The notes: a model not told the origin generated them from the letters alone. Shown: positions 1-64,000, numbered from the stretch's first letter. The stretch: 64,000 bases of DNA from a virus (IMGVR_UViG_3300029305_006500); one strand, 5' to 3'. Translations and numbers: made by a program.

Positions 1-1
1 T

Positions 2-2446
2 GTTAATCTTTCTGCAGAAATAGTACCAATGAAAAATTCTATTAAGGCTAATTATTCCGGACAGGCTATGGAAGCGATCTTTACCTTGACTGTAGAACTC
101 TCTGATGATCTTGGTAAATGGTCAGCAGTCAAGTCTGAATCTCTAGATGATTCTGGTGCAGAAAACTTAGAGGAAAAAAAAGAAAAGCCTTTATTCAATA
201 AGCTTTTTAAACCAGTAACTGAATCTTGTACCTGGGTTTGTAAAGTTAAGGATAAAGAAATCGGAACTGTTGAAGCAGCTACCGAGGAAGAAGCTATTGA
301 AAAGATGCAGAAAGAGTACCCTGAGCATAACTATGGCGAATATGATGGTTGCTTTGAAGTTTGCCAGGAAGCTGTAGAAGATGAGGAAGATCATGAAACT
401 CTTACTGAAGCCGGGTTTCTAACTAATTTATTTACAAAAGAAAATCAGAATTTAGATGCTTTTTTCAATAAAGGCTATACAGTAAAAGTAGGTAATAGTA
501 CTACTCAGGCGTTTAATAAATGGGCGGATACTGAAAAATTTGCTGCAGCAAAATCAAAAGCTAATCCTAAGGAACAAGTAACAGTTTCAAGTGTAGCTAT
601 CCCAGCTAAAGAACTGCAGGATGCAGGTTGGTCTACTCAGTTGGTTAATGAATTTGGTGGCAAAAATTTTGTAATCGCAACGTATCGCGGTGGCAAAGTA
701 ACCTTAGTAGATAAAGCTGCCGACTTGGCAAAGAGACTTAAAGCTGAAATAAAGTCTAATAAAATTATGAATAAGAACGGAGCGTCTTCCACTAGCTACG
801 AAGACCAATATGGTAGAAATAGTATTACTGATGGATTTAAAGATAGTAAGGTTAAACCTACAGCAACTACTGTAACTAAGCTAGCTAATATTCTTTTTGC
901 TAAATACTCTGCTTATCAAGGTATGGCACATCCAATGTCAGATGATGCAAAATCTTCTGGTTCTGATATCCAAATTGCCGAAGTAAAGGCATTAGGTGAA
1001 TTTGATGATTTAGCAACAGCTTTGCAAACTGCGGCAGGAAAGTCTAGCCGAACTCCAGCAGAAGGTTCGGGAGATGCACCTATTGTAGAGATTTATGGAT
1101 ATTTTAAAGACTTTGAAGCTGACACTTTGAATTATCTTGAAAAATATGTAACTCGTTCTGAAATTGGTGCTTTAGAAGAAGCTAAGACAGAAGGTGGTCC
1201 TGTTCACCTATTTACTTACTCTATGGGTAAGGCTATCGCAGATAATGGCTGTGCTTCTATGGAAAAGTTTATTAAGTATGAGAATAATATTATAGAAGAC
1301 CTTGCAGAGGCAGGCTATGATACTAGCGGTAAGCCAGGTGCTGATACTCCAAAGAAGAAAGATGCAGAGGATAATGACGATGATCTTGATCTTGAAGATG
1401 AAGCAGAAGATACTGAGGAGCCTACAGATCCTAAAGCTAAACTAAAAGCTATTCTTGGTGAAAAGAAAGATGCTTCCGGTTATACAGCAGATTCATATGC
1501 AAAATATGAAGCTCTTTATAATAAGATTATCGCATGGATTGACGGTCTCAAAAAACCAGAAGCTGTCACTGATGAAAAGATTGAGGGCTATAAGACTACT
1601 GCAGAAAGTAAACTTGTTGAAGATCCTGATGCAAAAGACGCTGATCTTGATTTAGATGATGATGAGGAAACTACTTCTGAAGAAGAGGCTGAGACAGATA
1701 AGAGCGAGGAACGTGGTTCTGCCGAGTTCAATAAGAAATATCATGGAGTTTCCGCTTCGAATGCTTCTATCCAAGCATTTAGAAAACTTATGATGCTTAC
1801 AGGTATGAAAGTATACGATGCTATGGGTAATGAAGTAACTGCTGATATTAGCGGTGCTAAGAAGATTACTGCAGAAGCTCTGAATGATTTTGAAGTTGAA
1901 GTTAAGGGTGAGAGACAGCCTCTTGCAGCTTGGATTGCTAAGATGGTTAAAGTTGGAGCGCTTCATGAAGACTTCAATAGAATTTTTGAGAGTACCTTGA
2001 CAGAAGCCGAGAAAACTCAAAAAACTTCAGAGAAAGATTATTTAAAGGATCAGGGTATTTCTGATAATGCGCTTTCAAGCTTTAAGAAACTTTTTGCATT
2101 AACCGACTTAAAAGTATACGATGCTTTTGATAAACCAGTTTCTGCAGATAAAGATGGAATGACCAAGATGTCTTCACTTACTCTTGTTGATTTCACTGTA
2201 GAATATAAAGGTAAGAAAGTTCCATTGATTAAGTTTGTAGCTAAGCTTGCAAAAGAGAAAATTCTTAAAGAAAGCTTATATGAGGAACTTTATGATAGCA
2301 GCGCAGAAACTGAAGTAGAGTGCGTCTGGTGCAACAACATGTTCCCAAAAAGTGAGTGTCGCAAAGAAGTAGATATGGGATGGCTTTGTGACAGATGTGA
2401 AAGAGCAATTAACTCAAGAGGCGAAACTCTTACTTTTGAACAATAA
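2..2446 (+). CDS. Large acidic protein, probable virion/internal head protein, with an internal duplicated domain and C-terminal Zn finger; 5' end probably outside the window
   Basis: Frame is open from nt 2 through the ATG at 29. Asp/Glu-rich linkers. Duplicated block (AFRKLMMLTGMKVYDA / SFKKLFALTDLKVYDA). C-terminal CVWC...CDRC. Several L-x-E(A/S/D) motifs. Confidence 0.55.
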   Translation, partial: VNLSAEIVPMKNSIKANYSGQAMEAIFTLTVELSDDLGKWSAVKSESLDDSGAENLEEKKEKPLFNKLFKPVTESCTWVCKVKDKEIGTVEAATEEEAIEKMQKEYPEHNYGEYDGCFEVCQEAVEDEEDHETLTEAGFLTNLFTKENQNLDAFFNKGYTVKVGNSTTQAFNKWADTEKFAAAKSKANPKEQVTVSSVAIPAKELQDAGWSTQLVNEFGGKNFVIATYRGGKVTLVDKAADLAKRLKAEIKSNKIMNKNGASSTSYEDQYGRNSITDGFKDSKVKPTATTVTKLANILFAKYSAYQGMAHPMSDDAKSSGSDIQIAEVKALGEFDDLATALQTAAGKSSRTPAEGSGDAPIVEIYGYFKDFEADTLNYLEKYVTRSEIGALEEAKTEGGPVHLFTYSMGKAIADNGCASMEKFIKYENNIIEDLAEAGYDTSGKPGADTPKKKDAEDNDDDLDLEDEAEDTEEPTDPKAKLKAILGEKKDASGYTADSYAKYEALYNKIIAWIDGLKKPEAVTDEKIEGYKTTAESKLVEDPDAKDADLDLDDDEETTSEEEAETDKSEERGSAEFNKKYHGVSASNASIQAFRKLMMLTGMKVYDAMGNEVTADISGAKKITAEALNDFEVEVKGERQPLAAWIAKMVKVGALHEDFNRIFESTLTEAEKTQKTSEKDYLKDQGISDNALSSFKKLFALTDLKVYDAFDKPVSADKDGMTKMSSLTLVDFTVEYKGKKVPLIKFVAKLAKEKILKESLYEELYDSSAETEVECVWCNNMFPKSECRKEVDMGWLCDRCERAINSRGETLTFEQ

Positions 2447-2602
2447 TTAAAAAACTAAATTAAAAGTGTATAATATGTTGAAGGCCAGTGTAGCCCTAAC
2501 ATTGGTCTTCACGTATATATAATATATAAAATGAAGGAATTTGAGGAGAGGAACCAAGTTCTGGATTAATGAATTTAACTAATAGGATAGGAGAATTATG
2601 AC

Positions 2603-3076
2603 ATGAAATTTTATTCTGAAACACTTGACACTATGTTTGATGCTATTGACGATCTTCAGGAAGCAGAAAAGCGTGCAGCAGAAAAGGAAGCAGCAAAGAA
2701 GAAAGCTTCTGATGCTAAGAAAGCAGAAGCTAAGGTAGTTGAAGATGCTTTTAAATCTTTTAATGCTGCTAAGCGTACTTACAATGAAACTGTTTTAGAG
2801 CTTAAGAAGAAGTTTAATGCAGATCTTACTGCTCTTAAAAAAGCTCATGAACTCGATATGCAGAAAGCTAGCAAAATAAAAGAAGATGCTGAGCTAGCTT
2901 ATCAGACTGCTCTTAATGAGTTTATTAAGAAACATCCGGAAGGCTATCATATGACTCTGAAGGATGGAGATCATGTAGTAACGCTTTCCAGTAATGTTGG
3001 AAAAGAAACTGAGGCTATTAATCAGCTTCTTGATCCTAAATCTTTTTGGGCAGATTGGATAAAACTTTTTATATAA
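2603..3076 (+). CDS. Hypothetical coiled-coil protein
   Basis: 157 aa Ala/Lys/Glu-rich ORF with GGAG RBS. Confidence 0.7.
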   Translation: MKFYSETLDTMFDAIDDLQEAEKRAAEKEAAKKKASDAKKAEAKVVEDAFKSFNAAKRTYNETVLELKKKFNADLTALKKAHELDMQKASKIKEDAELAYQTALNEFIKKHPEGYHMTLKDGDHVVTLSSNVGKETEAINQLLDPKSFWADWIKLFI

Positions 3077-3114
3077 TTTTTAAAAATATTAAAAGGAATG
3101 TTGTATAATAAAAT

Positions 3115-3231
3115 AGAGGTTAATTCCTCTTGCTTGTTTTTCATAGTTTGACACACTCGTTGTGTGTTCACATTCCTCCCTTTTGGCAGTGGCTTGTCTA
3201 TTTCCTCCTAGAGAAGCTACTGCATTTTTTT
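3115..3231 (+). ncRNA. Candidate small RNA with anti-SD (CCUCC) motifs ending in an intrinsic terminator
   Basis: TTGTATAAT at 3101, hairpins, CATTCCTCCC at 3171-3180, stem GCAGTGGCTT/AAGCTACTGC plus T-run with TTTCCTCC in the apical loop. Confidence 0.45.
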
Positions 3232-3252
3232 ATTTTCTGGTTATTTTGTCAG

Positions 3253-3281
3253 TTTACAAAATCCACTATTTATGTTATAAT
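3253..3281 (+). promoter_or_regulatory. SigmaA-like early promoter, copy 1
   Basis: TTTACA-17bp-TATAAT with TG extension, preceded by TTTGTC. Confidence 0.8.
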
Positions 3282-3315
3282 ATATACATAAATGAAAACC
3301 TTGGAGGGTTACATA

Positions 3316-3465
3316 ATGCTGCAGAAGAATGTAGAAAAAGAAGAACGTAAAAAGAATCGAAAGACTTGGATTGGTTTGTATACACGCAAAACACCAACAA
3401 AAAAGGAAAAGCTTAAACGTCTCGACCGTAAATATAATAAAAAGAAGGAAACTGAAAATGCTTAA
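3316..3465 (+). CDS. Small basic hypothetical protein (49 aa, not in ORF track)
   Basis: GGAGG RBS, ATG 3316, MLQKNVEKEERKKNRKTWIG...; overlaps the start of the next gene. Confidence 0.6.
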   Translation: MLQKNVEKEERKKNRKTWIGLYTRKTPTKKEKLKRLDRKYNKKKETENA

Positions 3466-3796
3466 GTTTAAAATTTATCAGATTAAAGACATTGCTAATA
3501 CTGCTTATGCTTTTCGCGGCTACGATGCTGACAGGTTTAATCTTCCGGATTACGTGGAGGTTTATGCAGGAGAAGTTGACGAACAGCTTTTCCCGGTTGC
3601 GAAGTATCCTGAACTTTATGACCTTGCAGTTCTCGGTAAAGATGTTGCAGAGGCTTGCTTCAGAAAGTTTAACTATGATCGACCTGAAGACTTCAAGGGC
3701 CATTCCCTCTCTATGAGTGACCTTGTAGAAGTAAGCAACGAGACGAAGACAAGATTGTATTACTGCGATATGACTGGTTGGGTTCGCATTAAATAA
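3458..3796 (+). CDS. YodL-domain protein
   Basis: KIYQI...Y..VY.G...F..FN.DRPEDFKGHSLSMSDLV...YYCD..GW signature. Confidence 0.8.
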   Translation: MLKFKIYQIKDIANTAYAFRGYDADRFNLPDYVEVYAGEVDEQLFPVAKYPELYDLAVLGKDVAEACFRKFNYDRPEDFKGHSLSMSDLVEVSNETKTRLYYCDMTGWVRIK

Positions 3797-4483
3797 ATGG
3801 AGGAAACTATGAAAAAGGAAATTTTTGAAAAAATTCAAACGCGATTGGAAACGCGCATTACAAAGTGCGGCATCTATCTTGAGAGGGTGCAAACTACAGA
3901 TGATCTTAAGAAGCTGACTATCGAGCAAGCTCAAGTGCTTCTGAGATTCTGTAGGGAAGAAGAGGCCGTAATGACTAAGTTCGTCCAATGTGATCTCTAT
4001 CACCTTATCGGCATGGGAGGTCTTACCCCACCTCAGATGGCCAAGCTTACATATCTTACAAAAGACTGGCTTAAATACAGAAGCACTGTCAAGGCTATTG
4101 CAATGAACTTTGATAAGCTTTCGCAACTTCCCGGTCTTCCTGTTAGCGCAGTTTATAGACTTAGAGTTTGGGATGACATTACTGTAAGTGCTACCGGTGC
4201 TCTGGCAGCTAGCGAAATCGGAGTTCCTTATGCTGTTTCCGGAAACCTGATTCAAGTCTTGCCGGAAAGACTTAAAGAGTTCCTTGACTTTTGGTCTCTC
4301 AAAGCAAAGGTTAATTTCTCTGAGAATAATTTCCATCAGAAGTTGACTGCCGGTGTAGAGTATGGTGGAGTAAGATGGACTGTTGATAACCTTGGCAACT
4401 ATGTTGGTGTTATCAAGCAGGATAACGTTCGTCAGCTGTTTGAGGGATGTGCTCAAGCTGCACAAGAAAATATCGGTAAATAA
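3797..4483 (+). CDS. Hypothetical protein
   Basis: 228 aa ORF, phage-like codon usage. Confidence 0.7.
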   Translation: MEETMKKEIFEKIQTRLETRITKCGIYLERVQTTDDLKKLTIEQAQVLLRFCREEEAVMTKFVQCDLYHLIGMGGLTPPQMAKLTYLTKDWLKYRSTVKAIAMNFDKLSQLPGLPVSAVYRLRVWDDITVSATGALAASEIGVPYAVSGNLIQVLPERLKEFLDFWSLKAKVNFSENNFHQKLTAGVEYGGVRWTVDNLGNYVGVIKQDNVRQLFEGCAQAAQENIGK

Positions 4484-4507
4484 TGAAATGTTTGGCTGTT
4501 TTGTCGA

Positions 4508-4536
4508 TTGACAGGGCAGCCAATTTATGTTATAAT
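4508..4536 (+). promoter_or_regulatory. SigmaA-like early promoter, copy 2
   Basis: TTGACA-17bp-TATAAT with TG extension. Confidence 0.85.
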
Positions 4537-4570
4537 ATAAGTACTAAATACATAAGTGAGGTACCCTATT

Positions 4571-5092
4571 ATGCGTATCAATGAAAAGCAAGCAAGATGT
4601 ATTATAGCTATCTTCTTTACGATGTTAGCTTTGATATTTGTTTTAGCTATCACAACTATCATGGCATTCCTTGTAGAGCCGGAACCTGAGGTTATTTATG
4701 AAACTGAAACCCGGACTGTTATGAAGACAAGCTACGACGGTTATGAATATCTCGGAGAGTTTACTATTACATATTACTGCTCCTGCTCTAAGTGCTGTGG
4801 TACCTATGCGCAGAACCGTCCTAAGGTTAATGGTAAAGAGATTGTCTATACCTCTTCGATGGCTATCGCGCAAGAAGGGATTACTGTCGCAGTTGATCCT
4901 GCAAAGATACCTTACGGTACCACTATTTATATAGAAGGACTCGGATACAGAGTTGCTCAGGATTGTGGGGGTGCAATCAAAGGGAACCGGATTGACGTTT
5001 ATATGGACAGCCATCAGGAAGCCTTGAATTGTGGACGTCATACAGCGAATGTTTATATTATGTCTGATATAAGTGCACAAGAAAATAATTAA
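4571..5092 (+). CDS. Membrane-anchored 3D-domain protein (peptidoglycan lytic transglycosylase-like)
   Basis: N-terminal TM helix; FTITYYC...AVDP..IPYGT.IYIEGLG...AQDCGGAIKGNRIDVY. Confidence 0.85.
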   Translation: MRINEKQARCIIAIFFTMLALIFVLAITTIMAFLVEPEPEVIYETETRTVMKTSYDGYEYLGEFTITYYCSCSKCCGTYAQNRPKVNGKEIVYTSSMAIAQEGITVAVDPAKIPYGTTIYIEGLGYRVAQDCGGAIKGNRIDVYMDSHQEALNCGRHTANVYIMSDISAQENN

Positions 5093-5111
5093 ACTTTGTG
5101 TGAAATGTCAG

Positions 5112-5140
5112 TTTACAAATCTCGCCAAATATGTTATAAT
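5112..5140 (+). promoter_or_regulatory. SigmaA-like early promoter, copy 3
   Basis: TTTACA-17bp-TATAAT. Confidence 0.8.
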
Positions 5141-5175
5141 ATATATGTAAGTTAAAGATACGGAGGAAAAACACT

Positions 5176-5406
5176 ATGGCTGAAAACAAGCATCCTATCA
5201 ATCCTGAGTGGAAGGAATACTATATGATACTTGAAGGTATCAGACGTTCTGGTATTTGTAATATGTTTGGGGCTGCGGACCCGCTTAATCAGATTACCGG
5301 TTGCGGAAGCAAGAGAGCTCAAGAGATCCTGATAAGCTGGATTGAAAATTATGACGAGCTTAAAAATCTTTACTGGCCCAATTCTGCAAACAACAAGGAG
5401 GAATAA
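5176..5406 (+). CDS. Small protein, DUF5049-like
   Basis: LEGIRRSGICNMFG motif; GGAGG RBS. Confidence 0.5.
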   Translation: MAENKHPINPEWKEYYMILEGIRRSGICNMFGAADPLNQITGCGSKRAQEILISWIENYDELKNLYWPNSANNKEE

Positions 5407-5539
5407 AAAATGATCGTTTACAAGAAGTGGCATACATACAATCGTTTCAGAGATCGTTACGATTACAAGGGAGTTTTCCTGTTCGGCTTTATTCCGTTGT
5501 ATATTCAAAGAACCGATAAAATTTAAGGAGGAAAAGAAG

Positions 5540-6271
5540 ATGTTCTATAAAACTGGTGTCGATATTTCCAGTCCCAAATCTATGTGGGAGTTCTTGCACA
5601 ATCATTACCGGTACTACACAATGAATTCGTGGAACGGTCTGAGAACGATTGCTCATAACGTAAAGCTCTATAATCTCGGTCTCGACGGCGACTGGACAGT
5701 TGCTCTTCGTTTCCTTGAAGACGGAAGTGACTGTGGTGATCTTCAGTGGCAGATAAACTACAAGCTTTCTACTTTTGCTGAAACTCATCCCGGTTACAGA
5801 GTCTTCTTTAATGGAAGAAGCGGCGGCTACCTTATTCTCTGTAACGCAGATGATAATCGTACCGTTCTTCCCGACTGCGTAGATCAGTATGATACTTATG
5901 AAGACTTCAAAGCAGACTGTAAGGATTACGGAGAGTCAGTGAGTGACTACATTTATGAACTGAGACAAGTCACCGAAGTTGTAAGAGCTTTCGATAGACT
6001 CTGCGATGAGCTTCGTGATCTCGTAAATGAATATTCCAAAATGGATTACGAGGTTCAGGCTCTTGCCTACAACATTGATCGTTTCAATGAGGAGTATTCC
6101 TCTGACCTTGAACTTCTTGGGTTTAAGGAACTGGAAGTCAACGACGATGGTAAGGTGAATGTACAGGAAGTGCAGACTCTGAGCTGCCTTATGGAAACTC
6201 TGCTTCATTACTTTGCTTCTCTTCCTATGGAGATTGAAGTAGAAGACGGATTTCTTTACGTGGAGGATTAA
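5540..6271 (+). CDS. Hypothetical protein
   Basis: 243 aa ORF with AAGGAGG RBS; GRSGGYL motif. Confidence 0.7.
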   Translation: MFYKTGVDISSPKSMWEFLHNHYRYYTMNSWNGLRTIAHNVKLYNLGLDGDWTVALRFLEDGSDCGDLQWQINYKLSTFAETHPGYRVFFNGRSGGYLILCNADDNRTVLPDCVDQYDTYEDFKADCKDYGESVSDYIYELRQVTEVVRAFDRLCDELRDLVNEYSKMDYEVQALAYNIDRFNEEYSSDLELLGFKELEVNDDGKVNVQEVQTLSCLMETLLHYFASLPMEIEVEDGFLYVED

Positions 6272-6275
6272 AAAT

Positions 6276-6602
6276 ATGGAAATTCAAACTAAGAAGACGG
6301 CTATCAATGAAATCCCTTACATCTCTCTGGCTGCTTGCCCTATCTGTGGTGAGCATCCGGAGAAAGTAAAAGAAAGTCTTGAAGGTCCCAACGGAAGAGG
6401 CTACAGAGGGTGCTTTACCTATGAGTATAAGTGTGAGTGCTGCAAACTTCTCCGCGGCGGCGAAACGACTGACATTTATGTTTCTTCTGAGGAAGCTAAT
6501 AACCTTGCTAAAGAACTTTGGAATGATAAGGTTGCTAGTACCAAACATTATCTGGACAAGCTCTATATACCGAAAGCTTTTCGCGAAAATGAGGTGATTT
6601 GA
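6276..6602 (+). CDS. Lar-like (restriction alleviation) Zn-finger protein
   Basis: L..CPICG...CECC...EEA...WN pattern. Confidence 0.5.
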   Translation: MEIQTKKTAINEIPYISLAACPICGEHPEKVKESLEGPNGRGYRGCFTYEYKCECCKLLRGGETTDIYVSSEEANNLAKELWNDKVASTKHYLDKLYIPKAFRENEVI

Positions 6603-6902
6603 TATGGTTTGCGAATATATTCTCAGCTGTAAGCTAGAGAAGAAACCAAATGAAATTGCATCCGATATTTATTGGTACACTGGAACTGATAAAGATGGAA
6701 TTGCAAAGTTCGATACCCGGCGTGAAGAAGCAGAGAGGATCATTGGTTTGCAGAGAGCTATGCTTTTGCGTGAAACTCTTTTGAGCCGTGGACTTATTAT
6801 GTCCTGTGTGATCGAATCTCCTGTTGGCTTGCCCTCTCGTTGCTGTCAATAAAGTGTACAAGCTAGCTAAAAAATTTGTAGAAATTTTGTTTATTTTGTC
6901 AG

Positions 6903-6931
6903 TTTACAAATCTCAACATTTATGTTATAAT
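6903..6931 (+). promoter_or_regulatory. SigmaA-like early promoter, copy 4
   Basis: TTTACA-17bp-TATAAT. Confidence 0.8.
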
Positions 6932-7991
6932 ATAGATGTTAAGTAAATAACTGGGAGGATAATATGTTTACACCATTAACTATTGTAAAAAATAAAACAA
7001 AAGGTTGCTGGTCTATTTGTCTTTACCACAAAGATTCGAAGCGGAGATACTGGTTGGACGTCGGGTTGGATGAGCAGTACCACGAACTTGAGGTAGAATG
7101 GAATCAGTACATTTTCTGGAACAGTGATTCCGATGATCAAGAGCGTAAGGCTTTCCAAGAAGATTGCGATAACTTCGAAGCGGCTTGCGAAGCAGTTTAC
7201 GCTATTTTGGAATCTGAGGGTGAAATCTTTCACGGTGAAGACGGAGACTGGTATCTTAAAGATGGAGGAGAAGGATGGACGACAAGAACTTGGGATGTGT
7301 AGACGAGCTCGAAGACTTTGATTTGAAACCGGCTGAATATCAGACCCGACTCAGAGTCTATGATGAAACTGGTGAAATCTTCGGTGTGCAGATTTGCGCG
7401 TGTCATGATAAGCCAGAGGAAGCTGTGGAGTTCGCTAAGCTCAAAGCAAAAGAGATGGCAGGTCTTATGGAAACCTGTGTGTACAACTGGGATGGACAAG
7501 TTATCTACGGTGCAGATGTCGTAGTAGAGACTGTCATTACCGTTGAAGGTTATTCTGAAGATGCAGGTAAAATCTTCAGAGATACTGTTTATAACAGAGG
7601 AAGAGAGGATATTAAGAAAGATGCGGAAGTCTAAGTACATTGGAATGAAATCCGGTGAATGGGTATGCGTTCACGCTGGTATTGCATCGGTGCAATCAGT
7701 ATTTAAGAAATATGAGAGAGATGCCTTGGGCAGAAAGGTAAGAAGTAAAAGCCCGGGTAGCAAACAGTATTACTACATATTTGTGAGACTCACTCACGAC
7801 GGCATCTGTGAGAAGATGGTAAGACTTAATGCAGCACAAGCTCTTGCAGTAAGAAAAGGTTTGATTACTGTGGAAGAGATCGCAGACAAAAAGAAGAGTA
7901 AGCATGATCCGGCGTTCAAAGAGAAGGTAAGCTATAGCTTTTTGCCGGGTTGTTAATCATCAGTGAAAAAGAAAGGACAAGTGATTACATA

Positions 7992-8870
7992 ATGAATATT
8001 CTGGAGACTTTTAAGAAAGAGGCAGAGAAATTGTTTACCGAATTCGGAATTAAGTATTCCGATAAGAGTCCCGACGTTGCAGCTTGGATGTTTGACCATT
8101 ATATCGAAGCTACTGAGAAAGGCGATGAGATTATGCGTGATAGATGCGCTGCCGGCCTTATGTGTAGATACTGGAGTGTCTTCACTACTAAGAACGTCGG
8201 AGTTCCTGTAGACTACGATACCAAAATCTCCTATGGTTGGGAGGGAATCAACTATGCTCTGAAATATAGAGTATGGCAGAAACCTGAAAGAGGAGTTAAT
8301 GCAGACCAAGCTGCTAAGCAAGCAATACATACTATTTTCCTTCAGCACAACTATCTTGCTAACCTCGATAAGTCCAGAGCCAACAATTGCTGCGGTTCTA
8401 TCGATGAGGAAATCAGTGACTTCTGTGGTGGAGAAGGAAAGACTACTATCGGCGACACTCTTGTAGACGAGGAAGATCTCAACGCCCGTCGTTTGACTGA
8501 AGATGCAAGAGTGGTCAGAAGTATGATTCAACTTTACATCGATCGAAAGAAGTTGGTTGAGGCTATCATTCTCGACACGATCGCGTTCAATGAGGTAGAG
8601 AAGGTTACCAAGAAGACCATAAAGGATAAGGATGCTGAAGGTAATCCCAGAAAGTATACCAAAACCTATCGCGAGTTCTGGCCTTTTAAGTGCGTGCAGA
8701 TTCTGAGCCAGCTTCCCGAGGGTTATGCAAAGTATTTTGGGGAGAACTACAACTTTAATCCTGTAGAGTTTGATAAAGCTCTTGCGGCAGTACGAGCCGC
8801 TAATAACCAGAAGCTTTATCGAATGCTGAGAGGTACTCTCGCTGAAGCGAAGACCGAGTTTACATATTAA
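7992..8870 (+). CDS. Hypothetical protein, possibly a divergent sigma-factor-like protein
   Basis: ~290 aa; SIDEEI...GKTTIGDTLVDE resembles the sigma70 region 3.2 linker, and an upstream segment resembles region 2. Confidence 0.35.
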   Translation: MNILETFKKEAEKLFTEFGIKYSDKSPDVAAWMFDHYIEATEKGDEIMRDRCAAGLMCRYWSVFTTKNVGVPVDYDTKISYGWEGINYALKYRVWQKPERGVNADQAAKQAIHTIFLQHNYLANLDKSRANNCCGSIDEEISDFCGGEGKTTIGDTLVDEEDLNARRLTEDARVVRSMIQLYIDRKKLVEAIILDTIAFNEVEKVTKKTIKDKDAEGNPRKYTKTYREFWPFKCVQILSQLPEGYAKYFGENYNFNPVEFDKALAAVRAANNQKLYRMLRGTLAEAKTEFTY

Positions 8871-8875
8871 AAATA

Positions 8876-8925
8876 AAAATGCCTCATTTTCAAAAGTGAG
8901 GCATTTCTTCATTGTATATTATAAT
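8876..8925 (+). promoter_or_regulatory. Terminator-like hairpin followed by an ATTGTATATTATAAT promoter motif
   Basis: AAATGCCTCAtttt-c-aaaagTGAGGCATTT, then the motif at 8911-8925. Confidence 0.6.
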
Positions 8926-8948
8926 AGAATATTAAGTAGGAGGAATAT

Positions 8949-9692
8949 ATGCTTTTAGATATTATGAGTTCGTATAGAGAGTTGCCGGTTAATGTAAAGG
9001 CAATTCAGATCTTTGGGATTCCTTGCGCCACCTATTGGGCGGAGTTACTCAACATCTACCCGAGAGTAATCCAGAAGAAGATGGATGATCTGCAGCAAAG
9101 TGGAGGTTACTTCACAGTTGACAGGGAGTACGTGCAATCCCGGCTGTGTCTGAGTGTAGAGGAACAGCTCGCTTTCGATCTTGCTCTCAACCGAGTTGGA
9201 GTACTTAGAATCGATCCTAATGATTCTAATAAGATCTCTATCAACCTCGATGCGATGTTTGAAATCCTCGCGGAAGACGATGCAAAGGTTCTTAAGAAGA
9301 TCAGAGATAAGGCAAAGACCAAAAAGACAGATGAAACTGCCGCAAAGAGATTGGGTAAGATTGCAACCTTTACCGGGTTCACCGCTACCCTGAGTCATAC
9401 ACCAGAAGTACAGGAAGCTTATAAGCTTTGGGTTGAAGCGATTATTGAAGGTAAGAAAGGAAACCTGACTAAGGGAGTTATCCAGATTTTCCACGACACT
9501 CTGTGTGAGTTCACGCAGGATCCGGCAACTCAGGTAAGGATTATCCGAGAAGCTGCAGCAGCCGGATACACTAACGTAAGTTGGGTTCTCCCCAAGAATA
9601 AACCTTCTTATTCTTATGCTTCAGGTACGCGTATCAATGCACCTCAAGCTCCTAAGACAAATGTTGGCGTTGATCTGAATTCCGGCTTCTAA
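8949..9692 (+). CDS. Putative replication initiator/organiser-like protein (N-terminal wHTH)
   Basis: GYF.V.RE.VQ.RL.LS..EQ......L...GVL wHTH-like segment; C-terminal II.EA...GY..V.W resembles phage replication proteins. Confidence 0.4.
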   Translation: MLLDIMSSYRELPVNVKAIQIFGIPCATYWAELLNIYPRVIQKKMDDLQQSGGYFTVDREYVQSRLCLSVEEQLAFDLALNRVGVLRIDPNDSNKISINLDAMFEILAEDDAKVLKKIRDKAKTKKTDETAAKRLGKIATFTGFTATLSHTPEVQEAYKLWVEAIIEGKKGNLTKGVIQIFHDTLCEFTQDPATQVRIIREAAAAGYTNVSWVLPKNKPSYSYASGTRINAPQAPKTNVGVDLNSGF

Positions 9693-9745
9693 TAAAATAT
9701 TTTCTAAATTATGCAAAATTTAGAAAAGACTATCGTATAATATAA

Positions 9746-9854
9746 TGTGCGATGAGTTACGGATTTGGATGCGGGTTGTAATTCGTTAATCATTTTTATC
9801 ACCTCCTTTCTTTTTTGGGAAGCATAGCTGTTCGGTGGCTATGCTTCTTTTTTT
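9746..9854 (+). ncRNA. Candidate small RNA carrying a 16S-3'-end-like anti-SD sequence
   Basis: Promoter-like ATCGTATAATATAAT at ~9732, 5' hairpin, single-stranded CATTTTTATCACCTCCTTTCT (9791-9811), 12-bp terminator 9819-9847 plus T-run. Confidence 0.5.
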
Positions 9855-9900
9855 GTTAAAAATAGCTAAAAAATTTGTCAAACTTTGTCTATTTTGCCTA

Positions 9901-9929
9901 TTTACAAATACCACTAAATATGTTATAAT
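9901..9929 (+). promoter_or_regulatory. SigmaA-like early promoter, copy 5
   Basis: TTTACA-17bp-TATAAT with upstream phased TTTGTC repeats. Confidence 0.8.
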
Positions 9930-10002
9930 ATATATGTAAGAACAAAGATTACCGAACAATCGACGTTCTAAAAAATATTTATAAAAAGAAAGAGGTACTA
10001 AA

Positions 10003-10842
10003 ATGACTACTATCGAAACTATCGCAACCATTAACTCGGAAACCAAAGTCGAAATCAACTGCCACCACAAACTCTACGGTGAAGGTAAGATTACAAATCT
10101 GAGATTCGCAGAGAATCAGGACAAGCCCGAGCTTTTTATGACCTTTGAGTCTCCCGTTAAGAACGTTGTTCTGGCCTACACTATTGTAACCAGAATGAAT
10201 CTTCTGACCTTTGATGAGACTGATACGGAAACTCTTCTGAATCTGATGGACGAGTACCTAACTAATTGGACTACATATGACGAAGAACGTAAGGCAGAAC
10301 AAGTTGCAAAGAGAGAAGCTGAAATTGCTAAAAGAGAAGAAGCTAAGAAAGCAAAGGCTGATGAAAAGAAAGCAGAGGCTTTTGAAAAGAAGAAAGAAAA
10401 AGACATTAGAGATTTTGAAACTATGGTTCAGGCCAGCAATCCTTTGAGTCTCGCTTCTGAGTTTTATACTACTCTCGGTTGGTTAGCTAAGCATACCGGT
10501 ACAGTAAGTGCCGCACTTCCTGATTACCTTGAGCCGACTTTCAGAAAGCATTTCGGGGATGCTCCCTGTCGGGTAGTTGATTCTCGAAAGAAAGGTCCAG
10601 CTGGTTGGACTTCTCAGTGGACAAGCTCTTTCGCTGTTTCTTTGAAGAAGCCTGAAAGTATCCCAGCCTTACTGGAACAGTATCTTAATCCTGCTCGTAA
10701 AGCTTTGACTAACTCTGAATTTGTTTTAGACCTTGTAGATAACTACGGGTTCAAATTCGGTAAAGCTCAAGACCTTGAAGCAATTCGAAGCTGCGTACCT
10801 TCTACATATCATAACGACTTTGAACTTGGTCTCGCAATGTAA
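10003..10842 (+). CDS. Hypothetical protein with N-terminal Tudor-like (PcrA/UvrD CTD-like) motif and coiled coil
   Basis: HKLYGEGKI motif followed by a charged helix. Confidence 0.45.
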   Translation: MTTIETIATINSETKVEINCHHKLYGEGKITNLRFAENQDKPELFMTFESPVKNVVLAYTIVTRMNLLTFDETDTETLLNLMDEYLTNWTTYDEERKAEQVAKREAEIAKREEAKKAKADEKKAEAFEKKKEKDIRDFETMVQASNPLSLASEFYTTLGWLAKHTGTVSAALPDYLEPTFRKHFGDAPCRVVDSRKKGPAGWTSQWTSSFAVSLKKPESIPALLEQYLNPARKALTNSEFVLDLVDNYGFKFGKAQDLEAIRSCVPSTYHNDFELGLAM

Positions 10843-10852
10843 TTACATATTT

Positions 10853-10884
10853 GAAATGGCCTGATTTAACGATTGGGCCATTTC
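10853..10884 (+). terminator. Intergenic hairpin, probable terminator
   Basis: GAAATGGCCTGAT...ATTGGGCCATTTC inverted repeat right after the stop codon. Confidence 0.55.
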
Positions 10885-10921
10885 TACCAGAAAACTAATT
10901 AAAGTTCGTGCACTTTGTCAG

Positions 10922-10950
10922 TTTACAAAATCCGACAAATATGTTATAAT
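10922..10950 (+). promoter_or_regulatory. SigmaA-like early promoter, copy 6
   Basis: TTTACA-17bp-TATAAT. Confidence 0.8.
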
Positions 10951-11131
10951 ATAGATGTAAAGAAAACAGACTGTTAAGGAGGAACAGCAACAATGATTGT
11001 AGTACTCGTAAAGAACGGAAAGCGTAAGGCTGCATTCTATAATCCCAAAGGAGAGGGTTATATCGAAATAGATTATGACTCTCCTCTTGCTCTGCCCTAT
11101 AAAGCTAAGCTCGCAGTTTAAGGAGGAAGCT

Positions 11132-11791
11132 ATGAAAAGAATTGTGATGATTAAATACGGATTTGAGCGCTGGCCAGAAGAAGACTTCTCTGACGATGGA
11201 AATCACTTCCAGTGTTGGAGAGCAGGTAAGGCAGTGAGAGTGTCTAAGCTTATCTCTGATGGTCGAGCTTATCTCAGCATCTCTTCTGACTGCGGAAGAG
11301 GCACCCTTCCTTATGAAACTTATTCCAAGCTTCCCCATTACCACGATGCAGAGTGGAGATGGAACGGAGTTCCGGCAGCCGGACTCACGGATAAGGATTT
11401 GCAGGACTTCTACACTGCTTGTGTGGAGTATGAGAAAGAATACCTTGCAGCTGAAGCAGCTCTCGTGTATCCGACTCTTGAGGAAATCAAAGCTCAGGCA
11501 CAGAAGGTTTATGCTATCAGATACACGGAGTTGAATAAGGTAGGTCAGCTGTTCGCAGCTTCCGGTATTGAAGCTGCTGCTAAGCTTTCTAAATGGGAAT
11601 GGACTCGACTTCAGGAGCACGTAACTTATCTTCTTCAGGAAGCTGGTCAGTATAATCCGGATACTTTCCCGCAGACTATCGTTGGCACCGCAAGAAGCTT
11701 CGACTTCGTAAAGCCGGATAACAACAAACTTAAGCCCGGCTATTGGTTCAAAAACATTGTAGAGATGTTTGAAAAGGTAGCCTTGGACTAA
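11132..11791 (+). CDS. Hypothetical protein
   Basis: AAGGAGG RBS before ATG 11132. Confidence 0.7.
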   Translation: MKRIVMIKYGFERWPEEDFSDDGNHFQCWRAGKAVRVSKLISDGRAYLSISSDCGRGTLPYETYSKLPHYHDAEWRWNGVPAAGLTDKDLQDFYTACVEYEKEYLAAEAALVYPTLEEIKAQAQKVYAIRYTELNKVGQLFAASGIEAAAKLSKWEWTRLQEHVTYLLQEAGQYNPDTFPQTIVGTARSFDFVKPDNNKLKPGYWFKNIVEMFEKVALD

Positions 11792-11850
11792 TATATCAAA
11801 ATAGACGGAAAATGGCATAAAAATTTGTCAAATTTCGTCTATTTTGTCAA

Positions 11851-11879
11851 TTTACAACTAATGAATAATATGATATAAT
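11851..11879 (+). promoter_or_regulatory. SigmaA-like early promoter, copy 7
   Basis: TTTACA-17bp-TATAAT. Confidence 0.8.
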
Positions 11880-13094
11880 ATAGATGTAAACAACAGAGCA
11901 ACACCGAACACATAGCTCTGAAATAAAAAGAAAGCGAGAGTAAATACTTATGGACCTTACGAAAGTTGACGGCTGCTACTGTAAAGAGTTAAGACAGAAC
12001 TGCCCTATGATCAAGTTTATGTTGGAAGAACCTCTTGTAACTGTTGAAGAGATGAAGTTTAACGTACAAGCAATCGTTGCGGTTGCTCGTATCAACGCAA
12101 CAGCAAAGAAGCGTTTCCTTACAAACCTTGAAACTTGTACCACAAAAGAAGAGATTGACAAGCTGTGCTACAACAGCGTGATGGCGGGTAAATGGTACAA
12201 GCCTGAAAATAAACCGGTAATGGCTTAAGGAGGAAAAGAAATATGAGACCTTTGACTAGACACTGGCGAGATGATTTGATTCGCCCTAATCCCAGAGCAA
12301 CCACTAACAAGATTCTTGAGATGGTCGATGAGGGCTTGGTTAATGCAAGAGACGTTCTTCTTATGGCTCTCAAGTGGATGAGTGAAGATGATGTCGAAGC
12401 TATGGCAAAAGCTAATGAACTTCTTGAGGAGGACCTGAGATGAGTGTAAGCAGCAGAGTACTTACTGGTCTTACCCTCCAGTTTAAGGGAAAGCTTACCT
12501 GCGCAGACTGGAGAAAGATCCACACTATGGAAGAGAAGTATCCGGAGCTTGATGAGTACAGTTACTTGATTAAGGACAGAGAGGGAAAGCTTCTTCTTAT
12601 CAGCGATGGAATGAACGGAGGCTTCTGCCGGCTTATCAAGGTGGACAAGTACGTTGACGGAAAGTCTCTCGGCGAAGCTAATGAGTTTGTTGAACTCAAT
12701 ATGCCTGAGGGAGTTCTTAATCAGGAACTCATCTCCAGAATGTCCGAACTCTACAAAGAGTTTACTGGAGAGTACCCGAAGAATACCGATTTCAAATATG
12801 CTATGTGGTCTCAGACCTACTAAGGAGGATTTATGAAGGTAACCAAATATATTATCAAGATGAAGCTGCCTACCAGACCTGATCTGGATTACTTCTATTG
12901 TGGAAAAGGAAAGTCCGATGCTCAAGTCTTTGAGCTCAAGAAATCGAAGGCAATGAGATATGATACTATGGAAGATGCGAGCGGAGTTGCTTTCATTCTT
13001 CAGGCTTGTCACAATGCTTCTGGCCAGTCTTATACTGTCGAAACCGTTCGTCAACGTGCATAAAAAATTTGTTAATCTTTGGTAGTTTTGTCAG

Positions 13095-13123
13095 TTTACA
13101 AAAGCGACGAAATATGATATAAT
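13095..13123 (+). promoter_or_regulatory. SigmaA-like early promoter, copy 8
   Basis: TTTACA-17bp-TATAAT. Confidence 0.8.
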
Positions 13124-13157
13124 ATAAATGTAAACGAAACTTGGAGGATTACAAAAG

Positions 13158-13613
13158 ATGAGAAACATTACTTATAAGTACAACCTTGGCGATGTAATTC
13201 GCTTTAAGTCTAAGTTCCACGAGTCTGCTTCCTGTGGTCTCGCAGAACTTGCAGGTACTCAGGGAGTAGTAGAGGAAAGAAGAGACTACAATGGTCCTTG
13301 TTATAAGCTTGCAGGTATGGATCAGTTCTTCACAGAAAAATGCTTCGATGGCTCTGTGGCTTCCAAATTCTTCACACAGCGAGACGAAGCCGTAGGGGCT
13401 GATACTTTCCAGGGCCCTGAGACAAATGGCGATACAGGAGATTCTGGTGAGCTTGAGGTACTTCCTCTTGAAGAAGCGAAGTGGTACAGAATTTCTTTTT
13501 CTGCTAAGCTTACCCCTGATGACCTCAGAGCAATGAAGAAGTGTTTCTTCGACGCTATGAATGAGAGTATGGAAATCTACGACCTTGAGGGTCTTGAGAT
13601 CAAGGAGGCTTGA
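13158..13613 (+). CDS. Hypothetical protein with SH3/KOW-like N-terminus; paralog of 13886..14329
   Basis: YKYNLGDVI...GPCYKLAG...DEA.G...DTGDSG shared with the downstream paralog. Confidence 0.55.
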   Translation: MRNITYKYNLGDVIRFKSKFHESASCGLAELAGTQGVVEERRDYNGPCYKLAGMDQFFTEKCFDGSVASKFFTQRDEAVGADTFQGPETNGDTGDSGELEVLPLEEAKWYRISFSAKLTPDDLRAMKKCFFDAMNESMEIYDLEGLEIKEA

Positions 13614-13885
13614 GATGGTAGTACACAACGAATACCTTGGTTGGCAGATCGAATGGCCTGAGAATATGTCGAATACTCTCATTAAAGTATATGAGGACGA
13701 TGTACTTTGGGACAAGCTTCGCGAGTTCATTCAGGAGAAGTATCCCAATGTCGATACCTTCCATACCGACTGCGTAACCTTCTTGTATGCTTTCTCTGAT
13801 ATGGCAGAAGCTCGTATCTTTGAAAGAGAGATGAAGAAGAGAATCTGTCATTGGATTGAAGCTTATACTTAAGGAGGGAGCGGAA

Positions 13886-14329
13886 ATGTTTAAGTTTGAA
13901 AAAGGAGATCACGTATCCTTTGTCTACGGTTCCATCTTCAGTCCTAATCCTGACGGTGCTTACCAAGCTGTTGTAAATGGTGGTAAGGTTATTGCGAGAA
14001 AGGGTTGCGGCAGCAGTGGAGGCCCTGAATATCGTGTGGCTGGTTTCTCTGGCTGGTGGGCTGAAGAAAACCTTGTGCTCGTGTCCAGAGGTCCCAAAAA
14101 CTCTCCCAGTTGCGATGAAGCTGCAGGCCCTACCAAGTACCAGCCCGGAGAGCCCAAACGCGATACGGAAGATTCTGGAGCTTCTGAGGACAGAGCAAAG
14201 TGTCGAGAGTTGTATCTCAAAGCACTGAAAAAGACTTATGGCAAAGTGCCTTTTGAATCAGAGACAGTTGAGGTTGGTAGTCTTCTTGACTTTACGGAAG
14301 CTATTCTTAAAGCAACTAAGGAGGTTTGA
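13886..14329 (+). CDS. Hypothetical protein; paralog of 13158..13613
   Basis: FKFEKGDHV...GPEYRVAG...DEA.G...DTEDSG. Confidence 0.55.
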   Translation: MFKFEKGDHVSFVYGSIFSPNPDGAYQAVVNGGKVIARKGCGSSGGPEYRVAGFSGWWAEENLVLVSRGPKNSPSCDEAAGPTKYQPGEPKRDTEDSGASEDRAKCRELYLKALKKTYGKVPFESETVEVGSLLDFTEAILKATKEV

Positions 14330-14330
14330 G

Positions 14331-14714
14331 ATGAAGACGAAAGGAAATTGGGTAATAAAGACTTCGGCTGGTGGTTACTGGTGTGGTAATGCCAGCTTCG
14401 ATCCCCAGCTTAGGAAGGCTCAGGTTTATCACTGGAAAGAAAAAGCTGAGGAGCAGATAGAGGTAATCAAGAAAAGAAAGTATATCTCTGCTGACATCGA
14501 ATTCGAAGTTGTAGCAATTTCAGAACCGAAGGAACTCAAGGATACTGAAGCAGAATGGATTGAGGATTATGACGTAGTTCTCGGTGTAGTCTTTGTTTGC
14601 TCTAACTGCAAAGCAGCAGCTCTCAATAACTACCGCGGACTTTCTGTAGATTCTCGCTTCTGCCCTCATTGCGGAAAGTATATGACTAATCATAAGATGG
14701 AGGATGATGAATAA
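14331..14714 (+). CDS. Two-domain hypothetical protein with C-terminal Zn ribbon
   Basis: CSNC...FCPHCG; N-terminal domain shared with 20506..20745. Confidence 0.6.
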   Translation: MKTKGNWVIKTSAGGYWCGNASFDPQLRKAQVYHWKEKAEEQIEVIKKRKYISADIEFEVVAISEPKELKDTEAEWIEDYDVVLGVVFVCSNCKAAALNNYRGLSVDSRFCPHCGKYMTNHKMEDDE

Positions 14715-15785
14715 TGTATAAAGCTTTGGATGTAAGAGAAATAGTAGAAGTCCGCTCAGGAAGCGTAAGCAGTGGTCAGTACAGTGGCGGAACTGGTTCT
14801 ATGTCTATTAACAATAAACGAGAGATTGTGGTTATTGCCGAGGACGAGGAATACCACGAAAGAAAACGCTTTCATTTCTATGAGGGCTCCAAAGAAATGT
14901 TCCTAGGAGAAATGCGGTATTACGGTTATGCAGGAGCTTTCGATCTTCTTGTTCCTGGAGATAAGTTTGAAGTTAAGGAAACTTCTACTTGGCCGACAGT
15001 TTTAATAGTGGAGGACTAAAATGAAAGCTGAAGAACTTCACAAGTTGGAAGTAGCTGCGGTTAATAAGTTCGCAGATAAGATCCGGAATTACCTGTTCGA
15101 GCGGATAGAAGAATGTGATAATATGACTGCTGAAGATCCTGTTTGGATAAATCGACTTAGGTGGTCAAGCGAAGCCACCATTATATTTTTGAATGAATGT
15201 TTGTCTGAATTCACAGATGAGACAACGGAGGAAGTAAAGTAATGGAATACAAACCTTGGTTGATAGGCTTTCAAAAAGCTGGAGGTAAGGAATATCAGAT
15301 TACCGTAATGGCAGAGTCTGGACCTCAGGCAGTAAGGATCGCTTCTAATAAACTTTCCAGTAAACTTGGAGAGGGAGACTTTTATATCATTGGAGAAAAG
15401 GAGAACTGATATGATTAAAAAGATCTGGGTTGTAAGCTGGGCAAGAGCCCTCGGAGGAGATGAAACTCCCGTGGATGCTTATGCCGGAACTGAGGGAGCT
15501 TATACCGAGTTCGGCGATGCTCTCAAGGCTCTGACCAAATGTAGGGACGAGCTGATTTCCGGGATCTATGAAGGCGTCGAGGATCCTGAAGATAAGGACC
15601 AGCTTGAGATTCAGGTTTACGGTTCTGAGCACGAGGAATATTATGAGATCGATTACACAGCACCCGACGATACTCTTATTGAGTATTACATAGGATTGCA
15701 GGAGGTTAATCTTTACGGCCTCGCTGAAAATGAATCTTTGTAAGATTTAACCAAAAAATTTGTCAAAGTTTGTCTATTTTGTCAG

Positions 15786-15814
15786 TTTACAAATCCTTCG
15801 TTATGTGGTATAAT
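15786..15814 (+). promoter_or_regulatory. SigmaA-like early promoter, copy 9
   Basis: TTTACA-17bp-TATAAT, preceded by three TTTGTC at ~10 bp spacing. Confidence 0.8.
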
Positions 15815-16752
15815 ATAAATGTAATCAAGCAACACAAAACGGAGGAATGACAAATGAACTACTATCTTGACCTTGAAATCCTTGCTGACCGCTGGGAAGA
15901 ACAACAGAGAGTACTCGAAGAGATGAACGAAGGAGGTTACGAGAATGCCTAAGATTAAAAATTATACAAAGGTTACACCTAAAAATTTGCGTTACCTCTT
16001 CAATAGTCCGAGAGGAAATCTCTATATGAGATACTCCAAGAAGAAGGGTACATACGAAGTGGTTGAGGGTTTTGACTATGAAGAACTTCATCAAGCTCTT
16101 ACCTCAAATAAGATTGAGCTTGTTTGGATTGAAGGCCCTGTAAGAAAGTATATAGATAAAAGTATATAGATATTTGAGAGGTAATAAATATGGATGCATA
16201 TCAGGCCGCTGAAGTGGCATATAAGAATGGATACGAAAAGGGTTACGAAAAGGGTAAGGAAGAGTTTGCTGATAAGCTCGCTTCTATTATCCTGCAGAAG
16301 AAAGAAGCTACTACTAAAGCACGCGAAACTTATTCTAAAGATGATGAGGGTGGCTTTGCTTACTGGCTTGGTAGAGGTACTACCTATGCTGAGGTGCTTA
16401 CTCTTATCCTTGAGCTGCGTGAAGGAATAGGGGAGGATAAAGATGTATAACAAATTTGAAGATCCTACTATGGTAAGTAAATGGATGTCAGAAGATTTCG
16501 ATAAGCTTGGAGATACTTATAAACTTCTCGGTGTAGATCTAGCTAATCCTAAGACTTATACTCTGGAGCTTACACAAGAGGAACTTGACTTTATACAGGA
16601 GAGATGTTCCCGTAAAGCACAGAGACTTGAAGAAGCTAATCTTAGGGATATTCCCTGCTACCGCCTTTCGTGGCAAGTTATGTCTAAGATCTCTAAAGTA
16701 AGATCTGCTGCTGAGGAGTGTCCTAACTTTGTACCTAAGGAGGATACGACAA

Positions 16753-17276
16753 ATGCGCATAAAGAACGTACTTAAAAGTTTCGGTATGGGGCTAATTTAT
16801 TTAGTTAATAGCTATACCATCTATAAAATATTTTTTGCCATGCTAGATGCTTTTTCTAGTATGACAGCCTGTACAGGAGCATTGGCAGTATTCTTTTTTC
16901 TATCAGGTTTAACCTTTGCTTTGCTCTGCGTATTGCTTATTTGTTTTAGTGGCTTCATAGCCTTAGTAGGTTTGGAGCCTTCTTGTGTACAAGATAGATC
17001 GGAGGATAAGAAATGAAGTACGCTCTTAGATGCTTGTGGTTAGGTCTTGTGGAAATGGCTGCTTGCTTTCTTGCTCTTATGTTTCTCAGTGTGACTGTCG
17101 ATGCCTTCCTGGCTTTCCTTGGTGCAACAGGTTGGGTTGCTCTGGGACTCTTTGTATCCGGGCTTTTGTGTGGCTTTATGTTTCTCTTTATTGTAGTTGT
17201 TATGGGGGCAGCAATAGTTGTACCTAAAGATGAAGCTAAAGAGTTTAAAGAAAGGTTGGATAATGTAGATGATTAA
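16753..17276 (+). CDS. Tandem pair of paralogous small membrane proteins (16753..17016 and 17013..17276)
   Basis: Hydrophobic; share a DAF......TG..A...F.SGL motif. Confidence 0.55.
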
Positions 17277-18152
17277 CTATAAATTCCCTTGTTATCCTGG
17301 AGATGAGGTATGGTACCTTTCTTCTGTAGGAGACAGATACTGGTGCAGACAAGATAAGGTAGAGATGGTCGGCTTTACTACTAGAAGCGTTCAGATCCGG
17401 CTGAGGGGTCATAAGTCTTTTGGTAAGACCTATACCTGGGGTAAGACTGTATTTAAGACGGAGCATGAAGCTCTGCAGATGATCGCTAAACTTTGCGGTA
17501 CCTTGGAGGAAGAATGAAACCTGAATGTTATCATGCTGTGTGTATGTACTCAGCAGACGGTTGTTGTAAGTGCTCTTATGATATGGATTGTTATGAGCAC
17601 TGGCTTAAGTATATGACGAAAACAAAGGAGGAGACTAATGTACAATCTTGATTCTATAAGTGCTACGACTGGCTACGCAGAAGGCTACAGAGCAGGCAAG
17701 CAATACACTCTCCTAGAGTTACAGTCTAAGTTCCATGAGGTAGCTCTCAATTCCAGGGCTAATGATGATGAGTCTAGGTATGAGAACCTTGTGCTTATGC
17801 TAAGTGAAGTAGATCGAATAATAAATAAAATGTTGGAGGGTTTATGATTAAATCTACGCCTGAACTTGTAGTAGAGGCGAGAGATTGCCTCGAAGAAATT
17901 ATAGAATATGTAGCTGCAGAAACCGCGGACATAAGTCTGCTTACTTGGCTTAAAGACTTAGAGGCTAAGCTTCTTATTATAGATAACAGACTTACGAGTC
18001 CGGTAAAGCAGCAATCTGATTTCGAAACTGTAAAGTCTTATATTAAGGCAGGAAAGCTTCCGCCTCTTGATTCTGCAAAGACCGGGATTCAATATATTAA
18101 CTCAAATAAATAATTTATATAAGCTCGGTTTAAACGCTGGGCTTTCTTTTTC

Positions 18153-18163
18153 TGCTAAATTAT
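18153..18163 (+). promoter_or_regulatory. Putative late-type promoter motif TGCTAAATTAT
   Basis: Same motif at 26405 and at 32344-32354 (minus strand), variant at 27867; always intergenic and upstream of a gene. Confidence 0.5.
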
Positions 18164-18187
18164 ATGACTATTGAAAAGGAGAATTAT

Positions 18188-19621
18188 ATGATTAACTTAG
18201 ATTCTAATTTTAATAAAGTATATGAAGAGCTTGACGTTATAAATGAAGAGGTCCTCAAGACTTGGAGAGTTAGCTATTATGAGGATGGGGTAAAGAAGAG
18301 CTTTACTGTACAAGCAGGATCTAAAGTAGAAGCTGAACGGATAGGTTGGTCTAAGGTAGACGCTGATTCTTTATATGTAAGTGAAGTAGTTAATGAAGCT
18401 GCAGATATTAATGCTAGCAGAAACTTTTGGGACTTGGCTAGAGATAAAAAGATTTCTACTTACTGGTTCCATCGTGCATTTGACGAGGAGTTAAATGAAC
18501 TTGGATTAGTGGATATTTTTAATGAAGATGGTATGCTTAAAAATCAGGGAGTATGGGGTAGGATTAAACCAGTCAAAGAAGCTAATCCTGATTCTTGGGC
18601 AATCAAGGCTTTAAATAAAATGTGGTGGCTCCAGTTTAAAGAGGGAGTTACTAAGTCAGTGGAGCAAGCCAGACAGGAAAAAGAAGCTACAGACAGAGCA
18701 GAGAGAGAGGCGGCTCGTGCTGCTAAGGAAGAGCAAGACCGTATTGCTAGGGAGGCTAAGTATGCCGCAGCTAAAGAAGCTTGGGAAGTCTTAAATGAAA
18801 AGCTGCCTTCTATACAAACTTTAGTTGCTAATATTTCTGAGGAGTTTGCGAGAGAAAAGAAAGCCATTCTTATACCAGATCTAGAAACTGCAGTAAAACT
18901 TAAGACAGAAATAAAAGCAGCCACTAAGGGTATTATTAGCTTTTATGATTCAACTGAATGGTATTTAGCCAGATTAAACTCAAGTGATACAGCAATTAAA
19001 ATGTCAGCTACTCTTGAGGAACTTGATACACGTTGGCCTAACCCACGAATTTTTGTTAAGGTTTCAGAGTTCTTTGGAGAGACTCCAGGGTTTAGAGCAG
19101 GGGCTAAAGAAGCAGAGGATTATACTAGCTTTACAGTAGAGAATATAGATGAAGAAACTATTAAGTCTGAATTATTTGCTATGCTAAATGATATCTGGGA
19201 GATTGTTAATATTAGACATAATTCCTTGCCTAAGATACAAAAGCAGTATGATGAAGTTATGACTAAGACTAATGCTGCAAAAGCAGCTCAAGCAGCAGTA
19301 GATGCAGGTAAGCCAGTAGATCCTAATTTTATTTCTAAAATTCTTACTCGATTTGAAGAGGGGAGAAAAGCTGCACAAAAGCAGTATGATTTTTATTCTG
19401 ATACTACAGATGGTAGTGCAGGTGCTGCTTATGCCATGGAGGCTTCTAATACCGTTATTGACATTGGAACCTATTTAATAAATTGCAACTGGCGTGCTAT
19501 TGTTAATGGTAAAGAGATTGCAGCTTGGAGAAAGACTAAGAGCTTAGATAATCTTGAAGATGAGTTAATAAAAGTTTTTAAAGCTTTCTGTCCTGAGCTA
19601 ATGATTGAAGTTATTAAATAA
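18188..19621 (+). CDS. Putative internal virion protein; shares a domain with 30951..32312
   Basis: N-terminal FNKVYEELDVINEE / VVNEA; FHRAFDEEL..LGL...F...G......WG.I domain; coiled coil. Confidence 0.5.
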   Translation: MINLDSNFNKVYEELDVINEEVLKTWRVSYYEDGVKKSFTVQAGSKVEAERIGWSKVDADSLYVSEVVNEAADINASRNFWDLARDKKISTYWFHRAFDEELNELGLVDIFNEDGMLKNQGVWGRIKPVKEANPDSWAIKALNKMWWLQFKEGVTKSVEQARQEKEATDRAEREAARAAKEEQDRIAREAKYAAAKEAWEVLNEKLPSIQTLVANISEEFAREKKAILIPDLETAVKLKTEIKAATKGIISFYDSTEWYLARLNSSDTAIKMSATLEELDTRWPNPRIFVKVSEFFGETPGFRAGAKEAEDYTSFTVENIDEETIKSELFAMLNDIWEIVNIRHNSLPKIQKQYDEVMTKTNAAKAAQAAVDAGKPVDPNFISKILTRFEEGRKAAQKQYDFYSDTTDGSAGAAYAMEASNTVIDIGTYLINCNWRAIVNGKEIAAWRKTKSLDNLEDELIKVFKAFCPELMIEVIK

Positions 19622-22257
19622 AGAATTAAGCTATAAAAGCTTATGATAGTAATTTTATCATAAGCTTTATTTTTATATCTTTATGTATTGTATTATATAA
19701 TAAGAATAAGACAATAATTAAGGAGGGCTTTATATGACATATACTTTTCTTGCAGTATATACTGAGCTTCAGAAAGAAGAAGATACTTTAAGACTTGCAC
19801 AGGACCTTGTGCTTGAAGAATGGAGATCACATCTTGAGCATAAGAAGATTCCTTATATTGCGGATGCGAAGATAAGCTTTAAGACTTATAGCTTTCAGAA
19901 GTATCCTTATCAGGAGCTTTTGAAGAATTGGGTGTGGAAGCATTTTACTAATAGCTTTGGAGACCTCTGTTTCAAAGGTGATGTTTATACAGATGTGGAC
20001 GAACTTATCTGGGAGCTTGGTGTAGATCACAAGCTTATAGAACTTACTATAGAAGTATAAGGAGAAAACAAAATGCATCAATACGTAATTAAATGTCAGC
20101 CCATTGAAAAACCTGAAGCTTTTTATTATGCAGGACTTGTGGATGAGAAGCAGATTCTTTGGTCACCTTCTGCAACCAAAGCTTGTCCTTTTAATACTAG
20201 AGCAGATGCAAAGCAGATAGGTCAAGAGCTATGGCTTTGTAGAAAGATTGTAAGTTATCAGATTGAGCTTATAAATAATGATGAGCCTGTTATGCCGAAG
20301 CTTAGTTATGAAGAGATGCTTAAGCTTGGAGAAGATGTAAAGATTCCTGAAGATAGGGAACTTCTTGATATGGCTATTAAAGAGTTGGATAAGGTAATTG
20401 ATTACCTTTATACAGAGACTTCTGAGAGACAGGCCTTCTGGGATCTTCTCAATGTAATTACTAAGCTTAAGACTTTGCAGTTTAATATGAAGGAGAAGAA
20501 GTAATATGAATCCGGATAAAGGACTTTGGGTAATTAAGTATTCTAATGGCCAATACAGCTGTGGTCTTAAGCATTTTAGTTCTCAGCTTAGAGAAGCACA
20601 AATCTATGTAAGTAAGAAGAGAGCTGAGGAACAGGCCCTGCATTATATCAAGGGTAGGGATTGTTATACCGGAAAAATGATTGCTCCTACTGAGGAGTTT
20701 AAGATCGTGCCTATTATGATTAAGGAGCTGGAAGAAACATGTTAGGTATAGATGTTATTATTTATAACTGTGTGCTACTTGTTGTAGTTTTTATTTTTGG
20801 ATACCTTTTTGGTAAAAATAGTTAATGGAGGTTTGTGTAATATGGAAAAAGAAACTTTAGATAAAGCAAATGAGCTTGAAGCACAGATTGGCTATTATGA
20901 TAAGATAGATTTTATCTGTACATTCCCCTATCAGAGATTTAAGCTCTTTATGAAAAAAGCTTATATTTGTAAGTCAGATGAAAGCCTTAACATTGCAATT
21001 AAAGATGAAGAGCTTGCAAAGCTTATCACTGATTACTGTGATAAGAAGAGAGCAGAGCTTAAGGCGGAATTAGAGGCCCTATGATTTGGACAATAAAAGA
21101 TAAAGAGAAAACTATAAAAACTTGCTTTGCTTTGTTTCCTAAAAGAATAGGAGATTTCAGACTCTGGCTTCATAAGTATTATAAGACGTGGGACTTTGTA
21201 GGAAATAGTATTTATTCTGGCTATGCTCCTCACTGGTTTGTATATAAAGAAGCAGCAGAAGAATACGTAAGAAAGAAGATGCTAGGAATATGAGTTATGA
21301 GAGATATACATATAATCCGAATAATATAGAGTTTTGTAATCCTTGCTACTTGTGCAAACATCCAGATGAAAAACCTAAAAGAAATAAATATAAATGCAGT
21401 GTTGATGAGTGTGATTACCTAAAGTGCTATGAGAAGTTAGCGGAGCTTGAGGATAAGATAGAGAAAGCAACTGAGATAAAGATTTATTACCCAGGTCCTT
21501 ATGAAACTAAATGGGCTATTATAGAATACTGGGCAAGACAAGGAAAGCCGCTTAAGGTAACGAGTTATTATAACTATGGTGAGGAGCTTAAAACTGGTGA
21601 GTGCTTAAAGTGCTGGCATTGGATGCCTTCTACTAACTTTGATATTTTAGAAGATGACTTTAGCACAGAGGAAGAAGCTAAAGCAAGATTGAAAGAACTA
21701 AGGAGACTTAGAAAATGAAAGATAAGCTTATGAGTGTAAATGGAAAGCGGGTAGTTGTTATAAGCTCTAATGATAACTTGGCAACAGTTATGAGCTTTCC
21801 TAAGAATGAGAATATGGTACAGGCTTTTATGGAAACAGTAATGGTTGGTCAGCTTGAGCCTTACAAGTGTCCTCACACAGAAGAGACTGACCCTACTAGA
21901 ATTTATTGTAATGCTGGAATCTGTGAGTATCCTATAGATAGTGGCTCAGCTAGTAAAGCTATGTTCGCATGTGATCAATGTCTACTAAAGTCTTTGGAGG
22001 CCGAAGATTAATATGACCAAGCAAGAACAATTTATTAATCAGATTAAAGATATAAAGAACTACTGGCTCAGGCAGAGCACTAGAACAACAGAAGAGATTG
22101 TAGATGGCGTTTTATTTTCTCTATTGGTAATGATAGACGGAGATAGCGGCATGAACGATTTTCATGCTTTACAAATCATTGATACTAAAGATGGTCAGCA
22201 AATTGACTGTGGCTATTTTCATGAGTTCTATCATGATTAAGTAGGGGGTTATAAAAA

Positions 22258-22497
22258 ATGACTAATTGGATAAGCGTAGATGAAAGACTCCCGGAGATAG
22301 ATCCTGATAAGAAGGGTAGATATAAAAATGGTAAAGTATCTATCAGAGTGCTCTGTGCTTGTAAACAGTACAGCGGAAAGAAGATGGTAAAAGAAGGTTA
22401 TTGTGAGTGGGGTGACTGGGGCTATTCGTGGAGAATCCCAGGTAGTATAGATAGGGTAACTCATTGGGCCTACTTACCAGAACCGCCGGAGCATTAA
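22258..22497 (+). CDS. DUF551-family phage protein
   Basis: WISVDERLPE...VTHWAYLPEPP. Confidence 0.85.
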   Translation: MTNWISVDERLPEIDPDKKGRYKNGKVSIRVLCACKQYSGKKMVKEGYCEWGDWGYSWRIPGSIDRVTHWAYLPEPPEH

Positions 22498-22916
22498 TAG
22501 AAACGGTAATAATAGAAAAGGAAAGGAAAGGCAATACCCCTTCAATCCGAGTAAGATGAGCATACTAATATGTATTGAGAAGGACTAAGATATGACTGAA
22601 TTTATTACTTTTGAATCTAAATACGATCATTGGCCAAATGGTCAGAAAGATTTATTTCATGCTTCTTATTATTTAAATAAATGGTTAGAAGAATATCCGC
22701 AATATGAGATTGTAAAGTGGCAAGCTGTTCCTATGGGCCAGGCACCTAGAGAGACTGGTTATCTTATGGCAATAGTAGTGGAGTATAAGATTAAAGAAGT
22801 TCCTTATAACTCCGCACTTAATGATTATGATTAATATATAAATTTTTATATAGGGCTTAGTTTTTACGACTAAGCCTATTGTATTATATAATAGTAAATA
22901 TTTGCGGAGGTTATAT

Positions 22917-23696
22917 ATGTCTTGTAAGGCAAGTGATAAACTCAGAGTAAAAGAACTGAGAGAGGAAGTATGTAGGTTAGGGCGCAATCCTAAAGACTAT
23001 AGATATGATCTTGATGCGCGTAGACCTTATCGTATTGACGGCGACAAGGTCTATATATTAATTAACGATAAAAAATCTGGCTTAGAGATGCAGGTAGATA
23101 AAGCAGATTTTTATGAAAAGTTTTTAGCAGAGAAACATTGGACACGCTTAAATTCAAATTCCACAAAAGACTATCCGCATGTTAATGTGCATAATGCAAA
23201 AGGCATCTTAGTAAACTTACTTGCTGTGAGACTTATTCTTGGGGATACTACAGGATATAAGGTAACCTATCTTGATGGAAATCATTATAACCTGAGTCGA
23301 AGTAACTTAAAGCTTATACCAGCAACAAGCAAAGAAACTTCTGACCCTAAGAAAGTAAAGGCAGAATCTTCTGAAGAGCTGCCTGCGGTGGTTGAGTTTT
23401 CACTCCCTTCATTTCCTACAGAAAAGCAGTTAAAAGGTTTTTTGAAAGGCTGGCCAATGAAGGATGCAAGAGGGGTTTGGGAGCAAGTAAGAATAATGCC
23501 TGTTGGGGATTTTCAGAAGTTGCTTCCCATACTGGCTAGTCCTTTAGAGCTCGCTTGTAAAGTAGGTAGGCCCTCACAGCTTGAGACTGTTGCTAGACAC
23601 ATTTTGTTTGATATGTCTGAGAAGCAGCGTCGTGTTGCCTATGGAGTGGTTGAGCAGCGTTATAAAAAACTTTTACGTAAAAGTGTACCTAATTAA
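22917..23696 (+). CDS. Degenerate HNH-endonuclease-like protein
   Basis: VTYLDGNHYNLSRSNL matches the VDHIDGNxLNNxxxNL pattern but with the catalytic His replaced. Confidence 0.5.
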   Translation: MSCKASDKLRVKELREEVCRLGRNPKDYRYDLDARRPYRIDGDKVYILINDKKSGLEMQVDKADFYEKFLAEKHWTRLNSNSTKDYPHVNVHNAKGILVNLLAVRLILGDTTGYKVTYLDGNHYNLSRSNLKLIPATSKETSDPKKVKAESSEELPAVVEFSLPSFPTEKQLKGFLKGWPMKDARGVWEQVRIMPVGDFQKLLPILASPLELACKVGRPSQLETVARHILFDMSEKQRRVAYGVVEQRYKKLLRKSVPN

Positions 23697-26453
23697 GGTA
23701 AGGAGAAAGAAAATGATTACAGCAAAAGAAGCTAAGCAGTTGACAGACAATAGACTTAATCAGCTTGCTAAGGAATATGTACTTAACGATGCTCAAACTA
23801 TCATTCGTAAGGCCATAGATCTTGGTAGATATAGCGCAGTGCTTGATCTTGTAAATACTAAAATGGATCTTCCTAATGTTGAGGTAGTAGGGCCAGAGAT
23901 AGTAAAACTTTTAGAAACTCAGGGTTTTGAAGCAGAGTTTTATATATCTGATGGATATAGATATGAGGCACAAGTTACTGTTAAGTGGGGAGAGAAGTAA
24001 TGAAGCCTACTATAGACCTTTTAGCTGAAGTAATTGATGATATGGGTGAGACTCTGGCATATGCCGTACTTAGTCCTAAAGTAGAGGAGGAGCTTCTTAA
24101 GGCTTTAGCTAAGCTCAAACTTGTGCACAGTCGTTTAGCAAATCCTGTAACTCAGCAAGAAACTAAGAGGTATATCCCGGATAATCCCTTTAAGAGAAGT
24201 GATCCTGAGATTGCTTCTAAAGTAAGCGAATTGATTTTTAATTCGGATAAGCCTTATCGTTAAGGAGGATAAATAGCTTATGGCTAAATGTTATGTACTA
24301 AAAAAAGATGTTTCTATTACTTTTACCCCGGATGAAATTTTTGACTTGATTATCTGCTGTGAGGGAGATAAGTCTTATTGTAAGAATGCTATGGATCAGT
24401 ATCCTAAAGGTAGTTTAGGTTATCTCGAATATAAAAAGCTCTATGATAAAGCTGAAGAACTGCAGCAAAAGATTATTGATATTCGTAATGCTAATGGTGT
24501 GTTGGAGGAAGTTTAAATATGAAAGTATATGTTGTGACTGATGGGACTTATTCTGATTATGGTATAGAGAGAATCTTTTCTAATCTGCCCGCAGCAGAGG
24601 AATATAGAAAGTGGCGTAGGATCCGAAATGAGATTGAAGAGTATGAAATCTATGATGAAGCTTTTACTCCAAGTGATGGTAAACCATATATGTTTGTACG
24701 TATCCAAGGAACTGTCTATCCAGAAGCTGTAGTGGATATTAGATTTGAATACTATCCTGAGGTAAAGAAGGAAGAGACTGTTCATAAATGTGCGGGTCTT
24801 ACTAAACATCCTAATAATATTTTTACAATTTATAAGTACGGTTTTGTACCGGCAGAGCTTTGGGATGAAGAAAAGTATAAAGCTAAGTATACTAAGATTC
24901 TTTATGACCTTGCTGGTATGGCAAAAGCAATGTGGTATATTGACGGCCTTGACCCAGAACTAATTTGCACTACTATTAGAAATAAAAATGAGGAGTTTGA
25001 TTAATGAAAAGCAATAATAGTATTCACGTAATGGAATTAGATCCTAATAAGGTTTATAGTATTGTAGCTGAAGTTGGGGATATGACAAAGTCGGAAGTAA
25101 TAGATTATCTCACAAAAATAAAGTCTATTTGTGAAGAGCGAGATATTAAGGCTATCTACACAGCTGCGAGCTATGGAGTCCCTACGCTTACAATAAATGA
25201 AATTTTACCGGCGGTAAAAGAATGGCCTAAAGGAGAGTAATTATGAGTATTTTTGAAGCAATAAAAAATATGACTAAGGAAGAGCTGGCTGAGTGGCTCT
25301 ATGCTAATTGTGAGTATATCTCTGCAGAGTACGGTTCTTGCTCCGGAGCAGATGATAGTTCTGGTATTCTTAGACTTCTTGATTCTGCAGCAGAGGGAGA
25401 TTGGTAATGGCTGATAGAATAGACCAAGATATTTTTAAACCTATTCCTATGGCCGTATGGCAGGGGTACACAAAGCTTGGAGTTATTTATCCAAAGGGCT
25501 GGGTATACAACGGTGAAATTTTAACTGAAGAACTTGCTGTACCTGCTAAACCTAAATATACTAAAAAGCTACTTAAACATCTGAAGAATAGAGGAACTTG
25601 ATTATGGTTACAGAATTTGAGTACTATAAAGATACTTATATTTATGACGATCAGAGTGGTTGGATTGAAAAACTACTTTACGGAGGTAAGTTAACAGAAA
25701 AGATTTGCCCTATTTTTCATGAAGCACCCACTGAAATGACATTGGATCATATTTCTCTTACTGATAGTGAAAAGGTATATATTCTTAGAGCTATCCTTCA
25801 TGGTTATATTTATGGAGTGGGCAAGGGTGAGAGACTTAAAGCAACAGAGCTGAGAAGAGCTCTTGGCATAGATTAAGGAGGCACATGAGTAAAGATTTAT
25901 ATTTTCTTGCTGGTATGTTATTTCAGAATATAAGTTATCGTGTACATAAGACAGACTTAGAAACTATGTCAGATTCTTTTACAATAAAGGCAGACATTCC
26001 AGAGAGGTTTTTTGACTTTAAGCACTGGGATTTTTTTAGTGATGTTAGCACCTATACTTCTAAAATAGGCCTTAAAAGTGCTGCGGTGAAGAGGCTTACT
26101 GATCTAGTAGTTTCAAATTTAATCATAGAATTTAAAGACTATGATATAACTTATGAACATCTCACTTATGGTCTCGCTTATGGAAAACTATTCAGTTCTG
26201 CGGGCTTTACTTTTAGGTTTACAAAAAAGCTTCCAGTAAAAGAAGTGACATTCAAAGATATTGAAGCTAAGTTTGGATGCAAGATAAAGATAGTAGGGGA
26301 TAAATAAGGACTAAAATTAAAGTAAATGAAATTATTTCTTACGTTTAGTTTCTGAAAGACTAATTGTAATAGATTATCTGACAAGCATTTGTAAATTAAA
26401 AAAATGCTAAATTATACGATAGTTTATTTATTATTTGGAGGTAGTATAATATT

Positions 26454-27098
26454 ATGAAATATACAAACAATACTAACTTACAGCATAGCCTTCGTGCGCA
26501 ACTTACTTTTCCAATGACTTGTAAACATAAGTTTTATGGCATTGGAAAAGTAGTGGATGTTAAGGTTTCTGGTTCTGCTTGTGATTTAATTTTGGAGTGT
26601 CAGTTTAATAATTCTAGGCTTGGTTTACTGTATTCAAAGTTAGACAATGCAACATTACAGCTTCCTCAATCACAACGTAGATTATTTGATAAATTACTTG
26701 ATACTATTGACGAAGATTATCCAGTTATTGTATCTAAATCTAGGAATACAACAGGGTCTTCCTTTAAAAATTCACCGAGTTCTGAAGAAATAGTGATCAA
26801 AGCAGTATCCGCTGATGATGGTGATAACAAGGAGGAAGCTGTTGACTCTGTAAAATCTTCTCGCAAAGCAAAATCTAGAAAAACTCAAGATCAAGACCTT
26901 TTGAGTGTCGAATCTTTTGAGGCGCAGGATACTTTACAGACCGTAGTATCTACTATGGATACTACTTGCTGCAATATTGAAGAGACTAACGAAGTTTTAG
27001 CTGAACAGACTACTAGCGATGATTTTAGGGATAAAATTATTGAAGAGCCTACTTCAGAGGTTACTGTCTCAGAGGAGCCTAGCATTGAAGCTGATTAA
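26454..27098 (+). CDS. Hypothetical protein with Tudor-like N-terminal motif and acidic disordered tail
   Basis: CKHKFYGIGKV motif; Ser/Glu/Thr-rich C-terminus. Confidence 0.45.
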   Translation: MKYTNNTNLQHSLRAQLTFPMTCKHKFYGIGKVVDVKVSGSACDLILECQFNNSRLGLLYSKLDNATLQLPQSQRRLFDKLLDTIDEDYPVIVSKSRNTTGSSFKNSPSSEEIVIKAVSADDGDNKEEAVDSVKSSRKAKSRKTQDQDLLSVESFEAQDTLQTVVSTMDTTCCNIEETNEVLAEQTTSDDFRDKIIEEPTSEVTVSEEPSIEAD

Positions 27099-27910
27099 TT
27101 TTTTAAATAATTCTGCAGAGACTACAGAAGATCGTGAAAGGTTATTTAAACTACTAACTGAGAATGCTTTAGCCGATAAACATACTTCTTGGGAATATAT
27201 TAAAAATCCCATTGAGTGGGGTTTAATAAGAAAAACTAAAGCTAGTTTATATAAGGTTATTGAACTTTATGAACGAGTCTATGAAAGAGTTTATAAAGAG
27301 TACTGTAAGCAAGTGCGAAAAAATAATTTTGATTTTTCAATAATAGTAGCTTTGAAGCACTACCAACGTTGTAAGAAGTTTTATGAACAGGAATTAGATA
27401 CTGTTATAGATATGTTAGATGAGTACAGTGCTTATGTTTGGAAAGGTCATTTTTTATCTCAGTTTATTTATGGGCAAAACCGAGAGTCTTGGCATTTGTG
27501 GGATCATAGACAGGAGAATTTTAATGGAAACTGAACTTTCATTAACTAATCTTTTTACATTATGGGCTGAGCAAGTTAATCCGCCAATAATAGAACTTTT
27601 AGATATTAATAATAGACCAGTTGGTGCTTTGTACTTAAACAAGTTTAGAGAAAAAGGCAAAATAGTAGTTAGTGAAACTAATAATCAAGAGAGATATTAT
27701 TTATATTGCGACGGTGTGGGTATATACTTCTCTTTCTTTAAAAAGCTTTATTTATCATCAGAAATGGAAGAGTAAACATTGTATATTATATCAGGGAAAA
27801 TATTAAAAAGTCCCTGATATATTTTTATTAAAAATTAAAGTTAAGCCTATAAAGGCTTATTTAATTTGCTAAAATAATTACAGACTTAAATATTGAAAGG
27901 AGCTAAATCT

Positions 27911-28174
27911 ATGGTAGTATTATATTCTAATCATTGTCCTTTATGTAATAGATTAAAGGAAGTTTTAGATAACACTAAGGTAGATTATAAAGAAGTAAAT
28001 GATATTGATATCATGGATTCTTTAGGTATTGATAGAACTCCTCAGCTTGGAGTTGATGTTAATACAGATAATGGTGTAACGCACATTTTGCTTAAGTATG
28101 CGAAAGCGCTTAAGTGGCTAGAAGACCCAGCACGTAGAACAGAGTTAGAACAGGAGTGTTTGACAAATGGCTAA
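27911..28174 (+). CDS. Glutaredoxin/NrdH-like redoxin
   Basis: LYSNHCPLC..LK CxxC motif, TPQL; directly upstream of nrdD. Confidence 0.8.
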   Translation: MVVLYSNHCPLCNRLKEVLDNTKVDYKEVNDIDIMDSLGIDRTPQLGVDVNTDNGVTHILLKYAKALKWLEDPARRTELEQECLTNG

Positions 28175-30026
28175 GGTTAACTATGAAAAGTACAGAAAAT
28201 ATGTAGATTTTATCGAAGAGTACAGTGGTGCAGGAAATGCAGCAACAAAAAGTAAATTCGATTCAAATGCAAATATTGAGAATAAGAATGTAGCAACCTT
28301 AGCTTCTGAGATGCACAAAGGTGAGGAGATTGGTTATAATCGCCTCAGAATGATGGATATGCTGACAGAACTTTATGGTATAGAATATGCTCAGAAGTAT
28401 ATTGATCAGCTTGATTCACATATTATTTATAGACATGACGAAACGCATCCTTTGTTTCCTTATTGTGTATCAGTAACTCTTTATCCATTTATCTGTCATG
28501 GATTAAAGAGTATTGGTGGGCCATCAGCCGCACCTAAACACCTTAATTCTTTTGCTGGTAATTTTGTAAATTTAGTATTTGCTATTTCAGCACAATTTGC
28601 TGGCGCGGTAGCGACACCTGAATATCTTTCGTACCTTGATTATTATATTCGTAAAGAATACGGGGACGACTATTACTTGCATTTGGATGACCCGACTAAT
28701 ATTAGAAGTACAAGATCAAAAACAATTCGTAAAGAAATTATTGATATTTTTGAGCAAGTTGCTCATTCTTTAAATGAACCAGCTGCTGCTCGTAATTATC
28801 AATCAGTTTTTTGGAATATAGCTTATTTTGACAAACCTTATTTTGATGCTTTGTTTGAGGACTTTGTATTTCCAGATGGTACTGAGATGCAGTGGGAGAG
28901 TGTTTCATGTCTTCAGAAATTACATATGAAGTGGTTCAATAAAGAGCGAACAAGAACATACCTCACTTTTCCTGTTGAGACCGTTAATCTTGTGTATAAT
29001 CCAAAAACTAAGGAATATTTAGACAAGGATTGGTATGATTTTACTGCAGAAATGTGGGCTAAAGGACATAGCTTTTTCTGTTATACTTCTGATACTGTAG
29101 ATTCTTTGAGTTCTTGTTGCCGTTTAAAGAACGGTATCACAGAAAATACTTTTAGCTATACTCTTGGTGCAGGCGGTATTGCAACTGGATCGAAAGCAGT
29201 TGTTACTATGAATATTAATCGTATTGTGCAAGACGCAGTACGTGAAGGTAAGGATATTAGCGAGGCTATTCGCGAGCAAGCAAGACTTAATTATAAATAT
29301 CTTATTGCTTTTAATGAAATTCTCAAGAGAGAGTTTGAGAATAATATGCTACCTATTTATAATGCGGGTTATATTTCTTTAGATAAGCAATATCTTACTC
29401 AAGGTATTAATGGTTTAGTAGAGGCAGCTGAATTTCTTGGTATTGAAATTTCTCCGAATGAAGAGTATTATAAGTTTTGTCAGAGTATTCTTGAGCCGAT
29501 TATGGAAGAGAATAAAAAAGCAAGAACAGCAGATCTTATGTTTAATACTGAATATGTACCGGCAGAAAATCTTGGTGTAAAGAATGCTGCTTGGGATAAG
29601 AAGCAGGGATATGAGTCTCCGCGAGCTTGTTATAATTCTTATTTCTTTAAGCCAGATGATAGTACTCTTTCTATCATTGACAAAATGGAGATGCATGGAG
29701 ACCAGATTATTAAGTATCTTGATGGCGGTTCGGCATGTCATATTAATTTAGAGGAGCATCTTACCAAAGAGCAGTATAAGAAGCTTCTTACTATAGCAGC
29801 TACACTGGGCTGTAGTTATTTTACTTTTAATATTCCTAATACGATATGTGACTCTTGTGGTCATATTTCTAAACATTATACTAAGACTTGCCCAAAGTGT
29901 GGCGGTAATAATATAGACTGGATTACCAGGATTATTGGCTATGCAAAGCGTATTTCAAAGTTTTCTGAGCCTAGACAGGTAGAAGAAAGGTCTAGACATT
30001 ATGGCGGCTATGCTGAAGTCGATTAA
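28167..30026 (+). CDS. nrdD: Anaerobic ribonucleoside-triphosphate reductase (class III)
   Basis: PYCVS, SCCRL finger loop, C-terminal CDSC...CPKC Zn site and TRIIGY glycyl-radical motif. Confidence 0.95.
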   Translation: MAKVNYEKYRKYVDFIEEYSGAGNAATKSKFDSNANIENKNVATLASEMHKGEEIGYNRLRMMDMLTELYGIEYAQKYIDQLDSHIIYRHDETHPLFPYCVSVTLYPFICHGLKSIGGPSAAPKHLNSFAGNFVNLVFAISAQFAGAVATPEYLSYLDYYIRKEYGDDYYLHLDDPTNIRSTRSKTIRKEIIDIFEQVAHSLNEPAAARNYQSVFWNIAYFDKPYFDALFEDFVFPDGTEMQWESVSCLQKLHMKWFNKERTRTYLTFPVETVNLVYNPKTKEYLDKDWYDFTAEMWAKGHSFFCYTSDTVDSLSSCCRLKNGITENTFSYTLGAGGIATGSKAVVTMNINRIVQDAVREGKDISEAIREQARLNYKYLIAFNEILKREFENNMLPIYNAGYISLDKQYLTQGINGLVEAAEFLGIEISPNEEYYKFCQSILEPIMEENKKARTADLMFNTEYVPAENLGVKNAAWDKKQGYESPRACYNSYFFKPDDSTLSIIDKMEMHGDQIIKYLDGGSACHINLEEHLTKEQYKKLLTIAATLGCSYFTFNIPNTICDSCGHISKHYTKTCPKCGGNNIDWITRIIGYAKRISKFSEPRQVEERSRHYGGYAEVD

Positions 30027-30507
30027 ATATTATACTAAGCAAGTATGCTTTCAAGAGATCCCAGATGAGATTTCTTATACCTATTTTATATCAGGGTGTC
30101 CAAATAGATGCCCTGATTGCCATTCTAAACATTTATGGGAGGACGTAGGTACCTTTGTTACTGAAACCTTAGCTCAAGATTTAAGTACTCAGGGAAAACT
30201 ATGTACTTGTGTATTATTTATGGGCGGAGATGATAAGGATCATATAGAAAGTCTTAAACTCTGCTTAGATTTGTGTAAAAAAGCTGGTTATAAAACAGCT
30301 CTGTATACTGGGTTAGATTTAGATAGTGTAGCTAAAGATTTACTTTTATTATTAAATTATATTAAGGTTGGACCGTATATTAAAGAACTTGGTGGCTTGT
30401 CATCACCTATAACGAATCAGAGACTTTATAAGCTTAATAAGCTTGGAGATGTTATAGAAGATCTTACACCATTATTTAGGAGAACATTAGATGAAAATTA
30501 TGACTAA
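30010..30507 (+). CDS. nrdG: Anaerobic RNR activating protein (radical SAM)
   Basis: FQEIPDEIS...SGCPNRCPDCHS (CxxxCxxC), K.GPY...GGL....TNQR. Confidence 0.92.
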   Translation: MLKSIKYYTKQVCFQEIPDEISYTYFISGCPNRCPDCHSKHLWEDVGTFVTETLAQDLSTQGKLCTCVLFMGGDDKDHIESLKLCLDLCKKAGYKTALYTGLDLDSVAKDLLLLLNYIKVGPYIKELGGLSSPITNQRLYKLNKLGDVIEDLTPLFRRTLDENYD

Positions 30508-30679
30508 TACTGATAAAGAACTTGTGGCAGATATTAGAGCAAGACTTAAAGAAAATGATGGCTACTGTCCTTGTAGGTTAAAAAAGACAGAAGATACTAA
30601 GTGTATTTGTAAAGAATTTCTTGAACAGGATTCTGAAGGCCCTTGTCATTGTGGATTATATGTGAAAGTTGAGAAATAA
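30491..30679 (+). CDS. Ferredoxin:thioredoxin reductase catalytic-subunit-like protein
   Basis: GYCPC...CIC...CHCGLY three-motif pattern. Confidence 0.75.
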   Translation: MKIMTNTDKELVADIRARLKENDGYCPCRLKKTEDTKCICKEFLEQDSEGPCHCGLYVKVEK

Positions 30680-30917
30680 ACTATGGAAAATAATGTTATT
30701 TGGGAAGAGCTTAATAAAATACCTGAACCATTAACAGATTATGATAATGATACAGACCTCGATCTAGAGACTCTTATGAGTATGGATTGGCAGCTTTGTG
30801 GTTCTGAGACCTCTAAGTTCAGTGGTACTTGGGCAGATAATTATACCGAACCAACAGGCAAATATGCTAAGAAGGTATTTAATGATGGCTTTGTTGAATT
30901 TTATGAGTTAGCATAAT

Positions 30918-30950
30918 AATAAGGACCTTGATAAATTCAAGGTCCTTATT
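30918..30950. terminator. Bidirectional terminator between convergent genes
   Basis: AATAAGGACCTTGA-TAAAT-TCAAGGTCCTTATT. Confidence 0.7.
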
Positions 30951-32312
30951 TTAATCGGTAGATGTTTGAGTGTATTTTTCATATACCCAACGGTCTATAT
31001 TCTCATAGGAGATGAAAAATTGCTTTTTTGTAACGCCAATATCCTCCGGGTCTGAGAATTCAGTTAGCTCATTGTAATCCCAGTTGGAGATTTTTTTCGG
31101 TATATAATTAGCAATTTTTGGATGTGTTGTAAATTCATCTGCCCAGCTATAATAACGATACCAATGATTATCTTGTGAGGTACAGTTTGAATTATAGCTG
31201 TCTGCAAAAGATATTTCACAAAATATAAGCTCTGCTTGCTCCATTTGTTTTAGAGTAATATCTTTATTATTAAAATCTTTCAAGATAAAACTTTGATCAC
31301 ATTTATAAATTTCATTTGTAGCACAATCTATAAAGAAACACGAAATAAAGTCTGGATTGTATTTTAGACTTTCTTTTACCTTTGAAATACCAGTTATTTC
31401 TTCTAGTTGCTTATAAGGCAATCTAGCTGCTTGTACTCTTTCTTCTATAATTTTTCTTAGGATATCTGGTGTCATTTTACCTACATTGTCATTAGAAATA
31501 TGTAGTTTTCCAACTCCTGGAATATTTAATGTGTTATAAGTCTCTTCTCCTTCAATCTCAAGATCTCCAAGCTCTTCTTCTATACTATTTTTATAGTCTT
31601 CTAGCTGAATAAATATTTCTGGGTCAACCATATTTAAAGCTTTATCTAGCGCGTCTGATAGCTTATCGAAAGCTACATCTGCTGCTTCACGTTCAGCTTG
31701 TTCTTTTGCTAATTTTGCATTCTCTGCGGCTTTCTTAGCTTCTTCGGCTTTACGGATTCTGTCTTCTTCCTCTTGTTTTTTAAGCTTTTGTGCTTCTTGC
31801 GCTTGATTAACAAGGTCGTTAGCTTTTATGTTGCTAATGGTTTTAGATTGTCGGTCTAATAGTTGTTGGTTATTTAACCATCTACCACCTATTTTAGCTC
31901 CGCCACCTTTTTTACCACCATGTACTATTCCCCAAAGTTCTATAAGTGCTTGATAGGCTTCTGACTGGGCTTCAGGAGATCCTTTTTGTATAGTTATTAT
32001 ATTACCCCAAGTACTTGCAGGTCCAAGTTCACCATTAACTTCAAAACAAGTTAGTAAATTTAAGATAGCTAAATCTGCATCATAGGCTTTATGGAAGTTT
32101 TCATAATCGATAATATATTTTCCAGCATAATGTGATTGAGACATTGTTATGCCATTGCGAGAAATCGCCCAAGTATGATCTCTTTTTTGTGCATATTCAA
32201 AAGCTGCGGCTTTTCTTTCAGCAGGCGTCAGCCCAGCATAGGGTGATTTATAGCTACCATTATAAGCTTCTGCTAGCATATCTAAGTTTTCAAATAAATT
32301 TAAAATACTCAT
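30951..32312 (-). CDS. Putative internal virion protein; the only long minus-strand gene judged real
   Basis: 453 aa with no competing + strand gene. N-terminal LFENLDMLAEA. Domain shared with 18188..19621. TGCTAAATTAT motif upstream. Confidence 0.6.
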   Translation of the reverse strand: MSILNLFENLDMLAEAYNGSYKSPYAGLTPAERKAAAFEYAQKRDHTWAISRNGITMSQSHYAGKYIIDYENFHKAYDADLAILNLLTCFEVNGELGPASTWGNIITIQKGSPEAQSEAYQALIELWGIVHGGKKGGGAKIGGRWLNNQQLLDRQSKTISNIKANDLVNQAQEAQKLKKQEEEDRIRKAEEAKKAAENAKLAKEQAEREAADVAFDKLSDALDKALNMVDPEIFIQLEDYKNSIEEELGDLEIEGEETYNTLNIPGVGKLHISNDNVGKMTPDILRKIIEERVQAARLPYKQLEEITGISKVKESLKYNPDFISCFFIDCATNEIYKCDQSFILKDFNNKDITLKQMEQAELIFCEISFADSYNSNCTSQDNHWYRYYSWADEFTTHPKIANYIPKKISNWDYNELTEFSDPEDIGVTKKQFFISYENIDRWVYEKYTQTSTD

Positions 32313-32700
32313 TGTTTAGCTCCATTAAAAAGTGAGATTCTAAATAATTTAGCAAATTGCTTATAAGCCTGCTTTAAATTTTTTTATAAAATATAGTATA
32401 ATATAAAGTAATAATAAAGTAAATAGGAGAAACTTTTAGGAAAATCAGTTTTTCTAATTGGAAATATTAAGATGAAACAAAAAGAAGAGCTATTTAAAGA
32501 GAGAATTTTATATGAATCTTTAATTTATATTATGGAAACCCAGCAACAGATTTTAAACAGAGTTTTGGAGCTGGGCTCTGGTAAACCAATTACTATTTAT
32601 GATACCACCACTGCTGATTATTTGCTTACTCAGTGTGGGGCTATTAAAGATTATCTTTTATGGCAAGAACAAGACTTACGTGAAAAGGCGGCTCACGGAG

Positions 32701-33102
32701 ATGGCAACTAATAGAAAAGCAATACCAAAGGCGGCTAGGGAGGAAGTTTTTAGAAAATATGACGGACATTGTGCCTATTGTGGTAAAGTACTGACAACTA
32801 AAGACTTTCAAGTAGATCATCTTGTACCAGTTCAAAGAGAAAAATGGGGGAAAGCTACCGAGCAAGAAGTAGAAAATTTTAAGAATTTTATGCCTTCTTG
32901 TCGTAGATGTAATCATTATAAAAGAGCTCATTCTTTAGAGACCTTTAGACGCTATATAGAAGAAATTCCGGAAAAGCTTCGTGAAGGTAATTACATATAT
33001 AAAGTTGGGTTAGACTATGGTTTAGTAGAGGAACACCCAAGAGAAGTTGTATTCTATTTTGAGCAATGGGAATATGAGAATGATACGAGATCAATAGAAT
33101 AA
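32701..33102 (+). CDS. HNH endonuclease
   Basis: CAYCG...QVDHLVP...N..PSCRRCNHYK. Confidence 0.9.
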   Translation: MATNRKAIPKAAREEVFRKYDGHCAYCGKVLTTKDFQVDHLVPVQREKWGKATEQEVENFKNFMPSCRRCNHYKRAHSLETFRRYIEEIPEKLREGNYIYKVGLDYGLVEEHPREVVFYFEQWEYENDTRSIE

Positions 33103-33353
33103 AGGAGATTATTTATGGCAGGATATAATGAAGATTTGCTTGCAGCAATGAAAGTCCAGACAGAATTCATCAAGAAGCAGGCATTATTTGAAGTAATTCA
33201 GATGGTAGCCGTTTGTGATAACTTTGATGATTTTAAAAAGGCAGCCTTAGGAAAAGCTATAGAGTTTATGCGTGAAATGGAAGCAGATGGAACATTGAAA
33301 CCTGGATTTACAGACAAAGTTGTGGAGAATAGTAAAGTAAAAGGAGAACTTTA

Positions 33354-33941
33354 ATGGCAGATCTTATATTTTACGTGGGAGCAATGGGTAGCTCAAAAAC
33401 AGCTCATGCTCTAATGACTAAATTTCAATATACAGAACGAGGTAAACGAGTATGGCTTATTAAACCAGCTACCGATACAAGGGAACCATTTAAAACAGAT
33501 AATGGAGTTTGTTGGGCGCTGGTTAAGTCAAGAATAGGTATTGAGGCTTGGGCCGAAGTAATTTACCCAGAAGATCATATTAATGCTCCTATTACTGCAA
33601 ATACTATTATTTGTGACGAAGCACAGTTTTTAACTCCTGAGCAGGTAGATGAGCTAAAGATGATAGCCGATTCCAGAAATATAGAAGTTTTTTGTTATGG
33701 GTTGAAAACTGATTTTAAAACTCATTTATTTCCTGGGTCAAAACGATTACTTGAGCTCGCATCTAAAACTATTGAGCTTCCTGTTATTTGTGACTGTGGT
33801 AATAAAGCTGTAGTGAATGCTAGAATAATTAATAATTCTATTGTAGCAGAAGGCGAATTAATAGATATCGGTGGAGATGAAAAGTATAAAGCTTTTTGTT
33901 ATGCTTGTTGGAAAAGAAAATTAGCAGGAGGTAGTATATGA
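33354..33941 (+). CDS. tdk: Thymidine kinase
   Basis: GAMGSSKT, SRIG, CDEAQFL, YGLKTDF...FPGS, ICDCG...IGG.EKY...C..C. Confidence 0.93.
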   Translation: MADLIFYVGAMGSSKTAHALMTKFQYTERGKRVWLIKPATDTREPFKTDNGVCWALVKSRIGIEAWAEVIYPEDHINAPITANTIICDEAQFLTPEQVDELKMIADSRNIEVFCYGLKTDFKTHLFPGSKRLLELASKTIELPVICDCGNKAVVNARIINNSIVAEGELIDIGGDEKYKAFCYACWKRKLAGGSI

Positions 33942-34155
33942 GAAGCTGGAATCCAAGTATTATTGCTTCTATAATTTGTAGACTAGTTGGTATAGTTGCA
34001 GTTTTAGCTTTTGTGTATGCTATGGTTGTTTTCACTGGGAGTTTAGCTTGTCTGTGGTTATTATTTCTTTTATTTGCAGTTGAGCTTATACCAACTTATG
34101 AATTTAAAAAAGAATTCCCAAAGCAAAATACTGAAGAGAAAAAGGAGTAGAAATT

Positions 34156-34707
34156 ATGCCAATTATAATTAATTTAGTCGGACCACCTGGAGCTGGAAAA
34201 TCTACAGGAGCAGCTTATTTATTTTATACTTTAAAATCAATGGGAGTAAATGCAGAATTACTTACAGAGTATGCTAAAGATAAAACTTGGGAGCATAATC
34301 ATACAGCATTATCCAATCAGTTGTATGTTCTTGGAAAACAATATTATAAAATTACTCGATGTGCAGATCAAGTAGATGTTATTGTCACCGATTCACCAAT
34401 TTTGTTATCACTTCTTTATGGTAAGGATACCCCTTATAAGAAAGAATTAGATGCTCTTGTACATAGATTATGGGAATTAGATGATAATTTATTATATTAT
34501 ATTCAGCGCATAAAGCCTTATAATCCTGCTGGGAGAAATCAGACAGCAGAAGAGAGTGATGCTTTAGGAGAAGAGCTTAAGAATATTCTTCATGAAAACG
34601 GCTTTGAGTTTAATTCTTTTTATGGAAATGAGGCTGGATACAATGCTATTGCCTATGAGGTGTTAGAAAGACTAAAGGAGAAAACAGATAGCTGTAAAAA
34701 TAATTAA
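34156..34707 (+). CDS. P-loop nucleotide kinase (AAA_28/NadR-like)
   Basis: GPPGAGKST, EYAKD, VIVTDSP, GRNQT. Confidence 0.75.
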   Translation: MPIIINLVGPPGAGKSTGAAYLFYTLKSMGVNAELLTEYAKDKTWEHNHTALSNQLYVLGKQYYKITRCADQVDVIVTDSPILLSLLYGKDTPYKKELDALVHRLWELDDNLLYYIQRIKPYNPAGRNQTAEESDALGEELKNILHENGFEFNSFYGNEAGYNAIAYEVLERLKEKTDSCKNN

Positions 34708-34842
34708 GCCAGGTAGGACAGAATTTTGTGACTTTTGTTGTAATGTAGGAATATATAAAATAAATTTAAGTAAATAACAAAATCTACCTTCTGAGCTATT
34801 GTATATTATTATGTACGATAAAAACTTCAGGAGGTAATTTTT

Positions 34843-35076
34843 ATGTATAGCCCTTTTGTTCATGAGATTCTTAATGAATGGAAAGCAGAGTCGAAGGTTA
34901 CTCATTTGATGCTTTTTAAGCTTCGAGATCATGAGCTTACTATTTTTACAGACCGTCCAGGGCCTCTTATTGGTAGAGGCGGCTCACTTATTGCAAAATA
35001 TGAAGAGAAGCTTAAAAATTTGCCTTTTGGTAAGGTACACGCAATTAAGATTATTGAGACTGATGGTATTTTTTAA
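34843..35076 (+). CDS. Stand-alone type II KH-domain protein resembling the ribosomal protein S3 N-domain
   Basis: LTIFTDRPGPLIGRGG..I.K...L (cf. S3 I.T.RPG.VIG..G..I..L). Confidence 0.6.
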   Translation: MYSPFVHEILNEWKAESKVTHLMLFKLRDHELTIFTDRPGPLIGRGGSLIAKYEEKLKNLPFGKVHAIKIIETDGIF

Positions 35077-35460
35077 GGAGTGTTTAGGCTATGGTGGAAA
35101 AGAATTATCGTAATATCGACAAGAATGCAATTTATTTTTGTCTGATGCAGCCCATTGAGACTTTTATGGGTCTGATTTCATTTACTAGCTCGGATACACC
35201 TTGGGAATGGTTTGAGTGTAAAGTAGATGAATCTAGATACAAAGTAGATGATAATTATAAGATTACTCTTAGAGCTTTGAACAACTGTGCTTATGAACAT
35301 TATTATCAGGATGATTTTCTCAGTCTGATAAATCAAGGACTTATTGTAAAGAAGACTTCCGATAAGATGCATGTTGAGTATATAGATTTTTATGAGCCTA
35401 TTCCCGGTACTATCGCTTATTTGCATCATGAAGGCTCTCATATTGTGGAGGCATAAATAA

Positions 35461-35742
35461 ATGAAAAGACTTTTTGTGTTGTTTTTACTCTTAGTATTAT
35501 TTTGTAGCTTAGTTTCTTGTAATAGTCCAGCTACATCGGGTAGTATTGCTTATTGTGTAGAAGCTATGGATAGTAGCTACGTAGATTTTGAGATAATCGA
35601 GTCTGATATCGGTGAAGGCTGGACAGTCTGTTATGATAAAAATACAAAAGTAATGTATGTTATACTTGATGCTTATCAGTCCACCGGTATGACACCTATT
35701 TTGAATGCAGACGGTACCCCTAAACTTTATGAAGGAGATTGA
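35461..35742 (+). CDS. Putative lipoprotein
   Basis: Signal peptide ending LVSC; YDKNTKVMY...MTPILNADGTP. Confidence 0.65.
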   Translation: MKRLFVLFLLLVLFCSLVSCNSPATSGSIAYCVEAMDSSYVDFEIIESDIGEGWTVCYDKNTKVMYVILDAYQSTGMTPILNADGTPKLYEGD

Positions 35743-35745
35743 TAA

Positions 35746-36048
35746 ATGAAAGCAACTGGTATTGTTCGTAGAATTGATGATCTTGGTCGCGTTGTAGTTC
35801 CTAAGGAAATACGCCATACTCTTGGGATTAAGGAGGGCGACCCTTTGGAGCTTTATGTTGAAGGCGATGTAATTTGTTTTAAAAAGTACAGCACCCTTCC
35901 TGAAATTGCTCAGACTATTGAGACACTTGCTAATCAGGTTTCTGATCCTGATACTTTGAGGGATCTTGATGAGACTGATGCAGCAGCCATTAGAGCTTTG
36001 GCAAAAATTTTACAGAAGAACTTTAAGAAGCTATCTCAGGAGTCTTAA
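35746..36048 (+). CDS. AbrB/SpoVT-family transcriptional regulator
   Basis: MKATGIVRRIDDLGRVVVPKEIR..LGI.EGDPLE. Confidence 0.92.
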   Translation: MKATGIVRRIDDLGRVVVPKEIRHTLGIKEGDPLELYVEGDVICFKKYSTLPEIAQTIETLANQVSDPDTLRDLDETDAAAIRALAKILQKNFKKLSQES

Positions 36049-36257
36049 GATGAAGAAACCAATTCCTCCAGATAGCTTATTTATAGACCAAGCTAGGGTT
36101 GCCTTAGAAAAAGCAAGAGCAGAACTTCATCTTGCAATTTATTTAGGCGAATGTGGAAGTAACGCAGGTATCAGAAAAATCTGGTCTGAGAGGGCAGATT
36201 GGATTGCTCCTTTAATTTATCTTGCAGAAGCTCAAATAGTGAGAGAGGAATCTGAAA

Positions 36258-36761
36258 ATGATAAAAGCTACTGATGTAAAGCTTAAGTCTTGTCCTTTTT
36301 GTAAAGGTGAGGTAGAACTTTGGAAATATAGTGAAGCTATTAAGTGTCGATTTATTTGCAAGAAGTGTAAAGTTGAGATAGAATTTCCTAGAGGTCTTGA
36401 TTCTAAAGATTGTATAAAGAAATGGAATAGAAGAGCTACTCAGAAAGGCATTACAGTCTATGGCGGCAATGATATTTTATATCCAAAAGGTGCTTCTATC
36501 GTAGATATTTTAACTACTCCTTATGTAGAGGAAGAAATGCTGTCAGAGACAATTTGTATGGATGAGGGCTTTAATCAGTTTAAAACTGTAAAGTATAGAC
36601 CCACTTGTGTACATGGTTGTACTGATTGTATTTGGGACCCGGCTTATATTTATGCTACTTATCCTAATTGGTACAAGAAGCTTTATGGAGAGGCTAAGCC
36701 AGAGGAGGTAGCTTGTGAGAATTGTAAGACAGGTGAGCGTTATGACGATGAAGACAAGTAA
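36258..36761 (+). CDS. Lar-like Zn finger fused to a Cys-rich domain
   Basis: LKSCPFC...CKKC...I.KWNRR; C-terminal C..GC.DC..DP. Confidence 0.55.
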   Translation: MIKATDVKLKSCPFCKGEVELWKYSEAIKCRFICKKCKVEIEFPRGLDSKDCIKKWNRRATQKGITVYGGNDILYPKGASIVDILTTPYVEEEMLSETICMDEGFNQFKTVKYRPTCVHGCTDCIWDPAYIYATYPNWYKKLYGEAKPEEVACENCKTGERYDDEDK

Positions 36762-37333
36762 GGTTTATTTCTGGAGGTAATATAATTTGTATTGTCTAAG
36801 ACTTGAAAAAAAGACTTTTAATCCTGCCAAAAATTATTTTGATGTAGAAGAAGTCATTATTAAAAGACCTTCAACTGATATAGAAAAAGAACTTTCTAAT
36901 AAGATTGATAAATATTCTACGTGGGGTTTTATTACTATTTTTATTGGAATTATCTTAGCTATTGCTTGTGCTATTATTTTTGGTGTACTCGCGGAGACAG
37001 TTCATATAGTTTTTGGAGTAGCTGCTTTTGTTGGAGTATTGTTTTTCTTTATTGGTGGCATTGTATTTGCTCGCCAATATTTTTGGGAGCAGGAGCACAA
37101 ATATAGCGAAGAGCTTTGTACTTATCATAAAGAACATGATGAAGAGCTTTGGGCAGAATATGAAGCCGAGATTAAAGCTTATAATGAGGAGCAGGATAAG
37201 ATTGCAGAGGCGTGGAGAGATGAGCACCCTCTTGAGGAGAAGATTAGAGCTTGTATTAAAGATCCTAAGTCTAGCGTAGAAATTGCTGATCTGGCAAGAT
37301 ATTACGCTATTGAATATTTGAAGGAGGTTTCAC

Positions 37334-37654
37334 GTGAAACTTTGGATTGATGATGTAAGACCTGCACCTGATGGATACATTTGGTGTCTGAGTGTTGATT
37401 CTGCTAAGAACATTATCCTTTATGCTGAAGCTATTAGAGCAAATAGTGTTGGGTGTAGAAGATTGATTGATCTTATCGATATGGATCACGATGCTGGAGA
37501 GTATAGTAATCAAGGGGGAGATTACATCAAGCTCCTTGATTGGCTTGAAGAGACTGAACGTAGTTATCCTATTAGGATTCATTCAGCTAACCCTGTAGGT
37601 GTTGCGAATATTAGACGGATTATTGAAAGAAATGGTTGGAAGGAGATAAGATAA
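37334..37654 (+). CDS. Cyclic-phosphate-processing receiver-domain protein
   Basis: MKLWIDD.R..P...DMDHD.G...D...LL.WLEE...IHSANPVG. Confidence 0.8.
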   Translation: MKLWIDDVRPAPDGYIWCLSVDSAKNIILYAEAIRANSVGCRRLIDLIDMDHDAGEYSNQGGDYIKLLDWLEETERSYPIRIHSANPVGVANIRRIIERNGWKEIR

Positions 37655-38001
37655 TGAAAATTAGACTTGTTAATTGGTTAAACTTAGTTGCAGCTTGTTT
37701 ATGTTTTGTAGCTGCTGTTCTTGGCTTTTGTGCCGGACATCCTGTGAACATTGTAATAGCTTGTCTTAACATTGTTGCAGGTACATGGAATGCTTTTATT
37801 TTTTTGCATGCAGTTGCAGTTTGGTGGGAAAGGTCCCTAAAAGTAGCGGCAAAGTTTGTTTTTACCTGTCGCAACTGTGAACACCAGTTTATTCCTACTT
37901 TTTGGGCTTGGTTTTTTGTACCGCATATTGGCAGTAGACGATATTTAAAATGCGAGAAATGTGGAACACGATCTTTTATGAGAAGAAAATAAGGAGATAT
38001 T

Positions 38002-38232
38002 ATGAAGGTAAAAATTTGTTTAGACACTATGACAGATATTGCTAATTTTGTACTCGCAGTGCATTATGCCACAGGTAAGCATGATCAAGTATGGGTTACT
38101 GATGGCACGACTGGAGCCAAAATCAATGCAAAGTCTTTCCTTGGGTTAATTGCAACCCGTGATTTTAATGAAATTTGGTGTGAATCTGATAAGGATATTT
38201 ATACCGCAATCCGTCATTTTGAGGCTGAGTAA
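38002..38232 (+). CDS. HPr-like protein lacking the His15 site
   Basis: INAKSFLGL (Ser46 region); F V helix; no GLHARP motif. Confidence 0.6.
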   Translation: MKVKICLDTMTDIANFVLAVHYATGKHDQVWVTDGTTGAKINAKSFLGLIATRDFNEIWCESDKDIYTAIRHFEAE

Positions 38233-41200
38233 CTCAGCCTTTTTCTTTTTTTAGGCTAATTTAGCTTTTAGGCTATTGTATAATATTATAGGATTATTTT
38301 ACGGAGGAGAACTATGGGAATCAGTCTTACAGCTAACTATAAAGGCGCCCCATCGTTAGATGGCAGTAGTTTTATGTTGTTTAAGATACGTAGTAGAATA
38401 GCAAAAGCTTGGGATGCAGAATTTGGAGAGCATTACGCTACGTTGATGGATGCTTTTCGTTTTAACGAACTTGAAGCTTTTGATAGACGTACTACAGAAA
38501 TTCTAGAACAATCAAGATTTTCAAATGACGCAGATATAGCAGAGTTTATGTTTATGTCAGATTGTGAAGGCAAGGTAAATTATAAAACTTGTAAAAAGCT
38601 TGCAGATTTGTTAACGTCTTTAATTATAAACAAAACTGAGGATTTCGCTCAAATTAGCTTACGTTATCAGGCGTATAGCAAAAATGATTGGGAAGATTTA
38701 TTGAAGTTATTGAGAGGTTGTTATTCTCATAGAGCAAATTTGATTTGGAGGTAAATTATGGAAGTTATTACTGATTTTAAGATTACCTGTGGTAAAGATA
38801 TATCTGATGCGCTTTACCGTATAGATAAAGAATTTTATGTACCAGTTAAACGTTTTAAAGATGATCATGTTTTTGACGAAGACCGGAGTGTAAAGTGGAA
38901 TCGTGAAGAGGTAATTCGTCAGAATGAAAAGCAGCGTGAGCTTCAGCGTCAAGCACGAGATATGTGTGCCAAAAGTCATGCAGCTCTACTAGAAGCTATT
39001 TATGAGTATATTATGACTGAGGCAACTTATGAGTATAGTTTCACTCGTGAAGAAGCTGCTGTAATTTGGGCACAAACTCAGAAACATCATGATCAAGAAC
39101 CTTGGAATTGGGTAGATGACATGGCAGAATCTGCCGGAGAATTTTATAAGGTATACGAGAGGAATCAAAAATGAGAGAAGAGACAGTTGTAAAATATGTT
39201 GCAGATGATGGGGTTGCTTTTAAAGATAAGCTGGACTGCTTGAATTACGAAAAGCTTTGTGAAAAGTATAAGAAGTGGTTGGCAGACGGTAAAGTAATGT
39301 TCTGGGACCATTATGAAAACTATATCAACTTTGACCTTTGTAAAGGTGATGAAGGCGTCAATTACCTTGACTGGCTTAAGAAGCGCTTGTCTACTGGAAT
39401 TGGCTATATTATAATTAATGAACATCCTTGTGGAAGTGGTTGGAGTTCCCTTTGGGAGTTTGTAGTAAAGTACTGCTTATTTGACAATACAACTGCAAAA
39501 AAGATTGAGCCCACCTATTGTGAAGGCGATATACTTAGCTACGATTATAATGATTGCAGATTCCACAATATTGATTTAGTTATTAGAAATGCTGCGGCAA
39601 CTAAAGACCGCATGATGAAAGATTTGGCACATAAGGCTTTTAATGCAGGTAAGGAGGAAGAAAATGAAGGAACTTGTTAAACTTGTCGCCGAAAATCCTG
39701 ACCTGCCTATTATTGCTTTGGTTCATGGCGAGGTTTGTGGAGATGATTGTGGCTATTGGTTAGGGCATTGTGGTTCAGCTTCTGTAGAGCTAGTAGGTCT
39801 TATTGGTGAGCGATATTATACGGACCTTGAAGAATTTACTGAGGTTTACTATGATCGGCATTCTGATGAACTTTGTGAGAAATTTAATTATGAGCCACGT
39901 TGCTGTGCCGTTGCAGTAGAACGAGGTGAATATACCGAGGAGCAGTTTGCGGCTAATTGTTTAGCTGAAGCTCGATTGGAAGAGTATCTAAAAGAAATTG
40001 CTATTAAATATATGAGAAGAGCTATTGTTATGTACGTAGATCTTCCTAAAGACAATATTATTCCGGAGGTAGACTGATGGTATGGTAGAACTTTCATTTG
40101 GAGAACTTAAGCAAGGCTTAATTTGTTGCACAGTTTATAGAAATTGTTCTGGTTGCCCTTTATATATGGGGCCAGAGTTAGGGCCTAAAGAGGATTGTAC
40201 TTATGCACTTATGAGTGCTGCTTTTAATTGTATTAATACAATGGAGAAGGATTTCGCAGAGCTGGTTGCTTCAGTTAAACAAGGAGAAACATAATGTCCG
40301 AATATTTGCAAATTGTAAAAAGAGCTAAAGAGCAAGGTATTGATTTGACTAATAAAATGGTACTTATCCCTAAGGCTGAAAATAGGTTTTACCTTAATGA
40401 TTCTCCTGTATATGGAAGACTTTGGGAAGATACCGGATATGTTGCTTTACTTAGGGATGTAGAGGAGCCCTATTCTGAGACTGGATTTATTAAAGAGCCT
40501 TTTATTTATAGAGTAAAAGATAAATATAAAACTTATCTTTCTGGTGGTAGTATTTCATATCTTGTAGAATTTTATGTGATTGAATGAGGAAAAAGATGGA
40601 TAGACCTAATATACTTTCAGAAGAATTACAGTTAAGAAACAACTACGTAGCGCGTATTAGAGAGGCAGAGCGACTAAGAGCTTGTAAGGTAGAAAGTGAC
40701 TATGAAGATACTTTTAGCATTGTTTGGGAAATAATGCAAGATAGTTTTAAGCGCGGACAGGAGGCAGGCAGAAATGAGTCAACTAAGTGATGCTTTACTA
40801 GCAGCAGCACACGAAGCAGAAGAGTTAGAAAAGCAACAAAAGGATCAAGATGCTAGGCTGAATATCTGTGAAGCTAGGACTTATGAATTGAGCGATAGAT
40901 ATGATAAATTAAAAGACAGCCTTAAAAAAGTTAAAGAGGCTCTTATTGCTGGGGTTATTGCATTAGAAGAATTGGAAAATTAAATAAATATATAATTCTA
41001 AGTGGCTACATATTGTATAATAATATGTAGCCACTATTTATTTCGGAGGAACTTATAATTAATTATGAACAGAAGCTTGATTATTTGGAAGATATTGTGG
41101 AAGAGCTTACAGCAAGAGAATTATCTTCTAATTGTGTAGTTCCAGTGTTACAAAAATTTTCTTGGTCAGAGCTCTGTGATGAGGGAATCAGAATTTTTAC

Positions 41201-42451
41201 AGAGCTACGCAATGATGCTAAGGAGGCAAATAATGTTACAACAGCTTGATGTTAAACTTGTTAGCCATTGGCACGGTTTTGATGAGTATTATGTTTTTTA
41301 TGATGATGCCTATATGACACAAGAACAGGCGGAAAAAGAATTCGAATGTATGGACATGGGTATGGGGTATGATCCTGAAAAATATCCTTACTATCTTATT
41401 GTTCCAGCGGTAAAGAAACCTATTTTGTCAGCTATTAAAGAATATCTTACTGATATTGGTTATGATATGGCACATAATATTTCTATGGAGGAAAAGTATG
41501 GCGGAGACTAAATGTGACTCTTGTGGAACTACTGCTGAATGTGTGCCAGTGTGTGGAGCTTTTGGTGCTATAACCTATTCTTGTTGTCTCAAATGTTTAG
41601 CTGAAGGTAGGGAGCCCTATAGAAATATTGTTGATTATGTTGCATCAGCTGGGCATTGGCCAGAAGATATTAATGCTACATATCAGCAAGAGGTTCGTTA
41701 TCAGCTTCTTTTGCACGAAAAATCTGAAGAAAGCTTTAAGTTTGATGTAGAGCAAACAATCGCTGAGGATCTTGTTTTTAGGAAAGATCAGGTTTTTACT
41801 TTTAAAATTCCTAAGGAGGATTTTTAATATGATTGAAAGACATACTTTCAGACAACTTATTGAGACAGTTGTTATTATAGAGTCTGGTATTGAGAAGTTT
41901 GAGACAGCCGTTAATTGTCATATTGATGATAATTGGATGGTAAATGCCCCGTGTAGAATTATTACTGCCATTGCTGAAGGATTTTTTGAAAATTATACTC
42001 TTGAAAAAGAGAAAGGTCATCATTCGATAGTAGATTCTAAGCTTGAAACGATAGAGGAGCTTTTATATCATTTTATTTATATGGAGGACTGTGGGAACGA
42101 GTCTGAACATTGTAAGTCCAAGCTTGTAGTAGTAGATCAAGGAGAAGATACTGAGAAGGCACTTCCGTGCACCTGTATTGATGAGCTTTATGACATTATT
42201 CAAACCTATATAAATGATATGAGTCTTAATTTTAGTTTTAATTATTGTCACTCTTATAAAGAAGATAAGGAACTGAAGAATGAAAGCTAAATGTGGAAAT
42301 TGTGAATTTTTTCTTGGAATGGGAGATTGGGATCTTTGTTGCTCTAATCCACCAAAAGATGAAGTAAGCTGGGCTGGATTTTTGTGCTATGCAGATACTG
42401 ATCCGTGCCAAAATTATAGATATAAGGAATATAAGGAAAGAGGTGAGGCCA

Positions 42452-42995
42452 ATGAAGTCAAGAGTAATTTTTCTTGATTATGATTAGTGGCGGTGTTGTA
42501 AATACTCCAATGTGGAATGAAAAGGGTACTAAGTGTACTTATAATTTTCCACAGGATAATAAAGTAAATAATTTTCAAGCGGTACAATGGATTTCAGAGG
42601 CCTGCCAAAAGTTTCATTATGACATTGTAGTAACTTCTACTTGGCGCTGGGATGAGAATTACAAAGAGTGCCTTATTAATGGTGGTCTAAGACCTGGAAT
42701 TGAAATTCTAGATCGTACACCTGAAATTAGGGATCAGTGTAGAGGCTTTGAAATTAAGACGTATCTTAAGGAGCATCCTGAGATTAATTACTATATTATT
42801 ATTGATGATGATTGTGATATGCTTCCTGAGCAGATAGACCATTTTATTATGACTAATACTCATGTTGGTTTTACACTTACTGATTTTCAAAAATTTGAAG
42901 AAATTTACATGAGAGACAAAGGCCGAGGTGGAAGTTTTCCAGAAAGTAAGTACAAAGATTATAGAGGAGATACTAATAATGCTGAATATGTCTAA
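42452..42995 (+). pseudogene. HAD-superfamily (Swiss-Army-Knife RNA-repair type) phosphatase with a frame break right after the DxD motif
   Basis: RBS plus ATG 42452 gives MKSRVIFLDYD-stop. The +1 frame continues (SG)GVVN...IVVTSTWR...RG.EI..YL...IIIDDD.D...GFT. Confidence 0.7.
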
Positions 42996-43368
42996 TATGT
43001 TAGTTAGGGCACATCGTAAAGAAGATGGCACAGAGGTAGTTGGTTATTTTTATGCTCGTGTTTGGAATGATCAAGTTTTTGCTAATGTGCAGGAAGTAGA
43101 GGCCAAAGATGGGTTTTTTAAGACCTATGCAGTATATCCTGATACTGTCTGTCGTTGTGTAGGCAGTAGAGATTGCAATAATGAGCTATTATTTGAGGGT
43201 GATGTAGTTTCTACTAAATACGGCCGAAAGTGCAAGATTGTTTGGAAGCATACTAATTGTTTTATTGGGTGGGACCTTGAGCCTATAGATGATTGCGTAT
43301 CACCGCCCCCGACAGAATGGGATCTCTGGTGCCCAGAAAATATAGAAAGGATAAATAATGATCAGTAA
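42979..43368 (+). CDS. YopX-family protein
   Basis: RA......V.G.F...V.PDTVC...G..D.N...LFEGDVV. Confidence 0.75.
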   Translation: MLNMSNMLVRAHRKEDGTEVVGYFYARVWNDQVFANVQEVEAKDGFFKTYAVYPDTVCRCVGSRDCNNELLFEGDVVSTKYGRKCKIVWKHTNCFIGWDLEPIDDCVSPPPTEWDLWCPENIERINNDQ

Positions 43369-44756
43369 AGAACAAGCAATTGAAATTGTACGTAAATTTG
43401 ATTTTTTTCAGGGCCAAAGAGCTGGCAGAGAGCTTTGGGCTACTAAGCCTACTGAAGTGCAGAATGTAGATCTTATGAGCTTTTCTTCTGACTGCGGTGA
43501 TTTGCTTGAGTATCTTGAGAAGACTCAGGAACCTGGTTATCAACTTAATAGCATTCCAGAGAAGTGCTGGATTATTTTTGATATGCCGGGTTTTTATGAT
43601 ATTTATGAATATGAAGTTGATCGAGTATCTTTTGTAAAAGATAAGATTGATAAGCTTTGGTGTTCTAGAGAGCATGAAGGCACTGTAGTGACAAGTCATG
43701 ATCTTAACAGAGTTGTATTTTTTTCAAAAGAAGCTGCAAGTAGGGCATTAACAGAGCTTATTATGCAAAGACGAGGTGAAGTAAATGGAGAAGTGTGATT
43801 GTTGGGTTCAGGGTGTTTATAATTTTCCTTATTGCAATGGTACTAAGGAGCAAGATCCTTGCAAATGCGGGGGTGACCGTAGCAAGTGTGATTTTTATGC
43901 AGAAGTTAGACAGAAGGCAAAAGCGGAGCTTGAGAATGGCCCATTGCCAGTACCTGAAGGTACTAAGTTAAGCAGTTTTGGCCCTTCTAAAAATGGTTAT
44001 CGGTATGATATTTTTGAGTGGGTTGCTTTCTCTGTAGACCAGCCTAAAGCGCTGCCAGGTATTGAGTATAAGATATTATTTTGTTATACTACACCTTGTA
44101 ATGATATTGGCATGAATATTTGTAGTATTGGTGAAAATGATGCTGAATTTATTAAGCACATTTTCGATGCAGATAACCTCTTGTACTGGTGCTACATCCA
44201 GCCGCCCAAACATTTAGTAGATAAACAAGCGGCAATTAAGAGGCTCCAAGCGTGCGGTATCCTTGATGAGAATGGTGATCTTGTGGAAGTCTATAAAGAT
44301 ATTTTTATAAAGGTGGATGATCTATGATGTTTTGGATAGGACTAGTAGCTGGATTGATTTTTTGGCAGTTAATTGTATTAGTAGTTTATTTTATCTGGCA
44401 AGAAGACGAAGATAAGGCAATTGTGGCTGCTACAGGTTTACCAGGTGTTATTTTACTTTTGTATATCAACATACATAAAAAGCTCAAGTATCTATATAGA
44501 CACGCAAGATATAAAGGTGCTTTATTAGATATCAATAATAAGCCTTGTTATTGCGATTCTATAGATGTAAATGATTATATCGAGGCTGGATTTAAACTTA
44601 ATACAGAATTACGGGATAAATATAAAATCGAAGATGGCTGGAATCCTGAAGACTGTGCATGGCAAGGTGTTCCAAACTTACGTTATACCCCAATAAAAAT
44701 TTTAAAGAAAGAGGCAGCCTATAAGCTACCCAGATACGTGGAAGGAGATTTTAAAA

Positions 44757-45179
44757 ATGACATTAAAGGAAACGATTAATGATAGATGGAAAGAAGCTTT
44801 TAAGGCTAAGGATCAGGCTAAGCGAGATACTTATGAGTTCTTAAAGCAGAGAATTTTGGTGGCTGAAAAGTCTGGTCAGTTTGAACTTCCTCTCTCTGAT
44901 GAACAGATTACTAATTTAATTATAAAAGAATATAAAGAGCGCGAAGATCTTTTGCTTCTTTATGAACCTGGAGAGCCAGCTTATCTTAGCGCAAAAGCAT
45001 CATTAGATGAACTTGAGCAATATCTTCCTAAGCAGATGAGTGAGGAGGAAGTCGTTGCTATTATCAAGCGCATCGAGGAGACCGAGTCTAATGTAGGTAA
45101 GGTTATTGGACTTACTGTAAAGGAAGTTGGCAATCGGTTTGATAAATCTAAAATTGCGGCTCTTGTTAAAAATTCATAA
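44757..45179 (+). CDS. GatB/YqeY-domain protein
   Basis: LKE.I....KEAFKAKD...LSDEQI...I.KE.KER...YLPKQMSEEEV...GKVIG. Confidence 0.85.
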   Translation: MTLKETINDRWKEAFKAKDQAKRDTYEFLKQRILVAEKSGQFELPLSDEQITNLIIKEYKEREDLLLLYEPGEPAYLSAKASLDELEQYLPKQMSEEEVVAIIKRIEETESNVGKVIGLTVKEVGNRFDKSKIAALVKNS

Positions 45180-46758
45180 AGGAGAATTAAATATATGGAA
45201 ATTAATACTGAGTACATTGTAGGTTATTGTATGTCTACTATCAATAGTAAGTTAGTCAATACAGATTTTTCGAAGGACGATATAGTTACAGTAGAGATCC
45301 CATTTTTCACTTATTGGTATGTAGATTCTTCAAATGAGTCTCAGGACAATAGAATTATCATTAATGATGATGTTCGAAGATCTGCGTATGACAACTTTGT
45401 AAATACAAAACAAACTATGCTTGATAAATCTCTTATATATCATTTTAATCATACGTTTCAGTCTGATTTTCAGATTGTAAATACAGAGCTGATACTAGTT
45501 ACGCTAAATCCTGAAAATAAATCTAGACTACTTCCAACATATAGAGTAACTATACGTAGAGTATCTAGTACAGGGGGTGTTATTAATGCAAGGTGTTGAA
45601 ATTCTAACTACAACTACGAAGTATGAAACAGAACCGATATGGTGGGTATGGTTGATATTTGGTTGTATTATCGCAGCTGTGTGGCTAATAACTAGTCTCT
45701 GTTTCTATTTTAGCTCTTATGATTCTGGATTTGTTTCAGTTCTTATTGGGCTTGAAATAAGCTGTTTAGCTACACTGTTACTTATTATTCCATTCGGAGC
45801 AATGGCCACAAAAACCTTAGATACTGTTGATTATTACAAGCATGAAGTAATAATTGATGAAACAGTTAATATGACAGAATTTTTAGATAAGTATGAAATA
45901 GTTGATGAGCGTGGAAAGATACTTACAGTTATTGAAGATGTAAATTGAAAGGACAGTATTTAAATGAAAGTATTTCTTATTATTCTTTGTATTGTGTTAA
46001 TTATTGTACCAATTATCGTATACGGTGGAGCAATAGTTAATGCTATTCAGTTTGAAGCAAATTGTACTAGTTATTTGAAGATGGCTGCAGATGCAAATGA
46101 TGTAAAGATTGCTAACAAGCATCTAACTTCGGCTGTTGAATACCTAGAAAAAAATAATTTGATAAGCGGAAACACAAAAGTATTTATTTATAAACCTACA
46201 TGTGATATTGGATTGTGGTATGAAAATTTGAAGTCTGCTCAAGAACAGTTGAATGAAGTTTGTGTAAAAGAAGATTTAACTGAACTAGAAGAGTCTAATA
46301 TGCTCATGAAGTTGCGAGAGACTTTGCTCGATGGAGAAGGAACTGTTACGCATCCTTCAATGATTTCATTTTATCCTAACCATGTAGTATGGTTTTGGGC
46401 TATGCTGCTTATTTGGGCATTGTGGATAGGAGCAGGCTTTGCTGGTTGGGGTGCATCAGAGTGTGATTATTATTAAACTATGAAGAAAAGAAAATATGTC
46501 TATAATGCAAGTTTTAGTAAAATAAAAGATAATATTGAGGATACTACTTATGGTCTTTGCCCGGCACCTATGTCCGCGCAAGAAGCTTTATTCATTCTTA
46601 CAGATTATCTTCTAGGAGATACTTGGTATCATACCTTATCTTGTAGCCAAGAACAGGAAAACGCAATTATAGTTGAGCAGATTTTAGATAAGCACTCAAA
46701 ACAGTGGCAGAAAGATTGGAAAAATTATAAAAAAAGGGACTTAAATTCTTAAGTCCCT

Positions 46759-46773
46759 ATTGTATTATATAAT
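46759..46773 (+). promoter_or_regulatory. ATTGTATTATATAAT promoter motif driving the ncRNA locus
   Basis: Same motif class as 8911, 19687, 22878, 55968 etc.; preceded by hairpin AGGGACTTAA/TTAAGTCCCT. Confidence 0.65.
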
Positions 46774-46878
46774 GTGAGTGCCATGAAGCTTAGCTTGGTC
46801 GGATGATTGATTATGGGTCATACCGGGTGCCAATAAGATTCAGGAGCAGTGGTAAATGGAATGCGATAAACAGCTCAC
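46774..46878 (+). ncRNA. Structured RNA repeat unit 1
   Basis: P1 GTGAG/CTCAC; TGCCAT-GAAGC...GCA-GTGGTA-AATGGAATGCGATAAACAG. Confidence 0.8.
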
Positions 46879-46880
46879 TA

Positions 46881-46975
46881 GTAGGTGCCACGAAGCTTGG
46901 TGATTGTATGCTGAAATGGGTACACCCTCCCAAGATTACGGAGTTGTGGTAAATGGAATGAGATGAACAGCCTAC
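46881..46975 (+). ncRNA. Structured RNA repeat unit 2
   Basis: P1 GTAGG/CCTAC; TGCCAC-GAAGC...GTT-GTGGTA-AATGGAATGAGATGAACAG. Confidence 0.8.
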
Positions 46976-47059
46976 ACTACGAACAATACGCCAACCGGCT
47001 GAGACTCGTAGAAAAATAAACTCAGAAGGGAAGAGAGCAACGAGCTTTGACATTTGCCG

Positions 47060-47161
47060 AGACTTAGGTGCCACGAAGCGCTGGATATGGAGATCATGAG
47101 TGAAGTATTTGGTGAGGTTGTAAGAAGCTGTGGTAATGGAAAGAGTTAAACAGCCTGGTCT
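47060..47161 (+). ncRNA. Structured RNA repeat unit 3
   Basis: P1 AGACTTAGG/CCTGGTCT; TGCCAC-GAAGC...GCT-GTGGTA-ATGGAAAGAGTTAAACAG. Confidence 0.75.
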
Positions 47162-47229
47162 GATTTGGTGTTGAACGTGGGAAGTTCCCTGTAGTCTTCG
47201 CTTGGACTGCCAAAACAAGAGACTTACTA

Positions 47230-47333
47230 TCAAAGAGTGCTACGAAGCCGATTGAGCGTTAGGCAAGCCTGTATCGGAAAGCGGTGTCCCTGAAGCAGCA
47301 GTAGTAAATGGAGTGAGATGAACAGCTCTTTGA
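47230..47333 (+). ncRNA. Structured RNA repeat unit 4
   Basis: P1 TCAAAGAG/CTCTTTGA; compensatory TGCTAC/GTAGTA; AATGGAGTGAGATGAACAG. Confidence 0.8.
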
Positions 47334-47382
47334 AATCTTTTATTTAGGAAGGAGACCTTATTTATGACGAGTACGAAAATTT

Positions 47383-47676
47383 GTGAGGATACTCCACCTG
47401 TTAATGTGAAGTACTGACTAAGACGTTAGTTAGTACTTGTGGGCACAGGATCAGCATCGCTGAGGAAAACGAGACATACTGTGAGTTGAGGTTAGGTGGG
47501 AGGCCTCTGAGAGTTTTACTTGTTTTGTAACTGTTAAAACAAGTTGGCAGCACATACTATTGAGGGAGTACGCCAATTGCGAAGTTATAAAGCTTGAGGT
47601 AAAGAGCAAGAAATAACAAGAGCGGCCTGAGTAAATATCAGGTGTGTTGTGGGTAACGAAATCCCATGTCCTTCAC
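47383..47676 (+). ncRNA. ~300 nt multibranch structured RNA domain of unknown class
   Basis: Long-range closure GTGAGGATA/TGTCCTTCAC and TACTCC/GGAGTA; hairpins at 47409-47438 and 47518-47544, plus GAGGTT/GGCCTC, CCTGA/TCAGG, TGGG/CCCA; no ORF. Confidence 0.6.
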
Positions 47677-47688
47677 TCTATCCGTATT

Positions 47689-47829
47689 AAATTTAATAGT
47701 GCCACGAAGTCTTAGATGACAAGTTATTAGTTAGCTTAGGAGAGGGGCTATGAAGTACAAGTAGCTTAATTATCCTTTTTGTATACACAAGCAGTGGTAA
47801 ATGGAGTTTGAGGAACAGCTATTAAATTT
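47689..47829 (+). ncRNA. Structured RNA repeat unit 5
   Basis: P1 AAATTTAATAG/CTATTAAATTT (11 bp); TGCCAC-GAAGT...GCA-GTGGTA-AATGGAGTTTGAGGAACAG. Confidence 0.8.
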
Positions 47830-47837
47830 TGTTGTAT

Positions 47838-47899
47838 GGGTCATTGCTTCTTGGGTGAGCGAGGGACGCCTTGATGAGTTCAAATCTCATAATGACCCC
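47838..47899 (+). ncRNA. Miniature tRNA-like RNA without an anticodon loop
   Basis: Acceptor GGGTCAT(T)/(A)ATGACCC; D-like arm GCTT...GAGC; GAGG-GACG-CCTT in place of the anticodon arm; T arm ATGAG-TTCAAAT-CTCAT. Confidence 0.7.
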
Positions 47900-47910
47900 T
47901 AATTTTATAT

Positions 47911-48043
47911 CCAAGGCTGGCGGAACGGGCAACACCAATATAAGTCCCGACTCATAGGTCAGTGAGAGGTAGACGCAGGTCGGAGAAGATCGGCTATCAA
48001 TGATCAGGGTAGCGTTCAGGTTCAAATCCTGGGCCTTGGGCCA
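47911..48043 (+). ncRNA. Class II tRNA-like RNA with a ~40 nt D-loop insertion, non-canonical anticodon arm and encoded CCA
   Basis: CCAAGGC/GCCTTGG+G+CCA; TGGCGGAA...GGTAGACGC D arm; variable arm GCTATC/GGTAGC; T arm TCAGG-TTCAAAT-CCTGG. Confidence 0.7.
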
Positions 48044-48067
48044 TTTTTTAGTATAAGGAGATCAATA

Positions 48068-48994
48068 ATGTTAATTGGAATTGACTTTGATGGTGTAATG
48101 AATAATATGGTAGAAACTTGGGTAGCTATGCTGAATGATATGTATGGCTTTTCTGTACAAGTTTCAGATATTAAGTCGTGGGAAATGAAAAAAGCTTTTC
48201 CGAAGTTAACTGACGATGAATTGTTTGCTCCTTTGCACATTCCTGAATTTTGGGATAAAGTTACTGCAAAGCATGAGGCTCCAGAAGTAGTTGCCAAGCT
48301 AATTGCTGATGGGCATAGAGTTTATGTGGTTACAACCACTCATTATAATACTTTGGAACCCAAACTTACTAGATGTTTATTTAAGTATTTTCCTTTTTTA
48401 AGTCATCATAATATTATTATTACTTATAATAAATCTTTAATTAATTGCGATTTGCTTCTAGATGATGCAGAACATAATTTAATTGACTTTAATGGTATAA
48501 GAGTTTTATTTGATGCTACTTACAATAAGGCTGCAACTACTTATGATTATCGAGTAAGTTCTTGGAAGGAATTCTATATTCTCGTATGTGGATTAGAAAG
48601 CCGAGTTAATACACCTCCAACCAGAGTGTATAGATTTTCGGCAGGCCGTGGCCAGGGAAAAACTGCATGGCTTCATCAAATGATTAAAGACTCAGAAGGC
48701 TTTGATTGCTATTTTATAGGATCTATTAATCAGCATAGAGCTTTTTGTAAAAGTTTTATGGAGCGTTTTGGTCAACGATGTAATGTTCAGGCATTAAGTA
48801 ACCTTGAAGATTTAAAGGGCCTAAAGCCTGATGCAAGGATTTTTGTAGACATGCCTTCGCAATTTGCAATTAATTCTGAAATTTTTACGGTATTTAAAGA
48901 GTTATTTTTAGCTAGAAATAACTTAATTTTTGTAGCTGATTTTGAAAACATAAATTGGTATGCTATTCATAGTTTAGACAGAAGGAGAGGCTAA
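48068..48994 (+). CDS. 5'(3')-deoxyribonucleotidase (NT5C-type HAD) fused to a P-loop-like C-terminal domain
   Basis: IGIDFDGV, NKSLINCDLLLDD..HN, F.A.YN...RV.SW; then AGRGQGKT. Confidence 0.8.
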   Translation: MLIGIDFDGVMNNMVETWVAMLNDMYGFSVQVSDIKSWEMKKAFPKLTDDELFAPLHIPEFWDKVTAKHEAPEVVAKLIADGHRVYVVTTTHYNTLEPKLTRCLFKYFPFLSHHNIIITYNKSLINCDLLLDDAEHNLIDFNGIRVLFDATYNKAATTYDYRVSSWKEFYILVCGLESRVNTPPTRVYRFSAGRGQGKTAWLHQMIKDSEGFDCYFIGSINQHRAFCKSFMERFGQRCNVQALSNLEDLKGLKPDARIFVDMPSQFAINSEIFTVFKELFLARNNLIFVADFENINWYAIHSLDRRRG

Positions 48995-48995
48995 T

Positions 48996-50417
48996 ATGAG
49001 CTATTATGGAATTGTAACTACTTTAAAGGATGTTAGAAAGCATCCTAATGCAGATCGCCTGCAGCTTGCAGACATTTTTAGAACTACTGTTTGTGTATCT
49101 CTTGATTATACTGAGGGTCAACTTGGTGTATATTTCCCTACTGGTGGCCAGCTTTCTGTAAAGTTTGCTGAAGCTAATAACCTTCTTAGAAAGAAGGATG
49201 CTGAGGGCAATAATATTGGTGGCTACATGGATCCTGATAAAAGAAACGTGACTGCTATTAAGCTTAGGGGTGAGAAGTCTGACGGTCTTTTCCTTCCTCT
49301 TACTTGCCTTGAGACTTTTGGCGATATTTCTTCCCTTAAGGTCGGAGACCATATAGATGTATTTAATGGTGAGGAAATCTGCACCAAGTACATACCTAAG
49401 ACTAGTGCAAGACGTGGACATGTATCTGAGGGCAATCATACTCGTAAATTTAAGGCGCCTATTGCACCTACCTTTGCAGAGCATGCAGATACAGAGCAGC
49501 TTGCTTATAATCTTGGAGCTTTCAAGACCGGGGATGAGCTTGAGCTTTCTCTTAAAATGCATGGTACTTCTCAGCGTACTGGCTATTTAAAGGTGCTTAC
49601 GGGTTATAAGAAGACTTTGCTCGATAAGATCTTTAAGCGTCCTGGAACTCCTATATATGACTGGGGCTATGTATCCGGTACTCGTCGTGTAGTACTTGAT
49701 ACTTTTGATGGTGGCTTTTATGGTTCTAATGAGTTCCGTAAGCAGCATCATGATACTTTTGTAGGAAAGCTTTGGAAGGGCGAGACTGTTTATTACGAGG
49801 TTGTAGGCTTTACTCACACTGGAGCACCTATTATGGGTAATGGTAACAATGAAAAGCTTGGCAAAGACTTTGTAAAGCAGTACGGTAAGGAGACTGTATT
49901 CTCTTATGGTTGTGACCCTGCGGGCATTCGTGAAGTTTATGGCTGTGATGAACAGGGTCACTTCAAGATGTTGCTTGACAAACCTACCTCAGATATTTAT
50001 GTATACCGTATGACTATGACTAACGAGGATGGGGAGGTAGTAGAATATACTCCTGATTTTATACGGTATCGTTGTGAGCAGATGGGTGTAAAAACTGTAC
50101 TAGTATTTGGTAAGGCTACTATTTCTGAAGATAGACTTCATTTTACTGCTCCAGACGGATATGATCATGATTATCTTATCGGGGATGGCGAGCTTGGTGA
50201 TATGGTCATGCGTTGTGCCGAGGATTATTTTGATGGTCCTGATCCTGTTGGTAAGACTCATATTCGTGAGGGTGTAGTAGTTCGTATTGTAAATCGTCCT
50301 AAGTTTGCTGCTTTTAAGCATAAGAATTTTTCATTTAAGGTACTCGAGGGTATTATTAGCGAGAAGCTAACTGAGTCTACTGTAGAGATTGCAGAAGATG
50401 TGCTTGCCGAGATGTAA
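48996..50417 (+). CDS. ATP-dependent RNA ligase (DRB0094/Rnl2-like) with N-terminal OB fold
   Basis: KHPNADRLQ...KLRGEKSDGL OB domain; motif I KMHGTS; YYEVVG; REGVVVR; FKHKN. Confidence 0.82.
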   Translation: MSYYGIVTTLKDVRKHPNADRLQLADIFRTTVCVSLDYTEGQLGVYFPTGGQLSVKFAEANNLLRKKDAEGNNIGGYMDPDKRNVTAIKLRGEKSDGLFLPLTCLETFGDISSLKVGDHIDVFNGEEICTKYIPKTSARRGHVSEGNHTRKFKAPIAPTFAEHADTEQLAYNLGAFKTGDELELSLKMHGTSQRTGYLKVLTGYKKTLLDKIFKRPGTPIYDWGYVSGTRRVVLDTFDGGFYGSNEFRKQHHDTFVGKLWKGETVYYEVVGFTHTGAPIMGNGNNEKLGKDFVKQYGKETVFSYGCDPAGIREVYGCDEQGHFKMLLDKPTSDIYVYRMTMTNEDGEVVEYTPDFIRYRCEQMGVKTVLVFGKATISEDRLHFTAPDGYDHDYLIGDGELGDMVMRCAEDYFDGPDPVGKTHIREGVVVRIVNRPKFAAFKHKNFSFKVLEGIISEKLTESTVEIAEDVLAEM

Positions 50418-50874
50418 GAGGTAATTATGATGTATTTGAGTAAAGCATATTATCGTAAAAGATGTGAGGATAAAGAAGACGAACTACGTGAAGTTCGGAA
50501 AGTAATTAATGAAAAAGATCAAGTTATTAGGTTCCTTTTAGAGGAACCTAATCCTTACAGAATAAAAATAGCACCGGGTGATTGGTGTTGGGTTGGTGAC
50601 AATAGTATTTCAAGAACTCGCCTAGAATATGTAGATGGTCAAGGTGTTTATCATAATTATGTAAAAAATTGGTCTCCAAATAAAATAGAAATTTTAAGTA
50701 CTGATAAAGATACTGCTATTTTGAAGTTATGTACAGAGACTGATAAGCATGTATATTTTATTCTAAATAAAGCTGCTGAGACAACCACTGAGATTTCACA
50801 AGATACTTTAATGAAAATTTGTGACATCGAAGTAGCAAGTTTATTAACTAGTGAAATGAGGAGACTAATTAATC

Positions 50875-51114
50875 ATGGCAAATAAAGATATAACTGTTAC
50901 CGCTAACAGCGGAATTGGTGTAAGCACAGTTTTATTTTTGATATTTCTTGTTCTTAAACTTTGTAATGTGATTACATGGTCTTGGTGGTGGGTAACAGCT
51001 CCGCTCTGGATACCTTTTGTTTTATTTTTTACTGCATGTATTATTGTATTTCTTGTGGGTTTTTGTATTGGAGTTATTAGATCTATTGTTAAAATCATGA
51101 AAGGTAGAAAATAA
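50875..51114 (+). CDS. Small membrane protein
   Basis: LIFLVLKL..VITWSWWWV.APLW. Confidence 0.7.
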   Translation: MANKDITVTANSGIGVSTVLFLIFLVLKLCNVITWSWWWVTAPLWIPFVLFFTACIIVFLVGFCIGVIRSIVKIMKGRK

Positions 51115-51935
51115 TGGGAAATAGAAAAGATGCTCTTGGAGACCGAATGAAAGAGAACTACGAAAATCGTAGTAAAACATATTTAACTCGCCGTACACCA
51201 TGTATTATTAGACTAGATGGCAAAGCCTGGCACAGCTTTACTAAAGGTTTTAAGCGGCCGTATGATAAGATTTTACATGAAGCCATGAATGATACCGTAA
51301 AGTATTTATGTGCAAATATTCAAGGCTGTAAACTTGGATATACTCAAAGTGATGAGATTACTTTAGTTTTAACTGATTTTGATACAATAACTACTGATGC
51401 TTGGTTTGGGTATTCTGTTCAAAAAATGTGCTCTATTGCAGCTTCTATGGCTACATTAGCTTTTAATAAGGCATTGCAGAAACATAGAGATGAGTTTCTT
51501 AATTCTGTGGCAGCACTTCAAGATTTTGATATAGAAAAAGACTATTTAGTAGCTTTGCAGAAAGCTTTGGATAGAGGTGCACTGTTCGATGCACGTTGCT
51601 TTAGTGTACCAGAATCTGAAATTGTAAATTGTATTTTGTGGAGACAGCAGGATGCTACTAGAAATGCTATTCAAATGCTTGGTCAATGCTATTTTAGTCA
51701 TAAAGAGCTAGATCATAAAAATACAGATATGGTACAAGAAATGCTCTTTACGATAAAGGGTATTAATTTTAATGATATGCCTACTGAGTTTAAACGTGGA
51801 GTTTGTTGCGTTAAAAGAGAAGTTGAGCGTAATGGTGCAATTAGACGCCAGTGGGTTATTGATAGGGAAATTCCTATTTTCTCACAGAGACCCGATTATA
51901 TTCTCAGCGAGGTGTATAAGGAGGCAAATCAGTGA
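51114..51935 (+). CDS. thg1: tRNA(His) guanylyltransferase / Thg1-like 3'-5' polymerase
   Basis: RMK.YE, IIRLDGKAWHSFT, YTQSDEI, FDAR, WRQQDA.RN. Confidence 0.92.
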   Translation: MGNRKDALGDRMKENYENRSKTYLTRRTPCIIRLDGKAWHSFTKGFKRPYDKILHEAMNDTVKYLCANIQGCKLGYTQSDEITLVLTDFDTITTDAWFGYSVQKMCSIAASMATLAFNKALQKHRDEFLNSVAALQDFDIEKDYLVALQKALDRGALFDARCFSVPESEIVNCILWRQQDATRNAIQMLGQCYFSHKELDHKNTDMVQEMLFTIKGINFNDMPTEFKRGVCCVKREVERNGAIRRQWVIDREIPIFSQRPDYILSEVYKEANQ

Positions 51936-52492
51936 ATTTTAAAGAAAGTTTTTTAGAGCTTTGCCAAAAAATCAATCGTCCTGGTATAGTTGAGCTGTGT
52001 ACTTGGCTAGAGGAAAGCGATTTTTATACTGCTCCTGCTAGCACAAGATATCATAGTGCATATGAAGGTGGATTAGTAGCACATTCTGTTACTGTATATA
52101 AAGAGCTTAAGCGTCTTTTAGAGGCTTATCCTGAAATTGCCACAAAAGTAACTGAGGAAAGCATTATTATTGTAGCTTTATTTCATGATCTTTGTAAAGT
52201 AAACTTGTACACAAAAGAAGTAAAGTATCGTAAAGATGATCAGGGTAAATGGGAAACTTATGATGCTTATGTTCATAATGAAAAACTCCATTATGGTGGA
52301 CATGGAAGTAAGTCTGTATTTATTTTACAGAATTTCATTAGACTTTTACCTGAGGAAGCTGTCGCAATAAATTGTCATATGGGAACTTGGGATGGAGAAA
52401 ATAATGTTATCGCCGCAGCTTGGGAGCATTGTTCTTTAGCATGGCTTTTGCATGTTGCAGATGAGAGTGCCACTTTTATTTGTAATACTTAA
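51932..52492 (+). CDS. HD-domain phosphohydrolase
   Basis: FYTAPAS.RYH...EGGL..HS, HDLCK, HG.KS, HMG, H.AD. Confidence 0.85.
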   Translation: MNFKESFLELCQKINRPGIVELCTWLEESDFYTAPASTRYHSAYEGGLVAHSVTVYKELKRLLEAYPEIATKVTEESIIIVALFHDLCKVNLYTKEVKYRKDDQGKWETYDAYVHNEKLHYGGHGSKSVFILQNFIRLLPEEAVAINCHMGTWDGENNVIAAAWEHCSLAWLLHVADESATFICNT

Positions 52493-52605
52493 AAATTATA
52501 TTAAATTGTCAGTTTATTTTTAAATAACTGGCAATTTTATTTTTATATAAGCTGTATATTATATTGTAAGCAATATAAATAAAAAATATAAAGGAGATTC
52601 TAAAA

Positions 52606-53241
52606 ATGGATATGACAAGTTGCTTTAATGGAATGTTTGGAAAGCTTGGCCCTGGAATGTGTAGACTTACGATGAACGGTAAGATCGCAGTAAAGACTTC
52701 GAGTGGTTATAAGAGCTATAATGTTAAGACAGGTAGATTGACAAACTGCTCAAATTTCGTGTTTAATATTGGCGATGATTTCTTCTTTATTATTCCTACA
52801 AATAAGGTAGATGTCGGCGATATTATTCTGGTTAAGGGCAGACCACAGTGCGTAATTGAAGTCGACAATAAGACCCTTAAGGTTATGAATTACGAGGATA
52901 TGACTATTGACACCATTGTGCCTGAGCGCCATGTTTTTATGGGTAATACATATTTTTATGGCAAGATTGTTAGCCTTATGGGTAGCAATGCCGGTAAAGG
53001 TAAGGATGGAATGAAGCAGATGATGCAGTTCATGATGATGAATCAGATGATGGGTGGCAATAGTAACATCGCTGGCGGAACTATCGGCGGTAATAACAAT
53101 ATGCTCCCTATGATGCTCATGATGAATGGCGGATCTGGAAGTATCTTCGATGGAATGCTTGATGGCATGTTTGACTTTGGTGATTCTGATCCAGAAGCTG
53201 TAGAGGTTGAGGATGAAATTGAAGAGGAGGATGAAGAGTAA
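52606..53241 (+). CDS. Hypothetical protein with Met/Gly-rich segment and acidic tail; first gene of the vWA-PurA-like operon
   Basis: MMQFMMMNQMMGG...MLPMMLMM; translationally coupled to the vWA gene (TAATG). Confidence 0.7.
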   Translation: MDMTSCFNGMFGKLGPGMCRLTMNGKIAVKTSSGYKSYNVKTGRLTNCSNFVFNIGDDFFFIIPTNKVDVGDIILVKGRPQCVIEVDNKTLKVMNYEDMTIDTIVPERHVFMGNTYFYGKIVSLMGSNAGKGKDGMKQMMQFMMMNQMMGGNSNIAGGTIGGNNNMLPMMLMMNGGSGSIFDGMLDGMFDFGDSDPEAVEVEDEIEEEDEE

Positions 53242-54116
53242 TGGGCGGCGGATCTTGGACAACTTCTTCTTTTGCTTCTTATTCAACTAGCGTTGGCAGA
53301 AGTTATGATGTGAATACTTGCTCTTTTGATAAGAGCTATTCGTCACAGGAGATGTTTAAGCAGAGTATGCTTCATGAGCAGCTTAAGCCTTATAATGTTC
53401 TCCGCGAGTGCGTAGATACTGAAGAGCACCCTAATACTATTCCAGTTATTTTTGGTCTAGATGTAACTGGGTCTATGGGCGATGCGGCAGTTAAATGTGC
53501 GACTGCTATTGATAAGATTATGTCTGAATTGTTTGGAAAGTATAAGGACATTGAGTTTTGCATTATGGGCATTGGAGATCTCGCTTGTGATGATTCACCT
53601 ATTCAGATTTCCCAGTTTGAATCAGATGTGCGTATTGCGGAGTGGATGGATAAAGTTTACTTCGAGTACGGTGGTGGTGGTAATAGTTATGAGTCCTATA
53701 CTGCTGCATGGTACATGGGGTCGAGACACTGTGATCTAGACTGCTGGAAGCGTGGTAAGAAGGGTATTATTATTACGCTGGGCGACGAGCAGCTAAATCC
53801 TTATTTGCCACAGCATAGGTTGCAGGAAGTAACCGGTGATGGTATACAAGCACATATTGAAACTAAAGATCTTTATGAAGAGGCGTCTGAGAAATTTGAA
53901 ATTTTCCATATTGATGTAGATCATCGTTGGAATCATGATACTCAGATTGTGCCTTCTTGGACAAAATATTTGGATAATGAGCATTTTAAAACTGTAAAGC
54001 TCGATAATGTAACAGATACTATTGTAGAGATGATTTCCAGCGTTTTGGATAAGGCATCAGAAGCTACAGGTACTACAAATGTGCAGCTTAATGAAAACGG
54101 AGAGGTAGTTTGGTAA
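53241..54116 (+). CDS. vWA-domain protein
   Basis: MIDAS DVTGSM, GGGGN..ESY, ITLGDE. Confidence 0.8.
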   Translation: MGGGSWTTSSFASYSTSVGRSYDVNTCSFDKSYSSQEMFKQSMLHEQLKPYNVLRECVDTEEHPNTIPVIFGLDVTGSMGDAAVKCATAIDKIMSELFGKYKDIEFCIMGIGDLACDDSPIQISQFESDVRIAEWMDKVYFEYGGGGNSYESYTAAWYMGSRHCDLDCWKRGKKGIIITLGDEQLNPYLPQHRLQEVTGDGIQAHIETKDLYEEASEKFEIFHIDVDHRWNHDTQIVPSWTKYLDNEHFKTVKLDNVTDTIVEMISSVLDKASEATGTTNVQLNENGEVVW

Positions 54117-54117
54117 T

Positions 54118-55323
54118 ATGACAAACATAAAGGTAGTAATGGGGGCATCTTTTGGAGATGAAGGTAAAGGTTTGATGTCAGATTATTTTTGTCATCAAGC
54201 AGTTTCTAAAGGAGAGGATTGTGTAGTAGTACTTTCTAATGGTGGTGCTCAGAGAGGACATACTGTAACTCTTGCAGATGGGACTCAACATGTATTCCAT
54301 CATTTTGGGTCAGGTACTTTTACTGGTGCGCGTACTTATTGTATTAGTGACTATATCCTTAACCCCATGACCTTTGTGAAGGAGTATCAAGAACTTGCTC
54401 AGCTTGGATATAGACTAAGCGATATGATCATAGAAAGCCGCTGCCGTTGGTCTACCCCATTTGATATGATTACAAATCAAATTCTTGAAGCCTCTCGTGG
54501 AGATGCAAAGCATGGAAGCTGTGGTATGGGCATTTGGGAGACTTCAGTGCGATATCAACGTTTAAAAAATCAGCCTACATTGGAAGAGTTTGATCTTTGG
54601 CCTAGAGATAAGAAGCTAGAATTTCTGAATGATTGTAGAACTTTTATGATTACAAGACTTGCTGAGGAAGGTGTATCTTATATTCCGGATGAGTGGTATG
54701 AAATTGTACATTCTGAAACTCTGCTCCAGCATTTTATAGATGATGTGCGGTTTATGATAAAGCATACGATACCTGCTTTTTTAGTTCCACTTACAAGCTT
54801 TAAAAATATTGTATTTGAAAATGGACAAGGCTTGTTACTTGACCAAGATCTTACTTTTTATGGAAATAATACTACACCGAGTGCCACAGGTTCTACAAAT
54901 GCTATTAAAACTATTAATAAATACTTTAGTAGGCCTTCTGATGAACTTGCTATAGAAATGTGTTATGTGTCTAGAACTTATATGACTAGACATGGGGTAG
55001 GTCGTTTTGAAACTGAGTGCAAAAAAGAGCTTTTGAATAAGGATATGTTTGATGAGACTAACGTTACCAATCCTTTTCAAGATAATTTACGTTATGGAGA
55101 GCTTATTTTGCCTAATCTTGTTACAAGGGTGTCACAGGATTTTAGTCGTGCCTGTGATCTACTTGTGAATAAAAAACATGCTTCTTTAGTTGCTAATGTA
55201 GCAATGACGCATACAAATGAATATGAAGTAGATTATGCAAGAATTAGAGATAAGCTAATTAGTAATATCTATACTTCTAATACTAGAACAAGAGATTCTG
55301 TAAAGTTATTTACCGAATTTTAA
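54118..55323 (+). CDS. Divergent adenylosuccinate-synthetase-like protein
   Basis: GASFGDEGKG, NGGAQRGHTV, HGSCGMG, FENGQGLLLD, TPS.TG, R.Y.TRHG.G. Confidence 0.85.
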   Translation: MTNIKVVMGASFGDEGKGLMSDYFCHQAVSKGEDCVVVLSNGGAQRGHTVTLADGTQHVFHHFGSGTFTGARTYCISDYILNPMTFVKEYQELAQLGYRLSDMIIESRCRWSTPFDMITNQILEASRGDAKHGSCGMGIWETSVRYQRLKNQPTLEEFDLWPRDKKLEFLNDCRTFMITRLAEEGVSYIPDEWYEIVHSETLLQHFIDDVRFMIKHTIPAFLVPLTSFKNIVFENGQGLLLDQDLTFYGNNTTPSATGSTNAIKTINKYFSRPSDELAIEMCYVSRTYMTRHGVGRFETECKKELLNKDMFDETNVTNPFQDNLRYGELILPNLVTRVSQDFSRACDLLVNKKHASLVANVAMTHTNEYEVDYARIRDKLISNIYTSNTRTRDSVKLFTEF

Positions 55324-56005
55324 TTTAGGAGGCTTTAATGAGTACATTTGTAAGAGAGAAAGTTTTAAGGATTCCTTATGAAAATACAGGTTGGCAGCAT
55401 AGGTTTTCAGACCCAGAGGCTGCTAAAGAATACTGCGAAGCAAATTTTAGTAATTTATTTGGCCATGGTAAGGTAGGTAAATTTCAGTTTTCACCCACTG
55501 AAAGAACTTTTATTGATTTTGTAATTGATCGAGAATATGATGCAGATGGTGGGGAATGGGGTAAGGTACGTGAGCTCTATCAGACTGAATTTAATACATT
55601 TGCTAGGTTGTTTGCACAGATTATGCCTGCTGCAGAGTTTTCTGCTATTAGAGTTGTGGAGTTTTGCTGGTATAACTGTACAGAGGCAGACGATTATTAT
55701 GAGTATGATGAGGATCCTTTTTACCGAGAGATTATACTATGAATATTCTATATTATGATCAATCTGCACCAAAAGATAAACTTTTTGAGGCTGTAAAAAT
55801 TCTCAGAGAGATTTTGGCTTCAGAGTTAATAGTGCTGCCTAAAGACTATGAATTAATTCTTGATTGCCCACTTAGTCGCTTACTTGAAATAAGAGGATTG
55901 CTTGACAAGGCTATTAAGGAGCTTGAAGAGAAAAATTGCTGAGATAGCAATTTTTCTCTTTCTTTTTATTGTATATTATAATAGATTTAAATCGGAGGTT
56001 TTATT

Positions 56006-56710
56006 ATGGTTTATGTTACGGGAGATATACATGGAAACCCGGAGTACCTGATTTATAAAGCGCAATCGCTAGGCTTAAATAGAGACGACATCTTAGTTAT
56101 TTTAGGGGATGTTGGTGCTAATTATTATCTGAATAAAAAAGATGATAGACTAAAAGAAGCGCTGGATAAATATATTGAGGCTACCATTCTTTGTATTCAT
56201 GGAAATCATGAGGAACGCCCTTGGAACGTGGAAGGCTATTATATGGAAACCTGGAATAATGGTCTTATTTGGAAGCAGAAACAGTTTCCTAAACTTTTAT
56301 TTGCTTGCGATGGCAGTGTTTTTGATCTAGATGGGATCAGTTGTCTGGTGCTTGGTGGAGCTTATAGCGTAGATAAGTATTATCGTTTACAATCTGGCTA
56401 TGCATGGTTCCCTGAGGAGCAGCCGTCAGATGAAATCAAAGAAGTAGTAGATTTACAGCTTAATAATATTAATTATAAAGTAGATGCCGTATTTTCACAT
56501 ACTTGTCCATTTAAGTATGAGCCAATTGAGGAATTTATTTCTTGTATAGATCAATCTACGGTGGATGATAGCACAGAGCGTTGGCTTGACGAAATTGAAG
56601 ATAAACTTGAGTATAAAGCTTGGTTTTGTGGGCACTGGCACACGAATAAGCATATAGATAAAATGCACTTCTTATTTGGGGATTGGGAGCTTTTGGAGGA
56701 TATAAGATGA
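56006..56710 (+). CDS. Calcineurin-like metallophosphoesterase
   Basis: GDIHG, LGD.G, GNHE, GGAYSVD, SHTCP, GHWH. Confidence 0.9.
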   Translation: MVYVTGDIHGNPEYLIYKAQSLGLNRDDILVILGDVGANYYLNKKDDRLKEALDKYIEATILCIHGNHEERPWNVEGYYMETWNNGLIWKQKQFPKLLFACDGSVFDLDGISCLVLGGAYSVDKYYRLQSGYAWFPEEQPSDEIKEVVDLQLNNINYKVDAVFSHTCPFKYEPIEEFISCIDQSTVDDSTERWLDEIEDKLEYKAWFCGHWHTNKHIDKMHFLFGDWELLEDIR

Positions 56711-57633
56711 ATGAAATGTATAATGTAATTGCGGATGTTGATGAACTTAAATGGTTTTTCGATAATGTTTTAGCTAAACCTGCCATACATGAATCTTATG
56801 CAGCAGTTTTTTGTGCACGTTATAAAAAACTTACTGAGTCAGAACGTGCTGAGGTTGGTATTTCCAAGCGAGATGCAGAATTTATGGCTACTCTGACATT
56901 TCGTGTTCGCAAATTTCATAATGCTTTAGATTTTGAGAAAGATGATGGTTGGAATTTTAATAATTTTATAAAATATCTTAAGCGTTTTAACGTGGATAAG
57001 GGTGCTTATTTGACAACTGGTGGCTATCCTCTACCTGAGAAATGTCTTGCTACTATTTTTTATGTTAATCCTTGTGATGAAATTAAAGTAGCAGATGAGG
57101 TAATGCGAAAGCTTGAGGAGACTAAAACTGCTATAGTGAAAGCAATGCTTAATGGCAAGACTCTTGATGATAATATGCAATCCTATCAGGCATTCAGTAA
57201 TATTGAGAGAAATGTAAAACATGCTAGGGCACATTGTAAAGGATCCATTTTTTGGCTCGACTTTGATCTAGATGTGCCTCCATGGTTTAAAGACCAGTCG
57301 AATGATTATTATAATCAGATGCTAAATTGTTTAAACCAAAGATTTGGTCTAGGTAACTATTTAATTATTGATACGTCTGGTGGCTATCATGTGCTTGTTA
57401 AAACTAAATATATACACGAAGATCCTCATAATTTTTGTAAGGATATGCAAGGCCTGTATTGGAGAGCTATTACAGAGGACGGTTGCATGCCTTATATTGA
57501 TGAAAAAGGAACTGAAAAATTTGAGTGTATTGTAAATGACTCGCAAATTCCTGGTATTCCAATGCCTGGTACCTACCAGTATGGCCGGCCAGTAATTATA
57601 TTGAATAAAGAAAATTTTGTGCCTATAGGCTAA
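56707..57633 (+). CDS. Putative archaeo-eukaryotic primase (AEP)-superfamily protein
   Basis: hDhDhD (LDFDLD), T.GGYH, later D...P.PGT. Confidence 0.45.
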   Translation: MNEMYNVIADVDELKWFFDNVLAKPAIHESYAAVFCARYKKLTESERAEVGISKRDAEFMATLTFRVRKFHNALDFEKDDGWNFNNFIKYLKRFNVDKGAYLTTGGYPLPEKCLATIFYVNPCDEIKVADEVMRKLEETKTAIVKAMLNGKTLDDNMQSYQAFSNIERNVKHARAHCKGSIFWLDFDLDVPPWFKDQSNDYYNQMLNCLNQRFGLGNYLIIDTSGGYHVLVKTKYIHEDPHNFCKDMQGLYWRAITEDGCMPYIDEKGTEKFECIVNDSQIPGIPMPGTYQYGRPVIILNKENFVPIG

Positions 57634-60600
57634 ATAGTATATTATGGTGTTGTATATTATAATGTAAATAAAATTTAATTATTTTAGGAGAGAATTAAAA
57701 TGAGAAATTATGAAACTTCCGTGTATGAGTACACCAATAAGAAGGGATTGAAGGTCATTAAGGCAGTAACACAGTATGCAGGTAAGTACGTATTTGCTAC
57801 TGCAACTTTGTGCCCTGGAGATGAGTATGACTATGAACTCGGTCGAAAGATTGCGGAAAAACGCCTTGACTATAAGATTGCTCAGAAGCGTGCCTCAAGT
57901 ATGAACCACCGAGCTAAGATGTACGCGCAGACCATTGAAGAGTATAAGACTCAGATTCGTGTAATGGAAAAAGAAATGGAAAAAGCTTTGGTTGCAGAAG
58001 GAAATCGTAGAGCAGAAGCAGCTGAGCTGAGCGCCGAGATTTTTACGCTTATTCACGGAATTTAATGAAGAAAGAAGTTTGGGTATGCTTGGTACATACT
58101 AACGGAAAGCCGTCAGTAATTAGCTCTGACGGCTATTCTTCTCTAAGTAAAGCTCAAGATGCTTTATGCCTAAGACTCTGTAACGAAGGCTATTGGCAAG
58201 ATGAGTTTAATTATGTACAGCAAAATGGCTTAAAACATTATGAACTTAAATGTATTACTTTGGAGGCTTAATAATGGAAGAAAAGCTTTTTAGCAGAACG
58301 TGCCCGAAGTGTGGAGCAATTTGCTCTGAGACACAGATTGCTAAAGTAAATTTAGGTCCTGGGGCACAAGTTAATATGTGTTGTGAGAGCGGCCATAAGT
58401 GGACTGAGTTTTATAGCTTGACTTATCAAGGTTTTTGGTGGGATGGTAAAATGTATAATTCTTTTGGAGAGGAAAAGAATGACTGATCAGGAAGTAATCG
58501 ATCGTTTTGTGACTAAGATTAAAGCTTATTATAGTGCTCCAAGATATACTGATCGTAGAGAGCCTCCACATACTCTTGTGTCCCATTTGTTTTGGGTGCT
58601 AGATAAGTTAGCCAAAGAAGATATTATAAATGAAGAAGTAGACCTTAGGCCAAGAACTCCAGCAGACTATGATAAGTTTATGGAAGAGTTTAATTCATGT
58701 TATAAATAATAGGAGGATTTCATGTACGACGATTTTTTTGATTATAATGAACCAAGCACTGGCGATTTGGTATATGAAGAGATTAAGAAAGTTTTACTTG
58801 GTACTGTAAAGCAAGAATTTCTTGATGAGCTTGAAAAGCTTAGAAAAGAAAATGAAGAGCTTCGACCTTATAAATATGAGCGTGATCGTATGAGAGCGGA
58901 GCTTAATACTGTACGGCGAGATTGTGAACGTCGTATTGAAGCAGCTGAGGATAATGCTAAAAGACTTACTCTTGAAGAGTTGTTTGGTGAATGCATTATT
59001 GAAGCTTGGAAAGTAGGACGTCGTAAGGTTTATGTTCCTAAGTGTGATAAATGTGATGATGAGCGCAAAGTTCATTTTATGTCACCAAGAGGCAAGGAAT
59101 TAACAGAGCCTTGTGAGTGTGATAAGTATAGAACAGTCTTTGAGCCCGTACCTGCCTTGCTGACGAGGTTTAAGATTTATCCTAAATTTCCTATTGTAAA
59201 TCAATTTAGAGATTCTACTTTTGATAAGCCAGTTTATTATTGGTATACTACTCGCTGTGATAACATTACTAATGAATGTGAGTTTCAGATTTCTGATTTT
59301 TCTGATGTAGGAACTAGTCGGACAGTAGATAACCTACCTTTCAAAGACCTTAATGAATGGTATAGCGTATTTCATAGCAAGGAATGCTGTCAAGAGTTTT
59401 GTGATTATTTGGCTAAAAAGGAAGCAGAGAAAACTGTATAATAAAAAGAGAGGTATTTGGGATGAACCCAATATAATAGGAGTTATAGTGTAAGATGATT
59501 TTAAGAATTACTGTTGGAGATAACGATTTTACTCAAGAGCTTGAACAGTTTGCTAATGATCCTGAAGGCTCTGCTTACTTATTAAAAGCCTGTAAGCTTG
59601 AGAATAAAGAGCTTACACAAGATGAAAAGATTGAATTATTTAAACGTGCAGATAGATTTAGAGACTTATTTTACATGACAGATAAGTACACTCCTGAACT
59701 TGCTAAAGAGCTTTGTGACATGCTGCAGCAAAATTGGGAGAACTTTGTAAATTATATTATGTGTGATCATGACTATTGGGATGAAGAGGATAAAGTCAGA
59801 ATTCGCAAGTATCTTATTCGTGATTTTAAAGTAAAGTTCCAAAAGAGTCTTACCCCAAAAGATGAAAATGGTGAGGTAGTATATATTTGTTGTGGATATC
59901 ATAGAAGGTGGTGGACATTTTAATGAAAAATATAACACCTGAATTTACTTGGAAAGTAAAACTTTTTGATGTAAATAGCCATAAGATTATTGATTATGAT
60001 ATTTTAGAATACCGAGAAGAAAAAATTAAAAAATTTAAAAAAACGTATAAAACTTTTGAAGCTTTTGCAGATGCTCTTCAGAGAGACCTAATGCATCAGT
60101 TTTGGTCTAGATCTGAATACGAGCTTTTGATAGGCTATGAGGACAGTATGCTTTGCTTATGGCCTTGGATCTTTGAAGCAGATCGATATATTATTCCAAA
60201 AGACCCCGATTTTGATTGGACAGCTTTTGCAGCAGAATTTTTAAGTACAAAAGCTTGGTATGACGGAAAAGCAAAGATTGATGTTTGGGATCAAATTAAT
60301 TTTAGATTTGGTGAGTTTGCAAGATTTTGTTGGCATTTTCGACATAAATATCAAAGGAGTGCTAAACAGTGAGTTGTAGATTTTGTGAAAACAATAGAAC
60401 AAATCCTGAATGGGAGCTTGACGAAGAACAAGTATTTTATGCCATGACAGTTGGCATGACTGAAGATGGCTACAGAATTATGTATAACAAAAAACCCTAT
60501 AGACCACTTGAACTAATTTTTGAGAAGTGGAACAGTAAACTTAGCCCTACAGTTTGGCAGACTATGGGAGTTTATTATCCTAAGTATTGTCCTGAGTGTG

Positions 60601-63239
60601 GAAGAAAAATTGATGAGTATGATAGGAGCAAGTTTGACAACTATGGCTAATACACTTGTTAAAGAAATTGGAGAGTTTTTAGATAATTCTCTTGGCAGTG
60701 GCTATTATTGTGAGGAGCGCTCTAAAATTGATGAGTGGGCACTTGCTGAGCGCCTTAAACGAAAAGGTTATTGCCAGGATCCTTATTTAGTCTATGAAAA
60801 AGCGCTTTGTTGCCCAATTAATAGACGAAGAGAAAAAGAATGTAAAGTATGTTCCTGTGAGAGTATCGCTTTTTGTAGAATTTTGCGGAGAGAGGGATAT
60901 ATAGCTTGACGGAAAATATTTTACAAATGTTTATTATGACTTGCTGTAGAACTTGTTCAAGAACTCCTTGTGCAGGGGCATTAAGTTATACTTCAAGAGA
61001 ACGTTGTAGCTTATATAATAAGTGGAAAAAATTATCTCAGGAGAAGCAAGCACTCCTTTTTATGAAAGCTGCTGCAGAAGAAACTATATTTTTAGAGGAT
61101 TTGATAGATGACTAATTTTACTAGCGGATATATTACACAGTGTGGGCCTTGGATTCCTTGTTTAAAGCAAGGAGAATCTGTTTATACCTTTACTCCTGAA
61201 GAATTGAGTGAGCTCTTAAATAAAGCTTTTAGCGATGGTTATCAATATGCAAAGAGTATCTATGATATGCCTAATGTTACTACGGTATCATCCTCATGGG
61301 ATGTAGCAAAGGAGACAGAACATGGAACGAATTGAAATTCCTGCCGAAGTTTATTTTGTAGCTCGTGATAAGAAAAAGTTTTTAAATGAAGCTGAGTGTA
61401 CAAGGTATGAATATCTTCTAGATAAGTACATGGATCTTGCTCGTCATAGAGTCATCCAGGATGGTGAGGGACATGCACAACATTTCTTTTATATAAGTAA
61501 GGAAGAAATTTCTGAGCTAGGTGATTGGAGCTGGCACTTTTTAGGTTACAGACCTTGGTTTAGAGATGGCACTTATCATAAATGGGATTCTTTTGAAAAA
61601 GGCTGGGTTTGGCTTCCTTGGGAAGAGCAATACTCGGAAGGACCCACGCCTGAGCTTGGCACAATTGATGAATTTCTTGAGCTTCAGAAAGAAACTATAA
61701 AGTCCTATCAAGATACTATTGAAGCAGTAGAGTTGCTTAAGCAGTTTTATAAGTGAGGAGCAGATATGTCCACTGAAATTATAAAATTTTTGAAGGCAAA
61801 AAGTCATGAAGACTTAAGGAGTCATTTAAATGCTATTTATGATTATATAATTAAGGTCGAAGAAGAGCGCGATAAGGCTAAAGAACAGGTACAGCTTTGG
61901 AATAAAGATGAAGAGATTCAAAAGCTTAAAACTGAAAATGAAACATTAAGACGTAGAGAATATACTTCTTTCGTTATAACCCCGGAAGAAAGAGAATTTA
62001 TTAATAATTGGAAAGCAGCACACATAGAGGAAAGTCCTAGTTGTGGTGAGTATAAAGGTGCAATAGGTGGCAACTGGTCTTATGAATTTATTCCAACCAG
62101 TATTGGTGATATAGGTGTTATAAAATGTTCTTGTGGAGCGGAAGTTATTTTTAAGGAGCTTAGCTAATGTTTAAAGAATTGAAACTATATTTTACAAATA
62201 GATCTCGTTACAATCAGTGGCGACGTTATAAAAAAATACAGAAAGCTTATCGTAAAAAGCTTATAAAGCAGGCCAAAGAATTTTGTCCTTGGTCTGGTTG
62301 GTATATGTACAAAATGACGACTACTATGCTTGAATTCTATCATAAAACTTACGCTGCAGGTGACTTGTGTTATAGCGAAGAAGGTAGGATAAAGAAGATC
62401 GCAGCCCAGACTGAAAAAGCATTAGAATTTGCCCATAACCTTGATACTTATGAAGACTTACCTGAAGAAGAGCTTGTGGCGATTGCTGAGAAAGAGCCGG
62501 GATTTAAAAAGTATGTAGAAAAATGGGAAAAGAAATTTGGTACCAAGGCGAATCCAAAGCTTATTTATGGAATTGCTTATGATTACTTTGAGAAAAAATA
62601 TACTACTGGAGTCTATAATACTATAGGAAAGCATATCTGGGAGTGGTGTGATTGATGAAGGATAAGCTTAATAATTTTAAAGTTCCTTATGACGTTAATG
62701 ATGGTCTTTGGGAACTATGTAAATATCAGCATGATCTTATAAAGCAGTATAAAGAATTTATAGAAAAGACTATTCTTGTAAAAATTCTTGAAGATTATGC
62801 ACCTATCTCAAAACGTATTTATGGAGATCCACGTAAATCTGAGTGGTGGGATCAAGAATGCCGAGTACTTGAAGTGAGGATTCCTGAGGCAAGATTTATG
62901 GCTATTCAATCGCCTAATGTACGAAAACAATGGGAAATGCTTAACTGGGATACTCCAGTAGTAAAGCCTGAGATTTATCTTAATTTAATGTATAAAGCAG
63001 CAGAGGAGCAGAAGAAAAATGCTGAAACCGATTAAAACATTTTATGTTGTTGGGTCACCTAATTATACGGAGTATGTAGAAGCTCGTGATATTGCGCAGA
63101 ATGAAAATTGTGTGGTTGAGCTTAGATGGTGTCCTAATATTTTTGCAGGCTGGTATCACGAATATGTATTTGAAGATAGTGATCCAGCAGAGCTTGATGC
63201 AAAGACACCAAAGGTATATGGAGTTTAAGGAGAGATAAG

Positions 63240-64000
63240 GTGGCAAAGTTAATTATTTTAGTAGGACTTCCTGGGTCTGGTAAAAGCTATTATGCAGAGC
63301 AACTTTGGAGTGTAGAGGCGACTTTTACTGAGTCTGCAGTAGTTATCCATTCTTCTGATGCTATAAGAAAAGAGCTTTTTGGCGATGAGGGCTCTCAAGA
63401 GAATAATAGTTTAGTTTTTGAAACGATGCATAAAAGAGTGAAAGAAGATCTTAGAGCAGGTAAAACTGTAATTTATGATGCTACTAATATTACTCGTAAA
63501 TCTCGTAGCGGTGCCATAGCTTTGGCCGATAAAATTAGAGATTTGGTAGAGGTACATATTGTTTGGGCACCTATCAAAACTTGTATAGAGCGTGATGCTC
63601 AGCGAGAGCGCAAAGTGGGCGCAGCAGTGATAGACAAGATGCTTAGACGTTGGCAAAGCCCCTTTCCTACAATCGAGGGCTTTGATGATTTAAAGCTTGT
63701 ATGTACAGATAATACTTTTGACCAGGTAGATTATATAAGTAGAAAAACTGCAGAAATGCACTTACCTCACGATAATCCACATCACACATTAGATATTTAT
63801 CATCATTGTTTAGAGGCTGCCTTACACATTTCTAGTATGGGAGAATCAGTTCCAGATGAGTTAAAAGTTGCCGCTTATTGGCATGATATTGGGAAACCAT
63901 ATACTAAGTTTTATAAGAAAGATAAAGAAACCGGAGAGATAGATTACTCAAAAGCTCATTATTATGATCATCAAAATGTAGGTGCTTATCTTGCCTATGG
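63240..64000 (+). CDS. Polynucleotide kinase (AAA_33) fused to an HD domain; runs off the window end and is not in the ORF track
   Basis: GTG start after AGGAG/AAGG; GLPGSGKS, SSDAIR.EL, YDATN, R..R.V; then DNPHH...H, HDIGK, H..VGAY. Confidence 0.88.
   Translation, partial: MAKLIILVGLPGSGKSYYAEQLWSVEATFTESAVVIHSSDAIRKELFGDEGSQENNSLVFETMHKRVKEDLRAGKTVIYDATNITRKSRSGAIALADKIRDLVEVHIVWAPIKTCIERDAQRERKVGAAVIDKMLRRWQSPFPTIEGFDDLKLVCTDNTFDQVDYISRKTAEMHLPHDNPHHTLDIYHHCLEAALHISSMGESVPDELKVAAYWHDIGKPYTKFYKKDKETGEIDYSKAHYYDHQNVGAYLAY

What the first reader, a model, noticed from the sequence alone, without database searches (positions are those of the whole stretch)
46774..47829. Array of five copies of an unrecognised structured RNA motif: conserved covarying core around variable inserts
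Seen: within a 1.3 kb ORF-free gap behind a phage promoter motif, five units share the layout P1 - UGCYAY GAAG(C/U) - variable hairpin domain (~45-80 nt) - G(C/U)W GURGUA - (A)AUGGAR...RAACAG - P1'. The closing stem differs in sequence in every copy yet always pairs: GUGAG/CUCAC, GUAGG/CCUAC, AGACUUAGG/CCUGGUCU, UCAAAGAG/CUCUUUGA, AAAUUUAAUAG/CUAUUAAAUUU. Unit 4 carries a compensatory change in P2 (CCAC/GUGG to CUAC/GUAG). This within-genome covariation indicates selection on RNA structure. The purine-rich ~19 nt strand is conserved in sequence but unpaired, as expected of a catalytic core or a protein/RNA-binding surface. I do not recognise it as a known ribozyme, riboswitch, CRISPR or TIGR repeat. 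Inference, three options: (a) a new self-cleaving/processing RNA; (b) a multivalent protein sponge (AUGGA resembles CsrA sites); (c) a scaffold with interchangeable cargo/guide domains. Tandem UGGAA/UGAGA pentamers resemble T-loop modules used to bind tRNA elbows.
Basis: partly seen in the sequence, partly recalled or inferred. Interest (0 to 1): 0.92.

Follow-up and report, generated by a model that had tools for sequence, protein, structure and literature searches.

The report
New phage RNA family beside tRNAs
The five repeats are real copies of a highly conserved folded small RNA, found in no RNA database available here, that large phages of animal guts and rumens encode among their tRNA genes; it is transcribed, and its job is unknown.

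Summary
Observation confirmed. All five units sit at the stated coordinates. The own phage genome (146.5 kb) holds two more copies inside its 29-tRNA island.

The motif is a family. I found 86 distinct full copies on about 100 viral or MAG loci from large phages. Thirty-nine genomes of 84-260 kb carry 1-6 copies, usually one.

- **Pairing:** P1 and P2 covary strongly. P2 pair 4 is U-A in 26 and C-G in 24 sequences, never unpaired.
- **Database searches:** Rfam 15 gives no match at E<=10, ARAGORN finds no tRNA, and no motif string occurs in the paper library.
- **Correction:** the "unpaired 19-nt strand" is a hairpin, here called PT. Rare variants keep it paired (U9-A24 becomes C-G or U.G; G10-C23 becomes G.U). 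R13/R20 switch together (G/G 53, A/A 25). The loop behaves like a T-loop. The core is therefore a three-way junction, P1 / P2-P3 / PT.
- **Context:** 60 of 86 units have a tRNA within 1 kb, and 66 of 66 are on the same strand. Some fill a tRNA-tRNA spacer exactly.
- **Expression:** metatranscriptome contigs cover the array at depth 70-190, against 0-3.5 on the flanking genes.
- **Partners:** no obligate phage protein was found (TROVE 1/40, Thg1 13/40).

Best reading: a new stable RNA processed along with tRNAs, probably acting in trans. Ribozyme and cis-element readings stay open. A CsrA-type sponge is unlikely.

The parts
46763..46773 (+). AT-rich -10-like box (TATTATATAAT, preceded by TG) ending at the first base of unit 1. 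It follows the terminator-like hairpin 46735-46758 of the upstream Tad8-like gene.
   Evidence: Sequence; hairpin. Similar boxes (tattatataat, tgtattatataa, cgtattatata) abut P1 of first units in several relatives. The simple sigma-70 scan did not score it, so a promoter role is inference.
46774..46878 (+). Unit 1. P1 46774-46778 / 46874-46878; P2 46779-46784 / 46849-46854; GAAG 46785-46788; P3 plus insert and J3/2 46789-46848; PT hairpin 46857-46872.
   Evidence: covariance model 76.9 bits, E 1e-14.
46881..46975 (+). Unit 2. P1 46881-46885 / 46971-46975; P2 46886-46891 / 46946-46951; PT 46954-46969.
   Evidence: 57.8-75 bits. A 91-nt metatranscriptome contig spans 46883-46973 with one mismatch.
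47060..47161 (+). Unit 3. P1 47060-47068 / 47154-47161 with C47063 bulged; P2 47069-47074 / 47130-47135; one A instead of two before PT; PT 47137-47152 with loop AGAGUU (the A14..U18 swap).
   Evidence: 63 bits. A metatranscriptome contig spans 47028-47202.
47230..47333 (+). Unit 4. P1 47230-47237 / 47326-47333; P2 47238-47243 / 47301-47306 with the compensatory U-A pair; PT 47309-47324.
   Evidence: 76.1 bits. An identical copy occurs in relatives L042, L054 and L055.
47689..47829 (+). Unit 5. P1 47689-47699 / 47819-47829; P2 47700-47705 / 47794-47799; 84-nt insert; PT 47802-47817.
   Evidence: 72.9 bits. An insert orthologue with compensatory changes occurs in L021.
46976..47059 (+). Spacer between units 2 and 3. 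It is co-transcribed with the units and is not a member of the family.
   Evidence: RNA contig 46966-47057 at depth 92; fold z -1.7; no Rfam hit.
47162..47229 (+). Spacer between units 3 and 4. It is co-transcribed with the units.
   Evidence: RNA contigs 47028-47202 and 47191-47323; fold z +0.14.

Best explanation
The units belong to a previously uncatalogued family of small phage RNAs, about 95-190 nt long.

Each folds into a three-way junction:
- a closing stem P1 of any sequence;
- an invariant 6-bp helix P2 that continues, through a conserved asymmetric loop (GAAG opposite an 11-13-nt A(U/A)N(C/A)AG-N-AGC-W strand), into a hypervariable structured arm P3;
- an invariant mini-hairpin PT (UGGAR-UGNGAU-RAACA), with two Watson-Crick pairs, three purine-purine oppositions and a T-loop-like cap.

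The RNA is made from the tRNA strand. It is usually part of a polycistronic tRNA transcript, and in this lineage it is also made as a five-unit array from its own promoter-like box.

Inference from here on. The host nucleases that trim the neighbouring tRNAs release it, and it accumulates as a stable RNA. The invariant junction core is most likely a compact tertiary module, with the PT loop docking on the P2/P3 loop much as the T- and D-loops of a tRNA meet. That module would be recognised by a conserved host component of the tRNA or translation machinery. P3 would diversify or tune each paralogue.

Shown: the family, the fold, the strand, the tRNA linkage and RNA abundance. Inferred: the processing route, action in trans, and the identity of the partner.
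For: **Family**
- 86 distinct full units occur on 103 loci.
- The covariance model R1 gives 119 and 62 hits at up to 95 bits.
- The own genome has 7 copies. All 39 other phage genomes tested have 1-6, mostly one.

**Fold**
- P1 and P2 are paired in 90.8% of cells against 74% in shuffles (0 of 500 shuffles reach this). Sliding the partners drops pairing to 25-55%.
- P2 pair 4 is UA:26 and CG:24, with none unpaired. An A-U version occurs in L044.
- In PT, R13/R20 are GG 53, AA 25, AG 4 (MI 0.68). They switch together inside five credible groups of orthologous inserts (one search lists six; one rests on a mis-joined unit). Further PT variants: C-G in L248, U9-A24 to C9-G24 in L249 and to U.G in L047 and L086, G10.U23 in L216, U12-A21 in L086, and U14..A18 to A14..U18.
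- P3 starts right after GAAG and shows compensatory changes between orthologues.

**Strand**
- The invariant G.U pair in P2 would be C.A on the other strand.

**tRNA linkage**
- 60 of 86 units have a tRNA within 1 kb, and 66 of 66 are on the same strand.
- Some units fill a tRNA-tRNA spacer with linkers of 0-5 nt.

**Expression**
- RNA-library contigs cover 46845-47400 at word depth 70-190, against 0-3.5 on the coding flanks laid in the same call.

**No phage partner found**
- No recurrent neighbouring protein (best 11 of 101 loci). TROVE 1/40, Thg1 13/40, GOLLD 1/39.
Against: - No experiment or read-end data show the mature ends, the stability or any partner.
- The RNA evidence is assembled contigs from two studies, not raw reads. 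The contigs bridge unit borders, so unprocessed precursor exists.
- Single-sequence folding energies are not better than shuffles.
- Most 'invariant' positions were partly imposed by the search patterns and the model built from them. The PT base pairs rest on single rare variants.
- Nothing tested distinguishes a host-factor handle from catalysis or from a purely cis role.
- P1 length varies from 3 to 15 bp, unlike an acceptor stem that RNase P could measure.
Confidence: 0.5

Rival explanations
1. It is a new class of small self-cleaving ribozyme. It would punctuate phage tRNA and ncRNA transcripts, for instance by cutting at the 5' edge of P1 to free the 3' end of the upstream tRNA or unit, as theta (HDV-like) ribozymes are proposed to do.
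For: - The core of about 45 nt is highly conserved, and the closing and peripheral stems are variable.
- No obligate protein partner was found.
- Some units start 1 nt after an encoded CCA. Tandem units lie 2 nt apart.
- Ribozymes next to phage tRNAs have a precedent (PMC10879173).
Against: - No Rfam ribozyme model matches, and the three-way junction fits no known ribozyme architecture.
- Usually one copy sits among 10-29 tRNAs, with no preferred tRNA neighbour, so it cannot be a general tRNA-processing device.
- RNA contigs span whole units and unit borders.
- Large P3 domains under structural selection are not needed for cleavage.
- From my own knowledge, most conserved orphan motifs tested for self-cleavage have been negative.
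Confidence: 0.15
2. It is a cis-acting element of the tRNA operon transcript. A compact fold would insulate neighbouring tRNAs from misfolding, block 3' exonucleases, or recruit a processing nuclease. It would have no function once released.
For: It lies on the same strand as tRNAs and is tightly packed between them. P1 needs only to pair. U-rich tracts follow P1 in some copies.
Against: - About 45 nearly invariant nucleotides across very different phages is far more than a spacer or roadblock needs.
- There is one copy per array.
- This phage expresses five in a row with no canonical tRNA between them, from their own promoter-like box.
- RNA abundance suggests a stable product.
Confidence: 0.17
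3. It is a tRNA-elbow binder or mimic. The T-loop module would either stack on tRNA elbows, as T-box Stem I, RNase P and the L1 stalk do. Or it would imitate the elbow to occupy factors that read it.
For: The PT loop shows T-loop-like behaviour: positions 1 and 5 swap from U..A to A..U, and a pair closes the loop underneath. The RNA is linked to tRNA arrays. It shares the topology of a tmRNA-type tRNA-like domain: end stem, helix carrying a variable body, T-arm-like hairpin.
Against: - Only one T-loop-like element is supported. UGGAR is stem, so the interdigitated double T-loop of the known elbow binders is not present.
- The loop has 6 nt, not 7, and the stem is purine-purine, unlike a T arm.
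- tRNA models do not match.
- The possible contact of loop position 3 with the second P3 pair is weak.
Confidence: 0.1
4. It is a multivalent protein sponge, of the CsrA/RsmA type or similar, built from repeated AUGGA sites.
For: Five units in tandem in this window each carry AUGGA.
Against: - Most phages have a single copy.
- The GGA is in the PT stem, not in a hairpin loop.
- The conserved region is far larger than a GGA site.
Confidence: 0.03

Closest known systems
Phage T4 species 1 and species 2 RNAs (rnaC, rnaD)
   Same: They are small stable RNAs of unknown function encoded on the tRNA strand inside a phage tRNA cluster. They abut a tRNA and each other by 1-6 nt.
   Different: There is no sequence or model similarity (best R1 hit 9 bits). 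rnaC carries a canonical T arm. They have no P2/PT core and no hypervariable arm.
GOLLD and ROOL RNAs
   Same: They are orphan structured RNAs of phages and prophages, often near tRNA islands, abundant and without a known protein partner (PMC12286853). A GOLLD lies about 400 nt downstream of unit 7 in this genome.
   Different: They are 400-800 nt ornate multimer-forming RNAs. They share no homology with this motif, and GOLLD co-occurs in only 1 of 39 motif-bearing genomes.
tRNA, and the tRNA-like domain of tmRNA
   Same: The topology matches: end-to-end closing stem, a helix that carries the variable body, then a T-arm-like hairpin just before the 3' strand of the closing stem. The loop behaves like a T-loop. 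The RNA is co-transcribed with tRNAs.
   Different: It has no anticodon arm and no 7-bp acceptor, discriminator or CCA. The loop has 6 nt and the stem is made of purine-purine oppositions. ARAGORN and Rfam tRNA/tmRNA models give nothing.
Theta (HDV-like) ribozymes next to tRNAs of gut phages (PMC10879173)
   Same: Small conserved RNA elements placed directly beside tRNA genes in large gut phages.
   Different: Theta ribozymes have the nested double pseudoknot of HDV-like ribozymes and associate with suppressor tRNAs. This motif is a plain three-way junction with no preferred tRNA neighbour, and self-cleavage is untested.
Interdigitated double T-loop modules (T-box Stem I distal end, RNase P S-domain, L1 stalk)
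   Same: A T-loop-like pentanucleotide with a covarying 1-5 pair sits in an RNA linked to tRNAs.
   Different: Known modules use two T-loops on separate strands. Here only one is supported, and it caps a hairpin.

Membership tests
Any Rfam 15 family (4227 models, including hammerhead, twister, twister-sister, pistol, hatchet, HDV-like, hairpin, YrlA/Y RNA, RAGATH motifs) | A covariance-model match at or near the gathering score | tested here: not met
   Over 46400-48200 at E<=10 there were only two chance-level hits (19 and 16 bits), outside the units or in a spacer. The whole window had no hit at gathering score.
tRNA | Cloverleaf with an anticodon arm, detected by ARAGORN or RF00005 | tested here: not met
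   ARAGORN found 0 genes in the window and there was no RF00005 hit. The same tools find 29 tRNAs elsewhere in the genome.
tRNA | 7-bp acceptor stem with discriminator and CCA, and a 5-bp Watson-Crick T stem with a 7-nt UUCRANY loop | tested here: not met
   P1 is 3-15 bp with no conserved 3' tail. PT has two Watson-Crick pairs, three purine-purine oppositions and a 6-nt loop.
Interdigitated double T-loop (tRNA-elbow binder) | Two T-loops, each with a 1-5 pair, on separate strands and interdigitated | tested here: not met
   UGNGA shows a U..A to A..U swap. UGGAR pairs with RAACA as a stem.
Small self-cleaving ribozymes | Site-specific self-cleavage | not testable with these tools
   Only contigs of RNA libraries were available. 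They span whole units, which neither proves nor excludes partial cleavage.
CsrB/RsmZ-type sponge | Many GGA motifs exposed in hairpin loops within one RNA | tested here: not met
   There is one GGA per unit, in the PT stem, and usually one unit per genome.
Y RNA / YrlA (Ro-associated) | Co-occurrence with a TROVE (Ro60/Rsr) gene, and a Ro-binding stem | tested here: not met
   PF05731 was found in 1 of 40 motif-bearing genomes and not in the own genome. No Rfam Y RNA hit.
CRISPR or TIGR-type repeat-spacer array | Near-identical direct repeats separated by spacers of fixed length | tested here: not met
   The conserved halves flank the variable part inside a covarying stem. Inserts are 50-170 nt long, and the gaps between units range from 2 to 355 nt.
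Type III toxin-antitoxin RNA repeats (ToxI-like) | Tandem short repeats directly upstream of an endoRNase toxin gene | tested here: not met
   The downstream genes are an NT5C/HAD phosphatase, an RNA ligase and Thg1. Most family members are single copies inside tRNA arrays.
GOLLD | An RF02032 match covering the unit, or obligate co-occurrence | tested here: not met
   The GOLLD hit lies about 400 nt downstream of unit 7 and does not cover it. GOLLD is present in 1 of 39 genomes.

The most novel reading that the evidence does not exclude
The invariant three-way-junction core acts on its own. It would be either a new class of self-cleaving ribozyme that punctuates phage tRNA transcripts, or a tRNA-elbow mimic with which large gut phages engage the host's tRNA-processing or translation machinery. 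The hypervariable P3 arms would be exchangeable specificity or cargo domains.
Probability: 0.2. Interest if true: 0.9.

Novelty: categorically new. Interest (0 to 1): 0.7.

Why it matters
Large gut and rumen phages devote conserved sequence inside their tRNA islands to RNAs whose roles are unknown, such as GOLLD, ROOL and T4 species 1 and 2.

This motif adds a small, tractable member of about 100 nt. It has an unusually invariant core, clear covariation, a defined minimal construct and evidence of high expression. It is short enough for probing, crystallography or cryo-EM, pull-downs and ribozyme assays.

Finding its partner or activity would show what phages do with their tRNA arrays beyond supplying codons. 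If the P3 arm proves exchangeable, it could also offer a natural stable RNA scaffold.

Tried and rejected
**Database and literature searches**
- Rfam at E<=10 and at gathering score: nothing.
- ARAGORN tRNA/tmRNA: nothing in the window.
- Motif strings in the paper library: only unrelated primers and the like. Topic searches found no description.
- The supplement of the IMG/VR candidate-RNA catalogue (PMC10690425) is not held. I therefore could not check whether the motif is one of its 8,495 unnamed candidates.

**Links to other RNAs or proteins**
- GOLLD: 1 of 39 genomes.
- TROVE/Ro: 1 of 40, and none in the own genome.
- Thg1: 13 of 40, 8 of 24 near-complete genomes, so not obligate.
- Conserved neighbouring protein: none; the best cluster covers 11 of 101 loci.
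- Antisense targets of the seven inserts in the own genome: only chance-level 12-17-mers, E >= 0.1.

**Search for a cultured phage carrying the motif**
- blastn against GenBank phages gave no relevant hit.
- R1 on Bacillus phages PBC2 and vB_BcoS-136, Lysinibacillus LC76P1, a Vibrio jumbo phage and T4 gave only noise, E >= 0.09.

**Structural ideas**
- Thermodynamic support from single sequences: not significant.
- K-turn, sarcin-ricin/loop-E, hairpin-ribozyme and SRP domain IV resemblances were considered by eye and dropped. Their defining positions vary or are missing here.
- Contact between PT loop position 3 and the second P3 pair: MI 0.56 with bias 0.28 on 38 non-redundant units. This is too weak to claim.

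**Other**
- Contig ends in the RNA libraries were examined as possible RNA ends. Most are 30-nt overlaps typical of assembly branch points, so they are not used.
- Earlier scan notes by sequence: none.

Full report
**What is in the window.** Between the Tad8-like gene (46480-46752; Pfam PF25189, E 2e-21) and an NT5C/HAD gene (48068-) lies a 1.3-kb stretch without credible genes. It holds five + strand units: u1 46774-46878, u2 46881-46975, u3 47060-47161, u4 47230-47333 and u5 47689-47829. Each reads P1 - UGCYAY GAAG - variable insert - AGCW GURGUA - AAUGGAR...RAACAG - P1'. The exact motifs occur nowhere else in the window. A covariance model finds only these five (E 1e-10 to 1e-14; next hit E 0.38).

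**It is a family, not a local repeat.** Degenerate pattern scans found the 3' motif on many large IMG/VR contigs and on MAG contigs of gut and rumen Clostridia and Bacteroidales. After requiring the 5' motif and a closing stem, 86 distinct units remained on 103 loci. A 50-sequence alignment (A2) gave model R1. R1 retrieves 119 and 62 matches on the loci held, at up to 95 bits.

The own genome is a 146.5-kb IMG/VR record, estimated 63% complete. It has seven copies. The other two lie at G000:108790-108927 and 110070-110221, inside an island of 29 tRNA genes. In 39 other motif-bearing phage genomes (84-260 kb, 24 of them at least 90% complete) the copy number is 1-6 and usually one. The five-unit array is therefore an expansion in this lineage; close relatives have four to six copies.

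**Structure.**
- *P1 and P2.* They are paired in 90.8% of cells against 74% after shuffling (0 of 500 shuffles reach this). Sliding the partners by 1-3 columns drops pairing to 25-55%. P1 positions take up to six pair types. P2 pair 4 is U-A in 26 sequences and C-G in 24, never unpaired. A third version, A-U, occurs in L044. P2 contains an invariant G.U pair that would be C.A on the other strand, so the folded molecule is the + strand RNA.
- *P3.* It begins at the C directly after GAAG. It is followed on the 3' side by an 11-13-nt conserved strand, A(U/A)N(C/A)AG-N-AGC-W.
Positions 13 and 20 covary as G/G (53), A/A (25) and A/G (4) (MI 0.68). They switch together within five credible groups of orthologous inserts (one search lists six, one resting on a mis-joined unit). 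This switching is independent of the P2 state. A scan that did not constrain this block and the weaker model hits supplied rare variants that keep the hairpin. U9-A24 becomes C9-G24 in L249 and U.G in L047 and L086. G10-C23 becomes G.U in L216. A12/A21 becomes U-A in L086. R13/R20 becomes C-G in L248.
- *PT loop.* In U14-(G/U)-N-R-A18-U, U14..A18 changes to A14..U18 in three sequences, including u3. That is the behaviour of positions 1 and 5 of a T-loop.

The core is thus a three-way junction: P1, P2 leading into P3, and PT. Junction strands are 0, 2 (AA) and 1 (G) nt long.

Caveats. Most invariant positions were partly fixed by my search patterns. The Watson-Crick pairs of PT rest on single variants. 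Single-sequence folding energies are not better than shuffles.

**The variable arm.** The inserts fall into 62 unrelated clusters among 86 units. Within clusters, stems change by compensation. The arm is therefore structured and selected, but it turns over quickly between phage lineages. The seven inserts of this genome have no significant complementarity elsewhere in the genome. Unit lengths show no period of three.

**Context.** Sixty of 86 distinct units have an ARAGORN tRNA within 1 kb. All 66 with one within 3 kb are on the same strand as that tRNA. Some units occupy a whole tRNA-tRNA spacer. In L091, P1 begins 1 nt after an encoded CCA. In L065, P1 begins directly after the CCA of tRNA-Pro and ends 5 nt before tRNA-Arg. 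There is no preferred neighbouring tRNA identity. First units are often preceded by an AT-rich -10-like box that ends at P1, in this window at 46763-73. The simple sigma-70 scan did not score it.

No protein family recurs next to the units; the best covers 11 of 101 loci. RNA-repair genes (RNA ligase, Thg1-like, PNK) are frequent neighbours, as they are here. But Thg1 is present in only 13 of 40 genomes, TROVE in 1 of 40 and GOLLD in 1 of 39.

**Expression.** Four animal-gut metatranscriptome runs from two studies hold parts of the stretch. In one study, contigs with 0-9 mismatches tile 46845-47400 at word depth 70-190. The coding flanks laid in the same call (45900-46745 and 47874-48700) are at 0-3.5. 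This speaks for an abundant RNA rather than DNA carry-over. The contigs bridge unit borders, so precursor exists. Contig ends mostly reflect assembly branch points and say nothing about RNA ends.

**What it is not.**
- No Rfam 15 family matches at E<=10, so no known ribozyme, riboswitch, Y RNA or RAGATH motif.
- It is not a tRNA or tmRNA.
- It is not a CRISPR- or TIGR-like array, nor ToxI-like repeats.
- It is not a CsrA-type sponge: there is one GGA per unit, in a stem, and usually one unit per genome.
- The closest analogues by context are T4 species 1 and 2 RNAs, which abut tRNA-Arg in the T4 tRNA cluster. They share no similarity with this motif.
- I found no paper containing the motif.
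- I found no cultured phage carrying it.
- I could not check the unnamed IMG/VR candidates of PMC10690425.

**Most likely mechanism.** I consider it about 90% certain that this is a real, transcribed, structured RNA family. Beyond that the mechanism is inference. The RNA is made with tRNAs. Its ends are probably set by the nucleases that mature its neighbours. It accumulates as a stable RNA. Its invariant junction core, with the PT loop docking on the GAAG/J3-2 loop much as the T- and D-loops of a tRNA meet, probably serves as a handle for a conserved host factor, since no phage protein travels with it. P3 would diversify paralogues.

I give this reading 0.5 and the rivals less:
- self-cleaving ribozyme, 0.15;
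- purely cis-acting operon element, 0.17;
- tRNA-elbow binder or mimic, 0.1;
- protein sponge, 0.03.

**Verdict.** The finding is a solid new small RNA class of large gut and rumen phages with an unusually invariant core. Its structural reading needed correction, and its functional options remain untested except the sponge, which is unlikely.

Noticed in passing
own genome G000:110630-111145 (outside the window; L245:2061-2576): A GOLLD RNA (RF02032, 155 bits) lies in the tRNA island, about 400 nt downstream of unit 7 and just before tRNA-Glu. The close relative L050 has the same arrangement.
   Followed up: partly
window 47838-47899 and 47911-48043: Two tRNA-like RNAs follow unit 5. One is a 62-nt mini-tRNA shape with an 8-bp end stem and a canonical T arm but no anticodon arm. 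The other is a 133-nt RNA with an acceptor, T arm and encoded GCCA. Neither ARAGORN nor Rfam detects them, and they have no cover in the RNA contigs.
   Followed up: partly
window 47334-47688: A 355-nt gene-free spacer lies between units 4 and 5. It has no Rfam hit and much lower RNA-contig depth (1-9) than units 1-4.
   Followed up: no
window 47747-47765 (inside the insert of unit 5): A mini-hairpin GCUAU-GAAG-U-ACAAG-UAGC repeats the P2/GAAG/ACAG theme of the core. In the orthologue L021 the stem covaries (GUUA/UAAC) while the loop is kept.
   Followed up: partly
window 46480-46752: A Tad8 (type II Thoeris inhibitor) homologue lies directly upstream of the RNA array. The array therefore sits between an anti-defence gene and an RNA-repair block: NT5C/HAD 48068, RNA ligase 48996, Thg1-like 51114, HD 51932.
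   Followed up: partly
window 54118-55323: An adenylosuccinate-synthetase homologue matches the PHROG family named for the PurZ-type enzyme (phrog_1211, E 2e-55). This may point to a modified-purine genome.
   Followed up: no
L074:7215-7340: A RAGATH-33 RNA (RF03102, 123.6 bits) lies in the tRNA array of another motif-bearing phage.
   Followed up: no
L013:95-169: A motif-bearing 214-kb phage carries a tRNA with anticodon CUA (an amber suppressor, called tRNA-Pyl by ARAGORN). The Thg1 match of G008 contains an in-frame TAG. This hints at stop-codon recoding in some of these phages.
   Followed up: no
family alignment (PT loop position 3 against the second base pair of P3): There is a weak association: A when the pair is C-G, U-A or U.G, and U when it is A-U. 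It could mark a tertiary contact or only shared ancestry (38 non-redundant units).
   Followed up: partly
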